Source of the DNA: Alphaproteobacteria bacterium | Lineage (GTDB): Bacteria > Pseudomonadota > Alphaproteobacteria > JBFXJJ01 | Assembly: GCA_050175015.1 (NCBI GenBank) | Contig: JBFXJJ010000012.1 | Coordinates: 1-64,000, forward strand | Length of the DNA: 64,000 nucleotides | Reading direction: 5' to 3' | Shown: piece after piece, positions 1 through 64,000 of the stretch | Layout: the number at the start of each line of letters is the position of its first letter | How positions within the stretch are numbered: the stretch's first letter is position 1 | Translations under genes and position numbers: made by a program | The notes under the pieces: model-generated | Told to the model about the DNA's origin: nothing | The model's input: the letters and a program-made list of their open reading frames with translations, nothing else | The model's database searches: none

Positions 1-107
1 AGTTTCTCGGCAAATGGAAGAACACTTAAAATAGTTAAAACAATTAGGAAGAAAGAGAATAAAAAATTTTCTCTTTTCTTTTGTTTGCGAAGAGCCATAT
101 ATCCCAT
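1..107 (-). CDS. 5' part of a probable exported or membrane-anchored protein running off the window edge
   Basis: Manual translation MGYMALRKQKKRENFLFSFFLIVLTILSVLPFAEK: basic N-region then a hydrophobic stretch; divergent from the ORF at 223. Confidence 0.4.
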   Translation of the reverse strand, partial: MGYMALRKQKKRENFLFSFFLIVLTILSVLPFAEK

Positions 108-222
108 AGTTATATTCTTTTTATATTTTAAAAAATCGGTTAAAATAAACTTGTCTTTTATTACTTCTAAAACAAGTATATGATAATGGAAAACAAAAAA
201 ACACTATAAATGGATTTTTTTA

Positions 223-1455
223 ATGTATAACAGTAACTTAATTGTGGAAAATACATCTTTTTCGGATGCAGACTTCGTTTCTCTCGTTAAAGATGTTCTA
301 AGTTCATTGTTGGGAAATGTCCAAATTCTATCCGTAGATATGAGTATGGTTTTGGGAGCTTCTGCTGTTGTTATCGGAGGTCTTTTAATGCTGCTTTTTG
401 CTTCTCATAATTCTTCTGGAAGTGATGACAGCCCCTTGTTCGACGGGATAGAAGACAGGCTTAATGCGGCTTTAGATAAGGCCAAGGCTGAGGCTGGAGA
501 AGACGGGCATGATGCTGAAAAAGAACAGATTAAAGAGCGCCAAGAAAGAGAACGTGAAGAAAGAGAAAACCGAGAAAAGGAAGAAAAAAATAGAGAAAAA
601 GAGCGCAAACAAGAAGAAAAGCGTTTAGAAGAAGAACAAGCTAAAAAGAAAGAAAAAGAAAACGAATCGGAAAGAGAAAAAGAAGGGGTTTCTAAAACAG
701 GTGATGCTTCTTTAATGGGCAAGAAAAACACTGCGGAGCGTTTGGCTGAAGCCAATGATATTTTTAAAAGAATTGTTGATGCAATGGTTGCGGGCAAAAA
801 AGATAATGATATCAACCATCTTTTTGATGCCTTGGCAAAAACGGGCAAAGATAATGAATTTACAGGTATGATTGAGGCGGCAAAGCTTTATTTAAAAGAA
901 AATCCTTCAAAAGAGGGGCAGAATATTAATCTCCGTACGATTTCTAATTGGTTTGAAAAAGAGGCTGATATTGTAGAGAGAACAGCCAGTCATATGAAAG
1001 ACGGGCCTAAAAGAATAGATATTCTTGAAAAAGCATCAGATTTTTATATGAATGCCGCAGAGTTTCAGATGGTTCAAAATTCTACCAAAGCTATTACTAA
1101 TTTTGAAAAAGCGCTTAATTTAGATATTCGCAATAATGAAAAACTGGTGCGTTATGGCGATGCTTGCATTACTTTTGATAGATTAGATAAAGCAGAGTAT
1201 GTTAGTGCTCAGCTAATTCATAATTTGGAAGAAAACGTAACTCGCAGGAATGTATCTTCTTGCCTTGTTTTTTGTGATAAAATGTATGACCATAATATGG
1301 AAGAATCGGCATTTAAAATGAAGCAAGATATTAAGGAAATTCTTAAAGATAATGGAATTTTAATTCCTAGCAACACTAACAGCCAAGACCAAAGATCCCA
1401 TATAATGTCTTTAGTTAAAGATTATCAAAAAGAAGTGGAAGAAAAAGAAGCCTAG
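223..1455 (+). CDS. Hypothetical membrane-anchored protein with E/K/R-rich coiled coil and helical (TPR-like) C-terminal region
   Basis: 410-aa ORF; TM segment VLGASAVVIGGLLMLLFA; charged low-complexity stretch; AITNFEKALNLD resembles a TPR helix; start could be the ATG at 340. Confidence 0.7.
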   Translation: MYNSNLIVENTSFSDADFVSLVKDVLSSLLGNVQILSVDMSMVLGASAVVIGGLLMLLFASHNSSGSDDSPLFDGIEDRLNAALDKAKAEAGEDGHDAEKEQIKERQEREREERENREKEEKNREKERKQEEKRLEEEQAKKKEKENESEREKEGVSKTGDASLMGKKNTAERLAEANDIFKRIVDAMVAGKKDNDINHLFDALAKTGKDNEFTGMIEAAKLYLKENPSKEGQNINLRTISNWFEKEADIVERTASHMKDGPKRIDILEKASDFYMNAAEFQMVQNSTKAITNFEKALNLDIRNNEKLVRYGDACITFDRLDKAEYVSAQLIHNLEENVTRRNVSSCLVFCDKMYDHNMEESAFKMKQDIKEILKDNGILIPSNTNSQDQRSHIMSLVKDYQKEVEEKEA

Positions 1456-1550
1456 AGACTAGCCTTTAGTTTTAAGCAAATTAATAGTTATAATTTTGCC
1501 TTTTAGTAAACCTTAATAGCTATTTCCAATCCAAACTTATATATAATTTG

Positions 1551-2249
1551 TTATGGCTTTTTCATAGCAATTGTTTTTTGATAGACCCCGCCAAGAAAGG
1601 TTTCTTTGCGCCATATATAATCATCGGCATTAGATGCAAATGAAGAAATATCTTTTTCAAATAAGCTTTCGGTAAAAGGTGAATATAAAAAGGCAAAAGG
1701 TTTGATAAGATATTTTAACGGGTTCATTTTTGCTGGGTTGCTGAAATCAATAAAAACAGCTTTAGCGTGGGGATCATTTTTCAGGCAGTTAAGCATATTA
1801 TCAATAACTCTGGTCTTCTTCGGATCAGGGAGTTCGTGCAATAAAAAGAAGGAAAGCACAACATCATATTTTCTATCGGTCGGGGGTGTGTTTTCTGCAT
1901 CAAGATTATAAACTTGGGTTTGAGGGTAAGCTCCTAGTTGGTCTTTCCATTTTTTTAATTGAATTTTAGAAATATCAATAATATCGAAGAAGCCATCATC
2001 GCCAACTTTATCGGCAATAGCGTAAATTTGGTCGCCATAAGTTGTTCCCATTTGAAGCACTGCATCTTTAGGGTTAACTTCATTTGCGGCTAGCTTAGCA
2101 AGCTTTCCGGCATAAAAAAAAGATTTGAGATAAACAATCATAATGTTGTTAAGAAAACTTACCATAGTCGGGTTTAAATATGCCCAGTGGTGTATTTTCT
2201 TCATATATTCAGGAAGTTCAACAGAAACGGAAGAATTATTGTCTGACAT
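1551..2249 (-). CDS. rquA: Rhodoquinone biosynthesis protein RquA (class I SAM methyltransferase fold)
   Basis: N-terminal PEYMKKIHHWAYLNP, altered SAM motif VLQMGTTYG, DIIDISKIQL, SFFLLHELP and C-terminal FLGGVYQK match RquA features. Confidence 0.85.
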   Translation of the reverse strand: MSDNNSSVSVELPEYMKKIHHWAYLNPTMVSFLNNIMIVYLKSFFYAGKLAKLAANEVNPKDAVLQMGTTYGDQIYAIADKVGDDGFFDIIDISKIQLKKWKDQLGAYPQTQVYNLDAENTPPTDRKYDVVLSFFLLHELPDPKKTRVIDNMLNCLKNDPHAKAVFIDFSNPAKMNPLKYLIKPFAFLYSPFTESLFEKDISSFASNADDYIWRKETFLGGVYQKTIAMKKP

Positions 2250-2264
2250 TTAAAGCAACCTTTT

Positions 2265-4703
2265 TTAATTACAAATAAAAATAAGATACTGTTTAATAAG
2301 CTCGGTTATCGATTTTTGGTAAACATCGTCAAGCTGTAAGCAGAGACTTTTTACAAGTTTATAGTTTTGTTTTTTACATTCCAACTCTATTTTGCCATTA
2401 AGTTCAGAAAATTTTATTAAACCAACACTGGCAGATGAAGATTTAAAACCGTGGGTCTGAATCCTAACCTTTTCATAATTACAATCTGTAGCAGACTGTT
2501 TAATCTTTATAATCAGCTCTTCAGCATATACAAAGAAGTCCTTAAATAAAGTTAGAATATCATCTTTTTCAATTTCAGAAACTAACGTTTCAATAGCAAT
2601 CATATCAAGCCAGAGATTTTCTTTGTTTGGTTTTGCTTCTTTGTATTTGAAAGCATAACCTCTATTATCAACTTTTGCTTCAGGTGCGAATTTAGCTAAA
2701 ACATTTAGGAGCTCGGGAAGATATACTGGTTTTGTAAGATACCAGTCCATACCAGATGCAAGACATTTTTCTTTCTCATCAGGAGAAATACTTCCTGTAA
2801 GAGCTATGATTGGAGTTTTTGCTTTGGGCGGATCTAATTTTCTGATTTTATGCGTGGCCTCAAAACCATCTAAAAGAGGCATATTTACGTCCATAAGAAT
2901 CAGATCAAAATCATTAGAAAAAACAGCTCCTACGGCATCTTCTCCGTTATGAACAACGGTTATATTATGTCCTCTCTTGCCTAAGAAATTTAATGCGACT
3001 TTAACATTTATAGGGTCATCTTCCGCTAAAAGAATCTCTAAAGGCTTGATATAAGGTTCAGGAGTGTCAAAATCATTTTCGACAACCAATTTAACTTTTG
3101 ATGATGCTTCTTTTAGGGGAAGTTTGAACCAGAAAAAACTGCCATTGTTAGCACTGGTTTCAAAACCAATTTCGCCGCCCATAATATTTATAAGGTTTTG
3201 ACATATTGCAAGTCCAAGCCCCGTTCCGCCATACTTACTGGTTATGGCAGCATCAGCTTGAGAGAAAGCTTTAAAGATTTTAGCCCCTTCTTCTTCAACC
3301 ATACCAATCCCAGTATCTTTTATTTTGAATAAAAGAGTGTGTCCCTTATTATTTTGTTCACAGTTTTCAACTGTGATGGTAATGCCGCCTTTTTCTGTAA
3401 ATTTAATAGCATTATTAATAATATTTATAATAATTTGTCTGATTTTATGCGGGTCACCATTAAGAAAGCGGTAAACGTCATTTTTAATATTAATTGCAAG
3501 TCCGATATTCTTTTGACTGGCATAAGGCTTCATCAGCTTCAAAATGCCTTCAAGCAGAAGTTTTAAATCAAAATCGACCTGATCAACTTTCATTTGTTTA
3601 GATTCAATTTTAGATAAGTCTAAAACATCGGATAGAATTTTTTCCAGAGAGTTACAAGAAGCAATAATCGTATCGACTGTGTCTTTTTGTGTATTATCAA
3701 GTTTGGTTTCAAGTAAAGTATTAGCAAGACCAAAAATGCCATTTAAGGGGTTTCGTATTTCGTGGCTGATAAAAGATATAAATTCACTTTTTTCATTAAG
3801 ATCTTTTTGAAGCTTCTCTCGAAGGGTTCGAACTTCACTAATATCATCATTAAAAGCAATAAAGTGGGTTAAGTTCTTTTTTTCATCAAAGATGGGAGAG
3901 ATTCTAGAGTCCTGCCAAAAGAAATTGCCGTCTTTACGTTTGTTAAGAAATTCGCCCCGCCAGCATTTTCCTGATTTAATAGTCTGCCACAGTTCTTGAT
4001 AAACATCATCTCCCATACCTCCAGATTTTAATATGGAAGGTTTTTTACCTTCGACATCATCAAAAGTATAGCCTGTAATTTGGGTAAATTCAGGGTTGAC
4101 ATATTCTATGTAACCGTCCCTGTCTGTGATAATAACCGCCATTTTCAGGTGTTCGAAATATTTAGATATGTTGTTGGTTATTTTTTGTTGTTGAGCTAGT
4201 TCCTTTTCAAGTTTTTGATGTTGCCTTACGGCATTGTTTTTGGTGGCTTGAAGAGAAAAAACCGATGCAACCATACGCAAAAAAGACTTTTCGCCTTCTT
4301 TCCAATTTTTAACGTTGCCATATTTATAAAGAGCAAAAACGCCATCTAAGCTATTATTGCAAAAAACAGGAAACATAGCAAAAGCCCCAACTCTTGAGGC
4401 TTCTAATGTTGCTAAATCTGAAGGCGCTTTTTCATTTAAGTCGCCGATTTTGCCGATAAAAATTTCATTGTCATAAACAAGCTGATTAAGACACCAAAAA
4501 AGCTGATTGTGGGAAATGATTTCTGGCAGCTCGGCATTTTTATCAATGTCATTTTTTCTCCAATTAAAAGCCGCCTGATAACTGCTTTCATTTTGCTTTA
4601 AATACAGGCAGGCTTCATCAGCATCACATATCAATGCAGATGCTAAAAGGGCATCATTAACGATTTTTTCATCTTTGTATTTTTTTGTTTCTTTTAAAGA
4701 CAT
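2265..4703 (-). CDS. Cytoplasmic hybrid sensor histidine kinase (GAF-PAS-HisKA-HATPase-REC-Hpt)
   Basis: PAS ITDRDGYIEYVNPEFTQITGY; H-box SHEIRNPLNG; NAIKFT, DTGIG, GGTGLGL; REC LILMDVNMP; Hpt HGFKSSS; no TM helix. Confidence 0.93.
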   Translation of the reverse strand: MSLKETKKYKDEKIVNDALLASALICDADEACLYLKQNESSYQAAFNWRKNDIDKNAELPEIISHNQLFWCLNQLVYDNEIFIGKIGDLNEKAPSDLATLEASRVGAFAMFPVFCNNSLDGVFALYKYGNVKNWKEGEKSFLRMVASVFSLQATKNNAVRQHQKLEKELAQQQKITNNISKYFEHLKMAVIITDRDGYIEYVNPEFTQITGYTFDDVEGKKPSILKSGGMGDDVYQELWQTIKSGKCWRGEFLNKRKDGNFFWQDSRISPIFDEKKNLTHFIAFNDDISEVRTLREKLQKDLNEKSEFISFISHEIRNPLNGIFGLANTLLETKLDNTQKDTVDTIIASCNSLEKILSDVLDLSKIESKQMKVDQVDFDLKLLLEGILKLMKPYASQKNIGLAINIKNDVYRFLNGDPHKIRQIIINIINNAIKFTEKGGITITVENCEQNNKGHTLLFKIKDTGIGMVEEEGAKIFKAFSQADAAITSKYGGTGLGLAICQNLINIMGGEIGFETSANNGSFFWFKLPLKEASSKVKLVVENDFDTPEPYIKPLEILLAEDDPINVKVALNFLGKRGHNITVVHNGEDAVGAVFSNDFDLILMDVNMPLLDGFEATHKIRKLDPPKAKTPIIALTGSISPDEKEKCLASGMDWYLTKPVYLPELLNVLAKFAPEAKVDNRGYAFKYKEAKPNKENLWLDMIAIETLVSEIEKDDILTLFKDFFVYAEELIIKIKQSATDCNYEKVRIQTHGFKSSSASVGLIKFSELNGKIELECKKQNYKLVKSLCLQLDDVYQKSITELIKQYLIFICN

Positions 4704-4719
4704 AAAAATTCCTTAAATC

Positions 4720-5397
4720 TTATTTTTCAATGTTTTCAGGTTTCACTAACCCCATACTAATGGCGGTCATAATAGCACCAGTCCGGTTTGAAACTTTAAG
4801 TGCTTTTAAAATAGAAGTAACGTGAAGCTTAACGGTTCCCTCTGAAAGTCCTAGTTCGTGAGCAATAATTTTATTAGATTTTCCTTGCCCGATTAAAGTT
4901 AGAATTTCTTTTTGGCGAGGAGTCAAACTGGTTTCTTCCAAATTAGGATTCGTTTTTGTGCTTCCTTGATTGTCTAAAATATCATTTTCAAATTCTTCGT
5001 TAGAAATTGAAATTTCTGGAGGAATATAAATTCCGCCAGCCAGCACTTTTTGAATTACATTTATAATAATTTTGTTAGAAGATGTTTTGGGGATAAAACC
5101 ATTAACTTTTAGCTCTAAAGCTTTGTCTATAATGTCTTTGCTGTGTACGGCAGAGAGAATAACAACTGGAGTTTGGGGCATCTTTTGTTTTATTTCTGTT
5201 ATGGCATCAATCCAATTCATTCCAGGCATAGCAAGATCAGTAAGGATTAAGTCATATTTGGTATCGGTAAAAACAAAAGATATTAATTCGCGATAATCTC
5301 TGGCAAGATCGAAAGAAATATCGGTTCCAAGGTCTTGCAGAGCGAGTTGTAAACCGCTTAAAAACATTTCGTGGTCATCTGCCAGCAATATATGCAA
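4720..5397 (-). CDS. NarL/LuxR-family response regulator
   Basis: ILLADDH, LILTDLAMP receiver; LTPRQKEILTLIGQGKSNKIIAHELGLSEGTVKLHV HTH. Confidence 0.95.
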   Translation of the reverse strand: MHILLADDHEMFLSGLQLALQDLGTDISFDLARDYRELISFVFTDTKYDLILTDLAMPGMNWIDAITEIKQKMPQTPVVILSAVHSKDIIDKALELKVNGFIPKTSSNKIIINVIQKVLAGGIYIPPEISISNEEFENDILDNQGSTKTNPNLEETSLTPRQKEILTLIGQGKSNKIIAHELGLSEGTVKLHVTSILKALKVSNRTGAIMTAISMGLVKPENIEK

Positions 5398-5562
5398 CTA
5401 AATTTCTCCCAAGCTTTTAACGTTATATTATTCTATATCAAAAAAAATGTTACTTGTTAATTAATACATTTTTATTATTTTCATTGTTGAGATTAAATCT
5501 AATGACGTGTAAATAATATCATATAAACATAAAGTCATAAATTTTTAGAGAATTTACAAAAC

Positions 5563-6312
5563 ATGGCACAAGCAAAAGAATTAGAAATCAGTGTGGTCGT
5601 CCCAGTTCATAATGAGGAAGATAATATTTTTTCTTTAGTCACAGAAATTAAGGACGCACTTAAAGACAAATATAAATTTGAAATTGTTTATGTTGACGAT
5701 GGTTCAACGGATAAAACTTATAGCAAGCTGCAAGAAGCAATGGAAAAGTTTCCTGAGTTGAGAGTTATCAGGCACAAAAAAAGCTGTGGTCAAAGTCAAG
5801 CTGTGGCAACAGGTGTCAGATATGCTAAGGCTCCAGTTATTGCAACATTAGATGGTGATGGTCAAAATGACCCTGCTGATATTCCTAATATGTATGCGGT
5901 GCATCAAGCCGAAGATAATCCTGAAAAACTAATGATAGCAGGGCATCGCCATAAAAGAAAAGATGTGACCAGTAAGAGATATACATCAAAAATAGCTAAT
6001 GCTATTCGTAAAAGACTCTTAAAAGATGACACTCCTGATACAGGCTGTGGTTGCAAACTTTTTCCGAGGGAAGCTTTTATGGATATGCCAAGGTTTGATA
6101 ATATGCATCGCTTTCTGCCTGCTCTAATGATTAGAGGCGGCGGGCGTGTAAAATCTGTCCATGTAAATCACCGTTTTCGTGAAAAAGGTGTTTCTAAATA
6201 TGGTTTTTGGGATAGATTCAGAGCTAGTGCTTTCGATATTATTGGTGTTTGCTGGCTTATGAAACGTTCCAGCAATCCTGAAGTTGAAATTGTGACTAAA
6301 ACAAAAAAATAA
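5563..6312 (+). CDS. GT2 polyprenyl-phosphate glycosyltransferase (DPM1/ArnC/RgtE-like)
   Basis: SVVVPVHNEE, VDDGSTD, LDGDGQNDPAD, DTGCGCKLF, HRFLPAL. Confidence 0.9.
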   Translation: MAQAKELEISVVVPVHNEEDNIFSLVTEIKDALKDKYKFEIVYVDDGSTDKTYSKLQEAMEKFPELRVIRHKKSCGQSQAVATGVRYAKAPVIATLDGDGQNDPADIPNMYAVHQAEDNPEKLMIAGHRHKRKDVTSKRYTSKIANAIRKRLLKDDTPDTGCGCKLFPREAFMDMPRFDNMHRFLPALMIRGGGRVKSVHVNHRFREKGVSKYGFWDRFRASAFDIIGVCWLMKRSSNPEVEIVTKTKK

Positions 6313-6329
6313 AGACAGGGCGGTATATT

Positions 6330-6752
6330 ATGGATTTTGAGATAAACGGTTGGGTGGTGTTTGGTTTTTTAGGACAGTTTTTCTTTTCTATGCGTTTTAT
6401 TCTTCAATGGATTTCGTCAGAAAAAGCTAAAAAATCAGTTGTTCCTGTTGCTTTTTGGTATTTTAGTTTGCTAGGTGGATCGGTGCTGTTTATCTATGCG
6501 CTTTATCAAAAAGATCCTGTTTTTATTTTAGGGCAAGGATTAGGTCTTTTTATTTATATTAGAAATCTTTATTTTGTTACTAAAAATAAAAAGAGCAAAG
6601 ACATTATTCCTGATCCTAGTTTTAAGGCAAAAAGTAAACGCAGCATTTGGAAAATAAATAATGAACGAAAACTTATTAACCGCAAACTCTCTGGCAAGCG
6701 CCTTTCAAATAGATTACGCCAAAGCTTCAAATCTTATAGCAGACGCTTTTAA
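6330..6752 (+). CDS. Lipid-A-disaccharide synthase N-terminal (LAB_N)-domain small membrane protein
   Basis: GFLGQFFFSMRFILQWISSEKAKKSVVPVAFWYFSLLGG..DPVFILGQ signature; usual partner of the GT2; tail overlaps tldD by 92 bp. Confidence 0.85.
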   Translation: MDFEINGWVVFGFLGQFFFSMRFILQWISSEKAKKSVVPVAFWYFSLLGGSVLFIYALYQKDPVFILGQGLGLFIYIRNLYFVTKNKKSKDIIPDPSFKAKSKRSIWKINNERKLINRKLSGKRLSNRLRQSFKSYSRRF

Positions 6753-8100
6753 GTCAAGCGATGACGGCGAGCTTTATCTTAAATATGGAGAGGGTGAAAC
6801 TCTAACTCTTGACGATAACACGATAAAAAATGCCTCATATAATGTTTGTCAAGGTTATGGTTTGAGAGTTGTAAGCGGCGATGTTGTGTCTTTTGCCCAC
6901 TCGAATAAGCTGGGAGAGCAAGCTCTGGTTCGCCTAGCCGGCTCGTTAAAATCAGCTTCACTTTCAGGAACAGGGGTTATGGCTCCCAATCCTGAAATTA
7001 ATACCAGAGAGCTGCTTTATAAGCCTATTAATCCCATTGTTTCACCATCATTTGACGATAAAATAAAATTACTACAAAAAATCAATGATTATGCTCGAAG
7101 TCTTGATACTAAAATATTTCAAGTAACAGCGAGTTTAACCGCATCTTATGCTGCGGTTGCTGTGGTTAAACCTGATGGATTCGTTGGTTTTGATTATCGC
7201 CCCATTACAAGAATCGGTATTTCGGTTATGGTTAAAGACGGTAATAGAATCGAGGCTGGCAACAAAGGGGCTGGCGGTCGTTTTGAATTTGCACGGATTT
7301 TACAAGATGATAGTTGGCAGGCGATGGCAAGAGAAGCTTTCCGTAAGGCCTCGCTTAATCTTGAAGCTAAACCTGCACCAGCTGGTGAAATGGCTGTTGT
7401 TTTAGGTTCAGGCTGGCCTGGCGTTTTGCTGCACGAGGCTGTCGGACACGGTTTAGAAGGCGATTTTAACCGTAAAAAATCGTCGGTGTACTCTGGTAAA
7501 ATAGGAGAAAGAGTTGCCGCCAAAGGCGTTACCATTATTGATGACGGAACTATTCCCGAAAGAAGAGGCAGTCTTAACATTGATGATGAAGGTACTCCAA
7601 CCAAGGAAAATGTTTTAATCGAAGATGGCATCTTAAAAGGCTATATGTTTGACCGTATGAATTCTAGGCTTATGGGCTGCTCATCGACTGGCAATGGCAG
7701 GAGAGAATCTTATGATTGTATGCCGATGCCTCGTATGACCAACACTTTTATGGCAAAAGGTGATTGCGCTCCAGATGAGATTATATCATCAGTAAAAAAA
7801 GGAATTTATGCGGTAGATTTTACAGGCGGGCAGGTTGATATTGTTTCAGGTAAATTTGTTTTTAGCTGTTCCGAAGCATATGAGATAGAAAATGGTAAAA
7901 TTGGTTCTCCAATAAAAGGGGCAACGCTTATCGGCAATGGTTTTGATGTTATGAATAAGATTAATATGATTGGCAACGACTTGGAACTAGACGGCGGTAT
8001 CGGCGTTTGCGGTAAAGCTGGGCAAAGCGTTCCCGTTGGTATTGGGCAGCCGACACTTAAGATTGACAGCATCACAGTTGGCGGTACCAAAACAGAGTAA
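6661..8100 (+). CDS. tldD: Metalloprotease TldD
   Basis: GWPGVLLHEAVGHGLEGDFNRK, TGNGRRESY, PMPRMTNT, GVCGKAGQSVPVGIGQP. Confidence 0.95.
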   Translation: MNENLLTANSLASAFQIDYAKASNLIADAFKSSDDGELYLKYGEGETLTLDDNTIKNASYNVCQGYGLRVVSGDVVSFAHSNKLGEQALVRLAGSLKSASLSGTGVMAPNPEINTRELLYKPINPIVSPSFDDKIKLLQKINDYARSLDTKIFQVTASLTASYAAVAVVKPDGFVGFDYRPITRIGISVMVKDGNRIEAGNKGAGGRFEFARILQDDSWQAMAREAFRKASLNLEAKPAPAGEMAVVLGSGWPGVLLHEAVGHGLEGDFNRKKSSVYSGKIGERVAAKGVTIIDDGTIPERRGSLNIDDEGTPTKENVLIEDGILKGYMFDRMNSRLMGCSSTGNGRRESYDCMPMPRMTNTFMAKGDCAPDEIISSVKKGIYAVDFTGGQVDIVSGKFVFSCSEAYEIENGKIGSPIKGATLIGNGFDVMNKINMIGNDLELDGGIGVCGKAGQSVPVGIGQPTLKIDSITVGGTKTE

Positions 8101-8119
8101 AAAAATATTTGATAATGCC

Positions 8120-8267
8120 TAGAGCATATTTTATTTAGCCCTATCCATTCCAACGAAAATAAAAAAGTTTTGATTTTACTTTTGCAAAAGTAAAGCCGCC
8201 AGTAGGCACTTGCCGTTAGGCAAGGTCATAACGTTAATTTGCATATAAACAAATGAAATATGCTCTA
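8120..8267. mobile_element. 148-bp MITE-like element with 17-bp terminal inverted repeats, TA at both ends
   Basis: TAGAGCATATTTTATTT (8120-8136) vs AAATGAAATATGCTCTA (8251-8267), one mismatch; internal perfect 20-bp palindrome 8175-8194 and CTTGCC-GTTA-GGCAAG hairpin; no ORF. Confidence 0.75.
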
Positions 8268-8366
8268 AAAATCTGCCTGTTAAGGCTACCATAAAGCAAA
8301 ATTAAAAACTTACAATTTGCGATATAAAAGCCCAAACGTTATTAAAATATAACTTAAGTTATAACC

Positions 8367-8756
8367 TTATTGTTGCAGCCACGAGGGCTTGCAATCTTCT
8401 AGCTTGCCATCTTTTAACGTAAAGTTTTCAAGACTGTTAGCTTTTGCCTGAATACAAATATAAGATAACGAGCTATTGTCGTCAGCTTTTATGCTTCTTG
8501 CTCCTTGAGGGGAGATTCTAAAAACATCGTCTTTTTTTATTATTATTTCTTCGCCGTCGATATAAAGCAGACCTTCACCGTTTAAGATAAAATATATTTC
8601 TTCATTCTGTTTGTGGGAGTGGACGAAAGGTAAGCTTTCTCCAGCATTTATTTGATTGATTGATATTTCAGAGCTGGTCAGATTTAACTGATCGTGCAAT
8701 TCAATGCGCTTAAGCTTATTAATATCATTTAGGTGGATAATGTTATAATTTTTCAT
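8367..8756 (-). CDS. Cupin-domain protein
   Basis: PFVHSHKQNEEIYFILNGEG cupin motif; start moved to the ATG at 8756 to avoid the rsmE overlap. Confidence 0.85.
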   Translation of the reverse strand: MKNYNIIHLNDINKLKRIELHDQLNLTSSEISINQINAGESLPFVHSHKQNEEIYFILNGEGLLYIDGEEIIIKKDDVFRISPQGARSIKADDNSSLSYICIQAKANSLENFTLKDGKLEDCKPSWLQQ

Positions 8757-8812
8757 AATGTTATCTATATACAGAAAGTGAAGCTGTTTTTTTTGCTTTA
8801 TCAAAGTTGTTT

Positions 8813-9544
8813 TTACTGCCAATCACCGCTAATGGCCTGCCAGCAGGCAAGCGCTGCCATACAAGCTGTTTCTGCCCGCAATATTCTAGAGCCAAGAGTT
8901 ATAGGAATAACCGCTTTTTGATTAAGCAGAAAAGTTCGTTCGACTTCGTCAAAACCGCCCTCGGGACCAATTAAAAAGACTGGTGAATTTGCCGTTTTAT
9001 TAAAAGCATCTTTAATAGGCAGACCTTCACCTCTTTCATCTAAGAAAAATAAAGTTGCATCTTTAGAAATACGGTTTACGGCGGTGTCTAAATTGCGTTC
9101 CCTTACAATTTCAGGAACGGATAAGCGCTCGCATTGTTCGCTGGCTTCAATGGCATTGGCAGTTAAGCGGTCAATATTAACTCTAGCCGCATTGGTTCTT
9201 TTGGTGATAATAGGAGATATTTTGGTTACGCCAAGCTCGGTTGCTTTTTGAATTACAAAGTCGGTCTCGTCTTTTTTTAAGGGCGCAAACATCAACTCAA
9301 CTTCAGGCAGATCCTCTTGTTCACGAAGTTGTTCCTCAAGAATAATAACGGTTTCGCTTTTTCTTACTGAGGATATTTTTGCCAGCCATTCTCCGTCCAT
9401 ACCATTAAATATTTTAATTTCATTGTTAGGTTTAAGGCGCATAACATTAATCAAATAGTGGGTTTGATCTTTGTTTAAGATTATGTTTTCACTATTACTA
9501 AAGCTTTCGTTGATAAATAATCTTTTTAAGGTAATTAACGACAT
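8813..9544 (-). CDS. rsmE: 16S rRNA m3U1498 methyltransferase RsmE
   Basis: HYLINVMRL, QKATELGV, EASEQCERL, IGPEGGF, LGSRILRAETA. Confidence 0.96.
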   Translation of the reverse strand: MSLITLKRLFINESFSNSENIILNKDQTHYLINVMRLKPNNEIKIFNGMDGEWLAKISSVRKSETVIILEEQLREQEDLPEVELMFAPLKKDETDFVIQKATELGVTKISPIITKRTNAARVNIDRLTANAIEASEQCERLSVPEIVRERNLDTAVNRISKDATLFFLDERGEGLPIKDAFNKTANSPVFLIGPEGGFDEVERTFLLNQKAVIPITLGSRILRAETACMAALACWQAISGDWQ

Positions 9545-9613
9545 TTTGTTTTTGAATCTCCATTTGTTTTAATATATTTTAAACTTTTTTACTTCAAAGG
9601 AAATAAATATAAG

Positions 9614-10933
9614 ATGTTAACCCCAAAAACTTCATATCGGGTACAAGGTTTGAACGGAGCCATAACCGTTGCAGGAGACAAATCAATCTCTCATAGATCA
9701 ATTATGTTTGGGGCTATGGCTAAGGGAGAAACCGTTGTTTCTGGTTTGCTCGAAGGTGAAGATATTCTTTCTACAATTAAATGTTTTAGGCTGTTAGGCG
9801 CTGATATTAACAGAGACCGTGATGGACTGTGGCATATCAACGGCGTTGGGGTCGGCGGTTTAAAAGAGCCTGATGATGTGCTTGATTTTGGTAATGCTGG
9901 AACAGGTGCAAGGCTTGCTATGGGAGTTTTGGCGTCCTATCCTTTTGTTAGTTTTTTAACAGGTGATGCTAGTTTAAGAAAAAGACCAATGGCAAGAGTT
10001 ATCGATCCGTTGTCAGAAATGGGAGCTGTTTTTAAGGCAAGAGAAGGTAAAAAAATGCCGCTTATGATTTCAGGTTCTTCTAATCTTAAGCCCATAACTT
10101 ATGAACTTCCTGTCGCATCGGCTCAGGTTAAGTCTGCAATTCTTTTGGCGGGGTTGAATTTATCAGGCAAGACAACTGTTATTGAGAAACTAAAAACTAG
10201 AGACCATACCGAACGTATGCTTAAAGGTTTTGGTGCTAAGATTATTTCTGAAGAGATTGAGGGCAAAAATTATATAACACTTAATGGCAGAGCAGAGCTT
10301 AAAGCTCAAAATATATTTGTTTCAGGTGATATTTCATCGGCGGCATTTCCTATTGTCGCAGGGCTTATAGTTCCAGATTCTAAAATAATAATTAAAAATG
10401 TTGGTCTTAACCCATTAAGAGCAGGCATTATTACGACGTTGTTAGAAATGCAGGCGGATTTAAAAATTGAGAATCAAAGAGAGGTTGCAGGTGAGCCTGT
10501 GGGCGATATTGTGGTGGCAACATCAGAACTTGCTGGGGTTGATATTCCTGAGGATAGAACCGCATCTATGATTGATGAATATCCTATTATCGGAGTCGCT
10601 GCTGCTTTTGCCAAAGGTAAAACCACAATGAGGGGTTTATCAGAACTAAGGGTCAAAGAAAGCGATCGTTTTACGGCGATAGTAAAAGGACTCACTGCTT
10701 GCGGAGTTAAGGTTGAAACCCAAGATGATGATATTATCATTTATGGAACGGGCGAAGCTCCTAATGGAGATGCTCAAATTATAACCAATTTAGACCACCG
10801 AATCGCAATGTCATTTCTGATTATGGGAATGGCTTCCAAAAAAGAGGTTGAAGTTGATGATGTTTCTCCCATAGCAACAAGTTTTCCAGAGTTTGAAAAT
10901 TTAATGAAACAGCTGGGAGCAAAGATTGTTTAG
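9614..10933 (+). CDS. aroA: EPSP synthase (class II)
   Basis: GDKSISHR, GNAGTGARL, ASAQVKSA, RDHTE, ELRVKESDR, DHRIAM. Confidence 0.97.
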   Translation: MLTPKTSYRVQGLNGAITVAGDKSISHRSIMFGAMAKGETVVSGLLEGEDILSTIKCFRLLGADINRDRDGLWHINGVGVGGLKEPDDVLDFGNAGTGARLAMGVLASYPFVSFLTGDASLRKRPMARVIDPLSEMGAVFKAREGKKMPLMISGSSNLKPITYELPVASAQVKSAILLAGLNLSGKTTVIEKLKTRDHTERMLKGFGAKIISEEIEGKNYITLNGRAELKAQNIFVSGDISSAAFPIVAGLIVPDSKIIIKNVGLNPLRAGIITTLLEMQADLKIENQREVAGEPVGDIVVATSELAGVDIPEDRTASMIDEYPIIGVAAAFAKGKTTMRGLSELRVKESDRFTAIVKGLTACGVKVETQDDDIIIYGTGEAPNGDAQIITNLDHRIAMSFLIMGMASKKEVEVDDVSPIATSFPEFENLMKQLGAKIV

Positions 10934-10968
10934 TAAAATATCTTAATAAAACAAAGGATTTAAGAATA

Positions 10969-11649
10969 ATGACAACATTTGATAAAAAAATAGTGGTTGC
11001 CATAGATGGACCTGCTGCTGCTGGTAAAGGAACTCTGGCTAAAAGAATAGCTAAATACTTTGGCTTATCTTTTTTAGATACGGGCAAGCTTTATCGGGCT
11101 GTCGGTTTCAATGTTTTGAATGCTGGCGGAGATCCAAGCGATTCAGAGTTTGCTGCTAAGATTGCTAATGGTCTTAAACCGTCTGATTTGTTTGCTCTTT
11201 TGAAAAGACCAGAGTTAGTAAATGAAAATGTTGGGCAGGCGGCATCTAAAGTTTCGGCTATTCCCGCTGTTCGTAAAGCGCTGCTTGATTTACAGCAAAA
11301 TTTTGCCATCAATCCGCCGCAAACAGAGGACAATCCTGAGCCTAAGGGAGCGGTTTTAGATGGCAGAGATATTGGAACCGTTATTTGTCCTAAAGCCGAT
11401 TTTAAGCTTTTTGTAACGGCATCAGTTGAAATTCGTGCCAAAAGACGATTATTAGAGTTGCAAGAACGCGGAGAAAAGGTTATAGAAGAACAGGTTCTAA
11501 AAGATATGAAGGAACGTGATGAGCGAGACTCAAAAAGAAGTGTTGCTCCTTTAGTTCCAGCAGATGATGCTCTAGTACTAGATACATCTGACTTTAATGC
11601 AGATGAAGTTTTTGCTAAAGCTGTTGCTTTTATTGAGCAAAAAAAATAA
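10969..11649 (+). CDS. cmk: Cytidylate kinase
   Basis: AIDGPAAAGKGT, LDTGKLYR, LDGRDIGTVI. Confidence 0.97.
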   Translation: MTTFDKKIVVAIDGPAAAGKGTLAKRIAKYFGLSFLDTGKLYRAVGFNVLNAGGDPSDSEFAAKIANGLKPSDLFALLKRPELVNENVGQAASKVSAIPAVRKALLDLQQNFAINPPQTEDNPEPKGAVLDGRDIGTVICPKADFKLFVTASVEIRAKRRLLELQERGEKVIEEQVLKDMKERDERDSKRSVAPLVPADDALVLDTSDFNADEVFAKAVAFIEQKK

Positions 11650-11713
11650 CAATCTTAAAGTTATAAGGGGTATGACTTATATTTTTAAGGACATTTTAAT
11701 GTAGTAATTCATA

Positions 11714-11743
11714 CAAGACCGCTGGAGAAAACCAGCTGGCAGG
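11714..11743 (+). promoter_or_regulatory. GC-rich hairpin in the rpsA 5' leader (candidate autoregulatory element)
   Basis: GCTGG-AGAAAA-CCAGC hairpin (11721-11736) within an otherwise AT-rich UTR. Confidence 0.35.
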
Positions 11744-11794
11744 GATAATAAAAATATAAAACTAAAAAAAGTTTTTTTAAGGAAAAATATACAT

Positions 11795-13522
11795 ATGAAT
11801 GAAGTTTCTTTTAACCTTCCAGAGGGAGTCCCTCCTATGGAAGATTTTGAAGCCCTTCTTAACGACAGTTTTGGTAAAGAAGGCACTTTAGAGGGTACCG
11901 TTGTTAAAGGTACTATCTTAAAAATTACCCCAGATTTTGCTTTAGTTGATGTTGGTCTAAAATCAGAAGGCAGAGTAATGCTTCGTGAGTTTGGCACAGA
12001 TGTTAAACTCAAAGAAGGCGATGAAATCGACGTTTTCGTTGACCGCTACGAAGATAGAGACGGTATGGTTGTTCTCTCAAGAGAGAAAGCTAGACGTGAA
12101 GAAGCTTGGAATGATCTTGAGAAATCATTACAGAAAGGCGAAAGAGTTACAGGAACTATTTTTGGTCGTGTTAAAGGCGGCTTTACCGTTGATTTAAGCG
12201 GTGCCGTTGCATTCCTTCCTGGTTCCCAAGTTGATGTTCGTCCAATTCGTGACATTTCTCCATTAATTGGTCAGCCACAGCCTTTCCAAATTTTAAAAAT
12301 GGACAAGATAAGAGGCAATATCGTTGTTTCAAGACGTGCTGTTCTTGAAGAAGATAGAGCTGAGCAGCGTTCAGAAATGATTAGCCAGCTTGCTGAAGGT
12401 CAGGCAGTAACAGGTATTGTTAAAAACATTACTGATTACGGTGCATTTATTGACTTGGGCGGAGTTGACGGCTTACTCCATGTTACCGATATTTCATGGC
12501 GTCGTGTTAACCACCCATCAGAAGTTCTTTCTATTGGTCAGAAAATCAACGTTCAAATCATTCGTTTCAGCCCAGACAATCAACGCATTAGTTTAGGTAT
12601 GAAGCAGCTTGAAGTTGATCCTTGGGCTGGTGTTCAAGACAAATTCACAGTTGGCGCTAAATTCAAAGGTGTTGTTACCAACATTACAGATTATGGCGCA
12701 TTCGTTGAACTTGAACCTGGAATTGAAGGCTTAGTACACGTTTCTGAAATGAGCTGGACTAAGAAAAATATCCACCCAGGAAAAATCGTTTCAACATCTC
12801 AGGAAGTTGAAGTTGTTGTGCTTGATGTTGATGCCGAAAAGAGACGTATTTCTCTCGGATTGAAACAATGCACTTCAAATCCTTGGCAGGAATTTGCTGA
12901 AAAGAATCCAGTTGGTTCTGTTATTGAAGGCGAAATTAGAAACATTACCGAATTTGGTTTGTTTATTGCTCTTTCTGATGACATTGACGGTATGGTTCAC
13001 CTTTCAGACCTCAAATGGGGTGAAAACGGTGAAGAAGCTGTTAAAGAATTCAAAAAAGGTTCTGTTGTTAAAGCTAAAGTTCTTGATATTGATACTGAAA
13101 AAGAACGTGTCAGCCTCGGAATTAAACAACTTGAAGAAGATCCTTTTGCTGGCGCTGTTGCAGAACTCAAAAAAGGTTCTGTTGTTACCTGCACAATTAA
13201 GGAAGTAACAGACAAAGGTATTGAAGTTGATGTTAATGGTACCGAAGGATTTATCAAAAAAATTGATTTATCTAGAGAAAAAGCAGAACAGCGTATGGAA
13301 CGTTTTGCTGTTGGCGAAAAACTTGATGCTCAAGTAACATCAGTTGATAAAAAGACTAGAAAACTTAATCTTTCGATTAAGGCTTTAGAATTAGCTTATG
13401 AAAAACAAGCTCTCTCAGAATTTGGTTCTACCGATTCTGGAGCTTCTCTTGGCGATATTTTAGGTCAAGCTCTTCAAGATGCTAAAGACAAAGCAGAAGC
13501 TAAGAAAAATGAAGATAAATAA
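11795..13522 (+). CDS. rpsA: 30S ribosomal protein S1
   Basis: Six S1 repeats (DVGLKSEG, ITDYGAF, GLVHVSEMSW); follows cmk. Confidence 0.98.
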   Translation: MNEVSFNLPEGVPPMEDFEALLNDSFGKEGTLEGTVVKGTILKITPDFALVDVGLKSEGRVMLREFGTDVKLKEGDEIDVFVDRYEDRDGMVVLSREKARREEAWNDLEKSLQKGERVTGTIFGRVKGGFTVDLSGAVAFLPGSQVDVRPIRDISPLIGQPQPFQILKMDKIRGNIVVSRRAVLEEDRAEQRSEMISQLAEGQAVTGIVKNITDYGAFIDLGGVDGLLHVTDISWRRVNHPSEVLSIGQKINVQIIRFSPDNQRISLGMKQLEVDPWAGVQDKFTVGAKFKGVVTNITDYGAFVELEPGIEGLVHVSEMSWTKKNIHPGKIVSTSQEVEVVVLDVDAEKRRISLGLKQCTSNPWQEFAEKNPVGSVIEGEIRNITEFGLFIALSDDIDGMVHLSDLKWGENGEEAVKEFKKGSVVKAKVLDIDTEKERVSLGIKQLEEDPFAGAVAELKKGSVVTCTIKEVTDKGIEVDVNGTEGFIKKIDLSREKAEQRMERFAVGEKLDAQVTSVDKKTRKLNLSIKALELAYEKQALSEFGSTDSGASLGDILGQALQDAKDKAEAKKNEDK

Positions 13523-13554
13523 AGAACTTTATCTTTTGTTATTCTAAATTAAAG

Positions 13555-13594
13555 AAGCCCGTATACAATACTAACTTGATACGGGCTTTTTTTT
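13555..13594 (+). terminator. Intrinsic terminator after rpsA
   Basis: AGCCCGTAT..ATACGGGCT stem followed by a T-tract. Confidence 0.85.
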
Positions 13595-13642
13595 GTTTTA
13601 AAATATGCTCTTGCAAAACAAAGTGGTAACAGGATTTATATT

Positions 13643-13921
13643 ATGACCAAATCAGAACTTATTGAAATTATAGCTCAAAAAAATCCTCATCTTAGTAATC
13701 AAGATGTTGTTCGTATTGTTTCAACAGTCTTTGAAGAAATTACAGAAGCTTTAATTGAAGGCAAAAGAGTTGAACTTCGAGGTTTCGGCGCTTTTTCTGT
13801 TAAGAAAAGAGAAGGAAGAGTGGGCAGAAATCCTAGAACCGGTAAAACGGTCAAGGTTGAACCAAAAAATGTTCCAGCATTTAAGACTGGCAAAAAACTT
13901 AGAGAATTAATAAATAATTAG
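13643..13921 (+). CDS. ihfB: Integration host factor beta
   Basis: [32 protein letters not shown]; follows rpsA. Confidence 0.95.
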
Positions 13922-13962
13922 TTCGTTATATTTATATAAAATTTAAGGAAAGATTACGAAAA

Positions 13963-14328
13963 GTGTTCGAAAGGATAAAACACGTGAAATTAATAACCGC
14001 AGGGCTTGGCTTAGTTATAGCTATGCTTACGATTTCCTTTGCTGTTTCTAATCGGCAGAGCGTTACGGTTTCGTTATGGCCAACTCCATTTGAAGTTACA
14101 ATGCCTTTGGTTGCATTAATTGTGGCTTTGGCCTCATTCTTTTTTATCTTAGGTTATCTATTCTCTTGGTTTCGCGGTATTCCAGATCGTCTTAAGCTAA
14201 AAAAGGAAAATAAGGCGATGAAAAAGCAAGTAGAAGACAGCGAACAGCAAGTTAAAACGCTGCAAAAAAAAGTGGAAAGCACAGAAGGCACTAAAGCGTC
14301 TAAAACTAAAACCGTGTTTTTTAAATAA
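13963..14328 (+). CDS. lapA: LapA (DUF1049)-family membrane protein
   Basis: FAVSNRQSVTVSLWP motif, two TM helices, coiled tail; position after ihfB; GTG start. Confidence 0.8.
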   Translation: MFERIKHVKLITAGLGLVIAMLTISFAVSNRQSVTVSLWPTPFEVTMPLVALIVALASFFFILGYLFSWFRGIPDRLKLKKENKAMKKQVEDSEQQVKTLQKKVESTEGTKASKTKTVFFK

Positions 14329-14355
14329 TTAAAACAAATGTAAGGATGAACAAAA

Positions 14356-15000
14356 ATGACCGCAACTGTTAAAATTTGCGGAATAAATGCTATTGATGCG
14401 GCCATAGCCTGTAATGATTATGGGGCTGATTATGTAGGGTTTGTCTTTGTTGAAAAATCTCCACGTTTTATCTCTTACGATTTTGCTAAAGAGTTATCTT
14501 GTCATTTCAATAATAAGATTTTAAAAACAGGATTATTTGTTAATCCTAGATTAAGTGATATTGAAGATGCTTTTAAGTCTATAGATTTAGATGTTATTCA
14601 ACTTCACGGAGATGAAACAGCTGAAGATGTTTTTTTGATACAGCAAAAGTTTTCCAAGCCAATAATAAAAGCTGTTTCTGTTGCAAAGTCAGAAGATATA
14701 GAAACAGCTAAAAATTTTTTTAATATTGCTGATATTATTTTATTTGATGCTAAGGCTCCTATTACAGAACAGAATCTTGGAGGCAATGGGGTAAGCTTTG
14801 AATGGTCACTGCTTAAGGATAAGATACCTCCTGAAGTTAATTGGGGGTTAGCAGGGGGGCTTAGTCCCGAAAATGTCCGAAAGGCTATAAGAACAACTGG
14901 TGCGGAATTAGTTGATGTTTCTTCTGGTGTTGAAGTAAAAAGGGGTGTAAAAGATACTTCTTTGATTGCAAGGTTTATTAGTGAAGCGAAAAATGCGTAA
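14356..15000 (+). CDS. trpF: Phosphoribosylanthranilate isomerase
   Basis: VKICGI, GFVFVEKSPR, IQLHGDE, LAGGLSPENV, VDVSSGVE. Confidence 0.96.
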   Translation: MTATVKICGINAIDAAIACNDYGADYVGFVFVEKSPRFISYDFAKELSCHFNNKILKTGLFVNPRLSDIEDAFKSIDLDVIQLHGDETAEDVFLIQQKFSKPIIKAVSVAKSEDIETAKNFFNIADIILFDAKAPITEQNLGGNGVSFEWSLLKDKIPPEVNWGLAGGLSPENVRKAIRTTGAELVDVSSGVEVKRGVKDTSLIARFISEAKNA

Positions 15001-15571
15001 AAAGTTACTTTTTCTTTTTGTAATGCTTTTTTATTCTAAAGCTGTTTGGGCTCACCCTCACGTTTTTGTGGATTCATCTGTCAACGTTATATTTGATGGT
15101 GATAATATCACCTCAATCGAGCAGACGTGGTCATTTGATGAAATGTTTAGTATGAGCATTATTGATGAATTTGATGCCGATCAAGATAAAGTTTTCAGTC
15201 CAGATGAAACGGAAAAGCTCAAAAGCGGGGCTTTTGAAAATTTAAGAAATTATAATTTCTTTAATAACATCTTTTTTGATAAGAAAAAAATTGAAAATTT
15301 AGAATACAGTGATTTTAGCGCCAAAATTAACGGTGAAAATTTAATTTACACTTTTAAAGTTAATTTAAAAGAACCTATAACCCCTAAAACGAGCAAGGTT
15401 TCAATCGGGATTTATGATACCGAATTCTTTGTTGATGTGATATATGTTGAAAAAAATCCTGTTACAATTACAGGGAATGAGGCTTGCAATTATAAAATAG
15501 ACGAAGATGGGGATAATCCTATATTTATGGGAACATTAAAACCTAAAACAATATATTTGGAGTGCCAATGA
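14993..15571 (+). CDS. DUF1007-family periplasmic protein (partner of metal transporter)
   Basis: Signal peptide ending VWA-HPHVFVD; WSFDEMFS; YDTEFFV; ATG 14993 overlaps the trpF end. Confidence 0.85.
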   Translation: MRKKLLFLFVMLFYSKAVWAHPHVFVDSSVNVIFDGDNITSIEQTWSFDEMFSMSIIDEFDADQDKVFSPDETEKLKSGAFENLRNYNFFNNIFFDKKKIENLEYSDFSAKINGENLIYTFKVNLKEPITPKTSKVSIGIYDTEFFVDVIYVEKNPVTITGNEACNYKIDEDGDNPIFMGTLKPKTIYLECQ

Positions 15572-16482
15572 AAACATTTTTGTTTAGTTTTATCATAAGC
15601 TCTTTGCTTTGGAGTATAACTCCTGCAATGGCTAGCCCTTTTGGTAATACTACGATGCCTCAAGAAACAAGTACGGTTGCTGCTAAGGCAGAAAGTCCAT
15701 CTTTTCTGACTAAAGCTTGGGTTTGGATTGTGATGCATCAAAGAGATCTCAACCAAAAAATAAAAAGCCAGATTAAACAATTAAAAGAAACTAAAAGCCC
15801 TAAAATTTTTATTTATGGACTCTTATTGTCATTTATTTATGGCGTTCTTCACGCATTAGGTCCTGGACACGGCAAACTTATAATGATTTCATACTTTTCT
15901 TCTAAAAAAAGTAAGTTATGGCACGCACCGTTAATGGCGTTTCAAATATCATTTTTTCATACTTTGTCAGCTATAGTTTTGGTTCTTTTGACAGATAAAA
16001 TAGCTAAAAGTATAGCTATTAGTATGCACCCGTCTAAAGAGCTTGTTTTAATTAAAATTGTCAGCTACACGTTGATTTTTCTTGTGGGGCTTTTTATGCT
16101 CTATCAAACATACAAAGCAAATAAAGCTTGTGGGTGCGTCTCCGGCAAGGTTTCATCAGACAACTCAAGGGCAAACTGGCTGTTGTCAGTTAGTGTTGGT
16201 TTTGTGCCTTGCACAGGTTCACTTTTGATTCTGCTGTTCACAATGTCATATGATGTGCTGATTGAAGGCATATTTTTTGTAACAGCTTTGGGACTAGGTA
16301 TCGCGGTTACTTTGTCGGCGATAGGCATATTTTGTATTGAAGGTTTTGATCTACTAATGGCGACAACAAAATTAGAAAAAAAAGCAACCTTTAGCAAAAT
16401 AATAGGCTATACTAGCTCCTCATTAATTACATTTATTGGTTCTGTTTTATTATTTTTAAGTATTAAAGATTGGTTGCAATGA
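15568..16482 (+). CDS. RcnA/HoxN-like nickel/cobalt transporter
   Basis: [29 protein letters not shown]; ATGA overlaps at both ends. Confidence 0.88.
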
Positions 16483-17678
16483 AAAAAGAAATTTTCCCAG
16501 ATGAATTTGGTCGGTTTGGAATTTATGGCGGACAATATGTTGCCGAAACCCTAATGCCGATTGTTCAACAAGTATCAGAATCTTATCAGGAAGCAAGAAA
16601 AGATGCTTCTTTTATGAAAGATTTAGATTATTACTTTAGAGACTATGTAGGAAGACCAAGTCCTCTATATTTAGCAGAAAAACTTACTAAAAAAGTTGGT
16701 GGAGCTAAAATCTATTTAAAGAGAGAAGACTTAAATCATACCGGAGCTCATAAAATCAATAACTGCATTGGTCAGGCTCTGCTTGCTCGTAGAATGAATA
16801 AGCGCCGCATTATAGCAGAAACTGGCGCCGGACAACATGGTGTAGCTACCGCCACAGTTTGTGCTTTGTTTGATTTAGAGTGCATAATATATATGGGTGA
16901 GGTTGATATTATGCGCCAAAAACCTAATGTTTTCCGTATGAAACTTCTTGGCGCAGAAGTCCGTCCTGTTACCACAGGTTCGAAAACACTCAAAGATGCA
17001 ATTAACGAGGCGATGAGGGACTGGGTTGCTAATGTTGATGACACTTATTATCTTTTTGGAACCGCTGCTGGTCCGCACCCATTTCCTGAAATGGTTAGAG
17101 ATTTTCAGTCAGTTATAGGCAGAGAAGCTAGGGAGCAGTTTTTGGTGAAGGAAAAGAAACTTCCAGATGCTTTGGTTGCTTGTGTAGGCGGAGGTTCTAA
17201 TGCAATTGGATTGTTCCATCCTTTCTTAGATGATGAAAAAGTTGCAATATACGGTGTTGAAGCTGGTGGTTTAGGTATGAAAACAGACAAACACGCAGCA
17301 TCTTTAACCAAGGGCAAAGTCGGAGTTTTGCACGGTTCTAAATCGTATGTTCTGCAAGATGAAAATGGGCAGATTTTAGAAACGCATTCAATTTCTGCAG
17401 GACTTGATTATCCTGGAGTTGGCGCTGAACATTCTTATCTTAAAGATATTGGCAGAGCAAAGTATGAGACTATTAATGATGACGAAGCTCTTAGCGCCTT
17501 TTCAGCTCTTTGTGAAACAGAAGGAATTATACCTGCTTTGGAATCTTCTCATGCTGTGGCTTTTGCTATGAAACTTGCGAAAGATATGGATCCAACTAAA
17601 AGCATTATTGTTAATTTGTCAGGACGAGGCGATAAAGACTTAGAAACCGTTGCGACAATTAAAGGAGTAAAGCTATGA
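16479..17678 (+). CDS. trpB: Tryptophan synthase beta
   Basis: [49 protein letters not shown]. Confidence 0.98.
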
Positions 17679-18505
17679 GTGTAAGGATAAAAAATACATT
17701 CGAAAAACTTAATGAAAAAAACAAGAGCGCTTTTATTAGTTTTATAGCTGCGGGAGATCCTAGTTTTGAAACATCTTTAGAAGTTTTAAAGCTGTTACCG
17801 CAAAGTGGAGTTGATATTATTGAACTAGGTATCCCTTTTTCAGATTCTATGGCTGATGGAGCTATAATCCAACAAGCTTCTCAAAGAGCCTTAAAACAAG
17901 GGATTACTCCAGCCCATGTCTTTGATATGGTAAAAGAATTTCGCAAGGGAAATGACCACACACCTATTATATTAATGGGATATTATAATCCAATTTTAGC
18001 TATGGGGTTAAAGAACTTTGCTGAAAAAGCTAAAGAAGCTGGAGTTGATGGTGCTTTGGTTGTTGACTTGCCTCCAGAAGAGGCTGATGAATTGAAGACA
18101 GAACTTGACAGCAATGATATTGATTTGATTTTCTTAATGGCTCCAACAACCAATGATAAGAGACTTAAAACAATCTTAAAAAAAGCAAAGGGTTTCCTTT
18201 ATTATGTTGCAATAACAGGTGTTACAGGAACTAAGCTTGCTAAAGATGATGAGGTTAAGTTTGCAATTGATATTATTAAGAAAAAAACAGAACTTCCAAT
18301 TGTAACAGGCTTTGGAATTAAAACTCCAGAAATGGCTGGACGCATTGCTAAAATTGCTGACGGTGTTGTCGTTGGTACCGCTATTGTGGAGAAAATAGAT
18401 GCGGAAGTTCAAAATCACGATAATCATCAAAAAGTTATAGATAATGCTTTAGCTTTTGTTTCTGAGCTTGCAAATTCAGTAAAAAATAACGATAATCCAA
18501 AATAA
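17675..18505 (+). CDS. trpA: Tryptophan synthase alpha
   Basis: [37 protein letters not shown]. Confidence 0.97.
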
Positions 18506-18531
18506 TATAAATTTAAAAAAGAGGATTTTAT

Positions 18532-19425
18532 ATGAACTGGCTTAGCAATTACGTTAGACCTAAAATACAAGGAATTGTGAAACAAAAAGATATTCCTGAC
18601 CATTTGTGGACTAAGTGTCCCGGCTGTGGGGCAATGCTTTTTGCAAAAGAATTAGAACAAAATAATATGATTTGTCATCACTGTGAATATCATATGCGTT
18701 TAGGTTCTAAAAAAAGATTAGAGTTGTTATTTGACAACGGTGAATATAATAGAGCTGAAGTTCCAGAGGTTATCAGCGATCCTCTTAAATTTAAAGACAT
18801 AAAGAAATATGCCGATAGAATAAAAGATGCTCGTAAAAAAACGAGTGAAAAAGATGCTATTATTGTGGCTTATGGCACTATGGGCAAAATTCCAGTTGTT
18901 GCGGCTGTTTTTGATTTTAACTTTATGGGTGGTTCAATGGGAGCTGCTGTTGGCGAAGGTATTGTAACTGCCGCAGAATTGGCTGTAACCCAAGAAGCAC
19001 CGTTGATTATTTTCCCATCATCTGGGGGCGCCAGAATGCAGGAAGGCATTGTCTCCTTAATGCAAATGGCAAGAACAACTATTGCAGTTGATAAAGTTAA
19101 AGAAAAAGGACTTCCTTTTATTAATGTTTTAACTGATCCTACAACAGGTGGCGTTACGGCGTCTTTTGCTATGTTGGGCGATATTCACATCGCAGAACCC
19201 GGTTCTATTATTGGTTTTGCTGGTGCCAGAGTGATTGAACAGACTATTCGTGAGACGCTTCCTAATGGCTTCCAAAGAGCTGAATACCTGTTAGAACATG
19301 GTATGGTTGATATGGTTGTTCACCGTAATAATCTTAGAGAAACCATAATTAAGGTTATTGGTATTTTGAAAAATACCAAAGAAGAACCATCATTTTTGCC
19401 AGCATCGTCTTCTAGGAAAAAATAA
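18532..19425 (+). CDS. accD: Acetyl-CoA carboxylase carboxyltransferase beta
   Basis: Zn finger CPGC..CHHC, FMGGSMG, SGGARMQEG, PTTGGVTAS. Confidence 0.97.
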   Translation: MNWLSNYVRPKIQGIVKQKDIPDHLWTKCPGCGAMLFAKELEQNNMICHHCEYHMRLGSKKRLELLFDNGEYNRAEVPEVISDPLKFKDIKKYADRIKDARKKTSEKDAIIVAYGTMGKIPVVAAVFDFNFMGGSMGAAVGEGIVTAAELAVTQEAPLIIFPSSGGARMQEGIVSLMQMARTTIAVDKVKEKGLPFINVLTDPTTGGVTASFAMLGDIHIAEPGSIIGFAGARVIEQTIRETLPNGFQRAEYLLEHGMVDMVVHRNNLRETIIKVIGILKNTKEEPSFLPASSSRKK

Positions 19426-20724
19426 TTGGCGACAACAGATGAAGTTTTAAAACGTTTTGCAAAGCTTCACCCAAAAGTCATAGATATTTCCTTAATCAGG
19501 ATTTTAAAACTTTTAGAAAAGCTGGGTTGTCCTCAAAATAAGCTGCCGCCAGTGGTTCACGTTGCGGGAACTAATGGTAAAGGCTCAACTATTGCCTTTT
19601 TGCGTTATATTTTAGAAGCATCAGGTCTTAAGGTTCATACCTATACGTCGCCTCATTTGGTTAGGTTTAATGAAAGAATTAGGCTGGCAGGAAAACTCAT
19701 TGCGGAAGACAAACTTTTAAACATTTTAGAAGATGTTGAAAAAGTTAATAAAGACGAGCCTATAACTCTGTTCGAAATCACAACCGCGGTTGCTATGAAA
19801 GCATTTGCCGCAGAAGAAGCCGATGTTTTGTTGCTAGAGACAGGTCTTGGCGGCAGGTTTGATGCGACTAATGTTATTGTTAATCCTATAGTATCAATTT
19901 TGACGCCGATTTCTATGGATCACGAAAACTTTTTGGGTGACAGTTTAGAAAAGATTGCAGGGGAAAAAATCCCCATAATAAAACCTAGGTCGAGAGCTGT
20001 TGTTGGTAAACAAAAAAGTATTGTTAATGAATTGATTTTGGAACATTGCAAGGACGTTGATTCCCCAGTCTTTAGATGTGGTTATGAATGGCGTTATGAG
20101 ATAGAAGACGAGGGTTTTATCTTCTTCTCCAAAGACAGAAAAAGCGTTTTTCCTAAGCCCAATTTAGAAGGAGATCATCAGATTCACAACGCTTCAGTTG
20201 CGATTGCAGCTTTAGAAGTTATGGGAAAAGTTGACAGGAAATTTAAAATTGATGATCAAATTATAGCAAACGCTATTAGCAAAACAGCTTGGCCTGCAAG
20301 GCTGCAACTTATTAAGCAAGGACGGCTAAAAGAAGGTCTTAGCGAGCGTACTAATTTATGGTTAGATGGAGGGCATAATCCCGGTGCTGGTGAAGTTCTT
20401 AGTGAATTCTGGCAAGGAAAAGATGTCTATGTCATAATGGCAATGCTTAGAACCAAAGATGCGACAGGCTTTTTAAGTTCAATCATAGAGTTCGCTAAAA
20501 AAATTTTTGTAACTGAAATTCCAGATAATGAAAACAGTTTTTCATCTTTAGAACTTGTAGAAAAAACAAAGTCTTTAGGATTTAATAACGTTTTTTCCTG
20601 TGCTGATATAAAAGAAGCTTTGGCTTGCTGTCATAAAGAAAAAGAGCCACAGCATATCTTAATCTGCGGCTCTTTGTACTTGTCTGGAAAAGCCCTAGAA
20701 GAAAATGGAACTTTTCCAGAGTAG
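19426..20724 (+). CDS. folC: Folylpolyglutamate/dihydrofolate synthase
   Basis: HVAGTNGKGS, YTSPHL, ETGLGGRFDATN, LDGGHN, CGSLYL; TTG start. Confidence 0.96.
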   Translation: MATTDEVLKRFAKLHPKVIDISLIRILKLLEKLGCPQNKLPPVVHVAGTNGKGSTIAFLRYILEASGLKVHTYTSPHLVRFNERIRLAGKLIAEDKLLNILEDVEKVNKDEPITLFEITTAVAMKAFAAEEADVLLLETGLGGRFDATNVIVNPIVSILTPISMDHENFLGDSLEKIAGEKIPIIKPRSRAVVGKQKSIVNELILEHCKDVDSPVFRCGYEWRYEIEDEGFIFFSKDRKSVFPKPNLEGDHQIHNASVAIAALEVMGKVDRKFKIDDQIIANAISKTAWPARLQLIKQGRLKEGLSERTNLWLDGGHNPGAGEVLSEFWQGKDVYVIMAMLRTKDATGFLSSIIEFAKKIFVTEIPDNENSFSSLELVEKTKSLGFNNVFSCADIKEALACCHKEKEPQHILICGSLYLSGKALEENGTFPE

Positions 20725-20856
20725 TTAGAGTAATCTATTTTTTAGATTATTTAAGAAAGTTTAGATTTCTTATACTTCTCCGTTATAACAAGGGGGGAAA
20801 GGGGTATGTTTTTTACGAAGAAATAATGAGTACCTTGAACAATCTTAATGTTTTCT

Positions 20857-22725
20857 CTAACGTCCTTTCGTTTTAGCAGCTTTAACCGTTGCGGTGTTAG
20901 TCGCAGTATTAGTTGGCTGCTTTTTTGTTTTATCCATACCAAGTTCATCGGTTAGTTTTTCTAATTCATCAATAAAACCAGAAATAACGTTTAAACCTTT
21001 GCTCCAGAAATCAGGTTTAGAAGCATCTAAGCCAAAAGGAGCAAGCATTTCTTTATGTTTTTCGGTACCGCCTTTTGAAAGCATTTCAAGGTATTTATCT
21101 TGAAAATCAGGAACTTTGCCTTCTTCATATGTTTTGTATAAAGAATTAACAAGGCAGTCTCCAAAAGAGTATGAATAAACATAAAATGGAGTGTGAATCA
21201 TATGAGGAACTTGACCCCATATAGCTTGAGAGCTTTCATCTAAATTAACATTAGGACCTAAACTTTCTTTTTGATTTTTAGTCCAGATTTCATTTAAACG
21301 ACTTACGGACAGTTCGCCTTTTTCTCTTCTTTCATTATGAACATCGGTTTCATAATTATGGAAAGCTATCTGACGTACAGCGGTGTTAAGCATATCACCA
21401 GTTTTTTCAGCAAGCATAGCAAAACGCTTTTTAGGATCTTGTTCTTCTTTAACCATAGATTTAAAGGTGAGCATTTCGCCGAAAACAGAAGCTGTTTCGG
21501 CAAGAGTGATAGGTGTGTCTGCCATTAAATCACCGCGTTCTTTGGCAAGATATTGGTGAACACCGTGTCCTAATTCATGGGCAAGCGTCATAACATCACG
21601 AGCTCTGCCTTGGAAATTTAAAAGAATATATGGGTGAGATTCTTTTACGCCTGGCATAGCATAAGCACCAGATTGTTTTCCTTCTTTAGGAGAAACGTCA
21701 ATCCAATTATTGTCGAAGAACTTTTTGCCAATCTCTGCCATTTCAGGTGAAAATTCGCCGAAAGCCTTAAGAACGGTTTTCTTGGCATCTTCCCAAGAAT
21801 AGATTTTTTCAGGAACATCTGGAAGAGGGGCATTCCTATCCCAATATTCAATTTTATCAACGCCGAGCCATTTTGATTTTAAACCATAATAACGATGGGA
21901 CGTATTTTCATAATTTTGTTTAACTGAGGAAACAAGGGCACCAACAACTTCATTTTCAACATCATTGCTAAGATTTCTTGATTCACTTGGAGTTTTAAAA
22001 CCACGCCATTCGTCATCGACTTTTTTATCAAGAGCAAGGGTATTGGTGATAAAAGCAAGAAGTTTAGCGTTTTCTTTAGTAGTTTTACCTAAAGCTTCGC
22101 CAGCTTTTTTGCGGGTTGCGGCATCAGGACTGCAAAGATATGCATCTAATTCAGCATCGGTATATTTTTTGCCATCAATATCATAACGTAAATCAGCCAT
22201 AGTTTCGTCATATAAGCGAATCAATGCAGAATTACCAGTCATAGCTTTTTGCTGTGACATTTTTTCTAAATCATCAGATAAATCGTGTTTTTTAAAAGCT
22301 CTAATTTTATCAATCCAAGGTTTGTAATGAGCAACTTCAGGTGCGGAGAGTTTCTCAGCCAAGTTCTCATCAGAAAGACGATTAATTTCTAGGCCATAAA
22401 AAAGAGTTTTACTTCCAATGTCGGTAGATTTTTCTTCGAATCCTTGATAAAAGCCCATTACTTTTTCATCATTAAGATTAGTTGAACGTAACAAATAAGA
22501 ATAAGCTCCCATCTTGCCTAAAATGCCTGAAATTTTTTCGTATTCTTCAATTGATTTAGCAAAATCTTCACCTGAAAGACTTTCAAGTTTTCCTTGATAT
22601 CTATTGGCAAATCTTTCTGCCATTGTTGCAACTTTAGTAAGTTCGTTTTTAAATTCAGGTGAATCATAACTTGGGTAAAGATCTGTTAGATCCCAATTAG
22701 GAAGAGCTTCTTTAGTCTCGCTCAT
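20857..22725 (-). CDS. pepF: M3B oligoendopeptidase F-family protein
   Basis: WDLTDLY, YWDRNAP, TLAHELGHGVH (HExxH), AETASVFGE, HTPFYVYSYSFG. Confidence 0.92.
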   Translation of the reverse strand: MSETKEALPNWDLTDLYPSYDSPEFKNELTKVATMAERFANRYQGKLESLSGEDFAKSIEEYEKISGILGKMGAYSYLLRSTNLNDEKVMGFYQGFEEKSTDIGSKTLFYGLEINRLSDENLAEKLSAPEVAHYKPWIDKIRAFKKHDLSDDLEKMSQQKAMTGNSALIRLYDETMADLRYDIDGKKYTDAELDAYLCSPDAATRKKAGEALGKTTKENAKLLAFITNTLALDKKVDDEWRGFKTPSESRNLSNDVENEVVGALVSSVKQNYENTSHRYYGLKSKWLGVDKIEYWDRNAPLPDVPEKIYSWEDAKKTVLKAFGEFSPEMAEIGKKFFDNNWIDVSPKEGKQSGAYAMPGVKESHPYILLNFQGRARDVMTLAHELGHGVHQYLAKERGDLMADTPITLAETASVFGEMLTFKSMVKEEQDPKKRFAMLAEKTGDMLNTAVRQIAFHNYETDVHNERREKGELSVSRLNEIWTKNQKESLGPNVNLDESSQAIWGQVPHMIHTPFYVYSYSFGDCLVNSLYKTYEEGKVPDFQDKYLEMLSKGGTEKHKEMLAPFGLDASKPDFWSKGLNVISGFIDELEKLTDELGMDKTKKQPTNTATNTATVKAAKTKGR

Positions 22726-22943
22726 TAGCTTTATCTCCTTGAAATAGCAGGTAATAAAAAATATTAATTATTTATAACCCATTTTGTCTTGTTTGTAAAT
22801 AATTTTGTCAAATGTTATATAAAAAAAGAGATGTTTATCAATGTTTTTAGTTTTATGATTATGGACATAATATAAATGATTGAAATTGTTTAAAAATGTT
22901 TTGATACCGCTAAGACAAGGAAAAGCTAAACTTCCATACAACA

Positions 22944-22960
22944 AAATGAAATATGCTCTA
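22944..22960. repeat. Solo copy of the MITE terminal repeat
   Basis: AAATGAAATATGCTCTA identical to 8251-8267; no partner end found nearby. Confidence 0.6.
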
Positions 22961-23055
22961 AATTACGAAGCAATTTTTTCGTTTATTCAAAAGAATAACC
23001 CTCTTGAGAAATTTGTGCTCTAACTCTGATTATAAATTTTATGAAAAATAGGCAT

Positions 23056-23083
23056 AAAAAAACCGCCATAAAGACGGTTTTTT
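23056..23083 (-). terminator. Terminator downstream of tRNA-Gly
   Basis: AAAAAAACCG..CGGTTTTTT hairpin with A/T tracts on both sides. Confidence 0.7.
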
Positions 23084-23095
23084 AAAGCATCAAAT

Positions 23096-23170
23096 TGGAG
23101 CGGGTGAAGGGATTCGAACCCTCGACATCAACCTTGGCAAGGTTGCGCTCTACCCCTGAGCTACGCCCGC
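23096..23170 (-). tRNA. tRNA-Gly (GCC)
   Basis: Reverse complement GCGGGCGTAGCTCAGGGGTAGAGCGCAACCTTGCCAAGGTTGATGTCGAGGGTTCGAATCCCTTCACCCGCTCCA; GCC anticodon; encoded CCA. Confidence 0.97.
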
Positions 23171-23263
23171 AAAAAATGTAACTTCGCAAAATAATAAAAT
23201 AAAACTATAAATTTGCAAGCAAAAAATGATAAAATGTAAAAAAAAATAATTTAGGATAAAACA

Positions 23264-23437
23264 ATGGAGAATGTTGAAGCTAAGCTATTAGAAAGTCTTA
23301 CTTGTCCGATAACAAAAAGACCTCTTAGATATGATAAAAAAGCACAGGAATTAATCAGTGACGAAGCAAAACTTGCTTTTCCTATCAAAGATGGAGTACC
23401 TATTATCGTTGTTTCTTGTGCAAGAAGTTTAGATTAG
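23264..23437 (+). CDS. Trm112/YcaR-family protein (57 aa, below the ORF-track cutoff)
   Basis: Manual translation MENVEAKLLESLTCPITKRPLRYDKKAQELISDEAKLAFPIKDGVPIIVVSCARSLD. Confidence 0.9.
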   Translation: MENVEAKLLESLTCPITKRPLRYDKKAQELISDEAKLAFPIKDGVPIIVVSCARSLD

Positions 23438-23697
23438 TTCTTAGAATTTGGTTTTTCTTCTAAAGATTGCCATTTGTTTATTATTAGTATTTCTTCTTCT
23501 GCTGCTGAAATATCTTTGCTTTTTGTTCCAAAGTCAGGGAATGCATTAGGAGCTTGAAGCCCCTCTACTCTGCCCGCATTAAATTCGGCATTATAATTTA
23601 CGGTCTTGTTTTCAATAATATCGACTTGAGGGGCAGAAGAGCACCCTTCAAGCATAGATATAAAAAAGATACTTAGTGCAATAAATAATTTTTTCAT
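23434..23697 (-). CDS. Small putative lipoprotein
   Basis: MKKLFIALSIFFISMLEG-C lipoprotein-like signal. Confidence 0.65.
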   Translation of the reverse strand: MKKLFIALSIFFISMLEGCSSAPQVDIIENKTVNYNAEFNAGRVEGLQAPNAFPDFGTKSKDISAAEEEILIINKWQSLEEKPNSKN

Positions 23698-23742
23698 AAA
23701 TTTATATTGGCTTAACTAAAAATATTTAGCAATATTGTTATT

Positions 23743-24714
23743 ATGAAAAAGATATTAAAAAAATACAATTTATGGATATTGGTGCTTCTTTCTTTTGTTG
23801 TTGCCAGCTGTCAACATCAAGGTGATAGAATAAACCAAGAATCCGAAATGCTTTATCCTAAGTCTCACAGAGTTTTTCGCAATTATACGCTTGATGGTGT
23901 TATATACTCAACGGACGATATTCCGCAATATGACGTCGGCGATGCTTTTCTTTATAGCGACGGCTATATTGAGGTTGTATCAGATGTTGATGCTAATTAT
24001 ATCAAGTGGCAGTTACTTGATGGCAGTTTTTATATTTCGAGCAAAAATATTTTTTTACCAGCAATTAAAAAAGTTATTAACGATGGTGTCGGCGGCACGA
24101 TAACGATTGAAAATGATTTTGATATCAAGAAAAACTTTTTATGGCCGATAAGGGTTGGGCTGTATGACAAGGTTGATGTTAAGGAAACCGTTGTCAGCGA
24201 TGGCAACAAACAGGACTTTAAATATCAGTGGGAATGCTTGGTTGTTGGTGATGAAACTATAAATAATTCCGTAAATAAGTTTGACACTTTTGTTGTTGAG
24301 TGTAACAAAAAAAGATATGGAATGTCCTATGAGAAGCAGATTTTTTATTATGCTCCAGAGGTAGGAAAATTTGCCAGAGTATCTAGTGTTAGTTATCCAA
24401 ATGATATTGCTAAAACGATAGACATTGTTGCTTATGGTTTGATGCCTAGTGCTATGCCTAAGAAGCTTGAGGCAGAATTGATAAGTTTCGTTCAATATGC
24501 CTTGGAGACTAGACTTTCTGGTGTAAGCATTACTAAAAAAAGCGGAGAGCTTTTAATTGAAGTTAAACCTTATGATACATATCAAACTGATAAGGGTTAT
24601 TTTTGCCGTGATTATGAACAAAAATTAACAGTAAGAGGCAGGATTTCAACCCAAAAAGGTACGGCTTGCAAAAGTGATACTGGAATATGGCAAACGCCAG
24701 CCCCAAAAGGTTAA
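23743..24714 (+). CDS. Lipoprotein with C-terminal 17-kDa-surface-antigen-like domain
   Basis: Lipobox VAS-C; C-terminal ALETRLSG..FCRDYEQ..GTACK..GIWQ pattern. Confidence 0.75.
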   Translation: MKKILKKYNLWILVLLSFVVASCQHQGDRINQESEMLYPKSHRVFRNYTLDGVIYSTDDIPQYDVGDAFLYSDGYIEVVSDVDANYIKWQLLDGSFYISSKNIFLPAIKKVINDGVGGTITIENDFDIKKNFLWPIRVGLYDKVDVKETVVSDGNKQDFKYQWECLVVGDETINNSVNKFDTFVVECNKKRYGMSYEKQIFYYAPEVGKFARVSSVSYPNDIAKTIDIVAYGLMPSAMPKKLEAELISFVQYALETRLSGVSITKKSGELLIEVKPYDTYQTDKGYFCRDYEQKLTVRGRISTQKGTACKSDTGIWQTPAPKG

Positions 24715-24805
24715 AACGCTTTGGTTATAATCCATACCAAAACAGTTTAATTGTAGACCTTAATAAAATAACCAAAGCTACGTATAGTTTGTAGTCCTAT
24801 TATTT

Positions 24806-27157
24806 TTATTTTGAACCAGTTACACCATAGCCGCAATATTTAGGCGGGTTATATATCAAAATTTTAGAGACATTAGTAAACGTAAGTTTGGTTGCGCCTC
24901 GTGATAAAACACCGCTAACATCGGGCATTTGGTTATGTCTTGATTGAAATTCCCTAACATCTTGCAGGCTCATGCGAAGTCCATTTTGAAAATCAACATT
25001 CCAACCATAAGTGCTTGCTCCAATATCAACTAAAATAACATTAGTTTCTTCGTTGCCAAAGAAGGTCTGTTCACCCATATCACTTGAGAACTTAAAAACA
25101 TTAGTTAAAGCTTCTGGCTCATTTTCAAAGCTTGGTTCCGATTGTTTCTCATTTGAGGTTCGAACAAAAACTCCTTTTAAGTTATGGAAATATAAAATAT
25201 CGTTGTTGGATCCTACAAGCATACCGTTAGCATTAGGGAAAGTTATGAAGCTTCCCGCTTTATCGTTTAGAGAAATTACTCTGCTGTCAGATAGAACTAG
25301 TCCCCAGTCATCATTTCCTGATAGTCCAAGATGATTCAGCACAAAACCGTGTTCATTTTCATATGCAATATCTAATTTTGAACTTGGAACTGTTATTTTA
25401 GCAATATTTCTAAATTCGGCCTTAGCCCCATTTTTAGCAAGAAGAACCCCACTTCTGCCGTGAGGAATTGTTTGACCAGGAAGAGTTATTGTCTGCCCCG
25501 TTTTTTCATTAATAGGGATAATTGATAAAACATTAATAACTAAATGCCAATTTAACAAACTTTGAGCATTATCATTTAATATTATGTAAGGCTTGTTTTC
25601 ATCAGCAACAAAAGTTTTTGTTCCCTCGTTTGAACCAAAAACAAAGGATTGATTAAGATAAGCGTCGATTTCCTCATTTTTTAAACTTTTGATTTTTGGA
25701 TCAGATGATATTTTAACAATTGTTTCTGTTGATGCATCAGTGCTAGCAATAGGCGCTTGAACTTGAGTTATAATAGGAGTTTGTGGTGCCGCATCGCTTG
25801 TTGATGCTGCGGCAACTTCTTCCATCTTTTGCTCGTCTTCTTCAACGTATTCAACAACCTCTTCAACTACTTCCTCACCTTCGGCGACTGGCGCATCTTC
25901 TTCAACGTATTCAATAACTTCTTCGACTACTTCTTCACCTTCGGAGGCCGGAGCATCTTCTTCAACGTATTCTACAACTTCTTCGACTACCTCTTCACCT
26001 TCGGAGGCCGGAGCATCTTCCTCAACGTATTCAATAACTTCTTCGACTACTTCTTCACCTTCGGAGGCCGGAGCATCTTCCTCAACGTATTCAATAACTT
26101 CCTCGATTACTTCTTCACCTTCGGAGGCCGGAGCATCTTCCTCAACGTATTCAATAACTTCTTCTACTACTTCTTCACCTTCGGCGACTGGCGCGTCTTC
26201 CTCAACGTATTCTACAACTTCTTCGACTACTTCTTCACCCTCGGCAACTGGAACATCTTCTTCAACGTATTCGACAACTTCTTCGACTACTTCTTCACCC
26301 TCGGCAACTGGAACATCTTCTTCAACGTATTCAATAACCTCTTCGACTACTTCTTCACCTTCGGCAACTGGAGCGTCCTCTTCAACGTATTCAATAACTT
26401 CTTCGACTACTTCTTCACCCTCGGCAACTGGAACATCTTCTTCAACGTATTCGATAACTTCCTCGATTACCTCTTCACCCTCGGCGACGGGAGCTTCTTC
26501 TTCAACGTATTCGACAACTTCTTCGACTACTTCTTCACCTTCGGCAACTGGCGCATCTTCTTCAACGTATTCTACAACCTCTTCAACTACTTCTTCGCCT
26601 TCAGCGATTGGAGCTTCTTCCTCGACGTACTCGACAACTTCTTCGATTATTTCTTCCCCTTCGGCAACTGGCGCATCTTCTTCAACGTATTCAATAACTT
26701 CTTCGACTACTTCCTCACCTTCGGCAACAGGAGTGTCCTCTTCAACGTATTCGATAACTTCCTCGATTACCTCTTCACCTTCGGAGGCCGGAGCATCTTC
26801 TTCAACGTATTCTACAACCTCTTCAACTACTTCTTCACCCTCGGCAACTGGAGTGTCCTCTTCAACGTATTCGATAACTTCCTCGATTACCTCTTCACCC
26901 TCGGCAGCGGGAGCATCTTCTTCAACGTATTCGACAACTTCCTCAATTACTTCCTCACCTTCGGCAGCGGGAGCATCTTCTTCAACGTACTCAATAACTT
27001 CCTCGACTACCTCTTCACCTTCGGCAACTGGCGCGTCCTCTTCAACGTATTCGACAACCTCTTCGACTACTTCCTCAGGAGCAGGGGCTTTACTTGCTAG
27101 TGTGGGATTAACCGCTGTTGGAGTTGCAGGTTTAGTAGGATTTTGCTGTTCATTCAT
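24806..27157 (-). CDS. Hypothetical protein with extremely acidic 20-aa tandem repeats and an unrecognised C-terminal domain
   Basis: 783-aa ORF; most variation among repeats is synonymous or conservative in this frame. Confidence 0.85.
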   Translation of the reverse strand: MNEQQNPTKPATPTAVNPTLASKAPAPEEVVEEVVEYVEEDAPVAEGEEVVEEVIEYVEEDAPAAEGEEVIEEVVEYVEEDAPAAEGEEVIEEVIEYVEEDTPVAEGEEVVEEVVEYVEEDAPASEGEEVIEEVIEYVEEDTPVAEGEEVVEEVIEYVEEDAPVAEGEEIIEEVVEYVEEEAPIAEGEEVVEEVVEYVEEDAPVAEGEEVVEEVVEYVEEEAPVAEGEEVIEEVIEYVEEDVPVAEGEEVVEEVIEYVEEDAPVAEGEEVVEEVIEYVEEDVPVAEGEEVVEEVVEYVEEDVPVAEGEEVVEEVVEYVEEDAPVAEGEEVVEEVIEYVEEDAPASEGEEVIEEVIEYVEEDAPASEGEEVVEEVIEYVEEDAPASEGEEVVEEVVEYVEEDAPASEGEEVVEEVIEYVEEDAPVAEGEEVVEEVVEYVEEDEQKMEEVAAASTSDAAPQTPIITQVQAPIASTDASTETIVKISSDPKIKSLKNEEIDAYLNQSFVFGSNEGTKTFVADENKPYIILNDNAQSLLNWHLVINVLSIIPINEKTGQTITLPGQTIPHGRSGVLLAKNGAKAEFRNIAKITVPSSKLDIAYENEHGFVLNHLGLSGNDDWGLVLSDSRVISLNDKAGSFITFPNANGMLVGSNNDILYFHNLKGVFVRTSNEKQSEPSFENEPEALTNVFKFSSDMGEQTFFGNEETNVILVDIGASTYGWNVDFQNGLRMSLQDVREFQSRHNQMPDVSGVLSRGATKLTFTNVSKILIYNPPKYCGYGVTGSK
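25835..27076 (-). repeat. 60-bp tandem repeat, 20.7 copies, encoding EEV(V/I)EEV(V/I)EYVEED(A/V/T)P(V/A)(A/S)EG
   Basis: Columns align across consecutive 60-base lines; 1242 bp. Confidence 0.97.
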
Positions 27158-27247
27158 AAAAGAAGTTCCCCATTTTTAAGAATTATTATAAAGTTATAAG
27201 ATACAATACAAATTATCAGATATCAAAAATTTATTTGCCGTAAATCC

Positions 27248-29089
27248 TTATTTAGGTTGTGTCCAATCTTTCTTTAATCGCTCTATTCTTAAGCTGAATA
27301 ATCCTAATTCATGCATAAATTCGCGAGGCAGACGTTGCAAATCAGCGAAAGGCCTTAAAAACTCTTTGTGTTCAATGACATATTGGCGAGTTTTTTTGGC
27401 GTCAACGGTGAATAGAGAATCAAAGCGCTCTCTGTTTATTTCTTGGTTCGCCCAGTTGATGTCCTGATATCTCGGAACCATACCAAAAGGAGATTCTATA
27501 GCGCAGTTCTTTCCTTTTGCTCGATCTATAATCCATTTTAGCAAGCTGAAATTGTTCTCACCATTAACCCAAATTAAATTGCCATTTTGATCACGTCTAA
27601 AGAAGTTCATTCTAAAAACAGGAGGAGGAGCTGATATATTATATCCTGCTTTAAGCCATAAGGCAAAGTAGTCTCCCATATTAGAACCACAGAAGGTAAG
27701 CATACCCATAGGATCTTTAATATAGGTGTCACATTTGGCATTTAAATCACTGCAGTTTTCCGTTTCCATTGTTGCGGCGAGATAAACTCCGTGGCTCCAG
27801 TTAAAGGATTGGAAAATCAAAGGAGTTGAGCTGCTGCCTCGGCTGCTGAATACAAATGCTGAGATAGGAAGTTTTTTATCGGCATATAATTCATAAGAAA
27901 AAGAAGGACAGTTGCTTAAAGGTGAGGCATAACGTGCACTTTGATGGGTTGCAATTTTTCTATTTTCTGGAATCCAGTCGTGTCCCTGCCAATCTACAAG
28001 GTGGTGAGGAGGCGTATCTAACCCTTCCCACCAAATATCGCCGTCATCTGTTATCGCAACATTGGTAAAGATGGTCGATTTTTTTATGGTTTCAATAATG
28101 TTTTTATTTTTTAAACTAGTATTTGATAAAATTCCAAAAAATCCTTTTTCGGGATTGGTTGCATAAAAATAACCATCATCATTAGGTCTAATCCAAGCAA
28201 CATCGTCACCAATGGTATAGATTTTGTATCCACTGAATTTTTCAGGAATGTTAAGTGTTGCCATTGATGTTTTGCCGCCGTTGTCAGGTGAAGCAAAAGC
28301 AATGCAGCTTTTTTCACCTTTGTCATCTTCAACAGCAAGCAGAGACATATGCAAAGGAAACCATCCCTGATTGAGTCCAATATATGAAGCCATTTTAAGC
28401 CCAGCTGCATAACGTGATAAAATAGCATTTTCGCCATATCCACTGCCAAAAGACCATATTTCTTGAGTTTCTGGGAAGCTTGCAATACATATGCTTTCAA
28501 GATTGCAGGGCCAAGAAACATCTTTTTGATTTTCTTTTAAAGGACAGCCAACAGAGTGAACACAATGGATAAAATCGCCATAAGAACCTAAAGCATCAAG
28601 TACCGATTGTCCTGTACTGGTTAAAATATGTAGATGCGTAACAACATAAGGTGAATCTGTTATTTCTATTCCGACTAAAGAATCTGAGGAATCAAGAGCT
28701 CCTAAGCTGAATGGAACAACATATAATGTTCTTCCAGCCATACAGCCATTGAATAAATTTGAAATATTTTCTCGAAGTTCTCTAGGAGGTGCCCAGTTGT
28801 TTGTTGGTCCTGCATCAATTTCTTTAGCTGTGCATAGGTAAGTATGTTCATTGTGAATTTTAGTGTCTTCAGGATGGGTACGGCAAACGTAACTGTTAGG
28901 TCTTTTTGCTTGGTTTAACTTAATATACGTTCCTTTGGCAACCATTGACTGACAAAGGCTGTTAAACATCGTTTCGCTACCATCATACCAGACAACATCA
29001 CGAGGTTTACATAAGTCAACAATTTCATTAATCCAAGAGATTACTTTGGAGTTATTAGTATGATTTTGATTATTAATTAAGCTTTCCAT
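27248..29089 (-). CDS. pckG: GTP-dependent PEP carboxykinase homologue, divergent and possibly non-catalytic
   Basis: AGPTNNW, GCMAGRTLYVVPF, GIEITDSPYV, WSFGSGYG, GDDVAW, NPEKGFFG, IWWEGL; several active-site residues substituted. Confidence 0.85.
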   Translation of the reverse strand: MESLINNQNHTNNSKVISWINEIVDLCKPRDVVWYDGSETMFNSLCQSMVAKGTYIKLNQAKRPNSYVCRTHPEDTKIHNEHTYLCTAKEIDAGPTNNWAPPRELRENISNLFNGCMAGRTLYVVPFSLGALDSSDSLVGIEITDSPYVVTHLHILTSTGQSVLDALGSYGDFIHCVHSVGCPLKENQKDVSWPCNLESICIASFPETQEIWSFGSGYGENAILSRYAAGLKMASYIGLNQGWFPLHMSLLAVEDDKGEKSCIAFASPDNGGKTSMATLNIPEKFSGYKIYTIGDDVAWIRPNDDGYFYATNPEKGFFGILSNTSLKNKNIIETIKKSTIFTNVAITDDGDIWWEGLDTPPHHLVDWQGHDWIPENRKIATHQSARYASPLSNCPSFSYELYADKKLPISAFVFSSRGSSSTPLIFQSFNWSHGVYLAATMETENCSDLNAKCDTYIKDPMGMLTFCGSNMGDYFALWLKAGYNISAPPPVFRMNFFRRDQNGNLIWVNGENNFSLLKWIIDRAKGKNCAIESPFGMVPRYQDINWANQEINRERFDSLFTVDAKKTRQYVIEHKEFLRPFADLQRLPREFMHELGLFSLRIERLKKDWTQPK

Positions 29090-29127
29090 AAATATAAACA
29101 CCTAAAATATCTAAATAAAAAATAATA

Positions 29128-30483
29128 TCATATTGGCAATGTTATTAAAACTCTTAAGCCATTAATTGGACTTTCATCAAGAGATATTTCGCCTCCGTGA
29201 GAGGTTATAATATCTTTTGCAATACTTAGTCCTAAACCAACGCCTCCTGTTGATTTGTTTCTAGAGTTGTCAATTCTGGAAAAGGCTTTAAATACCTCAT
29301 CATATTTTTCTTTAGGGATGCCAATTCCGTCATCATCAATTGTTATCTTAAAATTACTTTTAGTCGCAAAGGTTGCAACAGAAATATTATGGTTACCATA
29401 TTTTACGGCATTAGCAATAATATTTGTTAAGCATCTTTCAAAAGCATTTTTACGCAGTACCATTGTTGTTGAGCTGTTAATATCAAGATTAAAGCTTTTT
29501 TCGGTTTTTTTAAATTTATTCACAACATTGTTGATAATGTCTTCAACTTGAATTTTGACAGCTTTTTCTTCACCTTCGCCTCTCGCAAATGATAAATAAC
29601 CCTCAATCATAGTTTCCATTTCTTCAACATCGGCTAAAAGTTCTTTGATTTCTTCATTCGACGACATCATAGCTAATTGTAATTTCATTCGTGTAATTGG
29701 CGTTCTTAAATCATGAGAAACGCCTGCAAGCATATTAACCCTTTCAGATATCTGTCTTTTTATGCGCTCTTTCATTAAGATAAAAGCTTGAGAGGCTTTT
29801 CTTATTTCTGAAGCTCCTTCAAGTTTGAAGTTGGAAACATCTTGTCCTTTACCAAAATTTTCTGAGGCCTGAGCTAAACGGTACACAGGGCGTATTTGGT
29901 TTTTCATAAAAATTGTAGCTATTCCAAACAATAAAATAGAAATAATAATCATAAAGCCGATAAAAGTGTATGTTGTAGAGCTAAAGAAACGCTTGCTTGG
30001 CGTTGTAATAATTAATAATCCATCATTTAACTGTACAAAGATATTAATTTTTTTATCATCTTTTGAACCTCCTATGGTGTAAGGATAGCTCATATTGCTT
30101 TTTAATATTTCGTTTAAAGATTCAACTAAGACCGTTGTTGGAATAGATTCTGTTTTTTGGGGAAGTTTTTGATCTTTTTGGAAGGAAATTTCCATAAGAA
30201 GGCGCTGCTTTGCCGTTTTAAAGAGTGTGCTGTTAATGTCATCGTCATTAAAATGATTCTTAAGCTGAATAATAAAGGTGATATCACCAACAAGATCAGT
30301 CGCTAAACGGCGAGATACGGTTTCCCAGTGACGGTTAAAAAAGAAATAGGCGGTTGTGAATTGGAAAAGCAGCAAAGGCGTAACGATGATTAAAAGAGAA
30401 CGTTTTAAGAGACTCTTGGGAATAAAACGCTGCTTAAAATATTGTAAAAATGTTTTTTTTCTAATCTTTTGCTTTTCTGCCAT
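29128..30483 (-). CDS. EnvZ-like membrane sensor kinase (HAMP-HisKA-HATPase)
   Basis: Two TM helices, FFNRHWETVSRRL, SHDLRTP, DDDGIGI, GGVGLGLSI. Confidence 0.93.
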   Translation of the reverse strand: MAEKQKIRKKTFLQYFKQRFIPKSLLKRSLLIIVTPLLLFQFTTAYFFFNRHWETVSRRLATDLVGDITFIIQLKNHFNDDDINSTLFKTAKQRLLMEISFQKDQKLPQKTESIPTTVLVESLNEILKSNMSYPYTIGGSKDDKKINIFVQLNDGLLIITTPSKRFFSSTTYTFIGFMIIISILLFGIATIFMKNQIRPVYRLAQASENFGKGQDVSNFKLEGASEIRKASQAFILMKERIKRQISERVNMLAGVSHDLRTPITRMKLQLAMMSSNEEIKELLADVEEMETMIEGYLSFARGEGEEKAVKIQVEDIINNVVNKFKKTEKSFNLDINSSTTMVLRKNAFERCLTNIIANAVKYGNHNISVATFATKSNFKITIDDDGIGIPKEKYDEVFKAFSRIDNSRNKSTGGVGLGLSIAKDIITSHGGEISLDESPINGLRVLITLPI

Positions 30484-30492
30484 CTTATATTG

Positions 30493-31188
30493 TTATTCTG
30501 GTAACAGAATATATCCCTTGCCTCTAATTGTTTGTAGAAACTTTGGTTCTTTAGTGTCTGGCTCAATCTTTTTTCTAAGTCGTGTAATCTGAACATCTAC
30601 TGTTCTTAAGTTTTGCCCTGAAAATGTTAAATCCGCAAGCGTTTCTCTAGAAACTATTTGTCCTAACTTATCGGTCATAATTTTTAGAAGCGTTTTTTCA
30701 ACTGGTGAGAGGTGAACAACTACGTCTTTATAGGTTAATTTTCCAGTGTTAGGATTATAACAAGAATCACCAAACTTGATATTTTGGTAACGAGGTTTTT
30801 CATTCTTAGGGATTCTTTTGAGAATATTGTTAATTCTTAACAGCAGCTCTTTTGGTTCAAAAGGTTTGGGCAAATAGTCATCGGCACCATATTCAAGACC
30901 TGTGATGCGTTCATTTACTTCTGACATTGCCGTCAGCATTAAAATCGGGGTCATATTTTCTTTGCGGAACCTAAGAACAAATGAAAAACCATCTTCTCCA
31001 GGCATCATAACATCAACAATAAGCAAATCGAAGTTGAAGATACTTATCATTTTGTCGGCATTCTTAGTATCTTCTGCGGTGCTTACATAAAAACCGTTTT
31101 CTAAAAGATATTTTTTTAATAAGTTTCTGAGACGATTATCATCGTCAATCACTAGGATATGCTGCTTTTTTTTATGTATATGATTCAT
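30493..31188 (-). CDS. OmpR-family response regulator
   Basis: ILVIDDD, VDVMMPGEDG, GADDYLPKPF, RTVDVQITRLRKKIE. Confidence 0.95.
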   Translation of the reverse strand: MNHIHKKKQHILVIDDDNRLRNLLKKYLLENGFYVSTAEDTKNADKMISIFNFDLLIVDVMMPGEDGFSFVLRFRKENMTPILMLTAMSEVNERITGLEYGADDYLPKPFEPKELLLRINNILKRIPKNEKPRYQNIKFGDSCYNPNTGKLTYKDVVVHLSPVEKTLLKIMTDKLGQIVSRETLADLTFSGQNLRTVDVQITRLRKKIEPDTKEPKFLQTIRGKGYILLPE

Positions 31189-31341
31189 AATTTAACAAGT
31201 ATAATGTTTTTTATCTTATTTTACAGTATAGATTTTTCTTGTTAGCTAATTTTAAGCATAAAAAGTATTAGAAAATCTAAAAACAGGTTTTTAAATATCA
31301 AAAACAGTAAAAATTATTAATTCGTTAAAAAATAATATAAT

Positions 31342-31902
31342 TTATTTTTCGTTAGCCATAATAACCGAGGTTGTTTTCTTTAAATAGTCATATCCTGTGA
31401 TAACTGTCAAAAAGCCAGCAAACCACAAAACAATTTCACCTATATGAGAAAAATCAAAGCCTGTTATTTCGTCTTTACCAACAATTAAAATAGGAAGAGC
31501 AATCATTTGGGTAACCGCCTTCCATTTTGCCAATTTGGTAACTTTTAATTCTGTATTATATTTGGCTAAAAAGCTGTGCAGTCCAGAAACAATAATTTCT
31601 CGGCATACAATTAAAACAGCAGGGATTAGACCCAAATTAGAAAGTCTTGAAGTTGCGGCAAGCATTAATATTGTTGCTGCTACAAGAAGCTTATCGGCAA
31701 TAGTGTCAAGAAGTCTGCCATAAGAGGAAACTTGATTTGTTGAACGGGCAATCCAGCCATCGAGTAAATCAGTAAGAGCAGCTACTGCGAAAATAAAGCA
31801 AGCAATCCAATGTATATATTTATAATCAATATACATTGTTGAAAAAACCAAAGGAATTAGCAAGATTCTAGAGATAGTTAGTATGTTTGGTAGATTAAAC
31901 AC
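31342..31902 (-). CDS. pgsA: Phosphatidylglycerophosphate synthase
   Basis: NLPNILTISR, TDLLDGWIAR..GRLLDTIADK; follows uvrC. Confidence 0.93.
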   Translation of the reverse strand: MFNLPNILTISRILLIPLVFSTMYIDYKYIHWIACFIFAVAALTDLLDGWIARSTNQVSSYGRLLDTIADKLLVAATILMLAATSRLSNLGLIPAVLIVCREIIVSGLHSFLAKYNTELKVTKLAKWKAVTQMIALPILIVGKDEITGFDFSHIGEIVLWFAGFLTVITGYDYLKKTTSVIMANEK

Positions 31903-31970
31903 GTTATGGCAGCCTTATTTTGACATTATTGATTATTTTACTCATATATATATTTAACGTTAATTAATAA

Positions 31971-33803
31971 TTAATGAAAGTGTTTGTAGATAATTTCTGC
32001 AATTTTTTTATTTATCCCAGATACTTTAACAAGATCATCAAGGCTGGCGTCCGCAATAGCCTTAACCGAACCGAAGTGTGCTATTAGAGCTTTCTTCCTT
32101 ATTTTTCCTATGTTTTTGATGTCTTCAACTGCAGAACGAAGGGTGTCATTTTTCTTTTTCTTAGTCATTATTCCTAAGGCGAAATTATGGACTTCCTGCC
32201 CTAACATTTGGATAAAATGAAATACAGAACTAAAAGAATCGATAGTTACGGTTTGCCCATTTTCTAAAACAAACTTTTCATATTCGTGTTTATCATTTTT
32301 TGTTGCTCCTATAACTGTTATGCCTGTTATATTTAAATCAGACAAAACAGATAAAGCTGCATTTAATTGCGGTTTACCGCCATCAACAAAAATAACATCC
32401 GGCATTTCTGTAATGGGGTGATTTTTTTGAAGAAAGCGCCTCGTTATTACTTCTTTCATCATTGCGGGGTCATTTGCAGTAATAGAGCTGTCTTTGATGT
32501 AAAACTTTCTTTTGTCTCTTCTTATGATTCCATTTTCATCGGCGGCGATTAATGCACCAACGGCGTTTGTGCCGCTTAAATGGCTGTTATCATAAAATTC
32601 AATTCTCTTGGGTATATGGACGAGGTTAAAGATTTGAACCAGATTTTTAAATATCTCTTTTTTAAAATTCTTATCAGAGAGTTTGCGAGCTAAGGCTGTT
32701 TGAGCATTTTTAATCACATTTTGAACAATTTTTTGCCGCACTCCTCTTTGAGGAACCGTAATTGTTACTTTGCTTCCTTTTTGTTTTGAAAAGAATTTTT
32801 CATATTCTTCAGGATAAGCGATAGGCATAGATAAAACAATTTCTGAAGGTGGAAATCGTTCATCATAAAAATGATTTAGAAAGGCCTCCAAAATTTCGCT
32901 TAAAGAAAAATCTGAAATGTTGGCAGGGAAATAAGCATAGTTGCCACAGCTTGTGGCAGCTCGGTAAAAAAACACTTCAATACATACCAAGCTATCTTGC
33001 TTGAAAATTCCAATTACATCGGCATCTTTTAAATTAAGAGAAGCTTGATTATGGTCTTGAATCAAATTCAACGCCCTTATGCGGTCTCGAAAATTGGCGG
33101 CTAGCTCAAAATCATAATTCTTGCTGGCGTCTTCCATTTTTTTGGTAAGTTCTTTTTGTAAATTTTGGTTTTTGCCAGATAGGAAGTTTTGGGCTTCAAG
33201 AACAAGTTCTTGGTAGTTTTCATGAGATATTTTTTCAACGCAGGGAGCGGAACATCTTTTTATTTGATATAACAAACAAGGTTTAGACCTGCTCTTAAAA
33301 ACGACATCGGAACAACTTCGCAGTAGAAAAGCCTTTTGCAAAATAGTTAAAGTCTGGTTTACGGCACTTACGGCGGCAAAAGGTCCAAAATAAACGCCTT
33401 TTATATTCTGCCGTCCTCGGTGTTTGGTAATTTTAGGAAAATTATGTTCCTTATTAATCAATATAAAAGGAAAGCTTTTATCATCACGCAAAAGAATGTT
33501 GTATCTAGGCAGCAGCTTTTTAATAAGATCATTTTCTAAAATCAAAGCTGCAGTTTCATTTTCGGTTACAATTATTTCAATGTCATATGTTTGGGCAATC
33601 ATTCGTTTTATGCGGGGTGAGAGCGCATTAAATCTAGTGTATGATGTTAGCCTCTTTTTTAAATTTTTAGCTTTGCCAACATAAAGAACGTCGCCATTTT
33701 GATTTAGCATACGGTAAACACCAGGGTTTTCTGGTGCATTTTTTATTTTTTCTTTAACGCTACGAATTCCTGCGGAGCTAATTTTTGATTCGTTTTTAAT
33801 CAA
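31971..33803 (-). CDS. uvrC: Excinuclease ABC subunit C
   Basis: PGVYRM, YVGKAKNL, PRYNILLRDDK, YDNSH, VDGG, C-terminal HhH. Confidence 0.97.
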   Translation of the reverse strand: MIKNESKISSAGIRSVKEKIKNAPENPGVYRMLNQNGDVLYVGKAKNLKKRLTSYTRFNALSPRIKRMIAQTYDIEIIVTENETAALILENDLIKKLLPRYNILLRDDKSFPFILINKEHNFPKITKHRGRQNIKGVYFGPFAAVSAVNQTLTILQKAFLLRSCSDVVFKSRSKPCLLYQIKRCSAPCVEKISHENYQELVLEAQNFLSGKNQNLQKELTKKMEDASKNYDFELAANFRDRIRALNLIQDHNQASLNLKDADVIGIFKQDSLVCIEVFFYRAATSCGNYAYFPANISDFSLSEILEAFLNHFYDERFPPSEIVLSMPIAYPEEYEKFFSKQKGSKVTITVPQRGVRQKIVQNVIKNAQTALARKLSDKNFKKEIFKNLVQIFNLVHIPKRIEFYDNSHLSGTNAVGALIAADENGIIRRDKRKFYIKDSSITANDPAMMKEVITRRFLQKNHPITEMPDVIFVDGGKPQLNAALSVLSDLNITGITVIGATKNDKHEYEKFVLENGQTVTIDSFSSVFHFIQMLGQEVHNFALGIMTKKKKNDTLRSAVEDIKNIGKIRKKALIAHFGSVKAIADASLDDLVKVSGINKKIAEIIYKHFH

Positions 33804-33904
33804 GGTTTTTTACAAAATTAAGATTTTTTAAGTGTTAAAATAATATTTTATATCTTAAAGAAAATTTTTTTAAACAATAAACATAGTCAAGTTAAGCATA
33901 TGGT

Positions 33905-33925
33905 TGTGGATAACTTTGTTGAAAA
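33905..33925. promoter_or_regulatory. DnaA box (perfect) plus adjacent degenerate box upstream of uvrC
   Basis: TGTGGATAA at 33905-33913 (reverse complement TTATCCACA); TGTTGAAAA at 33917-33925 (two mismatches). Confidence 0.6.
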
Positions 33926-34083
33926 TTTTTTTATAAAGACTTTAAGTTGTTGTATATCCTTTGTTTTTAACTATTTGTTAACCTTTTGGTACACTATATC
34001 TAATAGATTGATTATAAACGATATTTTGTAATATTGTTTAGGCTAAAATTTAAAAAATTTATTTAATATTGCTTTTTGAATCT

Positions 34084-34134
34084 AAATAAAATAAGGGAGC
34101 GTTTTCTTGTGAAAAACTCCCCTATTTATTTTTT
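34084..34134 (-). terminator. Terminator after the hydrogenase-MCP gene
   Basis: AATAAGGGAG..CTCCCCTATT stem flanked by A/T tracts. Confidence 0.7.
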
Positions 34135-34148
34135 GATTCTGTCTTATT

Positions 34149-36092
34149 CTAGTTCATATTTTTTATTTCATTAGCAGTAAGTTCAATACTGCTAACAACT
34201 TCTCCAGATTGAGCCGAACTTTGGTTAAAAGCTTCTTCCAAAGAATTAAAACGCTGTTCAATCGAATGAATATTAAGTTGCAGTTGTTCATAAATTACCG
34301 AAACATCATCTAATTTATGGTTGATTGCTTGTTCACTTTCTTTGGTAGTTTCAATAACTTTCTTTGACTCTCCCGCAAGTTTTCTAACTTCTTCAGCAAC
34401 AACAGCAAACCCTTTACCAGCATCGCCAGCTCTTGCTGCTTCAATAGTAGCATTAAGAGCAAGCAAGTTGGTTTGAGCTGCAATATCCACAATTTCTTCA
34501 GAAACTCTAGAAAATTCATTAAGATTGATTTTAACACCATCAATAACATTGTTAAGATTTCCTGATACGGATAAAATTTCTTCTAAATTTTGCCGTAAAC
34601 CATCAAAATGTTCGGCATTGCTGCCCGTAATTTGACTTAAATATTTTGCCTGACCCAAAATATTATCAACATTGTTATTGATTGTTATAAATTTGTTTTT
34701 TCTCTCTTCATTAAAAGCTTCAATTTTTTCAATATTCTTAACCAGCTCATCATTTTTGGCTAAGATAATATTTTGTTCATATTCCAGCTCTTTTTTATTA
34801 TAAAACATACAGTTTTCTTTGTGATTTTGACCTTTAAAAACAGCGGTTGCAAATCTTTTACAGCTGCCATAACCGCAGGCTCCACAATTAATTTCACGGG
34901 ACTCTTTGGTATCTTTATGTAAACTATTAAAAACTTGATCAAATTCTGTAGAATTAGGATTAGATATTTTAATTTCACTAGAATGGTCAGAATAACGTCT
35001 TAAAAAATCTTCCAATTTTAAGTTCTCTTCACACCATTTTTCCATAGTATAAATAGATTCCTTAAAACGCTTTTTTTCGGTTTTATCAATAATCACCTGC
35101 TGTTTCATAACATTAGTACGATAATCAATATCGTCAATTTCAATATCGCGACCCGTGCCTGTACCAAGATTACAGCCTTGCGCACAATTTAAAATATCGA
35201 CTAAAAGCGGTGTTTTTTTACCTTCTTTAATTCTATCAGCATAGTTATCTAAATAGTGATAGGCGTGTTCAAAACCTTCAACCTGTTTTACCCAAGCGCC
35301 CGTAACATAATGCTCAACATTTTCCCTAAGACCACCAGGGCGGCTATAAGTTAAGCCTAGACCACAGGTTGGAATATTATCAAAGTCTTTTTCCTCATAT
35401 GAGGTTAAGTTGATTTTGTTTTTTTCTAAATATTCGTGAATTTTAGCATAAGTAACGTTATATTGCAGAATATTCTTCGTATTAGGATCATTGACTTCAT
35501 CGTATTTAGCAATGCAAGGAGAAAGAATAGCAATCGGTTCCGAAATATCCATATATTTGCGCATATAAACTGCGGTACAGCTTATAGGACTATGAACTGG
35601 GGATAACTGAGAAAGAATCTCTGGTTTATATTTTTGAATATAATTAACAATCGCAGGGCATGGCTGAGCAATGACCGTTTTCAGTCCTTTAGTTGCAATA
35701 GCCTTAAGATAGGCCCAAGTAGTAATGTCAGCGCCAAAGGAAACGTCATAAATTACATTAACGCCGATCGACTTTAAATAGCCAAATAATTTCTTATAGT
35801 TGCTAAAATTGTGATAAACAGAAGGCGCTGCAACGCAGGAAATGCGTCTGCCCTTCTTTAGATCATCAAAAAATTCCTCGGTATCGTCAATATAATAGCG
35901 AGCTTCGTGATCGCAGACTGCAATACAAGCTCCACATTTAATACATTTAGTATCATCAACTTTAATGATACTCTTGCCGTTTTCAATGGCGCTGTAGTTG
36001 GCTTCAAGCGTCGGACAGGCAGCAATGCACTTGTTGCAGCCTACGCACTTTTCAGCGTCAACATTAATAATTTTTTTTAAAGGTTTAAGCAT
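34149..36092 (-). CDS. Soluble sensory [FeFe]-hydrogenase-like protein fused to a methyl-accepting chemotaxis domain (group C type)
   Basis: Two CxxCxxCxxxC ferredoxin motifs; H-domain L1 AQPCP, L2 [10 protein letters not shown]3 [12 protein letters not shown]; CGACGYGSC FeS motif; MCP tip [34 protein letters not shown]; no TM. Confidence 0.9.
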
Positions 36093-36143
36093 AAGAACAC
36101 CTCCTAATGTGATAAATATTAGAAAGCCACCGAGCGAACTCGG

Positions 36144-36231
36144 TGGTCAGGGTGTTCGAAACCTTATAGAAAGATTAAGGCATAGCTGTCTTTAGCCAAA
36201 GCCTGAACATACACAACTATCACCCCGACCA
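36144..36231 (-). ncRNA. Putative C4/CI-like tRNA-shaped antisense RNA (~88 nt) within the hydrogenase-MCP leader
   Basis: Closing stem UGGUCGGGGUG/CACCCUGACCA; inner arm AUAGUUGU/ACAGCUAU; CCUUA/UAAGG arm with CUUUCUA in the loop; single-stranded UUUCGAA; both exposed segments complement upstream leader sites. Confidence 0.55.
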
Positions 36232-36365
36232 GAAAAGAAAAAGCCGAGGTTTAACACGTTATCTTTCGGTCTGTGCTTGACCGCTTTCTAAAAGGGGTTT
36301 CGAAGCCCCAGTTTGCAAAATCTGCAAACCTTTTTGACACTAAAAGATAATTGTGAAAAACACAA
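36232..36365 (-). promoter_or_regulatory. Putative promoter, antisense target sites and attenuator-like hairpin of the leader
   Basis: TTGTGT-17bp-TAGTGT on the minus strand; hairpins TTTGCA/TGCAAA and GGGG-CTTCGAAA-CCCC; CCGA..TCGG stem followed by TTTTTCTTTTCT. Confidence 0.45.
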
Positions 36366-36491
36366 GGTTATAATTTGATATTAGGCACAAATTAAGAAAA
36401 AACATTTGCATTAAAAGATTATTTTTAGAGCTTTGAGACAAGCGGTTGAGGTCTTAGTTTTTAGATTATCTCTAAAAGAAAGTCTAGTGTT

Positions 36492-36788
36492 TTATTTACA
36501 ACAGATATTTTTTAAGGTTTTTATTATGTCTCTGATGTTATCGCCTTTGAGGCGGTATATTACATTGAGACCATTTTTTTCATACTCAACAAGATCAAGG
36601 TTTTTTAGAACGGCTAAATGCTGCGACATTGGAGATAAAGACAATCCAGAGGCTTCTGCCATCTCAGATACTGTCATTTCCTTACTGCAAAGCATACACA
36701 AAATCATAAGCCTTTTTTCGTTATCAAGTGCTTTAATTAAACCCAATGCTTTTTCAAGGCTTTCCTTTTTAAATGGTAAATCTTCCAT
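36492..36788 (-). CDS. ArsR/SmtB regulator of BigR/SqrR (persulfide-sensing) type
   Basis: KRLMILCML, SQHLAVLK, C-terminal NICCK; start at ATG 36788 has an AGAGGT RBS. Confidence 0.85.
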   Translation of the reverse strand: MEDLPFKKESLEKALGLIKALDNEKRLMILCMLCSKEMTVSEMAEASGLSLSPMSQHLAVLKNLDLVEYEKNGLNVIYRLKGDNIRDIIKTLKNICCK

Positions 36789-36805
36789 ATTATTTTTTTT
36801 ACCTC

Positions 36806-36853
36806 TTGACATCTTGTTTAGAGTAAACTAAATTAGAATTATCTAAATTAGTT
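36806..36853 (+). promoter_or_regulatory. Sigma70 promoter of the YeeE operon with overlapping ArsR-type operator
   Basis: TTGACA (36806-36811), 17 bp, TAAATT (36829-36834); inverted repeat AACTAAATTAGA-N4-TCTAAATTAGTT (36826-36853, one mismatch). Confidence 0.65.
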
Positions 36854-36886
36854 ATATCATCTTTATTATAGCAACAGGATAGGGAA

Positions 36887-37537
36887 ATGAGAAAGCAAAA
36901 AATGACATCAAGAGAGCTTAGGCAATGGTTTTTTACCCCTTTGTTTATATTGGTTATAGCTCTTGGCTGGAAATACCCATATTTGGGATATATGGCTCCA
37001 GTTACTATGGCAGCAGGGTTTGCTGTAAGCTTTTTTAAAGGAAGATACATTTGTGGCAATTACTGCCCTAGAGGGGCTTTTTTTGATAGACTTATGTCTA
37101 GGTTGACTTTAAGCCGCCCGATTCCTAAATTCTTAAAAAAGAAATCTTTTCGTTATGGCGTTGTTGTTTTTATGTTGTCTTTAATGACATATAAAATTGC
37201 GATTAATCCTTTTGATGCCAAATATATCGGACTGGTTTTTTGGCAGATGTGTTTTGCGACATCTTTACTTGGGGTTACATTAGCCGTGTTGTATAAGCCT
37301 AGAACGTGGTGTTCTTTTTGTCCTATGGGAACAATCGAAGCTGCTATTGGCGGCAACAAACAGCCGATAGTTTCACAAAAAGGGGTTTGCAAATCTTGCG
37401 GCTTATGTGAAAAAAGATGTCCTATGGAATTGGAGATAGTTAATAAAGTAGAAGATGGAACTATCGCCAATCCTGATTGTATTAAATGTGGTGAATGTAT
37501 CGGCTCTTGTCCGATAAAAACGTTAAGGAGGAAATAA
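36887..37537 (+). CDS. Membrane 4Fe-4S protein (NapH/YccM/RdxA-like)
   Basis: GRYICGNYCPRG, RTWCSFCPMG, CKSCGLCEKRCP, CIKCGECIGSCP; several TM helices. Confidence 0.88.
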   Translation: MRKQKMTSRELRQWFFTPLFILVIALGWKYPYLGYMAPVTMAAGFAVSFFKGRYICGNYCPRGAFFDRLMSRLTLSRPIPKFLKKKSFRYGVVVFMLSLMTYKIAINPFDAKYIGLVFWQMCFATSLLGVTLAVLYKPRTWCSFCPMGTIEAAIGGNKQPIVSQKGVCKSCGLCEKRCPMELEIVNKVEDGTIANPDCIKCGECIGSCPIKTLRRK

Positions 37538-37538
37538 A

Positions 37539-38069
37539 ATGAGTAAAGATTGTCAGTTGTCTTTTCGCAATAAAGCCTGGTCGCCCTATGTCGTCGGGGT
37601 TTTAATCGGACTGCTTCAAATTCCAGCTTTTATGCTAATTCATACGGCGCTTGGAGCATCATCTTCATTTGTTACCGCTGCGGCAGATATTTTAAGAGTG
37701 TTTGATCCTGCGGTTGGTGAAATAAAATATGCTGCCAAGCACTTTGATGGCGGAAAAAACTTTTGGCAGTTGACTATGGTTATAAGCATTGCCTTAGGCG
37801 CATTTATTTCGGCTTATTTTTCTAAATCACTGAAAAAGGAAAATTCGCCAGTATGGAATAAAGCTCTTAAAAACTATAGCAAAGGCAAAAGATTTTTGAT
37901 GGCATTTATTGGCGGTTTTGTTGTGCTTATGGGGTCAAGAATTGCCGATGGCTGTACGAGTGGACACGGAGTTTCAGGCATAGCTCAACTAGCAATAGGT
38001 TCTACCGTTGCAATCGTTTTTATGTTTGTTGGCGGTTTTATAACAGCCAAATTCTTTAATAAAATATAA
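37539..38069 (+). CDS. YeeE/YedE sulfur-compound transporter subunit
   Basis: WSPYVVG, LGASSSF, GSRIADGCTSGHG. Confidence 0.9.
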   Translation: MSKDCQLSFRNKAWSPYVVGVLIGLLQIPAFMLIHTALGASSSFVTAAADILRVFDPAVGEIKYAAKHFDGGKNFWQLTMVISIALGAFISAYFSKSLKKENSPVWNKALKNYSKGKRFLMAFIGGFVVLMGSRIADGCTSGHGVSGIAQLAIGSTVAIVFMFVGGFITAKFFNKI

Positions 38070-38653
38070 TGGAGGCAGAAATGACAGTATTTTCATCAAT
38101 CGTTGTTGGAATTCTAATGGGGATAGCCTTCGGATTCTTAATCGAAAAAGGGCGTATTTTTGAACCTGGATATATTGTTGGTCAGATGCAGCTGCGTAAG
38201 TTTATTATGCTCAAAGTTTTTTTAACCGCTGTAGCAACAGGTTTAATCGTAATTTCGATAATGTATAGTTTTGGTCTTGTTAAACTCCACCCTAAGGCTT
38301 TAATGTGGGGAGCCGATGTTATTGGCGGCTTATTGCTTGGGATAGGTGTTACGATTGCGGGAGCTTGCCCAGGAACTATTTTAGCTCAAGTCGGCGTTGG
38401 TTATAAAGATGCGTGGTTCAGCCTTTTGGGTGGTTTAACAGGAGCTGCGGTATATATTTATTTAGAGCCAAGTCTGACCCAAACAATATTTTACAAATCA
38501 TTGGGTAAAATCACGCTGGCAGATTTAACGGGAATACCTTTTGCCGCATTAGCTCTGCCGATAGCTGGCGTTATATTTTTAGGACTTTACTTTTTAGAAA
38601 AGAAAATTCCTTGGCAGAGTGAAATTGGAGATAATGCTGACGGCGTATCATAA
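38069..38653 (+). CDS. YeeE/YedE sulfur-compound transporter subunit
   Basis: [22 protein letters not shown]; coupled to the previous gene by TAATG. Confidence 0.9.
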
Positions 38654-40519
38654 ATTACGAGGTTGGTGAGCGGGAATAAGCTGGCGTTTTCCCATTCCAA
38701 TCAAGTCTGTTCTCCCCATATTTCTTAAGGCTTCCCGAAGCATTGGCCAGTTTTGCGGATCGTGATAACGCAAAAATGCTTTGTGGAGCCTTCTTTGCTT
38801 TAATCCTTTAGCAGAAAAAATTAATTTGGCATCTTTCTTTAAGTTTTTAGCTGGATTATAGCCAGAATAATACATTGTTGAAGAAAGAGACATGGGCGAG
38901 GGGATAAAATTTTGAACTTGATCTAGTTTAAAATTATTCTTTTTAAGCCACAAAGCAAGATTAAGCATATCTTCATCGGTTGTTCCTGGGTGAGCTGCGA
39001 TAAAGTATGGAATCAGGTAATATTCTTTTCCTGCTTCCTTGGCAAAAGTTGTGAACATACTTTTAAACTTATCATAGCAGGCAATCCCTGGTTTTAACAT
39101 TAAAGAAAGCGTGTTTTCTTCGGTATGCTCAGGAGCAATTTTCAGATAGCCGCCAACGTGATGTCTGACAAGCTCTTTAATATAGGTTGGGCTTTTTACG
39201 GCTAAGTCATATCTTATTCCTGATGCGATAAAAATCTTTTTAATCCCAGAAACCATACGAGCTTTTTTATATAAATTGATTAGATGCGAATGATCAGTAT
39301 TAAGATTTTTACAAATTTTAGGATAAAGACAGGAAGAACGGCGGCATAATTTTCTTGCCCTTTCATTTTTGCAGTAAAGGCGATACATATTGGCAGAAGG
39401 ACCACCTAAATCAGAGATAATGCCCGTGAATCCGCTAGTCTTATTTTTTATGTTTTCAATTTCGTTTAAAATCGATTTTTCAGAACGGTTCTGAATAATT
39501 CTGCCTTCGTGAGCCGTGATTGAGCAAAAAGCACAGCCGCCAAAACAGCCCCGCATAATATTAATAGAGAACTTTATCATTTCCCAAGCGGCAATTTTAG
39601 CATCTTGATATGATGGGTGCGGCGCCCTAGCGTAAGGCAGGTCAAAAACATAATCCATCTCATCGGTTTCAAGAGGAATTGGCGGCGGCGTAATTAGGAC
39701 ATATTTATCACCGTGTTTTTGCAATAAAGATTTTGCGTTATAAGGATTACTTTCTAAATGAGTCAGACGTGAAGCTTTAGCGTATAAGAACTTGTCGTTT
39801 TTCACGTCATCAAAGGACGGCAGTTCAACAAAACTATTATTATCTTCAGGCTTTTCAGAAACAATTATCCCTGTTCCTCTAATATCGGCTTTCTTTTTTA
39901 TATCATGCTTATTGGCTATAAGATGCGCAATTTCGATAATTGCCCGTTCGGCATTGCCATAAACCAAAATGTCGGCTTTACTGTCAACTAGAATAGACCG
40001 TCTAATATTGTCTGACCAATAATCATAATGAGCGGTTCTTCTAAGCGAAGCCTCGATGCCGCCAAGAACAATAGGAACATCAGAATAAGCTTCACGGCAT
40101 CTTTGAGCATAAACAATCGTTGCTCTATCTGGTCTTTTTCCGCCTTCGTTGTTAGGTGTGTAACTATCATCGTGCCGCAGCTTTTTATCAGCTGTATAGC
40201 GGTTAACCATAGAGTCCATATTACCTGAGGTTACGCCAAAAAACAGGTTTGGCTTCCCAAGTTTTTTAAAATCATCGGGATTTTGCCAGTTAGGTTGAGC
40301 AATAATTCCAACTCTAAAACCCTGACCTTCCAAAATTCTTCCTATAATTGCCATACCAAAGCTTGGGTGATCAACATAAGCATCGCCGCTGATGATAATA
40401 ATGTCACAGGAATCCCAGCCTAGTTTTTCCATTTCTTCTTTTGACATCGGAAGAAATGGGGCGGTTCCAAATCGTTTGGCCCAGTATTTTTTATATGAAA
40501 AGATTTTTGTTTCTGACAT
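38648..40519 (-). CDS. ygiQ: YgiQ-family radical SAM protein (UPF0313)
   Basis: [51 protein letters not shown]. Confidence 0.93.
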
Positions 40520-40690
40520 TTTGTGATTTTAACTTCTTAATTAATTTTGTAAGGCATTATGCCCCAAAGATATAAAGCCGTCTAGTCTTTGCTGAATGAG
40601 CGTATCTTATTAAAATTATTTACTAAAAGAAAAACTAAAGTATGATTAAAATAATTTTGGTTATTTAACATAAAATATAAGGATAAAACA

Positions 40691-41659
40691 ATGGCTCAAA
40701 TTTTTGAAAACAATGCCCAGACAATCGGCAATACTCCCTTAGTAAAATTAAACAAATTGAGCAGAGACCTTAAAGCAACGATTGTTGTTAAAGTAGAAGG
40801 TCGAAATCCTGCGTACTCTGTTAAATGCCGTGTCGGAGCCGCTCTAATTGCGGCAGCAGAAAAAGAAGGCAGGCTGAAACCTGGCAGTAAAGCCGTAACA
40901 GTTATTGAACCTACAAGCGGCAATACGGGTATTGGTTTGGCTTATACGTGTGCGGCTAAAGGCTATCCTTTAATAATTACAATGCCAGAGACTATGTCTA
41001 TAGAGCGCCGTAAAATGCTTAAAGCCTTTGGAGCAGAGCTTATTCTTACCGAAGGTTCTAAAGGTATGAAAGGAGCTATCGCTAAAGCTGAAGAGCTTGC
41101 TAATAATTATCCTCAAAAATATTTTATGCCGCAACAGTTCAAAAACCCTGCCAACCCTGAAATTCACTTTAAGACAACAGCACCTGAAATTTGGCGTGAT
41201 ACTGATGGTAAAATGGATATTTTAGTAGCTGGCATTGGTACTGGCGGTACAATTACAGGCATTACTAAATATTTTAAACAGGAAAAAAACACACCAATTT
41301 ATGCTGTCGGAGTTGAACCATCTGGTTCTGCGGTACTTACTGCTATAAAAAATGGGAATGAACCTAAAGCAGGAACTCATAAAATTCAAGGCATTGGAGC
41401 GGGATTTAAACCTGATGTTCTAGACCTAGATTTGATTGATGAAATTGCTGCCATTGGTGATGATGATGCTATAAATACCGCTAAAAGAATGCATTTAGAA
41501 GAAGGTATTACTTGCGGAATTTCATCTGGAGCAGCGGTTTTTGCGGCTCTTGAGCTTGCCGCTAAACCAGAAAATGAGGGCAAACTTATTGTTGTCATTC
41601 TACCTGATGCTGGAGAGAGGTATCTTTCAAGTGCCTTATTTGAAGGTCTAGAGCTTTAA
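40691..41659 (+). CDS. cysK: Cysteine synthase A
   Basis: [48 protein letters not shown]. Confidence 0.96.
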
Positions 41660-41725
41660 CAGCAAAAAAGTTATTTTAGCTAACTAGAAAAGTATGATTA
41701 ACTGAATATAACCAAAATAGATAGT

Positions 41726-41806
41726 TTGAATGGCAGTTTTTTATAACATTGCCGTCATAACGCTAGGAGGGATATCCTAGCGTTAATCAAAACTGCCTGC
41801 ATTTCA
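41726..41806. terminator. Long nested hairpin between convergent cysK and asnS (bidirectional terminator or small repeat)
   Basis: TAACGCTAGGA/TCCTAGCGTTA (41758-41785) inside GGCAGTTTT/AAAACTGCC (41732-41797). Confidence 0.55.
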
Positions 41807-41815
41807 ATAAGTTAA

Positions 41816-43201
41816 TTAAAATTCGATGTTGTTTGGTGTTCTTGGATAAGGAATAACGTCTCTAATATTAGAGATGCCTGTAACTAACATCAAAAGACGT
41901 TCGAAGCCCAGCCCAAAACCTGCGTGCGGGGCAGAACCGTACTTTCTAGAATCAAGGTACCACCAGTAATCATTTTCGTTAAGTTTGCACTCAGTCATAC
42001 GATTTTTTAGAACATCAAGCCTTTCTTCTCTTTGACTTCCACCAATAATTTCTCCGATACCAGCAACTAAAACGTCCATAGCTGCAACTGTACGGTTATC
42101 ATCGTTAAGTCTCATATAGAAAGATTTAATTTCTTTAGGATAATTATAAACAATCACAGGTTTTTTAAAGTATTCACCCGTTAAAAACTGTTCGTGTTCT
42201 GATTGGAGGTCTTTGCCAAAGCCAACAGGGAATTCAAATTTATCTTTGTGTTCCTCCAGAATTTTCATAGCATCTTCGTAAGTAATGCGGACAAAATCAT
42301 TGTTAACAATAACTTTTAACCTTTCAATAAGCTCTTTATCAACAAAGTTTGCAAAAATCTCGAGGTCATCAGCGCATTCTTCAAGAGCATATTTTGCCAG
42401 ATATTTTATAAACTCTTCAGCCAAATCCATATCGCCATTTAGATCACAAAAAGCCATTTCGGGTTCAATCATCCAAAATTCTGCGGCGTGGCGTCTGGTA
42501 TTTGAATTCTCAGCTCTGAAAGTTGGGCCAAAAGTGTAAACATCGCCTAAAGACAGAGCAAACATTTCTACTGCAAGCTGTCCCGAGACAGTTAAGCTTA
42601 CTTCTTTGCCAAAAAAATCGTTGGTAAAATCAATTTTACCTTCATTCTTTGGAATATTGTTAAGGTCTAAAGTGGTAACTCTGAACATTTCTCCAGCACC
42701 TTCGCAGTCCGACGAAGTTATAATTGGAGTATGAACATAACGAAATTCTTTTTCCTTAAAAAATTTATGAATAGCATAAGACATTTCAGATCTAATTCGA
42801 AAAGCTGCTCCGTATTTATTGGTGCGAGGACGTAAGTGAGCGATTGTTCTCAAGTATTCATCAGTATGTCCTTTTTTCTGCAAAGGAAATGTGTCTGGCG
42901 CTAAATCGATGATAACAACATCTTTGGCTTCAACTTCATACTTTTGTTTTCCGCCTTTTGAAGCAACTAAGGCTCCTGTTACGGCTACAGCCGAACCCGT
43001 TGAAATCTTTTTTATTTCTTTTTCATAATTAGAAAGGTTTCCGCTTGCAATTACCTGAATGTTTTTAAGGCAGGAGCCGTCATTTATTTCGATAAAGGAA
43101 AAATCTTTAGCATCACGTTTAGTTCTAACCCAGCCTTTAATAAGAACTTCATTAATAGGAGAGGGGGCATCTAAAAGTTTTTTTATTTTGGTTCTTTCCA
43201 T
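41816..43201 (-). CDS. asnS: Asparagine-tRNA ligase
   Basis: GWVRTKR, INDGS, HLRPRTN, LTVSGQL, FRAENSNT, EFWMIEPE, GGSQREER, GFGLGFER; start at ATG 43201. Confidence 0.96.
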   Translation of the reverse strand: MERTKIKKLLDAPSPINEVLIKGWVRTKRDAKDFSFIEINDGSCLKNIQVIASGNLSNYEKEIKKISTGSAVAVTGALVASKGGKQKYEVEAKDVVIIDLAPDTFPLQKKGHTDEYLRTIAHLRPRTNKYGAAFRIRSEMSYAIHKFFKEKEFRYVHTPIITSSDCEGAGEMFRVTTLDLNNIPKNEGKIDFTNDFFGKEVSLTVSGQLAVEMFALSLGDVYTFGPTFRAENSNTRRHAAEFWMIEPEMAFCDLNGDMDLAEEFIKYLAKYALEECADDLEIFANFVDKELIERLKVIVNNDFVRITYEDAMKILEEHKDKFEFPVGFGKDLQSEHEQFLTGEYFKKPVIVYNYPKEIKSFYMRLNDDNRTVAAMDVLVAGIGEIIGGSQREERLDVLKNRMTECKLNENDYWWYLDSRKYGSAPHAGFGLGFERLLMLVTGISNIRDVIPYPRTPNNIEF

Positions 43202-43524
43202 GGGGGTGATTGTCCTTATAAAAGTTAAAAAAATATCAAATTGCAACGAAAACAAACATAAAAATATAGCTTGTTGGGAGCTTTTTAATTGTTTTAGAGA
43301 TTAAACTACTGAATATAAAAAATATGATTATTTTTATTAAATAGCAATACTGTCTTTTGGCTCTTTAAATAATTTTCCTAGATTGTTTTTTGTTGTTCAA
43401 AAGATAGTGTTTTATTGCCAATATTATGTGCGTAAAAAAGCAAGAACTGTTTTAGCCAAAAGGCAAAACAAAAACATACCCCGCAAGACCTTTATCATAA
43501 GGCAAACAGGCAAAAATTTAATAA

Positions 43525-43716
43525 TTATAAATCTTGTTTTATTTTTTCAAAAACACGTTGAGCATCTTCAAGTGTGGGATATACATTTCCAACTTTTTGC
43601 CCAGTAAGCGTTTTGATAATGTAGGAAGAACGAAAAACTCTTAGATATTCATCAGTCTCATCTTGGCGACATAATTGATAGCCGCCAAAATTCTCTACAA
43701 CGGTAAGATTGCTCAT
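43525..43716 (-). CDS. Small hypothetical protein (63 aa)
   Basis: Follows the upstream ORF by 5 bp on the same strand. Confidence 0.55.
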   Translation of the reverse strand: MSNLTVVENFGGYQLCRQDETDEYLRVFRSSYIIKTLTGQKVGNVYPTLEDAQRVFEKIKQDL

Positions 43717-43721
43717 AATAG

Positions 43722-44015
43722 TTATTTTTTATCAAAGCCTACGATAGGAACAGAATAAGCTCTTTCAAAATCACCGTCATCACCCATTTCACAGACTAGG
43801 AGCTCTTTATTGCTGTTTAGATTTTCAACAATATTTTGCGGAACATCGGTCAATTTAATTGGCATATCAGATTTGCGATAAAATAAGGCAACACTTTTGC
43901 CGTCAAATAATAAGCGAGAGTTTTCAGGTTCGCCATTATAGGCATTTATAACCAACATAACTTCTCCGTCTTTATTGACAATAAAGTCATAAGAGCTTTC
44001 GTTTACGATTTGCAT
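43722..44015 (-). CDS. Small acidic hypothetical protein (97 aa)
   Basis: Compact ORF 21 bp downstream of the large hypothetical gene. Confidence 0.7.
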   Translation of the reverse strand: MQIVNESSYDFIVNKDGEVMLVINAYNGEPENSRLLFDGKSVALFYRKSDMPIKLTDVPQNIVENLNSNKELLVCEMGDDGDFERAYSVPIVGFDKK

Positions 44016-44036
44016 ATTTAGTCCAGTAATTTAGGG

Positions 44037-46466
44037 TTAACGAGAACTGCCAAAAATACGTTTAAGGCTATTAATAGTTCTACTACTTTTTGCTGCATTG
44101 TCAATAACATCGCTTAAACCACCCGTTCTATGTCCCGAAACCGTTCTAATGGCTTTGTCAACACCGCGTGCTGTTTGCTCAACACCTTGAGCCACTTTTT
44201 GAGCACCATCAGTAACATTTCCATCTTGGATTTTTTCAACCCCAGCTGTCATTCTATCAACGCCGCCGGAAGTTTCTGTCATTGCTCGTCCAGTTCTAGC
44301 TGCTTTATAAGCTGCATCTCTAGCATCACCAAGAACTTCTCCGCCTTTGTCACTGATGCCCCAGTCATTGTTAATGCTTTGAGCGTTTCTAACTCTAGCG
44401 CCGATATCTCTGCCCATTTGAGTAGCTTCTTTTGAAACATCACTTACCGAGCGATTAGTATCTCTAACAGCTTGGTTAACATCTTTAACAGATGTTCCAC
44501 TGGTTTGAGAGTGATTTTCTACAGGAGCCGTTCTAACAGCATCAGCTTGAGCAGTATGGTCTACCGCGGCACTATGATCAACGGCCGCAGCCCCAGTATG
44601 ATTATATGCATTGCCATAACTTGTCTTAACGGTACCTTTAGCAAAATCATATTCAGAGGTAACAGCATTATCAGTTGTATGCATATTGATACGATGTTTA
44701 ACCGCTGCATTTAAAGCTTCATCAGGAGTAAGTCCAGGATTTGCTTGGTGTAAAACAGAAGCTTCTTTAGCTAAGGCCTCACCTGCAACATCTTCTAGTG
44801 TTGGCTGCGGTTCTCTGAATGATGATATCATATCATTCATTTCTTTTTGGTTTTCGACGATTCGATTAAAGGTACTTCTATCATTAATCATAAGGTCAAT
44901 AACATCATTAGGATTATTAGGGTTAAAATTATCTAGTTTTACAACTTCAACACCATTATGTGTCATAACAAAGCTTGAATGAGTGCTATGGTTGAAATAT
45001 TCGTCACCTAAGTAATCGGTAATTTTATCAGAAATATCTGAATAACTATCGTACCCGCCAGGAATCTGTGCTGCGGCAATAATATCGTGACCACCACCAG
45101 TATTAGCACCTGTGTCAACATCTGCACCGCCGTTTCCACCATGTCCACCTGAAACAGGAAGAACACCGCCAGCAGAATGCCCATCAGAGCCAATAACATT
45201 ATCCGCTAAATCTTTAGCGTTTCTACCAGCATCAATAATATTGTTATGATCAAGGCTGCCGTCAGCAGGAGTGTTTAAGCCACTATGATCGTGAGCTGTG
45301 CCAAATATTTTATCATTCATATTATTGAAAGTTTCTTTAGTACTTTCAACCGTTTCATTAATACCTAAAGCATTTCCCATTTCGGTTGCTTTATCGCTAA
45401 TGAATTCACTGACACCAAATTGTTTGCCCAAATTACCACCAAGAATACTTGCTGCGGTTGTTGTGCCAAGAGCCAGTATTGTATTGCCAATAAGTTTTTT
45501 CTTCTTGGCTGCACGTTCTTCGGGTGAAAGTTTTTCTAAAGCGAGTCGCTTCTCTTCTGCCCGCTTGGTTTCTTTGCCGGTTATTAATTTATAAACTTTA
45601 TCTAAAGCACCACTCTTATAAAGCAATGCGGCACCGCCTATTGCCATACCTGCAACTGGTCCAGCTATAGCTGAAGCACCAATAACAGCACCTTGCAAGG
45701 CAACACGGCTTGCAAATTTAACCCAAGGTTTAAAAGCTCCTTGCTTATCGACAAATTCAGTAGGAAGCTTTGATTCATCAAGACCTTTAGCCAAGAAAGG
45801 TTCTAATTTTTCAGCAATAACCTTATCAAGTCCTCTTTCAGATGCTTGTTTTCTTAAGGCGCTAATGGCTTCTATTTCTTTAACATTTGGAAACTTACGG
45901 TTAGATATCTCAAGCTTAGCCAGATCAGAAAGAATTTTATTGTTTTTCTTTTCTTTTAATTCTTTTCTTAAATCAAGAACGCCTCTAACTGCACCTACCG
46001 TCAACATAACTCCAGGAGTTATATAAGCTGCAGTTGATGCTGCAACTCCTGCGGTTAAAGCATATTCCGTTGCAGCTTTACCAACAGCAACAGCACCGCC
46101 TACGATGGCGGCATTTTTCAAAGCATAAGATACGGATTGTTTATCAACATAATCAGCTAATTTAAAGAAAGGTCCTTTTCTTTCAGGCTTTTTCTGGTTC
46201 GTTCCACTCTCAACGACGCTTAAGCCTTCTTTATTAAGAAACTCTGCAACTTTTTCGCCGCCTTCCTGTTTCTTTTCAGTTTTAACAGCGGTTTCTTTTG
46301 ATGGATTTTCAAGCTGATTGCGGTAAAAATCAACAATAGAATCTAACCCAGAACTCTTAGAAGGTTGTTTTGCTGGTTCTTTTTTTTGTTCTACAGAATT
46401 TAATTCTTCTAACAATTCGTTAAGAGTAAACAGGTCAAAATCGTTATTGTTATTTTGTTGTTCCAT
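44037..46466 (-). CDS. Large hypothetical protein with Gly/Ala-rich hydrophobic segments and a low-complexity C-terminal half
   Basis: AAIVGGAVAVG, GAVIGASAIAGPVAGMAIGGAALL, LALGTTTAASILGG; ATG 46466 has a GGAG RBS. Confidence 0.8.
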   Translation of the reverse strand: MEQQNNNNDFDLFTLNELLEELNSVEQKKEPAKQPSKSSGLDSIVDFYRNQLENPSKETAVKTEKKQEGGEKVAEFLNKEGLSVVESGTNQKKPERKGPFFKLADYVDKQSVSYALKNAAIVGGAVAVGKAATEYALTAGVAASTAAYITPGVMLTVGAVRGVLDLRKELKEKKNNKILSDLAKLEISNRKFPNVKEIEAISALRKQASERGLDKVIAEKLEPFLAKGLDESKLPTEFVDKQGAFKPWVKFASRVALQGAVIGASAIAGPVAGMAIGGAALLYKSGALDKVYKLITGKETKRAEEKRLALEKLSPEERAAKKKKLIGNTILALGTTTAASILGGNLGKQFGVSEFISDKATEMGNALGINETVESTKETFNNMNDKIFGTAHDHSGLNTPADGSLDHNNIIDAGRNAKDLADNVIGSDGHSAGGVLPVSGGHGGNGGADVDTGANTGGGHDIIAAAQIPGGYDSYSDISDKITDYLGDEYFNHSTHSSFVMTHNGVEVVKLDNFNPNNPNDVIDLMINDRSTFNRIVENQKEMNDMISSFREPQPTLEDVAGEALAKEASVLHQANPGLTPDEALNAAVKHRINMHTTDNAVTSEYDFAKGTVKTSYGNAYNHTGAAAVDHSAAVDHTAQADAVRTAPVENHSQTSGTSVKDVNQAVRDTNRSVSDVSKEATQMGRDIGARVRNAQSINNDWGISDKGGEVLGDARDAAYKAARTGRAMTETSGGVDRMTAGVEKIQDGNVTDGAQKVAQGVEQTARGVDKAIRTVSGHRTGGLSDVIDNAAKSSRTINSLKRIFGSSR

Positions 46467-46514
46467 AGTTTTATGCTCCATACAGTAAGCAGACATATTT
46501 ATACTTTGTGTTTA

Positions 46515-46544
46515 ATATTACCATATAGACAAAATATGTCTATA
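46515..46544 (-). promoter_or_regulatory. Putative promoter with an 8-5-8 palindromic operator
   Basis: TATAGACA-N5-TGTCTATA (46524-46544) overlapping minus-strand TAGACA..TGG-TAATAT. Confidence 0.5.
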
Positions 46545-46677
46545 GTTTTTTTGCCACAGTTAACTAAAAAAGAACCTTATGTTAGTGTGTTCAGCTTGTT
46601 TTGAGACAAAATGGTCGACGGCATGAAATGTTTTTAGTTAATCATTTTAGCGTAATTTTTTTAGTTATTATAGAAAC

Positions 46678-46706
46678 AAAAAAGTCCCATACTTCTATGA
46701 GACTTT
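46678..46706 (-). terminator. Terminator after rocD
   Basis: Minus strand AAAGTCTCATA-GAAG-TATGGGACTTTTTT. Confidence 0.75.
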
Positions 46707-46735
46707 ATCGTTAATAATATTATGCAGATATTTCT

Positions 46736-47938
46736 TTAGGCGTTTTCAACTTCTTTGAGAACGCTCTCTATTTGTTCAACAGCCCAATCGATTTGTTCTT
46801 TAGTTATGACTAAGGGAGGGGCAAAACGTATGGTTGTTTTATGGGTTTCTTTAGCAAGAATGCCTTTTTTCATAAGTCTTAAGCAGACATCTTTAGCGTC
46901 AGCTTTGTCAGCATAAAACTCCGCACCAATCCAAAGTCCGATACCTCTAATTTCTTTGAAAAGCGGAGTTTTTATTGCTTTAAGTTTTTCAACAAAATAT
47001 TTGCCAAGCTTAGCGCTGTTGTCAACCAAACCTTCTTCTTGGAGGACATTGATTGCTTCTAATGCTACTCTAGCTGCAAGAGGGTTGCCGCCAAAAGTTG
47101 AGCCGTGGCTTCCTGGTGTGAATAGTTTTAAGACCGCATCTTTACCAACAACAGCAGATACAGGCATCATACCGCCGCCTAAAGCTTTGCCTAAAATAAC
47201 GAGGTCAGGAGTTATATCTTCGTGGTTAAAGCAAAACAATTTTCCTGTTCTGCCAAGACCAGATTGAACTTCATCAAGAACCATTAGGACATTATTTTTA
47301 TCACAAATTTCGCGAATTTTTTTGAGATATCCTTTAGGTGGAACGATGATTCCAGCCTCACCTTGAACAGGTTCAATTAAAACCGCGCAAGTATTGGGAG
47401 TAATAGCCTTTGCAATAGCTTCAGCATCACCGAAAGGAACGGTTTTAAAGCCGTCTGTGAACGGTGCAAACCCATCTTTTGTTCCAAAATCAGAAGAAAA
47501 CCCAATTATCGTAGTTGTACGTCCGTGGAAGTTGCCTTCAGCCGTAATAATTTCAGCTTTGCCTTCGGGAATATTTTTAACCTTATAGCCCCACAATCTT
47601 GAAGCTTTAATTGCGGTTTCTACGCCTTCAGCGCCTGTATTCATAGGCAGAACTCTATCAAGCCTTGTTATTTCACATAGTTTTTTTTCATAAGGTCCTA
47701 AGTGAGTGTTATAAAAGGCTCTTGAAACAATAGCTAAATTTCCAGCTTGCTCCTGAAAGATTTTAACTAATCTAGGGTGGCTATGACCGTGACTTACCGC
47801 AGAATATGCGCTCATCATATCAAGATATTTTTTGCCGTCTTCGTCCCAAAGCCAAACTCCCTCTCCTTTTGCCAGCACAACAGGCAGAGGTTTGTAGTTA
47901 AAACAGCCGTATTTGTTTTCAAGCTCGATAGCGTTCAT
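46736..47938 (-). CDS. rocD: Ornithine aminotransferase
   Basis: YKPLPVV, SAYSAVSHGH, PMNTGAE, EPVQGEAG, DEVQSGLGRTG, LGKALGGG, HGSTFGGNP. Confidence 0.95.
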   Translation of the reverse strand: MNAIELENKYGCFNYKPLPVVLAKGEGVWLWDEDGKKYLDMMSAYSAVSHGHSHPRLVKIFQEQAGNLAIVSRAFYNTHLGPYEKKLCEITRLDRVLPMNTGAEGVETAIKASRLWGYKVKNIPEGKAEIITAEGNFHGRTTTIIGFSSDFGTKDGFAPFTDGFKTVPFGDAEAIAKAITPNTCAVLIEPVQGEAGIIVPPKGYLKKIREICDKNNVLMVLDEVQSGLGRTGKLFCFNHEDITPDLVILGKALGGGMMPVSAVVGKDAVLKLFTPGSHGSTFGGNPLAARVALEAINVLQEEGLVDNSAKLGKYFVEKLKAIKTPLFKEIRGIGLWIGAEFYADKADAKDVCLRLMKKGILAKETHKTTIRFAPPLVITKEQIDWAVEQIESVLKEVENA

Positions 47939-48001
47939 GTGAACTCCATAAAAAGAATGATGTTAATTTATATTTAGAAATTTAAAAATTAAGATTGACG
48001 C

Positions 48002-48682
48002 CTATTCCGTGGTCTTGTCAATTACGATTTTTATGATTTCCTCAACTGTTTTTTCTGCTCCAACCGCTACTTCATAAATTCCTTGAGCTAGCATATAGCA
48101 AGGGCAGGTTATGATTTTGTTTTTATAATCAATACATATTTCTGTGGCTGAGCATTCTTTATGTTTAGCGCCAGTTTTTTCGATTTCTATAGCTGTTGCT
48201 TCATCATTTCCGATTGTTACGGTAATATGCTTGTGGCCAAGAACTCTAGCAATTAATGCTGGTGCAATACAAAGAGCCCCAATAGGTTTTTGGGCATCAA
48301 AAGTTGTTTCGATAACTTTTTGAACCTCATCGTTAACATTAGAATCAGCACCTTTTACCGCAAAGTTGCAAAGATTTAGGGCTGCCCCAAAGCCGCCAGG
48401 AAAAATTATACCATCGAAATCTTTAACAGAATATTCGGTTAAAGGTTTTATATCGCCTCTAGCAATTCTTGCCGACTCGGATAGAACATTTCTTGAAACA
48501 GGTTCTATTTTTTTTGAATAATGATTTTTGACAAAATGCTGTTCAATGTCAGGAGCAAAACACTGATATTCCGCTTTAAGCTTATTAATAGCTAGAAGAG
48601 CCAGTGTTGCTTCGTGAATCTCACTGCCGTCAAATACTCCGCAGCCTGATAAAACTACGGCAAGTTTAACTTTTTTCTCCAT
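48002..48682 (-). CDS. elbB: ElbB/ES1-family DJ-1 glyoxalase
   Basis: LSGCGVFDGSEIHE, ESARIARG, PGGFGAA, CIAP, TIGND. Confidence 0.93.
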   Translation of the reverse strand: MEKKVKLAVVLSGCGVFDGSEIHEATLALLAINKLKAEYQCFAPDIEQHFVKNHYSKKIEPVSRNVLSESARIARGDIKPLTEYSVKDFDGIIFPGGFGAALNLCNFAVKGADSNVNDEVQKVIETTFDAQKPIGALCIAPALIARVLGHKHITVTIGNDEATAIEIEKTGAKHKECSATEICIDYKNKIITCPCYMLAQGIYEVAVGAEKTVEEIIKIVIDKTTE

Positions 48683-48836
48683 AAAAACATTGCTCCCTAT
48701 TTTTTGTTTAGAAATTATTGACTTTTAAGATGTAAATAAGAATAACAGAAAGATAATAATGGAAAAATAATAAATTAAGGTTTTTAAGAAAATGAAGTTT
48801 TTGTCTGATGGCTACAATAAAATAGAAGGTAATAAT

Positions 48837-50354
48837 ATGAAATCAGGGGAATCCTACGCTCGTTTAGAAAAAATATTTGATAGAATTAATAATCTTGAAG
48901 AGGCAGAACTTTATTTAAAATGGGATAGGTCAGCAATGATGCCTCCTGGAGGAGCAAGAAGGCGAACCGAACATATTTCAGAAATAAGACTAGTTATTGC
49001 CGAGATGCTTTCACAGCCAGAGGTCGAGGAATGGCTTGATGAAGTTGAGGCTGAGAAATCTAGCTTTGATGAATGGCAACAAGCAAATATAAGAGAGATG
49101 AGAAGACTTTGGCTCCATACCTCTTCAATTCCTGCCGATTTAGCAAGAGAATTCTCAAGTGTTTGTTCCAAGACAGAAAGCCTGTGGTATAACGCTAAAA
49201 AAAGCGGTAACTTTAACGATGTTATGCCAACTTTTGGCAGATTAGTTGATGTTATAAAAGAAATGGCAACAATTAAGTCTGAAAAATTCAATCTTACTAA
49301 ATATGAAGTTTTATATGATATTTTTGAACCCAACGGCAGTGAAGAAAACCTTGACCATATTTTTGGTGATTTAGAGGTTTTTCTCCCAGAATTTATTGAA
49401 AAAGTGAAAGTTTATCAGAATCAAAAAAACAATGGAATGAAGCCCCAAAAACCTAGAGGATTTTTTAGTGAAACGTCTCAGAAAAATTTAGGTATGCGCT
49501 TAATGGAGGCTGTTGGTTTTGATTTCAATCACGGCAGAGTAGATCCTGTTATGCACCCGTTTTGTGGAGGGGCGCCAGAAGATTTAAGAATAACAACTCG
49601 TTATGATACTGGTGATTTTACTAAGAATTTGACCGCCGTTATGCACGAAGTTGGCCACGCCATTTATAAATCTGATTTGCCTGAAAAATGGCGGACACAA
49701 CCCGTCGGAAAAGCTAGAGGCCAAGGAATACACGAAAGCCAGTCTTTAATGCTTGAAAGATTTATTGTTTATTCCAAAGAGTTTATGGATTTTGCCAAAC
49801 CACTATTTAAGGAGTATCTGAACGCTGACAACAGTCCTGAATGGAGTACCGAAAATCTTTGCCGTTGTTACCGCTGGGTTGAACCATCATATATCAGAAT
49901 TGAAGCTGATGAAGTTACGTATCCACTGCATATTATTTTGCGTTATAAGTTAGAAAAAGCTCTGATTTATGATCAAATAACAACCAAAGATGTTCCCGAA
50001 TTTTTCAATACGAATATGAAAAAACTTTTAGGGATAACTCCTCGTAATGATAAAGAAGGCTGTTTGCAGGATATTCATTGGTATGCTGGAGACTTTGGCT
50101 ATTTTCCAACCTATAGTTTAGGCGCAATTAATACGGCACAGCTATTTAAGGCAATATTAAAAGATTATCCCGATATTATGGAAAGAATTAAAAAAGGTGA
50201 TTTCTTAACACTTATGTCTTGGCTTAGAGATAAAGTTCATAGAAGAGCGTCATTGCTTCTCAAGAATGATTTAATTCAAGAAGTTACAGGCGAAAACTTA
50301 AATATCAACCATTATAAGGAATATCTTACACAGCGTTATTTGGGAGATGCATAG
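48837..50354 (+). CDS. M32 carboxypeptidase (Taq-type)
   Basis: HPF, RITTRY, HEVGH, HESQS, IRIEADE, QDIHW, GYFPTYSLG. Confidence 0.95.
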   Translation: MKSGESYARLEKIFDRINNLEEAELYLKWDRSAMMPPGGARRRTEHISEIRLVIAEMLSQPEVEEWLDEVEAEKSSFDEWQQANIREMRRLWLHTSSIPADLAREFSSVCSKTESLWYNAKKSGNFNDVMPTFGRLVDVIKEMATIKSEKFNLTKYEVLYDIFEPNGSEENLDHIFGDLEVFLPEFIEKVKVYQNQKNNGMKPQKPRGFFSETSQKNLGMRLMEAVGFDFNHGRVDPVMHPFCGGAPEDLRITTRYDTGDFTKNLTAVMHEVGHAIYKSDLPEKWRTQPVGKARGQGIHESQSLMLERFIVYSKEFMDFAKPLFKEYLNADNSPEWSTENLCRCYRWVEPSYIRIEADEVTYPLHIILRYKLEKALIYDQITTKDVPEFFNTNMKKLLGITPRNDKEGCLQDIHWYAGDFGYFPTYSLGAINTAQLFKAILKDYPDIMERIKKGDFLTLMSWLRDKVHRRASLLLKNDLIQEVTGENLNINHYKEYLTQRYLGDA

Positions 50355-50357
50355 TTC

Positions 50358-50885
50358 TTGAAAAGTTTTTATCCGACACCAGAAGAAAGAGCCGAGCTTG
50401 TTGTTAAAAAGCTTGAAATGGTAATTCGCAAAGGTCGTGATGAAACGGCTAAAAAAGTAGTTATGCCTGATCAGTCTGTCCATATGATGCAGGGGATATC
50501 GTATAAAAAATGGCAGGAAGCAGCTAAAGTGGAGATTGCATATGCCATAAGAAACGCCGTACTTGATGAAGTTAAAAGCAGTAGAATGATACAAGCATTT
50601 TTAATGATTGCGGGTTCGTGCTGTGCGACTTTAGGCTTTCTTGGAATTGGCGTGGTTTGGGGCAATATGCCTAAAATTTTGATTGCGGTTGCAGCGATTG
50701 CAACTGGAGCTTTTTTGCTGTTTTTAGGTCTTACATGGTTTGTAAGCGGAAGTATTGGCAAGATTATAAGCGACCAACGCAAAGCAAAAATAGCTAGAAT
50801 CAACAATCTTAATGAGCAGATAAAAAAAATGGAAAGCTATTTGCTTTCACGAAAAGATTATTTAAAAAACAACATAGATACTTAA
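50358..50885 (+). CDS. Hypothetical two-TM membrane protein
   Basis: Operon position between the M32 gene and thrC; two hydrophobic helices; TTG start. Confidence 0.7.
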   Translation: MKSFYPTPEERAELVVKKLEMVIRKGRDETAKKVVMPDQSVHMMQGISYKKWQEAAKVEIAYAIRNAVLDEVKSSRMIQAFLMIAGSCCATLGFLGIGVVWGNMPKILIAVAAIATGAFLLFLGLTWFVSGSIGKIISDQRKAKIARINNLNEQIKKMESYLLSRKDYLKNNIDT

Positions 50886-50896
50886 AAAACAGGTGT

Positions 50897-52312
50897 TTGA
50901 AAATGGATTATATCAGCACAAGAGGCAAAGCCAAACAGCTAGATTTTTGTGAGGTTTTACTTGAAGGACTGGCCACAGACGGCGGTCTTTATATGCCAGT
51001 TAACTGGCCAGATTTTTCTTTTGATAAAATTAAAAATTTGCAAGGACTTTCATATCAAGATTTAGCTTTTGAGATAATGCAGCCGTTTGTTGCGCCTGCT
51101 TTAAGCTATAACAAATTAAAAAAGGCTATTTATTCTGCGGTATCAAGCTTTAATCACAAAGCGGTTACACCTTTGATTCAGATTGGTGATAATGACTGGA
51201 TTATGGAACTATACCACGGCAAAACACTGGCGTTTAAAGATCACGCCTTGCAGCTTCTTGGACAGTTGTTTGATATTATTTTAGAAGATAAAAAGGATAG
51301 AGTTACGATTGTTGGGGCAACTTCTGGGGATACTGGTTCCGCAGCCATTGAAGCTTGTAAAAATTGTAAAAACGTTGATATTTTTATCCTGCACCCTAAA
51401 GGTCGTGTTTCTGATGTCCAGCGCAGACAAATGACAACAGTTGATAGTGCTAATGTCTTTAATATTGCGATAGAAGGCGATTTTGATGATTGCCAGAATT
51501 TAGTTAAAGCTCTGTTTGGTGATGAAGCTTTTCGCAGAAAACTTAAACTTTCTGCCATCAATTCTATTAATTGGGCAAGAATTATGGCTCAGATTGTTTA
51601 TTATTTTAGAGCGGGAACCGCACTTGGAGCTCCAGACAAGAAGCCTTATTTCGTTGTCCCGACGGGCAACTTTGGCAATATCTTTGCGGGGTTTGCCGCC
51701 CATAAAATGGGTCTGCCGGTATCCCAACTAGTTGTGGCATCAAACGCTAATGATATTCTGCACCGTTTTTTTGAAACGGCGGTTATGCAGAAGCATCAAG
51801 TCGTTCCATCATTGAGTCCGTCAATGGATATTCAAATTTCATCAAATTTTGAAAGATTGCTTTTTGAGATTTTTAATCGTGATTCATCAAAAGTCTGTTC
51901 GGTTATGGAGAAGTTTTCATTAAGCGGAAAATATGAAGTTGAATCAGAGGTTTTAAGCGAGACTAAAACCCTTTTTGCTAGCGGCAGATGCAGTGATGAC
52001 GAAACAAAAGAGGAAATTAAGCGGGTGTATCAAGAAACAGGCGTTTTGATAGATCCTCACACCGCAGTTGGAGTTTTTACGGCTAAAAAGTTAAAGGATA
52101 GAGATTTCAAAGAACCTCTTGTGGTTTTATCTACGGCTCACCCTGCAAAATTTCCTGATGCGGTAAAAGCTGCGACGGGAAAAGAACCAAAGCTTCCTCC
52201 CTTTTTAAAAGATTTGTTCATAAAACAAGAAAAATATATAACGCTTGATAAAAATATTGATAAACTGAAAAGCATTATTATCAGTAACTCTCGTGTAACT
52301 AGAGGCGAATAA
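50897..52312 (+). CDS. thrC: Threonine synthase
   Basis: YISTRG, GLATDGGLY, TLAFKD, ATSGDTGSA, NSINWAR, VPTGNFGN, TAHPAKF. Confidence 0.97.
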   Translation: MKMDYISTRGKAKQLDFCEVLLEGLATDGGLYMPVNWPDFSFDKIKNLQGLSYQDLAFEIMQPFVAPALSYNKLKKAIYSAVSSFNHKAVTPLIQIGDNDWIMELYHGKTLAFKDHALQLLGQLFDIILEDKKDRVTIVGATSGDTGSAAIEACKNCKNVDIFILHPKGRVSDVQRRQMTTVDSANVFNIAIEGDFDDCQNLVKALFGDEAFRRKLKLSAINSINWARIMAQIVYYFRAGTALGAPDKKPYFVVPTGNFGNIFAGFAAHKMGLPVSQLVVASNANDILHRFFETAVMQKHQVVPSLSPSMDIQISSNFERLLFEIFNRDSSKVCSVMEKFSLSGKYEVESEVLSETKTLFASGRCSDDETKEEIKRVYQETGVLIDPHTAVGVFTAKKLKDRDFKEPLVVLSTAHPAKFPDAVKAATGKEPKLPPFLKDLFIKQEKYITLDKNIDKLKSIIISNSRVTRGE

Positions 52313-53560
52313 ATGAACACACAAATTACAACCCTTGCAAACGGTATGCGTATTGTAACCGAATATATGGGCAACGTTGAAACCGCAACCTTAGGCGTTT
52401 GGGTTGATATGGGAACAAGATTTGAAACATCTGAATTAAACGGTATTTCGCATCTTTTTGAACATATGGCATTTAAAGGCACAGAAAGCCGAACTGCACA
52501 ACAGATTGTGGAAGAGATTGAAGATGTCGGCGGCTGGCTCAATGCTTATACCTCAAGAGAAGTTACGGCTTATTATGCTAAAGTGTTAAAAGAAAATGTT
52601 AAAACAGCCATTGATGTTATCTCCGATATTCTTCTTAATTCGTCTTTTCCTCAAGATGAGCTAGATAAAGAAAAAGAAGTTGTCGTGCAGGAAATTATGC
52701 AGAATTTTGATGATCCTGATGATTTGGTTTTCGACCATTTTCAAAAATTGGCTTATCCCGAACACTCTTTAGGTATGCCGATATTAGGTTCGGTTGATAC
52801 TGTTAGAAAGATGACTAGAGATAATCTTTTTGATGTTATGGCAAAAAATTATAAGGCTAACCGTATGGTTTTTGCCGTTGCTGGTAATGTTCAGCATGAA
52901 AAAGTTGTAGAAATGGTTAAGCCTTATTTCGAAAAGCTTACCGCTAGCAAAGAAGTTATATTAACTACGCCTCAATATCAAGGAGGGTATTTCTTTGAAA
53001 AACGTCCTATTGAGCAAGCTAATGTCGTAGTTGGATTTAATGGCGTTTCTTGTATGGAAGATGATTATTATACAGCATCGGTTTTTTCAACGGCTTTTGG
53101 TGGCGGTATGTCTTCAAGACTCTTTCAAGAAGTAAGGGAAAAAAGAGGTCTGGTATATACTATTTTCTCGAATACCTCAGCTCAAAAAGATTGCGGTCTC
53201 TTTTCGATTTATGCTGGCTGCGGGGTTGAAGAAGTTACAGAACTGCTAGATGTCGTCAGGGACGAAATTCTAAAAACCTCTAAAGGTTTTGATATTAAAG
53301 AAATTAAAAGAGCAAAAGCTCAAATAAAAGCTTCAATTTTGATGTCGCTTGAAAGTACATCTTCAAGAAGTGAACAATCAGCAAGGCAGCTTATGATTTT
53401 TAAGAGAATTATCGAGCCTCAAGAACTGGTTGCTAAGATAGAGGCGGTAGATAATTTAGCTTTGATTAATTTCGCAGAAAAGGTTTTTTCATCTAAACCA
53501 TCTGTCGCTATGATTGCTCCTAAGGAATCTGAAAAAGCACAGAGCTTTAGTCTTAATTAG
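52313..53560 (+). CDS. M16B peptidase (alphaproteobacterial MPP-like)
   Basis: HLFEHMAFKG (HxxEH), NAYTSRE, glycine loop GGGMSSRLFQEVREKRGL. Confidence 0.95.
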   Translation: MNTQITTLANGMRIVTEYMGNVETATLGVWVDMGTRFETSELNGISHLFEHMAFKGTESRTAQQIVEEIEDVGGWLNAYTSREVTAYYAKVLKENVKTAIDVISDILLNSSFPQDELDKEKEVVVQEIMQNFDDPDDLVFDHFQKLAYPEHSLGMPILGSVDTVRKMTRDNLFDVMAKNYKANRMVFAVAGNVQHEKVVEMVKPYFEKLTASKEVILTTPQYQGGYFFEKRPIEQANVVVGFNGVSCMEDDYYTASVFSTAFGGGMSSRLFQEVREKRGLVYTIFSNTSAQKDCGLFSIYAGCGVEEVTELLDVVRDEILKTSKGFDIKEIKRAKAQIKASILMSLESTSSRSEQSARQLMIFKRIIEPQELVAKIEAVDNLALINFAEKVFSSKPSVAMIAPKESEKAQSFSLN

Positions 53561-53693
53561 ATTTTTTAATTTTGCTTTATGGTAAGTCTTGGCGGATAAG
53601 TTTTTGCTTTTATTAAAAACAAGAGCAAAACGTTTTTAAAAATTCTTAATCTTGCGAAGTATTTTTGAATAATTAGAGTGCTATATGCTGCCC

Positions 53694-54269
53694 CTAAGCG
53701 TTACCGCCCGAAGATGATAACATCGAAGGGTCTATTCCTATTTTGGAATAAGCTGTTTCCCATTTTTTATCAACGGGGGTGTTAAACAGCAGTTCGGGAT
53801 CTGCGGGAAGGGAAATCCAAGAGTTTTGTTTTAACTCATTTTCAAGTTGTTCTGGAGCCCAGCCAGCATAACCTAATGCGATTAAAGCATTCTTAGGACC
53901 TTTGCCGTTGGCTAATTCTTTTAAAATATCAATTGTTGCGGTTAGGGCTATGTTATCATTTAAAAGAAGGGTTCCGCTTTGGCGGTAATCAGAACTGTGG
54001 ATTACAAAACCTCTAATTGTTTCAACGGGACCCCCATAAAGAACATCATTAATCAATATGTCTTTGGAAGGAAAAAGTTCAAGCTGCTCTAAAAGGTCAG
54101 AAAATGTAACCTGTTCAATCTTACGGTTAATCATAATTCCCATTGCGCCGTCTTTGGAATGAGCGCAAACAAAAATTACAGCATGTTCAAAGCGAGAATC
54201 TTCCATATTAGGAGTAGATACGATGCATTGTCCTGATAAAAAACTGTTATTGTTATTGTCTATATTCAT
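53694..54269 (-). CDS. YqgE/AlgH-family protein
   Basis: GAMGIMIN, GGPVE..RGFVIHS, LGYAGW..QLENE. Confidence 0.93.
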   Translation of the reverse strand: MNIDNNNNSFLSGQCIVSTPNMEDSRFEHAVIFVCAHSKDGAMGIMINRKIEQVTFSDLLEQLELFPSKDILINDVLYGGPVETIRGFVIHSSDYRQSGTLLLNDNIALTATIDILKELANGKGPKNALIALGYAGWAPEQLENELKQNSWISLPADPELLFNTPVDKKWETAYSKIGIDPSMLSSSGGNA

Positions 54270-54325
54270 TTTTTTACATAAATTGGTAAGTAAGCAAGAT
54301 TATTATTAAAGGTTTCGATATAAAT

Positions 54326-56869
54326 ATGAACAAAATATTACTTTTAAGCAAGCTTAATAAAGCAATAAAAATATTTTTTATTTTTTGTTTGCTGAGCTTT
54401 AGTTGCATTCTAAGTTCACACGCTGAGAACAGTAGTATATGGGATAATAAGATTTTTGCAGATGAAGATCTTTATGATAATGAAAAATTTGCCAAGTTTT
54501 TAAAAGATAATTATACCAACTTTTTTCAAGATGATTTAGGCGTTATCGAAAGAGAAGTTAGGGAAGAGCTGCCTAATGAAAGTGAAGAAAAAATAAAACA
54601 AGTTACAAATGATATTATTAAGCAAATCAATCAGCATTTTAATGACAGAAACAAAGAACTGTTTGATGATCCTGTTAAATTTATTCGTAAAAAGGTTTTA
54701 GCTGAAAATCCTAAAGCTACAGAAGAAGATATTTTAAAAGAAATAAAAAAAGCTGAAATTCTAACAAGGCTTTATGTCGAAATGGAGGAGTTAAAGCAGG
54801 AATATCTTAAAAATGAAGGGATTAAAGAAAGAAAAATTAAAAATCCATATATCAGAATCTTACCTAAAGTGCAGCAAGAACTGCAAGATGCTTTTGGACT
54901 TGGTTCCCAAGAAAAATATGAAGAAAGCCAAGAAAAAGCAAAAAGACTTAAGTTTAAAGAACAAGATCATCAACAAAAAATGGAAGGTTTTTTTGATGGG
55001 GTAGGTCTTGATGATTTTTTTGCTTATAATCCCTTAGAACGGAATCAAAAAGGAAGAGGTTTTGGCGAATGGCTTGATACAGATAAGGCAAAAATCAGGC
55101 TGCTTTCGACCAGAACTGGTTTTAATGAACCCCGCCCATTTTTTATCGGGCTTCATATTATGCTTAAAAATAGAGATGATGTTTTTCTGTGGAAATCTCC
55201 TGGAGACCTAGGGAAAGCCATGGAGCTTGATTTAAGTGGTTCTCAAAATATTGCATCTTGGCAAATTAAATGGCCTGCACCTAAGAGGTTTGAAAAAGAA
55301 GGAAAAACAACATTTGGATATAAGAATAAATTAGTGGTTCCTGTGTTAATAAAACCAGAACAAAGGGATAAAGATGTTGTTATAAAAGCTAAAATTAAGT
55401 TTGATGTTTGTGGTGATGACTGTCAAAGTTTTGAGGGCAGCCTTTCGGAAATAACAATAACAAGCGGTTTTTCTGCGCCTTCAAGTTTTAACACCATAAT
55501 TGAAAGATATGCTAAAGATGTTACTTATATCAAAACAAAATATTTAGATTTAAAAGACCTTTATTTAGATGAAAAAACAAAGTCATTGGTTGTTAAGGCT
55601 TCTTCAACGCAAGATAAAAACAATACGGATATTTTTGTTGAAAACGAAAGTGGTATCAAATTTTTAAAACCAACGGTTATGGTTAAGGGCGATGATATTT
55701 TCTATAGAATTCCTTATGATGAAAATACCCTTCCTGAGACAGGCATAACGGGTCAAAAAATAAAGCTCACAGCAACAAATGATATTTTTTGGTCAGAGAA
55801 AGAATTTGAAGTTAAAAAAACTTTCAGCCTTGATATTTTTTATCCTAATTTTTCGAAGCATCTTTTGATTTGGGCATTTCTTACAGGACTATTGCTTAAT
55901 ATCTATCCGCCGTTTTTTATTTTTAATTTAGATAGTTTTATGCTTTCGAGGTCATTTGGAGCATTTAAAAATATAGAGTTAAAGAAAAGATTTTTATTAA
56001 GAGCTTTGGGAGCCGCTCTGTTCTTTCCGATGCTTTGGCTTTTAGGCACCGTTTTGAGTTGTTTTGGATTTACGGTGGTTTGGAGTTTATGGTTTCAAAA
56101 TATCGGACTGCAAGTTGTCACTAGCTTTTTGATGTTGTTATGGTTTTTATATCGTGCTGGCTATTTTGCTAAAAAAGAAAAAGTCTCATTATATCTCGAA
56201 TTTTTAAAAGGTTTTATCGTCTCTTTATTGAGTGTGGTTTTAATTTCATACTTTATCGAGGACAAATTTAACTTTGCTTTTTTCTATGGCAATATGGGAC
56301 AGTCTTTTTGTATATTCCTTGCAATAGCCTTAGGTTTCATAGTTCCTCATATCTGGTTTGTTATGAAAATTTGGGACAATCCTAGGAATATATCAATGCA
56401 TCTTTCTTTTACACATTTGCAAAACCGAGGCGATTTCATTTCTTTTCTTTTAGTTTGCTGGTTTTTCGGTGTATCGGTTTTTAGCTACCTGTCATCTTTT
56501 TATACGGTTAACGACTGGGCTAAATATAATGACGAAGAGATAAGGACAGCTGTAAATGAGGATAAAATAGTTTTTCTTGAGGTTAGCTCTAAATATTGTC
56601 TTATGTGTAATATTGCTGATTTTCTTGTTATGGAGAGTCAGAGTGTAAAAAAATATTTTGATGCTAATAAAGTTGTTAGAATGCGTTCAGACTTATCAAG
56701 TGAACCTAATGAAGGCAAACTCATTTTAAAACGTTTTGCTGAAACCAAAGAACCACTTTATGCCTTTTTCTCGCCTAAATATCCAGACGGCTTTGTAATT
56801 GAGGGGGCAATAGGTGTTGATGTTATGAAAAAAATAATAGGGGATTTGGTAAAAAAGGATTTTGAGTAA
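54326..56869 (+). CDS. DsbD/ScsB-like thiol:disulfide interchange protein, atypical
   Basis: Signal peptide; WKSPGDLG, WPAPKRF and VCGDDC N-domain; TM bundle; thioredoxin CLMC; divergent from yqgE as in related alphas. Confidence 0.75.
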   Translation: MNKILLLSKLNKAIKIFFIFCLLSFSCILSSHAENSSIWDNKIFADEDLYDNEKFAKFLKDNYTNFFQDDLGVIEREVREELPNESEEKIKQVTNDIIKQINQHFNDRNKELFDDPVKFIRKKVLAENPKATEEDILKEIKKAEILTRLYVEMEELKQEYLKNEGIKERKIKNPYIRILPKVQQELQDAFGLGSQEKYEESQEKAKRLKFKEQDHQQKMEGFFDGVGLDDFFAYNPLERNQKGRGFGEWLDTDKAKIRLLSTRTGFNEPRPFFIGLHIMLKNRDDVFLWKSPGDLGKAMELDLSGSQNIASWQIKWPAPKRFEKEGKTTFGYKNKLVVPVLIKPEQRDKDVVIKAKIKFDVCGDDCQSFEGSLSEITITSGFSAPSSFNTIIERYAKDVTYIKTKYLDLKDLYLDEKTKSLVVKASSTQDKNNTDIFVENESGIKFLKPTVMVKGDDIFYRIPYDENTLPETGITGQKIKLTATNDIFWSEKEFEVKKTFSLDIFYPNFSKHLLIWAFLTGLLLNIYPPFFIFNLDSFMLSRSFGAFKNIELKKRFLLRALGAALFFPMLWLLGTVLSCFGFTVVWSLWFQNIGLQVVTSFLMLLWFLYRAGYFAKKEKVSLYLEFLKGFIVSLLSVVLISYFIEDKFNFAFFYGNMGQSFCIFLAIALGFIVPHIWFVMKIWDNPRNISMHLSFTHLQNRGDFISFLLVCWFFGVSVFSYLSSFYTVNDWAKYNDEEIRTAVNEDKIVFLEVSSKYCLMCNIADFLVMESQSVKKYFDANKVVRMRSDLSSEPNEGKLILKRFAETKEPLYAFFSPKYPDGFVIEGAIGVDVMKKIIGDLVKKDFE

Positions 56870-56948
56870 AGCTTTTTTTAAATTTAAGTTAAAGATGTTT
56901 GGGCTGCATTTTTCTTAAAGTTTAAATTTGTTTTACCGCAGCTTAGCT

Positions 56949-56960
56949 AAATATGCTCTA
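56949..56960. repeat. Partial solo copy of the MITE end
   Basis: AAATATGCTCTA equals the outer 12 bp of the TIR; lies in a convergent intergenic gap. Confidence 0.4.
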
Positions 56961-56982
56961 AAACGTCGGTGGCTTTTTAGGA

Positions 56983-57435
56983 TTAATCTAAAAATGTTTT
57001 AGCTTTATCTGAAGCTAATTTGTCGGCACGTTCATTTTCTGGGTGGCCATTATGCCCTTTAACCCATTGCCAATCAATAAGATGCCCCTCGACCAAGACA
57101 TCGAGTTCTTGCCAAAGTTCAATGTTTTTGACTTCTTTTTTGTTTGAAGTTCTCCAGCCTGATTTTTTCCAGTTTTGCAGCCATAAAGTAATGCCGTTTT
57201 TTACATAGGAACTATCTGTATATATGGTAATTTGGCATTTTCTTTTTAATACTTTAAGAGCTTCAATAACAGCTGTTAATTCCATACGATTGTTGGTCGT
57301 TTCTTTTGCACCGCCGCAAAGTTCCCTCTCTTTACCTCGGCAGCGTAAAATAGCTCCCCAGCCGCCAGCCCCTGGGTTGCCTTTACAAGCGCCATCAGTA
57401 AATATTTCAACAAAGTCTAAAGTTTCAGGTGACAT
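56983..57435 (-). CDS. rnhA: Ribonuclease HI
   Basis: [40 protein letters not shown]. Confidence 0.97.
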
Positions 57436-57448
57436 ATTTTTTTAGTTT

Positions 57449-57859
57449 TTATTCATAGTCAAAGTTATAATTACAAAAGGAGCAGCGTTTAGCAATAATA
57501 TTAGCTTCAGTACCGCATCTTGGACACATTTTTGAGGTTGAACTTATATTAATAATATTTGAGTTTGGTTTTTCCATATCTTCAAAAGGATCAGGCTCAC
57601 TTTGACTGTATTTTGATCCAATCTTTTTTTTCAGCTTGCTGTTTTGGTGTTTTTTTAATTTAGATGCAAGCTCTGAGTTTGGAGCTAAATCGTTTATGAT
57701 TGCCTGCATTTTTTCGGGATCAACATTGTCGATAATTTCCCCAATGTTTTTAATGTTTACTTTGTGAAAAACGTTTTTAATTCTTCTAATAATAAAAATC
57801 ACTACAAAAAGAATAAAGAAAGTATTGAGTATAAAAGGCATAATTACAAAAACATTCAT
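57449..57859 (-). CDS. Membrane-anchored protein with C-terminal zinc ribbon
   Basis: N-terminal TM; CPRCG..CSFC at the end. Confidence 0.7.
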   Translation of the reverse strand: MNVFVIMPFILNTFFILFVVIFIIRRIKNVFHKVNIKNIGEIIDNVDPEKMQAIINDLAPNSELASKLKKHQNSKLKKKIGSKYSQSEPDPFEDMEKPNSNIINISSTSKMCPRCGTEANIIAKRCSFCNYNFDYE

Positions 57860-57869
57860 AAGCCAGCTC

Positions 57870-58832
57870 CTAATAAATGCCGTAAGCTTCTGGGGTCATA
57901 ACAGCACGGTGAAACCTTAGTTTCATTAAGTATTCCGTTGGGTCTTTAACATTAACCAAAGCATCTTTTGGGGTGTTAATAAAGTCATAAAGTCTAGTTA
58001 GAAGAAACCTTAAAGCGCTGCCTCTCGCTAAAATTGGAAGAGCTTTGATTTCTGCATCTGACAGCTTTCTAATCTTGTTGTATTCCGAGAACATTTTTCG
58101 TGCCTTGGTGATATTAAAGGAAAAATCATCTTCAAAGCACCAAGCATTGAGCGTAATCGCCAGTTCATAAGCCAGAAAATCTGTGCAGGCAAAATAAAAG
58201 TCGATAATTCCAGAAAGTTTTTTTCCAAGGAAGAAAACATTATCAGGGAAAACATCGGCGTGAATAATGCCCTTGGGCAAATCTTGAGGCCAAAGTTTCT
58301 CGATTTCATTCAAATTATCGGCAATTTCTGCGGCAAGATTGGGGGCCACCTTGTCAGCATCATCTTTAGTTTTTTGATAGAGTTCGTGCCAGCTTTCAAT
58401 GCTCATAGAATTAGGACGTATCATTGTAAAATCTTCCAGAGCTAAATGCATTTTGGCCATAGCGCTTCCAAGTTCACCACAATGCTCTACGGTAATTTTT
58501 TTTGGAGACATCCCTTTTAAGAAACTAGATATTATTGTTGGTTTAGACGCTATTTCTTTAAGAATTGCACCTTTTTTATCTTTGATCGGTTCGGGACACG
58601 GAAAATTTTTAGTCGCCAAATGCTGCATCAAATTAATAAAGAAAGGGAGTTCTTTGGGATTAACTCGTTTTTCATAAATAGTAAGAATAAAATTATCAAC
58701 ACTGGTTTGAACTAGAAAGTTAGTGTTTTCAATTCCTTCTGCAATTCCCTTGTAGAATACGACTTCACCAATATTATATTGGCTAAAAAAGTCCTCCATT
58801 TCATCGTCAGAAACTTTAGTATATACCGCCAT
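57870..58832 (-). CDS. thrB: Homoserine kinase (type II, APH fold)
   Basis: MAVYT, GIAEGIENTN, IHADVFPDN, IDFYFAC, LRFLLTRL. Confidence 0.95.
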   Translation of the reverse strand: MAVYTKVSDDEMEDFFSQYNIGEVVFYKGIAEGIENTNFLVQTSVDNFILTIYEKRVNPKELPFFINLMQHLATKNFPCPEPIKDKKGAILKEIASKPTIISSFLKGMSPKKITVEHCGELGSAMAKMHLALEDFTMIRPNSMSIESWHELYQKTKDDADKVAPNLAAEIADNLNEIEKLWPQDLPKGIIHADVFPDNVFFLGKKLSGIIDFYFACTDFLAYELAITLNAWCFEDDFSFNITKARKMFSEYNKIRKLSDAEIKALPILARGSALRFLLTRLYDFINTPKDALVNVKDPTEYLMKLRFHRAVMTPEAYGIY

Positions 58833-59866
58833 TAGACACTTATCTCCAGATTTTTAAAGAACTGCTCAAGGAAGAAGTTTTGGTATTCAGAACCTCGCTC
58901 GATATCTAATCTAGAAGTTATAGCATCATCAACAAGACGTCTTAAAGCATCTTTTTCAATCCGCAATCTAAAGTTTTTAGGAAGCGAGTTACCAGCTCCA
59001 ACCACGCCTTCAAAAACAAAAGAATTCGTAACAGGAGGATCTATTTTAATGGAAATGGTTGCAAGGTTTATTTTACCTTGAGGCGGCAGTTTAAAGTCAT
59101 CGCTGGAAACAGAACTGTAGTGATTAGGAATATAACTCATAACCTGCATTCCATCAGAAGGCGAAAAGTGCAGTCCAAATTTTTCGCAGGCTCTTTCAAT
59201 TACATTGCAAGTAAAGTAAAGCTCTCTTGCTATAAAATTGCTGTCGTTTATAGCTTGAATCATAAAGGTAATTTCAAGCGTATTTTGATAAACTTTGAAA
59301 GATCTTGAAACAAAATCAACAAAGATATACGGCTGGGGACGTCTGCCAAACATACCCGCCAGAACAGATGGCGGAGCATTCTGAGTGCTGGAGCCTGCCC
59401 GGATATAATATTTACTGTCGCTTGCCATTAAAGGGGCAAAATTGCTTTTAGGAATTAAAGTTGCGATGTAACCGGTTTCATCATCTTTTTCACCAATTAT
59501 GGTGCTTTGTACGGTTTTGTGCGCTGGCAGAGTGCAGCCTGAAACCGAATTTTCAATCCAGCTTAAAAAGCGTCTGACATTTTCTATCCTTACTTTGGCT
59601 TTTGCCACATCTCCTATTTCAACATCTCTGGCGCAGTCAACGCCCCAAAGTATGACGCCGCCCTCAGAGTTGCCAAACCCCGATATAGCTTTAGCAAGGT
59701 TTTTTCTGTCATCGTGGTGCATAGCGGTTCCTTTACCGTTACCGCTAGGATTAGCACGCTTGAAGTCAAGAAAAAGTTCTTCGGTTTGATGGTTGATAAT
59801 AAATTCATCAATCGCATCTTCTTGAAGAGTTTTCAGTTTTTGAAAAATATCTTCGGCTCGTCCCAT
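58832..59866 (-). CDS. Schlafen/AlbA_2-domain protein
   Basis: EELFLDFK, AISGFGNSEGGVILWGVD, YYIRAGSST; unrecognised beta-rich C-terminal domain. Confidence 0.88.
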   Translation of the reverse strand: MGRAEDIFQKLKTLQEDAIDEFIINHQTEELFLDFKRANPSGNGKGTAMHHDDRKNLAKAISGFGNSEGGVILWGVDCARDVEIGDVAKAKVRIENVRRFLSWIENSVSGCTLPAHKTVQSTIIGEKDDETGYIATLIPKSNFAPLMASDSKYYIRAGSSTQNAPPSVLAGMFGRRPQPYIFVDFVSRSFKVYQNTLEITFMIQAINDSNFIARELYFTCNVIERACEKFGLHFSPSDGMQVMSYIPNHYSSVSSDDFKLPPQGKINLATISIKIDPPVTNSFVFEGVVGAGNSLPKNFRLRIEKDALRRLVDDAITSRLDIERGSEYQNFFLEQFFKNLEISV

Positions 59867-59867
59867 G

Positions 59868-60827
59868 CTAAGGTTCTTTCAATTCAATAGGCAGTTTAAA
59901 AATAGTTTTTTCTTTGGTAAAAGTCGTCTCTTTTATTTTAACATTATATCTTTTCTTGATTCCAGCAATAACTTTTTTAACCAGAATTTCTGGGGCAGAT
60001 GCTCCAGCTGTTATTCCTAAGGTTTGTATTCCTTCAAGAGCCCCCCAGTTTATTTCATCAGGACTTTCGATAAGAAATGATTTCATACAGCCTGAGGTTT
60101 TGCTTACTTCAACTAAACGCTGGGAGTTAGAGGAATTGGGAGATCCGATAACAAAAATAGTGTCGCAGATAGCGGCAATTTCTTTAATAGCATTTTGACG
60201 ATTGGTAGTGGCGTAGCAGATATCGTTTTTATTTGGCTGTCCAATATTAGGAATTTTATTTTTTAAGATTTTGATAATTTTTTCGGTCTCATCAAAAGAT
60301 AAAGTCGTTTGGGTAACATAAGAATAGGTCTTTTTTGTATCAGGAGAAAAGTTTTTGGCATCATCTTCGCCTTCAATAATGATGATGTTTTCTTCAGGAA
60401 TCTGCCCCTTTGTCCCAATAATTTCAGGGTGTTTTTTGTGTCCGATTAAAATAACGTCATTGCCCAAATTAAAGTTTTTGATAGTTTCAAGATGTACTTT
60501 TTCAACAAGCGGGCAGGTTGCATCAATAAAATGAATGTTACGGTCTTCGGCTTCTTTTACTACAGCTTTAGATACACCGTGAGCCGAAAAAATTACAGGA
60601 CGATCAGCGGGAACTTCGCTTAGTTCATCAACAAAAATAGCCCCTTTTTCTTTGAGCGATTCGACAACAAAACGATTGTGAACAATCTCGTGTCGGACAT
60701 AAACTGGTTTGCCAAATTTTTTGATAGCTTTTTCAACAATTTTAATCGCTCTGGTAACGCCTGCGCAAAAACCTCTTGGTTTAGCAAGCATAATGGTAAT
60801 TTTAGGTTTCTTTTTTTTATTTAGCAT
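59868..60827 (-). CDS. ispH: 4-hydroxy-3-methylbut-2-enyl diphosphate reductase
   Basis: PRGFCAGV, HEIVHN, SAHG, DATCPLV, QTT, DICYATTNRQ, SSNS, TAGASAP. Confidence 0.97.
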   Translation of the reverse strand: MLNKKKKPKITIMLAKPRGFCAGVTRAIKIVEKAIKKFGKPVYVRHEIVHNRFVVESLKEKGAIFVDELSEVPADRPVIFSAHGVSKAVVKEAEDRNIHFIDATCPLVEKVHLETIKNFNLGNDVILIGHKKHPEIIGTKGQIPEENIIIIEGEDDAKNFSPDTKKTYSYVTQTTLSFDETEKIIKILKNKIPNIGQPNKNDICYATTNRQNAIKEIAAICDTIFVIGSPNSSNSQRLVEVSKTSGCMKSFLIESPDEINWGALEGIQTLGITAGASAPEILVKKVIAGIKKRYNVKIKETTFTKEKTIFKLPIELKEP

Positions 60828-60933
60828 TGTTAATTTTTTCAGTATATTTTATTAAGTTACTAGACATTTAATCCGTTAGAAAGATATTATCTTAAAGACA
60901 ATTATTAGCTAATCAAACTTATTTTATAATGTA

Positions 60934-61488
60934 ATGAATATAAAATTTTTAAAAAAACCCCTAATTAAAATTCTTTTTTTATTCGCAGCTGTTCTGAATC
61001 TTAATTCTTGCGTGAATAAAAAGCCTTTACCTCCATGTCCTGGCGTTTATCTTGAAGAGAATACCGTTTCAGGAACTTTTTTCAAAGATGAGGTTGGTAA
61101 AGACATTACTGACAAAGTTTTGGAAGTAGAAATCAAAGGGTATGATGGCTATTGCACTTATTCTAAGGACTTAAAAAAAGTTGAAGTAAGAATCAATGCT
61201 GTTTTTGACGCCGTTCTTGGCGGTGCTGCTAAAAGTCGAAAAGTCGACTTTAGCTATTTCATAGCAGTGCCTAGTTTTTATCCTGCAAAAGAAGGAAAAC
61301 AGGTTTTTAATGTTAGTTTAGATTTTCCTGAAGGGGTTTATTACTTAAGCCACCTTGATGATGAAATCAAAATAACCCTGCCTGTTCCACAAGACGAAAA
61401 AGACAAAGACTTAAGCATTTTTCTTGGGCTTCAGCTGACAGAAAATCAATTAAAATATAATCGTGAAAAGCTGAAGGAAAAGGATTAA
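60934..61488 (+). CDS. Conserved hypothetical lipoprotein
   Basis: Lipobox LNS-C, then LPPCP; divergent from ispH. Confidence 0.7.
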   Translation: MNIKFLKKPLIKILFLFAAVLNLNSCVNKKPLPPCPGVYLEENTVSGTFFKDEVGKDITDKVLEVEIKGYDGYCTYSKDLKKVEVRINAVFDAVLGGAAKSRKVDFSYFIAVPSFYPAKEGKQVFNVSLDFPEGVYYLSHLDDEIKITLPVPQDEKDKDLSIFLGLQLTENQLKYNREKLKEKD

Positions 61489-61491
61489 AAA

Positions 61492-63459
61492 ATGATATCT
61501 CACAGAGAAATGGCGAATGCGATAAGATTTTTAGCAATAGATGGTGTTCAAAAAGCAAATTCTGGACATCCTGGTATGCCTATGGGTATGGCAGATGTTG
61601 CAACTGTTTTATTTTCAAAATTTTTGAAATTTGATGCTTCAGATCCCCATTGGTTTAATAGGGATCGTTTTGTTTTATCCGCAGGTCATGGCTCAATGCT
61701 GCTTTACAGCCTTTTATATCTCACAGGCTATAAAGATATAACATTGGAAGATTTAAAAAACTTTAGGCAGCTTGGAAGCAAAACAGCAGGACACCCTGAA
61801 TATGGACACGTTGAAGGTGTTGAAACAACCACAGGTCCATTGGGACAAGGCATTGCAACAGCTGTTGGTATGGCTCTGGCAGAAAGAATGCTTGCTGTTC
61901 GTTTTGGTGAAAAAATTGTTGACCACCACACCTATGTTATTTGTGGCGATGGCTGTTTGATGGAAGGCATCAGTGAAGAGGCAATCTCGCTTGCAGGTCA
62001 TCTTAACCTCAGCAAACTTATTGTTTTGTGGGACGATAACGGGATAACCATTGATGGTTCTACCTCTTTGGCAACATCTACCGATCAATTAAAGAGATTT
62101 GAGGCTTCTAACTGGAAAACGTTTAGAGTTGATGGTCATGATCCTGAAGAAATAGCAAAAGTTATAGCCGAAGCAAAAGATTCTGATCGCCCTTGTTTTA
62201 TTGCTTGCAAAACCATTATTGGATATGGTTCTCCAAATTTGGCTGGCACCGAAAAAACCCACGGTTCACCTTTGGGAGAACAGGAAATTGATGCAACCAG
62301 AAAATTGCTGGGCTGGGAACACGCTCCTTTTGAAGTTCCTGAAGATATTGTTGAAGAATGGCGCAAGGCAGGCTCTAGAGGTAAAAAAGAAAAAGATGTT
62401 TGGGAAAAAGAGTTAGCTAAACTTGATGCTTCTTTAAAAACTGAATTTTTAAGAATGATGTCGGGAGAGCTTCCTGAAAATTGGCAGGAATCAATTACTA
62501 ACTTCAAACAGAAATGTTTAGCCGATAAACCTAAAGTAGCAACTCGTAAAGCCTCAGAAATGGTTTTAGAAGCTATTGTTCCTGCTATTCCTGAACTTAT
62601 CGGTGGCTCGGCTGATTTAACCCATTCAAATCTTACCAAAACTAAAGATATGCAGCCTGTTCGTCCAGGTTCTTATTCTGGTCGTTATATCCATTACGGC
62701 ATTAGAGAACACGGTATGGCAGCATTAATGAATGGTATGGCTCTGCACAAAGGTTTTATTCCTTATGGTGGCGCCTTTTTTATTTTCTCTGATTATATGA
62801 AGCCTTCAATGAGACTCTCGGCTTTAATGAAACAGAGAGTTATTTATGTTTTAACACACGATTCTATTGGGCTTGGAGAAGATGGTCCAACCCATCAGCC
62901 AATTGAACAATTAGCAGCTCTTCGTGCTGTTCCTAATATGCTTGTTATGCGTCCTTGTGATATTGTTGAAACCGCAGAATGCTGGGAAATAGCTTTGCAA
63001 AGCAAAGACAGACCTTCGGTATTGGTTCTTTCTCGTCAAAATCTTCCTCTTCTTAGAGATGCTATTGACGAAAATTTATCTTATAAAGGAGCATATGAAG
63101 TAAGAGCAGCTTCTGACAAGCACGATGTTACCTTGATTGCAACAGGCTCAGAAGTTGAGTTGGCTTTGAAAGCAAAAGAAATTTTAGAAAGCAAAGGCGT
63201 TGGTGCTTCTGTAGTTTCTATGCCTTCTTGGGAACTTTTTGCGGAGCAGCCTTTAGAATATCGTGAAAAGATTTTAGGCAAAGGAACATATAAAGTTGCT
63301 GTTGAAGCTCTTTCGACCTTTGGCTGGGAAAGATATGCCGATAAAGTTGTTGGTATGAATAGTTTTGGAGCATCTGCTCCCGCTTCCGAGCTTTATAAGC
63401 ATTTTGGGATAACCCCTGAAGTTGTAGCTGAAGAAGCTATTTCAGGGTTAAAAAAATAA
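61492..63459 (+). CDS. tkt: Transketolase
   Basis: [43 protein letters not shown]. Confidence 0.98.
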
Positions 63460-63493
63460 AATAATTTAGAAACTTTTAAGGAGAAAAAAAACA

Positions 63494-64000
63494 ATGGCAA
63501 TAATTACAATGCGTCAGATTTTAGACCATGCCGCAGAAAATAGTTATGGCGTACCAGCTTTTAATATCAACAACATGGAGCAAATGCTTGCAGTATTAAA
63601 AGCTGCTAAAAAAGTAGATTCGCCTGTTATTTTACAAGCCAGCAGAGGTGCAAGAACTTACGCAGGTGATATTATGTTGCAAAAAATGGTTGAAGCCGCA
63701 GTTATGATGTATCCAGAACTTCCAATCTGTATGCACCAAGATCACGGCAACAGCTTAGCAACCTGCGCTGGCGCTTTATGCCACGGTTTTACTTCTGTTA
63801 TGATGGACGGTTCTTTGGAAGCTGACGGCAAAACACCTTCTAGTTTTGAATACAATGCCAAAGTTACAAAATCGGTAGTCGAATTAGCTCACAGCGTTGG
63901 TGCTTCTGTTGAAGGTGAAATCGGCGTTTTAGGTTCTCTTGAAACGGGTAAAGGCGACAAAGAAGATGGTCATGGTTTTGAAGGTAAACTTGATAAAGAA
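63494..64000 (+). CDS. fba: Class II fructose-bisphosphate aldolase (5' part, runs off window)
   Basis: Manual translation MAIITMRQILDHAAENSYGVPAFNINNMEQ..HQDHG..GFTSVMMDGS..VEGEIG. Confidence 0.95.
   Translation, partial: MAIITMRQILDHAAENSYGVPAFNINNMEQMLAVLKAAKKVDSPVILQASRGARTYAGDIMLQKMVEAAVMMYPELPICMHQDHGNSLATCAGALCHGFTSVMMDGSLEADGKTPSSFEYNAKVTKSVVELAHSVGASVEGEIGVLGSLETGKGDKEDGHGFEGKLDKE

What the first reader, a model, noticed from the sequence alone, without database searches (positions are those of the whole stretch)
27248..29089. Full-length GTP-PEPCK with a dismantled active site: candidate pseudoenzyme
Seen by eye alignment with canonical motifs (mammalian cytosolic numbering): DVAR87VE becomes DTKIHN; GSGYGG237N becomes GSGYGEN; LGK243K244CFAL becomes LSRYAAG (Mn ligand K244 lost); FPS286AC288GKTN becomes SPDNGGKTS; HPN403SR405F becomes HQSARY; FGGRR becomes FSSRG. 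The P-loop GKT, H264, DD310-311 and R405 are kept, and the ORF is intact. Inference: PEP/oxaloacetate chemistry is probably lost while nucleotide or metal binding may persist, suggesting a GTP sensor, a regulator or an enzyme with a new substrate.
Basis: partly seen in the sequence, partly recalled or inferred. Interest (0 to 1): 0.72.

Follow-up and report, generated by a model that had tools for sequence, protein, structure and literature searches.

The report
PEPCK-derived protein without PEPCK active site
This gene keeps the full shape of the sugar-making enzyme PEP carboxykinase but has lost the residues that do its chemistry, and it belongs to a small, old group of such look-alike proteins that standard annotation would still call a normal enzyme.

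Summary
Observation confirmed. Window 27248..29089 (-) encodes an intact 613-aa GTP-PEPCK homologue (Pfam and NCBIfam equivalog above cut-off; AlphaFold pLDDT 92, TM 0.95 to solved PEPCKs). The oxaloacetate/PEP residues (R87, G237, K243, N403), the Mn ligand K244, S286/N292 of the P-loop, the omega-loop lid and much of the guanine pocket (F525L, F530G) are replaced. K290, T291, H264, D310, D311, R405 and Y235 remain. It is the only PEPCK homologue found in a 99%-complete genome that has PPDK and malic enzyme.

It lies in the same response-regulator/histidine-kinase/PEPCK gene order as canonical PEPCKs of two same-class relatives. It is not a lone oddity: with two other intact proteins (P0299, P0448) it forms a well-supported clade nested among canonical alphaproteobacterial-type PEPCKs. 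All three lack the R-loop, G237, K243/K244, S286 and lid residues. Within the clade the former active-site motifs are the least conserved parts and a C-terminal helix is the most conserved.

Best reading: an old PEPCK-derived pseudoenzyme kept for a non-PEPCK, probably non-catalytic role that is still unknown. Slow decay, or a new enzyme, remain possible. No dN/dS, expression or biochemical data could be obtained.

The parts
27248..29089 (-). PEPCK-derived ORF, 613 aa from ATG 29089 (stop codon 27248-27250); protein P0002. P0001 is the same ORF read from GTG 29101, numbering +4.
29099..29103 (-). AGGTG Shine-Dalgarno-like site 9 nt upstream of the ATG. The alternative GTG 'start' lies inside it.
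   Evidence: read directly from the sequence
28832..28876 (-). Former R-loop (residues 72-86). DVARVE>DTKIHN, so R87-equivalent is I78. 2 of 15 residues are identical in all three clade members; canonical conservation is 0.78.
28388..28453 (-). Former GSGYGGN...LGKKCFAL region (residues 213-234). Y235 kept; G237>E220, K243>R226, K244>Y227 (M1 metal ligand lost).
28259..28300 (-). P-loop (residues 264-277). FPSACGKTN>SPDNGGKTS. P285, G289, K290, T291 kept; S286>D, C288>G, N292>S.
28202..28216 (-). TIGDD (residues 292-296). D310/D311 equivalents kept.
27926..27952 (-). Former HPNSRF region (residues 380-388). HQSARY: N403>S384, R405 kept (R386).
27734..27775 (-). Former omega-loop lid (residues 439-452). 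ATMGSETTAAA>ATMETENCSDL. Lowest AlphaFold confidence apart from the first ten residues (blocks 441-460: pLDDT 71 and 76).
27542..27613 (-). Former guanine pocket (residues 493-516). W516>F, F517 kept, F525>L, P528>V, G529>N, F530>G, N533 kept.
   Evidence: PMC4370629 passages
27263..27340 (-). C-terminal helix (residues 584-609, ...LRPFADLQRLPREFMHELGLFSLRIER...). It is the most conserved stretch of the degenerate clade: 69% three-way identity against 30% overall. P0002 and P0299 are 90% identical over residues 588-607.
29128..30483 (-). EnvZ-like sensor histidine kinase, 26-38 nt upstream and co-oriented. Conserved neighbour of the PEPCK or PEPCK-like gene in G018, G038 and G159.
30493..31188 (-). 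OmpR-type response regulator, first gene of the conserved RR-HK-PEPCK order.
24806..27157 (-). Downstream co-oriented gene 'X'. Acidic tandem-repeat N-terminal region plus a conserved ~280-aa C-terminal domain of no known family. Homologues follow the canonical PEPCK in G018 and G038.

Best explanation
The gene encodes a PEPCK-derived pseudoenzyme. It descends from the canonical GTP-PEPCK that sits behind an OmpR/EnvZ-type two-component pair in one alphaproteobacterial-type subclade.

In the common ancestor of this protein and at least two others (P0299, P0448) the oxaloacetate/PEP site (R-loop with R87, G237, K243), the M1 metal lysine K244, S286 and the omega-loop lid were lost, so the PEPCK reaction is no longer catalysed (inferred from sequence). 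The PEPCK fold and reading frame have nevertheless been kept in three deep lineages. Constraint has moved from the active-site motifs to other surfaces, above all a C-terminal helix.

The most likely role is non-catalytic: a binding or regulatory protein, possibly still holding a phosphate or nucleotide through the surviving P-loop Lys-Thr, and possibly linked to the neighbouring two-component system. That role is inference and untested. The genome can do without PEPCK because it has pyruvate-phosphate dikinase and malic enzyme.
For: Family and fold
- Pfam PEPCK_N and PEPCK_GTP match. NCBIfam equivalog NF003253 scores 678 bits against a cut-off of 504.
- AlphaFold2 gives pLDDT 92.3 and pTM 0.91. 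Foldseek gives TM 0.95 to 9e35.

Catalytic residues
- Among 60 canonical PEPCKs, 140-141 columns are >=90% conserved. P0002 changes 42 of them: 14 of 27 ligand-contact residues against 28 of 113-114 others (Fisher p=0.009).
- Invariant R87, K243, K244, S286 and G529 are replaced.
- Counting the listed pocket residues, net charge shifts from +3 to -1 (read from the alignment).

Position in the family
- Careful IQ-TREE, 29 rows: P0002+P0299+P0448 lie on one side of a branch (99/99). They are nested with 8 canonical sequences, including G018 and G038 (99/93) (quick trees).
- The RR-HK-PEPCK(-X) gene order is shared with the canonical G018 and G038. pgsA-RR-HK-PEPCK-like is shared with G159.

Shared losses
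- 22 of 140 conserved columns are changed in all three. These include V85, A86, R87, E89, G237, K243, K244, S286, N292, V335-P337, four lid residues and F525.

Maintenance
- Three intact ORFs of 613, 614 and 623 aa despite end branches of 0.6-2.0 substitutions per site.
- The other five frames of this gene hold 25-60 stops.
- In a neutral point-mutation simulation, 0-2 of 400 runs stayed stop-free at 25% amino-acid change, and 8-15 of 400 at 10%.
- Change still follows family constraint: 24% of the most conserved columns are changed against 68% of variable ones.
- A Shine-Dalgarno-like site is kept.

Shift of constraint
- P0002 and P0299 are 90% identical over residues 588-607, where canonical conservation is 0.51.
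- They are 15-35% identical in the lid, KK, guanine, H264, N403 and P-loop windows, where canonical conservation is 0.70-0.83.

Dispensability
- No other PEPCK_GTP, no PEPCK_ATP and no PEP carboxylase was found in the 99.4%-complete genome.
- PPDK (1364 bits, cut-off 843) and a malic enzyme are present.
Against: - No biochemical, expression or dN/dS evidence. The only orthologues are 40-48% identical, so synonymous sites are saturated, or they are available as protein only.
- All three clade members sit on long branches and have odd amino-acid composition. Their grouping could be inflated by long-branch or compositional attraction, although synteny and 22 shared rare residues argue for it.
- The excess change in P0002 is roughly uniform (about 0.22-0.27) across the three most conserved site classes. 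General relaxation of selection would look the same.
- Active-site windows are unconserved within the clade, and P0448 has also lost H264, D310, D311 and R405. No shared functional site can be named other than the C-terminal helix. That helix is also fairly conserved in the canonical sister sequences, so it is not a new feature.
- The copy in the G159 assembly is frameshifted.
- Each member is a singleton or tiny cluster in a database of 5.8 billion proteins.
- The AlphaFold model was built from an alignment of canonical PEPCKs and would reproduce the family fold in any case.
Confidence: 0.58

Rival explanations
1. Relaxed selection only. PEPCK became dispensable (PPDK plus malic enzyme), and the gene is drifting towards a pseudogene with no function of its own. 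The open frame persists by chance, by recency, or because a premature stop would have polar effects on the downstream gene X in the same transcription unit.
For: - Long end branches.
- Roughly uniform excess change over the conserved site classes.
- Former active-site motifs are the least conserved parts within the clade.
- The G159 assembly copy is frameshifted at a T-run, and that genome has a second, canonical PEPCK.
- Alternative routes are present.
- No terminator-like site lies between HK, the PEPCK-like gene and X on the coding strand.
- GTP-PEPCK was not found in 357 of 401 class genomes searched, so the enzyme is often dispensable in this class.
Against: - Three deep lineages each have an intact 613-623 aa ORF.
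- Neutral simulation: 0-2 of 400 runs stop-free at 25% amino-acid change, without counting indels.
- 56 of 140 canonical-conserved columns are kept in all three, and the C-terminal helix is 69% three-way identical.
- Conserved columns still change less than variable ones.
- Bacterial deletion bias would be expected to remove a useless 1.8-kb gene (general knowledge, not tested).
Confidence: 0.22
2. Neofunctionalised enzyme. The protein still binds a nucleoside triphosphate through the P-loop and the Asp-Asp/His metal site, and transfers or hydrolyses phosphate on a new, less anionic substrate. It could even act as a protein kinase, as HprK/P of the same fold class does (recalled).
For: - P285, K290 and T291 are kept in all three members. 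H264, D310 and D311 are kept in P0002 and P0299. R405 and Y235 are kept in P0002.
- New acidic or oxygen-ligand side chains appear at the former metal/substrate site (E220, Y227, D269). S286>D is shared by P0002 and P0299.
- G237>E/D recurs in 9 other degenerate PEPCK homologues.
Against: - Pocket residues are not conserved among the three members: 4 of 14 P-loop, 1 of 9 N403/R405-region and 5 of 24 guanine-pocket residues are identical in all three.
- P0448 lacks H264, D310, D311 and R405.
- P0002 lacks the Phe whose alanine mutant abolished nucleotide binding in Mtb Pck (PMC4370629 passages).
- Keeping K290/T291 alone is weak evidence, given that about half of the ligand residues survive anyway.
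Confidence: 0.14
3. It is still a working PEP carboxykinase, with a remodelled active site that compensates for the lost residues.
For: Equivalog-level HMM score; full fold; only PEPCK homologue in the genome; K243>R is conservative; H264, D310, D311, R405, Y235, K290 and T291 are present.
Against: - R87, K243, K244 and S286 are invariant in 60 diverse canonical PEPCKs and are replaced here.
- The lid and R-loop, both described in the literature as needed for closure and catalysis (PMC12529880 passages), are rewritten.
- The guanine Phe triad is broken (PMC4370629 passages).
- The pocket loses four positive charges net.
Confidence: 0.05

Closest known systems
Canonical bacterial GTP-dependent PEP carboxykinase (EC 4.1.1.32; PF17297+PF00821; NF003253). 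Solved examples: Polaromonas naphthalenivorans 9e32-9e38, M. tuberculosis Pck 4wie/4r43, C. glutamicum 2zci.
   Same: Same two-domain architecture, length and predicted fold (TM 0.91-0.95, 40-41% identity). Same gene position behind a response regulator and histidine kinase as the canonical enzymes of G018 and G038. P-loop K-T, H264, D310/D311, R405 and Y235 are present.
   Different: R87, G237, K243, K244, S286, N292, N403, the lid and F525/F530 are replaced. The PF00821 score is about 170 bits or more below every full-length canonical copy in its class. The branch is roughly 4-5 times longer than those of its canonical sisters.
P0299 (614 aa) and P0448 (623 aa; G159 carries a frameshifted near-copy): unannotated metagenomic proteins, or proteins auto-named 'PEPCK (GTP)'.
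   Same: They form one clade with the window protein (99/99). They share loss of the R-loop, G237, K243/K244, S286, N292, V335-P337 and the lid, a shared C-terminal helix signature, and in G159 the pgsA-RR-HK neighbourhood.
   Different: Only 40-48% identical to the window protein. Each has lost a different further set of residues: P0299 lacks G289, R405 and N533; P0448 lacks H264, D310, D311 and R405. Both keep WPGF, which the window protein lost. G159 also has a canonical PEPCK; G000 does not.
Other degenerate PEPCK_GTP homologues among the 50%-identity cluster representatives (for example P0135/P0183, P0226/P0230, P0162/P0201/P0202/P0260, P0159/P0187/P0174, P0125).
   Same: Full-length PEPCK homologues lacking R87, K243/K244 and other catalytic residues. 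Many keep GK[TS], and G237>E/D recurs. Some clusters recur in many samples, e.g. 18 members for P0167.
   Different: They lie in separate clades of the family tree, so they are independent events. None is close to the window protein. They were not studied further here.
HPr kinase/phosphorylase (HprK/P), a P-loop protein kinase of the PEPCK-like fold class (fold relation recalled, not tested).
   Same: A P-loop Lys-Thr with acidic residues, without PEP/OAA chemistry. In many alphaproteobacteria hprK follows chvI-chvG, with pckA next to the cluster (passages of PMC2937029).
   Different: No sequence match was sought or found. G000 has its own short hprK elsewhere (C1). Whether the window's RR-HK pair is ChvI/ChvG was not tested.

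Membership tests
GTP-dependent PEP carboxykinase (functional enzyme, EC 4.1.1.32) | PEPCK_N + PEPCK_GTP domains and overall fold | tested here: met
   Pfam E 1.5e-74 and 9.3e-103; NF003253 678 bits against cut-off 504; AlphaFold2 pLDDT 92.3; TM 0.95 to 9e35.
GTP-dependent PEP carboxykinase (functional enzyme, EC 4.1.1.32) | R-loop arginine (R87) and G237/N403/R405 that bind oxaloacetate/PEP | tested here: not met
   R87>I, G237>E, N403>S; only R405 is kept. Residue roles come from passages of PMC4631375.
GTP-dependent PEP carboxykinase (functional enzyme, EC 4.1.1.32) | M1 metal ligands K244, H264, D311 (the K244 role is recalled; the Mtb paper names the equivalent Asp/Lys/His site) | tested here: not met
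   K244>Y; H264 and D311 are kept. K244 is invariant in 60 canonical sequences.
GTP-dependent PEP carboxykinase (functional enzyme, EC 4.1.1.32) | P-loop FPSACGKTN contacting the nucleotide phosphates | tested here: inconclusive
   P285, G289, K290, T291 kept; S286>D, C288>G, N292>S, F284>S.
GTP-dependent PEP carboxykinase (functional enzyme, EC 4.1.1.32) | Guanine pocket Phe triad (rat F517/F525/F530 = Mtb F502/F510/F515) and N533 | tested here: not met
   F517 and N533 kept; F525>L, F530>G, W516>F. F515A and F502A nearly abolish activity in Mtb Pck (PMC4370629 passages).
GTP-dependent PEP carboxykinase (functional enzyme, EC 4.1.1.32) | Omega-loop lid sequence | tested here: not met
   GSETTAAA>ETENCSDL. 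2 of 14 lid-window residues are identical in the three clade members, against canonical conservation of 0.75.
GTP-dependent PEP carboxykinase (functional enzyme, EC 4.1.1.32) | Catalysis of OAA + GTP <-> PEP + GDP + CO2 | not testable with these tools
   Needs an enzyme assay.
Pseudoenzyme (catalytically dead homologue kept for another role) | Clear homology to an active enzyme family, with the fold kept | tested here: met
Pseudoenzyme (catalytically dead homologue kept for another role) | Loss of residues essential for the ancestral reaction | tested here: met
   (sequence level only)
Pseudoenzyme (catalytically dead homologue kept for another role) | Maintained by purifying selection / expressed | tested here: inconclusive
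   Supporting: intact ORFs in three lineages, the neutral simulation, and the gradient of change with site conservation. Missing: dN/dS, RNA and protein data.

The most novel reading that the evidence does not exclude
In this alphaproteobacterial subclade PEPCK has a second, non-catalytic job tied to the adjacent OmpR/EnvZ-type (possibly ChvI/ChvG-like) two-component system and carried by the conserved C-terminal helix. In the three degenerate lineages only that moonlighting role survives, so they are natural separation-of-function variants. If so, a central metabolic enzyme doubles as a signalling component, and pseudo-PEPCKs, which recur in several other clades, are an unrecognised class of bacterial regulators.
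Probability: 0.15. Interest if true: 0.8.

Novelty: new variant of a known kind. Interest (0 to 1): 0.6.

Why it matters
1. Annotation. The protein passes the NCBIfam equivalog model for PEPCK (GTP), so pipelines will call it a working gluconeogenic enzyme. Metabolic reconstructions of this organism and its kin would then wrongly include the OAA-to-PEP step.

2. Biology. My two full-text searches found no description of a PEPCK pseudoenzyme. Yet this window protein belongs to an old three-lineage clade, and about two dozen further degenerate PEPCK homologues turned up among the cluster representatives. Loss of catalysis with retention of the fold therefore seems to be a recurrent, unstudied fate of this enzyme.

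3. Testability. The conserved placement behind a two-component system and the shift of constraint to a C-terminal helix give a concrete hypothesis for a non-catalytic role that can be tested.

Tried and rejected
- dN/dS was not possible. P0299 and P0448 exist here as protein only. Two metagenome scans (C-terminal signature alignment; P0448) found nothing. The DNA-level relatives that are available are 40-49% identical in protein, so synonymous sites are saturated.
- Population variation from reads. Besides the probable source run, one other landfill study holds a few short near-identical pieces. The one listed difference inside the gene (28979 A>G) is synonymous. That is too little for any test.
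- No RNA holder was listed, so nothing can be said on expression.
- Complex prediction of the PEPCK-like protein with the C-terminal domain of neighbour X gave no verdict.
- The genome-contig scan used canonical motifs as patterns. It returned only canonical PEPCKs (80 kept of 597 confirmed, 40-47% identity) and no closer relative. RR-HK synteny was not seen in those 80 at comparable similarity.
- Compensated frameshifts as the cause of the odd motifs: rejected.
- AT mutation pressure as the sole cause: unlikely. PEPCKs at low-GC loci of relatives (G002 locus 37% GC, L022 38%) are canonical or were found through canonical motifs.
- I first read the frameshifted G159 copy as a faster-decaying true pseudogene that contrasted with the intact members. 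I dropped this when an intact 623-aa protein 94-97% identical to it (P0448) turned up.
- The promoter/terminator scan was at chance level (16 found against 20.3 expected; 4 against 4.6).
- In one search my indices for D310/D311 and R435/R436 were off by one or two positions. They were corrected, and counts are used only qualitatively.
- Earlier-scan look-up near this place: nothing.
Full report
**1. What is there**

Window 27248..29101 (-) is one open frame of 617 codons from a GTG. That GTG lies inside an AGGTG Shine-Dalgarno-like site 9 nt upstream of the ATG at 29089. Residue numbers below count from the ATG; P0001 numbers are +4.

The protein matches Pfam PEPCK_N (E 1.5e-74) and PEPCK_GTP (E 9.3e-103) end to end. 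It passes NCBI's equivalog model for PEPCK (GTP) with 678 bits against a cut-off of 504. AlphaFold2, run on an alignment of 60 canonical homologues, gives pLDDT 92.3 and pTM 0.91. The omega-loop lid region is the least confident part apart from the first ten residues. Foldseek places the model on the solved PEPCKs of Polaromonas, M. tuberculosis, C. glutamicum and rat at TM 0.91-0.95. The model leans on canonical sequences, so it shows compatibility with the fold, not pocket geometry.

**2.

HMMER alignment to the Polaromonas enzyme and MAFFT alignments give these changes, in rat/human numbering.

| Region | Replaced | Kept |
|---|---|---|
| R-loop | A86>K, R87>I | |
| GSGYGGN / KK motif | G237>E, K243>R, K244>Y | Y235 |
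| P-loop | S286>D, C288>G, N292>S | P285, G289, K290, T291 |
| Metal site | | H264, D310, D311 |
| FGVAPGT | V335>I, G338>N | G334 |
| HPNSRF | N403>S | R405 |
| Guanine pocket | W516>F, F525>L, P528>V, G529>N, F530>G | F517, W527, N533 |
| Omega-loop lid | GSETTAAA>ETENCSDL | |

- Numbering was mapped by motif. It was checked against R84(Pn)=R87(rat), F525 and Y/F530 in passages of PMC12529880, and against residue lists in passages of PMC4631375.
- R436>G counts for little, because the nearest canonical relatives already have L/M/V/Q there.
- The changes are point substitutions, not frame artefacts.
- The source-run contig matches the window over 2051 nt with no difference. A second landfill study holds near-identical fragments.

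**3. How unusual it is**

- Against its 119 nearest homologues, P0001 differs at 99 of 286 columns that are >=98% conserved. The next-worst sequence differs at 15 of 294.
- Against 60 diverse canonical PEPCKs, it changes 42 of 141 columns that are >=90% conserved. Other divergent cluster representatives change 1-32. This canonical set was chosen because its members keep the catalytic residues, so it is circular for those residues but not for the rest.
- Ligand-contact residues are hit harder: 14 of 27 against 28 of 114 others (Fisher p=0.009). The contact list was taken from passages of PMC4631375, not from this protein.
- In 401 genomes of the same class, 44 have a PEPCK_GTP match. The 42 full-length canonical copies score 519-579 bits on PF00821, and G000's copy scores 346. 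Besides two fragments at the bottom of that table, there are a contig-end partial copy in G328 and a second copy in G159 at 284 bits.

**4. Where it came from**

- The closest proteins in 5.8 billion are canonical PEPCKs at 47-49% identity, several labelled Alphaproteobacteria. No genome of the same order is held.
- Gene order is response regulator (30493..31188), histidine kinase (29128..30483), PEPCK-like gene, then an acidic repeat protein X (24806..27157), all on the minus strand.
- The same four-gene order occurs in two same-class genomes, G018 and G038. Their PEPCKs carry every canonical motif, as do all six relatives examined. The window gene is thus the positional counterpart of a normal PEPCK.
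- A PEPCK gene next to a ChvI/ChvG-type pair is a known alphaproteobacterial theme, although there pckA is divergently oriented (passages of PMC2937029). Whether this RR-HK pair is ChvI/ChvG was not tested; NCBIfam gives only sub-threshold OmpR/EnvZ matches.

**5. It is not alone**

- The low-scoring second copy in G159 lies behind pgsA-RR-HK, as in G000. It is 37-47% identical to the window protein and shares its C-terminal signature. In that assembly it is split into 195-aa and 408-aa frames at a T-run, with a short deletion.
- Searching with the 408-aa piece found P0299, an intact 614-aa protein that is also degenerate.
- The 90% cluster of the G159 piece contains P0448, an intact 623-aa protein 94-97% identical to the two pieces.
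- A careful IQ-TREE analysis (29 rows, LG+C20+F+G4) puts P0002, P0299 and P0448 on one side of a branch (ultrafast bootstrap 99, SH-aLRT 99; stem 0.39-0.44). It nests them with eight canonical sequences, including G018 and G038 (99/93) (quick trees).
- All three rows are long and compositionally odd, so attraction cannot be excluded. Against that stand the shared synteny (G000, G159) and 22 residues shared by P0002 and P0299 that are rare (<5%) in canonical sequences.
- P0299 is itself a singleton whose nearest neighbours are the same canonical group at 52% identity.

**6. What the three share**

Of 140 columns >=90% conserved in canonical PEPCKs:

- 56 are kept in all three and 22 are changed in all three.
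- The changed set includes V85, A86, R87, E89 (the whole R-loop), G237, K243, K244, S286, N292, V335, A336, P337, four lid positions and F525.
- Of 27 ligand-contact columns, only P285, K290, T291, G334 and W527 survive in all three.
- H264, D310 and D311 survive in P0002 and P0299 but not in P0448. R405 survives only in P0002.

The simplest reading is that the OAA/PEP site, the M1 lysine and the lid were lost in the common ancestor, and that each lineage then lost further, different, former catalytic residues.

Between P0002 and P0299 (47% identical overall), the former motif windows are the least conserved. Lid, KK, guanine pocket, H264 region, N403/R405 region, R-loop and P-loop show 15-35% identity where canonical conservation is 0.70-0.83. 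The best conserved window is the C-terminal helix 588-607, at 90% against 0.51. Three-way identity there is 69% against 30% overall. A related form of that helix is also present in the canonical sister sequences.

**7. Is it maintained?**

No dN/dS is possible (see Tried and rejected). The indirect evidence is as follows.

- Three deep lineages each have an intact frame, in AT-rich DNA where the other five frames of this gene carry 25-60 stops and 5.3% of single-base changes make a stop.
- A neutral point-mutation simulation on a low-GC canonical relative left 0-2 of 400 runs stop-free at 25% amino-acid change, and 8-15 of 400 at 10%. Indels were ignored.
- Change still tracks family constraint. 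Using classes defined on 21 distant canonical sequences and the near-clade consensus as reference, P0002 changed 24% of the most conserved class and 68% of the most variable. The canonical sister P0122 changed 3% and 65%.
- The other side must also be stated. The excess over P0122 is roughly uniform (0.22-0.27) across the three most conserved classes, as general relaxation would give. P0448 changed 48 of 113 non-ligand conserved columns.

**8. Metabolic setting**

- In the 99.4%-complete genome I found no other PEPCK_GTP, no PEPCK_ATP, no PEP carboxylase and no GlpX.
- Present are pyruvate-phosphate dikinase (1364 bits, cut-off 843), a PtsI-family protein, a 423-aa malic-enzyme domain protein, an OadA/PycB-like carboxyltransferase subunit (below cut-offs) and a short HprK.
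- PEP can thus be made from C4 acids through malic enzyme and PPDK, so PEPCK activity is dispensable.
- GTP-PEPCK was not found in 357 of the 401 class genomes searched.

**9. Interpretation**

- Shown: homology and fold; replacement of residues invariant in active PEPCKs; positional correspondence with canonical genes; the existence of related intact proteins with the same losses.
- Inferred: loss of PEPCK activity; loss in a common ancestor; maintenance by selection.
- Speculative: the present role.

Because no pocket residues beyond the P-loop Lys-Thr are shared, a common new catalytic site is unlikely. A non-catalytic role is my first choice (0.58 for 'maintained PEPCK-derived pseudoenzyme'), perhaps one already present in the canonical ancestor and linked to the neighbouring two-component system or to the conserved C-terminal helix. 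The alternatives are plain decay (0.22), a new enzyme (0.14) and a still-active PEPCK (0.05).

GTP sensing as such is doubtful. The Phe equivalent to Mtb F515 is Gly here, and F515A abolished measurable nucleotide binding in Mtb Pck (passages of PMC4370629).

**10. Wider context and novelty**

- Among 61 other sequences drawn from the 50%-identity cluster representatives and near homologues, 27 showed three or more replaced core residues, and a few of these are fragments. They fall in several separate clades. Many keep GK[TS], and nine have G237>E/D. Some clusters recur in many samples.
- Two full-text searches ('phosphoenolpyruvate carboxykinase' + 'pseudoenzyme'; PEPCK + 'catalytically inactive' / paralog / 'active site residues') listed no paper describing a PEPCK pseudoenzyme. 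I read only the listings and abstracts.
I did not test it.
- I rate this a new variant of a known kind: a pseudoenzyme derived from a metabolic enzyme.

Noticed in passing
window 24806..27157 (-): 783-aa protein with about 450 aa of acidic ~20-aa tandem repeats (EEVVEYVEEDAPVAEGE-like) and a conserved ~280-aa C-terminal domain ending in YCGYG. No Pfam match above cut-off and no NCBIfam match. Homologues with their own acidic N-terminal regions lie directly downstream of the canonical PEPCK in G018 and G038. The 423-aa '+' ORF 25829..27100 is the antisense shadow of the repeats.
   Followed up: partly
window 34149..36092 (-): 647-aa protein that joins 4Fe-4S and Fe-only-hydrogenase large-subunit-like domains to a methyl-accepting chemotaxis signalling domain. 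It may be a redox- or H2-sensing chemoreceptor.
   Followed up: no
proteins P0125-P0260: About two dozen other full-length PEPCK_GTP homologues among the 50%-identity cluster representatives lack R87, K243/K244 and other catalytic residues. They fall in several separate clades. Many keep GK[TS], and G237>E/D recurs. One (P0174) is a nematode protein. The P0167 cluster has 18 members at 90% identity.
   Followed up: partly
L097 (G159:C3:8000-14928) and L099 (G159:C22): A 1.3-Mb, 31%-GC-locus genome of the same class (alone in its order) has both a canonical PEPCK and a degenerate copy behind pgsA-RR-HK. The degenerate copy is frameshifted at a T-run in this assembly, whereas a 94-97% identical intact 623-aa protein (P0448) exists in other assemblies.
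   Followed up: yes
G000 genome: tblastn with the window's OmpR-type response regulator found no paralogue at E<1e-20 anywhere else in the 2.5-Mb genome, and only one weaker histidine-kinase paralogue (C16). This pair may therefore be the organism's main OmpR/EnvZ-type system.
   Followed up: no

Follow-up and report, generated by a model that had tools for sequence, protein, structure and literature searches.

A structured leader before a chemoreceptor gene

On the minus strand of the window (the whole 64,000-nucleotide stretch of DNA that was analysed), a hydrogenase-like chemoreceptor gene with its ATG at 36092 is preceded by a 5′ leader, delimited at 36334-36118 by covariance models R1 and R2, which were built solely from the leader family described here (Table 1). 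A first-pass annotation had read this region as a phage C4/CI-type antisense cassette co-opted to control a hydrogenase-chemoreceptor fusion, and the domains of the encoded protein (Fe_hyd_lg_C, 4Fe-4S and MCPsignal) agree with its naming of the gene. The sites, complements, stem, hairpin, Shine-Dalgarno sequence and ATG that it listed are all found on the minus strand at the positions it gave. It had also seen no phage genes nearby, and a check of 12 ORFs between 29.1 and 43.3 kb likewise gave no match to any phage family; the genes around the leader are housekeeping and signalling genes. Two assembled contigs of 217-218 nt cover 35975-36217 and are uninformative on the RNA ends.

Two details of that annotation call for adjustment. 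The putative promoter at 36365-36337 is too weak for a promoter consensus scan, which missed it, but a similar arrangement (CTTGyNT, a spacer of 17-19 nt and an AT-rich hexamer ending 2-8 nt before the model start) was recognised by eye at five of the six copies of the leader in this genome. The hairpin plus U-tract is present, but it consists of the P2 hairpin and the U-rich loop of the region 1:region 2 hairpin, and the terminator scan did not flag it. What the scan did flag is the hairpin with stem CCACCGAG/CUCGGUGG at 36146-36127 and tail CTTTCTAATA; this stem ends 34 nt before the ATG, and the 3′ end of the model at 36118 lies 25 nt before it.

Table 1. Features of the leader and its downstream gene (a, b: upstream pairing sites; a′, b′: their complements)
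Feature	Position	Strand	Evidence or remark
Putative promoter: TTGTGT (36365-36360), 17-nt spacer, TAGTGT (36342-36337)	36337..36365	-	by eye
Whole leader RNA	36118..36334	-	R1 141.2 bits, E 2.1e-40; R2 122.6 bits over 36118-36331
P0, 5′ hairpin GGUUUGCA..UGCAAACU	36310..36330	-	minimum-free-energy folds, inverted repeat; family double changes at 8/8 pairs
GGGGCUUCGAAACCCC, local hairpin P1 (site a in loop) or 5′ strand of helix a	36294..36309	-	
Site a, TTCGAAACC	36296..36304	-	exact complement of a′
Site b, UAGAAAG	36284..36290	-	5′ strand of hypervariable helix b
P2 hairpin, CGGUC..GACCG	36267..36283	-	folds; double changes at 6/6 pairs
Region 1, CCUCGGCU	36242..36249	-	pairs with region 2 in minimum-free-energy folds; proposed anti-antiterminator
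Region 2, GGUCGGGGUG	36221..36230	-	alternative partners region 1 or region 3
P4 hairpin, conserved internal-loop sequences GUAUGUNCA and CUAAAG	36182..36220	-	family alignment
b′, CUUUCUA	36167..36173	-	exact complement of b
a′, GGUUUCGAA	36155..36163	-	exact complement of a
Region 3, CACCCUGACC	36145..36154	-	3′ strand of closing stem with region 2; last bases also terminator base
Intrinsic-terminator-like hairpin CCACCGAG-UUCG-CUCGGUGG, tail CUUUCUAAUAUUUAU	36112..36146	-	terminator scan
Shine-Dalgarno sequence AGGAGGUG	36098..36105	-	read off sequence
Downstream ORF, 647 aa	34149..36092	-	4Fe-4S, Fe_hyd_lg_C, MCPsignal domains

The 273-nt region folds far more stably than its composition would give, at -94.7 kcal/mol compared with -65.8 +/- 4.7 kcal/mol for 200 shuffles, none of which was as good (z -6.13). 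The complementarity of a and b to a′ and b′ reported in the annotation is exact, and a repeat search extends the a pair to 14 nt (86% complementarity) and the b pair to 12 nt (92%). However, the pairing is first of all intramolecular: both the minimum-free-energy fold and covariation join a and b to the a′ and b′ of the same molecule. The closing stem UGGUCGGGGUG/CACCCUGACCA (36231-36221 with 36154-36144) is present, with ten of its pairs displayed by folding. With the terminator, the nested fold reaches -80.9 kcal/mol; enforcing the region 2:3 stem gives -74.1 kcal/mol, to which the a/b duplex adds up to -14.5 kcal/mol. Given that the nested fold combines a:a′ and b:b′ with the terminator, structure is silent on which state is ON.

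Covariation and alternative helices in the family

Members of the RNA family are about 190-250 nt long. An alignment of 51 sequences has 92.3% of its cells paired, with double changes at 65 of the 69 pairs. Its covariation score of 0.685 compares with 0.218 for shuffles (0 of 500 reached 0.685) and at most 0.109 for slid partners, and compensatory changes occur in every helix.

Helix a covaries heavily (columns 53-55 with 386-388), with at most one unpaired cell per 51, and the competing local hairpin P1 is 92.6% paired in the family. Two-sided changes are found at 8/8 pairs of helix b, with 94% of its cells paired. The two helices of the P4 hairpin are 95.9% and 88% paired, with double changes at 13/14 pairs, and the terminator hairpin (family helix 10) shows double changes at 9/9 pairs. 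Strong conservation is seen in the unpaired UAUGG, GUAUGUNCA, CUAAAG and AAC.

Both alternative partners of region 2 are supported by covariation. The helices between regions 1 and 2 have 93% of cells paired and double changes at 9/9 pairs; for the helix between regions 2 and 3 the figures are 91% and 6/9. A single column of region 2 (260) covaries both with column 166 in region 1 and with column 393 in region 3; the counts for columns 260-393 are AU 22, UA 16, GU 5 and UG 2, with 1 unpaired. The overlap of region 3 with the terminator covers four alignment columns (398-405) in the family and only 2 bases in the window copy. A hairpin followed by a U-rich tail was seen by eye in about four of the six copies in this genome, one of the six lacks the U-rich tail and is separated from its ORF by 110 nt, and 33 of 130 members have a different 3′ hairpin in place of the terminator hairpin.

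Several further readings of the leader were tried and rejected. A third pairing site, b (36291-36283) with the terminator tail (36127-36119), is perfect in the window, but the cognate combination was the better one in only 61 of 111 members (p 0.19). A leader peptide starting at a conserved AUG in the P4 hairpin was rejected because insert lengths, judged by eye, are not multiples of three. The reading of GGGGCUUCGAAACCCC as a tRNA T-arm was rejected because the bases of its loop are variable and change together with a′. An NCCA 3′ of the closing stem, also sought by eye, is not universal: it is common in low-GC members but not in the GC-rich variant.

The a/b sites differ from copy to copy

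Within genomes, the cognate a+b duplex is the strongest in each row of the comparison, with three exceptions: in genome G000 these are the pair L083/L084, which have a common b, and in G002 the 5′ strand of L065 pairs 1 kcal/mol better with the 3′ strand of L029 than with its own. Each copy within a genome has a/b sequences of its own, and those of the paralogues in the genome of the window are mutually non-complementary. In a set of five near-identical paralogues, 30% of a/b positions differ, as opposed to 8% elsewhere; this excess divergence is found in one paralogue group only and in none of three others.

Distribution and downstream genes

The first-pass annotation had pictured a single co-option event, which does not agree with what we found. 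Covariance-model search gives six copies in the same genome, and these belong to a very large cellular and plasmid-borne family. Among 151 sampled genomes of the class, R1 finds 59 places in 24 genomes and R2 finds matches in 33. With a Rhizobium copy as BLAST query the family was found on 388 plasmids, and on an Agrobacterium Ti-type plasmid one copy immediately precedes traM. Members also occur in Acidobacteriaceae, at low sequence identity, and on 20 viral contigs. Blastn gave no match for the window copy against phages and plasmids, nor for locus L048 against plasmids. Broader search patterns were set aside, since by estimate their chance matches would run from hundreds to thousands. Some loci carry tandem copies (three matches at L102, two at L170).

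The position of the leader relative to the next gene is strongly constrained. A same-strand ORF preceded by a Shine-Dalgarno sequence starts within 40 nt in 40 of 51 members, compared with 3 of 51 in the opposite-strand control, and the same test on a second set of members gave 49/74 and 5/77, respectively. For most ORFs the gap of 10-35 nt is too short for a separate promoter. The genes themselves are highly diverse: 44 downstream proteins carry 48 Pfam families, including MCPs, outer-membrane proteins, restriction-modification enzymes, HTH regulators and traM.

No Rfam family was found at gathering thresholds at 19 sites (the window and 18 named loci), the one match in the window being a tRNA. 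E-value scans of four members returned chance-level matches only, namely c4-a1b1 on the wrong strand, Plastid-rpl16, sRNA-Xcc1 at 17.1 bits, and lncRNA fragments and RtT on the wrong strand. A limited literature search found no description of an RNA leader before traM, and members may stand under other names in the supplements of small-RNA catalogues. If our reading is correct, Rfam 15 lacks a structured RNA class that occurs in about one fifth of the genomes sampled and on hundreds of well-studied plasmids.

Relation to phage immunity RNAs

The immI cassette of phages P1 and P7 consists of the P1c4 promoter, a1, b1, the C4 RNA, a2, b2 and icd-ant. As in P1/P7 and N15 (RF01695), the leader described here presents a putative promoter, a 5′ hairpin, a/b, a hairpin and a stem-closed RNA with a′/b′, in the same order, and the 5′ hairpin loop GCAAAAUC/GCAAAUUC is common to the phage P1/N15 cassettes and some copies of the family. 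As expected of the C4 clan, the stem-closed RNA measures some 80-90 nt, and its a′/b′ segments complement two upstream sites of the same transcript. The layout proposed in the first-pass annotation matches that of the phage C4/CA cassettes, and the family models single out the N15 CA and P1 c4 loci with weak scores. R1 has a single match in the whole N15 record, over the CA RNA. With filters off, N15 scores 18.9 bits with R1 and 20.8 with R2, and P1 scores 14.8 and 20.0 bits, respectively, in searches where a two-hairpin artefact reached 17.7 bits; over all searches the N15 scores span 18.8-20.8 bits. In the P1 alignment, the model starts 4 nt past the P1c4 -10 hexamer, helices a and b fall on the annotated a1 and b1, respectively, and the UAU|GG junction coincides with the mature 5′ end of C4, to which G36230 of region 2 is aligned. 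Phage P4 is matched partially by R1, at 9.2 bits, and not at all by R2 at E<=0.05; with default filters R2 matches nowhere in the whole P1, P4 and N15 records.

RF01695 (C4; gathering cut-off 45 bits) scores P1, P4 and N15 at 68.8-78.8 bits and has no match at E<=10 in the whole genome. The covariance-model scan suggested by the first-pass annotation gave it no support: C4, c4-2 and isrK have no match at E<=10 in 701 nt around the window copy, sRNA-Xcc1 likewise fails to recognise that copy, and c4-a1b1 (RF03163; cut-off 46.7 bits) has one match of 10.8 bits (E 9.3), to a near-palindromic hairpin on the opposite (+) strand. The annotation had also entertained cross-talk with prophage RNAs, an idea that finds no support in a genome with no C4 match and with paralogous a/b sequences that do not complement one another.

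The family also departs from the phage cassettes in several ways. Unlike in P1 and N15, the leader ends in its own predicted terminator and precedes cellular or plasmid genes rather than icd/ant; unlike in P1, the window leader has no a2/b2 target over the ribosome-binding site. Indeed, across 111 members no a2/b2- or seqC-like target emerged, as a′/b′ bind their own downstream 110 nt at -16.8 kcal/mol and those of others at -16.2 kcal/mol (cognate better in 66/111, p 0.064). The same comparison with upstream sequence, as a control, gave -24.4 and -15.1 kcal/mol (cognate better in 108/111). In contrast to the C4 clan, the window copy lies outside a phage or prophage, and the gene after it is a chemoreceptor fusion rather than an antirepressor, kil or replication gene. 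With the family models giving weak scores of about 20 bits, we read the leader family as a divergent cellular and plasmid-borne variant of the a1b1-C4 cassette. The interpretation given in the first-pass annotation is partly supported overall.

The immunity of satellite phage P4 supplies the working model for the output. As summarised in PMC4825925, it involves seqA, a CI RNA carrying seqB, and seqC, and acts by RNA-dependent premature termination. Like P4, the family encodes in its leader a stem-closed RNA complementary to an upstream site of the same transcript, and by analogy we have adopted termination as a working model for its output; unlike the family, with no such target found among the 111 members compared, P4 also uses the downstream seqC. 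In the same account (PMC4825925), IsrK of the Salmonella Gifsy-1 prophage, a C4-clan RNA in Rfam, is a short terminated leader that shares one promoter with a read-through mRNA and acts on that longer form. Short and long leader forms would be a point of likeness; IsrK, as described there, activates translation of a phage antiterminator operon.

Proposed mechanism and alternatives

The leader is probably a terminator-based attenuator that switches the downstream gene by early transcription stop. We favour attenuation over translational silencing as the probable output because alternative helices and a predicted terminator lie at the end of the element. Transcription would start near 36334 from the cassette-borne promoter. 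By default, region 1 would pair with region 2, the terminator would form, and most transcripts would end before the gene. In the alternative state, region 2 would pair with region 3, giving a C4-like stem-closed fold docked on a/b; the terminator would be weakened and chemoreceptor mRNA made. If P4 CI and N15 CA are a guide, the leader, once terminated or processed, may accumulate, and its a′/b′ may then bind a/b on nascent transcripts of the same locus and bias them toward termination, which would amount to self-limiting negative feedback. The locus-specific a/b sequences would prevent interference among the six paralogous cassettes. We give this proposal as a whole (a C4-relative leader, an attenuator, and a′/b′ feedback on the own locus) about an even chance, with a probability near 0.5.

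The strongest competitor, which we consider possible though clearly on the doubtful side, is a switch acting purely in cis, such as a riboswitch or an attenuator dependent on a protein or on temperature, in which a ligand, a protein or a physical signal would move region 2 between regions 1 and 3, helices a and b would be architectural, and nothing would act in trans. The intramolecular a/b pairing of the minimum-free-energy fold fits such a switch, as do the lack of a downstream a2/b2 target and the three of four paralogue groups with no excess a/b divergence, and the strong conservation of the unpaired motifs suggests a binding surface. However, the extreme diversity of the downstream genes speaks against a metabolite ligand, each copy within a genome has its own a/b sequences, and the family resembles cassettes with a known trans-acting RNA.

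The cassette could instead be a stand-alone gene for a small RNA acting in trans on distant mRNAs, as proposed for Brt1, with the downstream gene expressed by incidental read-through. PMC5387305 describes Brt1-9 of Bartonella henselae as multi-copy RNAs of 194-203 nt, located 10-18 nt upstream of small XRE-HTH trp genes and highly abundant while those genes are poorly transcribed; a second report (PMC8070961) finds trp1 up after deletion of the Brt 3′ stem-loop. Some members of our family likewise precede XRE-HTH genes (L048; R. etli CFN42 p42d, with a copy at record positions 193097-193284). The Brt authors call these RNAs genus-specific, and the family models found no match in four small genomes of the Rhizobium family. 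The similar size and arrangement of the Brt RNAs, together with the promoter-like sequence and terminator-like end of the cassette, lend this reading some weight. Nevertheless, we judge it unlikely: the leader is tightly constrained in its orientation and distance relative to the next ORF, the short gap before most ORFs leaves no room for a separate promoter, and the variable a′/b′ segments are matched by sites on the same transcript. A dispersed MITE-like repeat with no function at the RNA level, an identity that the first-pass annotation had named as a possible refutation and that multiple and tandem copies (L102, L170) might recall, is highly improbable in view of compensatory changes in every helix, fixed orientation relative to ORFs, and conservation across families of the class and Acidobacteriaceae at low sequence identity.

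More tentatively, and with confidence well short of even, we suggest that Alphaproteobacteria, their conjugative plasmids and some Acidobacteriaceae may hold a large set of addressed RNA autoregulators derived from C4/CI cassettes, each stopping its own nascent transcript and capping whichever gene follows. If true, this would constitute a general, orthogonal and protein-free dosage-control module outside phages. TraM is the anti-activator of TraR, and a traM leader on Ti-type plasmids would contribute to setting the quorum threshold of conjugation. The phage immunity-RNA principle would then reach cellular regulation, including chemotaxis receptors, outer-membrane proteins, restriction-modification enzymes, XRE regulators and traM. 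The Rhizobium and Agrobacterium plasmids offer tractable genetic systems for RNA-dependent termination and orthogonal addresses.

A last observation concerns sRNA-Xcc1 (RF02221). Among four members scanned, only the Granulicella locus L120 matches its model; the match covers the stem-closed part, where the closing stems are alike, and at 17.1 bits is near chance (cut-off 53 bits; E 2.6 in 401 nt); the window copy, L144 and L246 give no match. This small RNA is borne on integrons and islands, and in Xylella it forms tandems with C4 and isrK. It occurs in multiple copies and tandem arrays (PMC12189769), a trait that it shares with the leader family.

A family of leader RNAs

The minus-strand elements listed by the first-pass annotation are all found where it placed them, in a 400-nt gap between two ORFs (see table). 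A repeat search of the window recovers a and a' as an inverted repeat extended to 14 nt (86%) and b and b' as one extended to 12 nt (92%), and the predicted fold of the window copy pairs a/b to a'/b' intramolecularly. This region folds at -94.7 kcal/mol, compared with -65.8 +/- 4.7 in shuffles (z -6.1). The window copy alone has a further perfect 9-nt complementarity, between the b region UUAGAAAGC (36283-36291) and the terminator tail GCUUUCUAA (36119-36127); this third site is not a feature of the family as a whole. On the strand opposite the ArsR-type ORF, 36887-38653 encodes a membrane 4Fe-4S protein and two Sulf_transp half-proteins, possibly an ArsR-controlled sulphur-transport unit.

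The element is a member of a family and not a single event. A BLAST search within the genome revealed a second copy (65% identity) upstream of a Cache-HAMP-MCP gene, and one distant genome of the same class holds several more. Seven copies align well; RNAalifold predicts 69 pairs for them and sees compensatory changes in 18. A covariance model built from these seven (R1) matches 59 places, spread over 24 of the 151 genomes sampled from the class. Six of these places are in the window's own genome, where the annotation had proposed a search for other copies and their downstream genes. A second model (R2), built from 55 diverse members, is positive in 33 of the 151 genomes, a tally that counts the window's genome and an unpublished one (G040), and single genomes have as many as 13 copies. 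A strict conserved-core pattern occurs in at least 120 stretches of a species-representative collection, and R1 confirms 79 of 80 among the matches listed. Rfam families all stay below their gathering scores at the family sites checked.

The great majority of named carriers are Alphaproteobacteria (Rickettsiales, Rhizobium, Shinella, Devosia, Hyphomicrobium, Methylobacterium, Xanthobacter, Caulobacter, Celeribacter, Ruegeria, Sphingomonadaceae), and several are Acidobacteriaceae, including Granulicella rosea. By this distribution, the window's organism is probably an alphaproteobacterium. The Acidobacteriaceae members are full-length (L104, L114, L118, L120, L126, L132, L133, L169, L172), with Granulicella rosea and Terracidiphilus among the records, and as they fall outside Proteobacteria they suggest horizontal spread. 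By BLAST, a Rhizobium plasmid copy matches 388 plasmid records (Agrobacterium 218, Rhizobium 78), 280 of them typed as conjugative, and the family also occurs on twenty IMG/VR viral contigs. Tandem arrays were seen at L102:1533-2245 (three R1 matches about 285 nt apart) and L170:6389-6896 (two), recalling the sRNA-Xcc1, C4 and isrK arrays that PMC12189769 describes in Xylella.

The family element is a leader. An SD-preceded same-strand ORF starts within 40 nt of 40/51 members against 3/51 in a mirror control, and of 49/74 against 5/77 in a second set. The downstream genes are very diverse: 48 Pfam families were matched across 44 proteins, products include outer-membrane barrels, an autotransporter, restriction-modification enzymes, methyltransferases and Cache-MCPs, and numerous small ORFs match no family. 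A similar weak promoter-like sequence, judged by eye, precedes five of the six window-genome copies. The sCache_2 ORF in the table is a sensor part alone, with no MCP signalling domain, and may be a truncated or split chemoreceptor. In another genome (G002), nine copies (L009, L028-L031, L064-L067) precede a family of small ORFs of 55-95 aa sharing the C-terminal motif ..P[IV][DE]AT.KML.AG..AE.IYASMLLA..; the two scanned have no Pfam match, and the ORF at L067 has an early in-frame stop.

Features of the window locus, copies in the window's genome and plasmid members
Feature	Coordinates	Downstream gene or position	R1 or other score
ArsR-type ORF	36492-36812	one flank of the gap	
647-aa ORF (4Fe-4S, Fe-only-hydrogenase-like and MCP signalling domains)	34149-36092	other flank of the gap	
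Window-genome copy		hydrogenase-like MCP	
Window-genome copy		Cache-HAMP-MCP	
Window-genome copy	G000:C19:20398-20613	144-aa sCache_2 ORF, L084:2145-2576	
Window-genome copy		DUF1232 protein	
Window-genome copy		TM2 protein	
Window-genome copy		type ISP restriction enzyme	
pMP90 member	L247:4001-4183 = NZ_CP067040.1 97702-97884	traM	R1 39.7 bits, E 1.8e-11
R. etli CFN42 p42d member	L246:4000-4187 = record 193097-193284	directly before helix-turn-helix regulator RHE_RS30285	83.5 bits

Probable attenuation and possible feedback

Among 51 clean members, standard pairs fill 92.3% of pair cells and 65 of 69 pairs show changes on both sides; the alignment had been fitted to the structure in the model, which biases these counts in its favour. 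Covariation scores 0.685, compared with 0.218 when shuffled (0/500 reach 0.685) and at most 0.109 with slid partners, a control that carries the same fitting bias, so that the contrast with it is meaningful. In helix a, each of the three central pairs takes four or nearly four pair types with at most one unpaired cell, while helix b is hypervariable yet always complementary. The 5' GGGG...CCCC may fold locally into a hairpin whose loop contains site a, or may form the outer end of the long helix; the data fit both.

Region 2 (GGUCGGGGUG) can pair either with region 1, upstream of it, or with region 3, downstream; column 260, its variable position, covaries with each of them. Four alignment columns belong both to region 3 and to the foot of the 3' hairpin, a hairpin that is terminator-like in the window copy and covaries across the family. 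The modelled anatomy is that of a terminator-based attenuator: pairing of regions 1 and 2 would free region 3 and complete the terminator, whereas pairing of regions 2 and 3 would give a stem-closed, C4-like fold and remove the terminator's foot. For the window copy, the nested fold with terminator is predicted at -80.9 kcal/mol and that with the 2:3 stem enforced at -74.1 kcal/mol, before up to -14.5 more from an a/b duplex, which would be a pseudoknot; both states are therefore plausible. In 33 of 130 members, GC-rich ones (e.g. L120:4028-4075, L104, L129, L144), a short CCC..GGG hairpin and then a longer one with the near-invariant apex GCGG-GGGCGYA-CCGC replace the plain terminator; no Rfam family matches this 3' hairpin in the three loci scanned.

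The main rival to any action in trans is a purely cis-acting switch sensing some factor. Within a genome, the a+b combination is private to each copy, and cognate duplexes are the strongest in every row of 6x6 and 10x10 matrices, except for one pair sharing b and differing in a, and for G002 L065, whose 5' strand does marginally better with another copy's 3' strand. Five near-identical paralogues differ by 30% in a/b against 8% elsewhere, although the copies are not independent, and three other paralogue groups have no such excess. Because of the private combinations and the excess in the five paralogues, we favour some trans activity of the leader RNA. In P4 and N15, according to PMC4825925, the leader RNA binds a/b on transcripts still being made and favours their termination. 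In our working model, by analogy, the present leader RNA, terminated or processed, would bind a/b on nascent transcripts and promote termination, giving negative feedback.

Relation to phage immunity cassettes

The closest known systems are the a1b1-C4 cassettes of P1/P7/N15, P4 CI and IsrK. The C4-type identity proposed for the element was not borne out by the Rfam models, which succeed on P1, P4 and N15 but recognise nothing in the window copy or the whole genome. Conversely, R1 has a single match in the 46-kb N15 record, and this coincides exactly with the CA RNA and some 105 nt upstream of it. When 9.3 kb were searched with the filters disabled, N15 scored 18.9 (R1) and 20.8 (R2) bits and P1 14.8 (R1) and 20.0 (R2), low values with a rough calibration; a two-hairpin artefact scored 17.7 bits in the same search. 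The P1 alignments start 4-5 nt past the -10 hexamer of promoter P1c4, and they place helix a on annotated a1 (48255-48261), helix b on b1 (48269-48275), a' and b' on the segments known to be complementary, and the UAU|GG junction on the C4 mature 5' end (48343); the C4 3' closing strand is misaligned. In P4, the family models give no convincing match. From these comparisons we put a true evolutionary relationship to the C4/CI/CA cassettes at about three in four. Unlike P1, which has a2/b2 over the ribosome-binding site, family members were found to have no second target pair there. Between C4 and icd, the terminator hairpin of R1 and R2 aligns to a P1 hairpin, CCUGC..GCAGG then UUGUU (L253:1573-1609 = P1 48409-48445), whose loop region contains the a2 site.

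Weinberg et al. 2010 (PMC2864571) list c4 RNAs in Proteobacteria and phages and c4-a1b1 in gamma-Proteobacteria and phages, whereas the present family is alphaproteobacterial, acidobacterial and plasmid-borne. It also ends in a terminator and precedes cellular genes. Because these features and the missing a2/b2 set it apart, the family is probably a divergent form of the C4-cassette kind, of which individual members may already stand in small-RNA catalogue supplements. The Bartonella Brt RNAs, which PMC5387305 and PMC8070961 describe as attenuators restricted to that genus, some 200 nt long and located before XRE genes, look functionally similar.

Members upstream of traM and regulators

The product of traM is the TraR anti-activator in Ti-plasmid quorum sensing. 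The Agrobacterium fabrum Ti-type plasmid pMP90 carries the element between traH and traM, 54 nt upstream of the traM start; the literature searched gave no description of an RNA leader there. Besides the p42d member, XRE-type regulators also follow other members (L097, L048).
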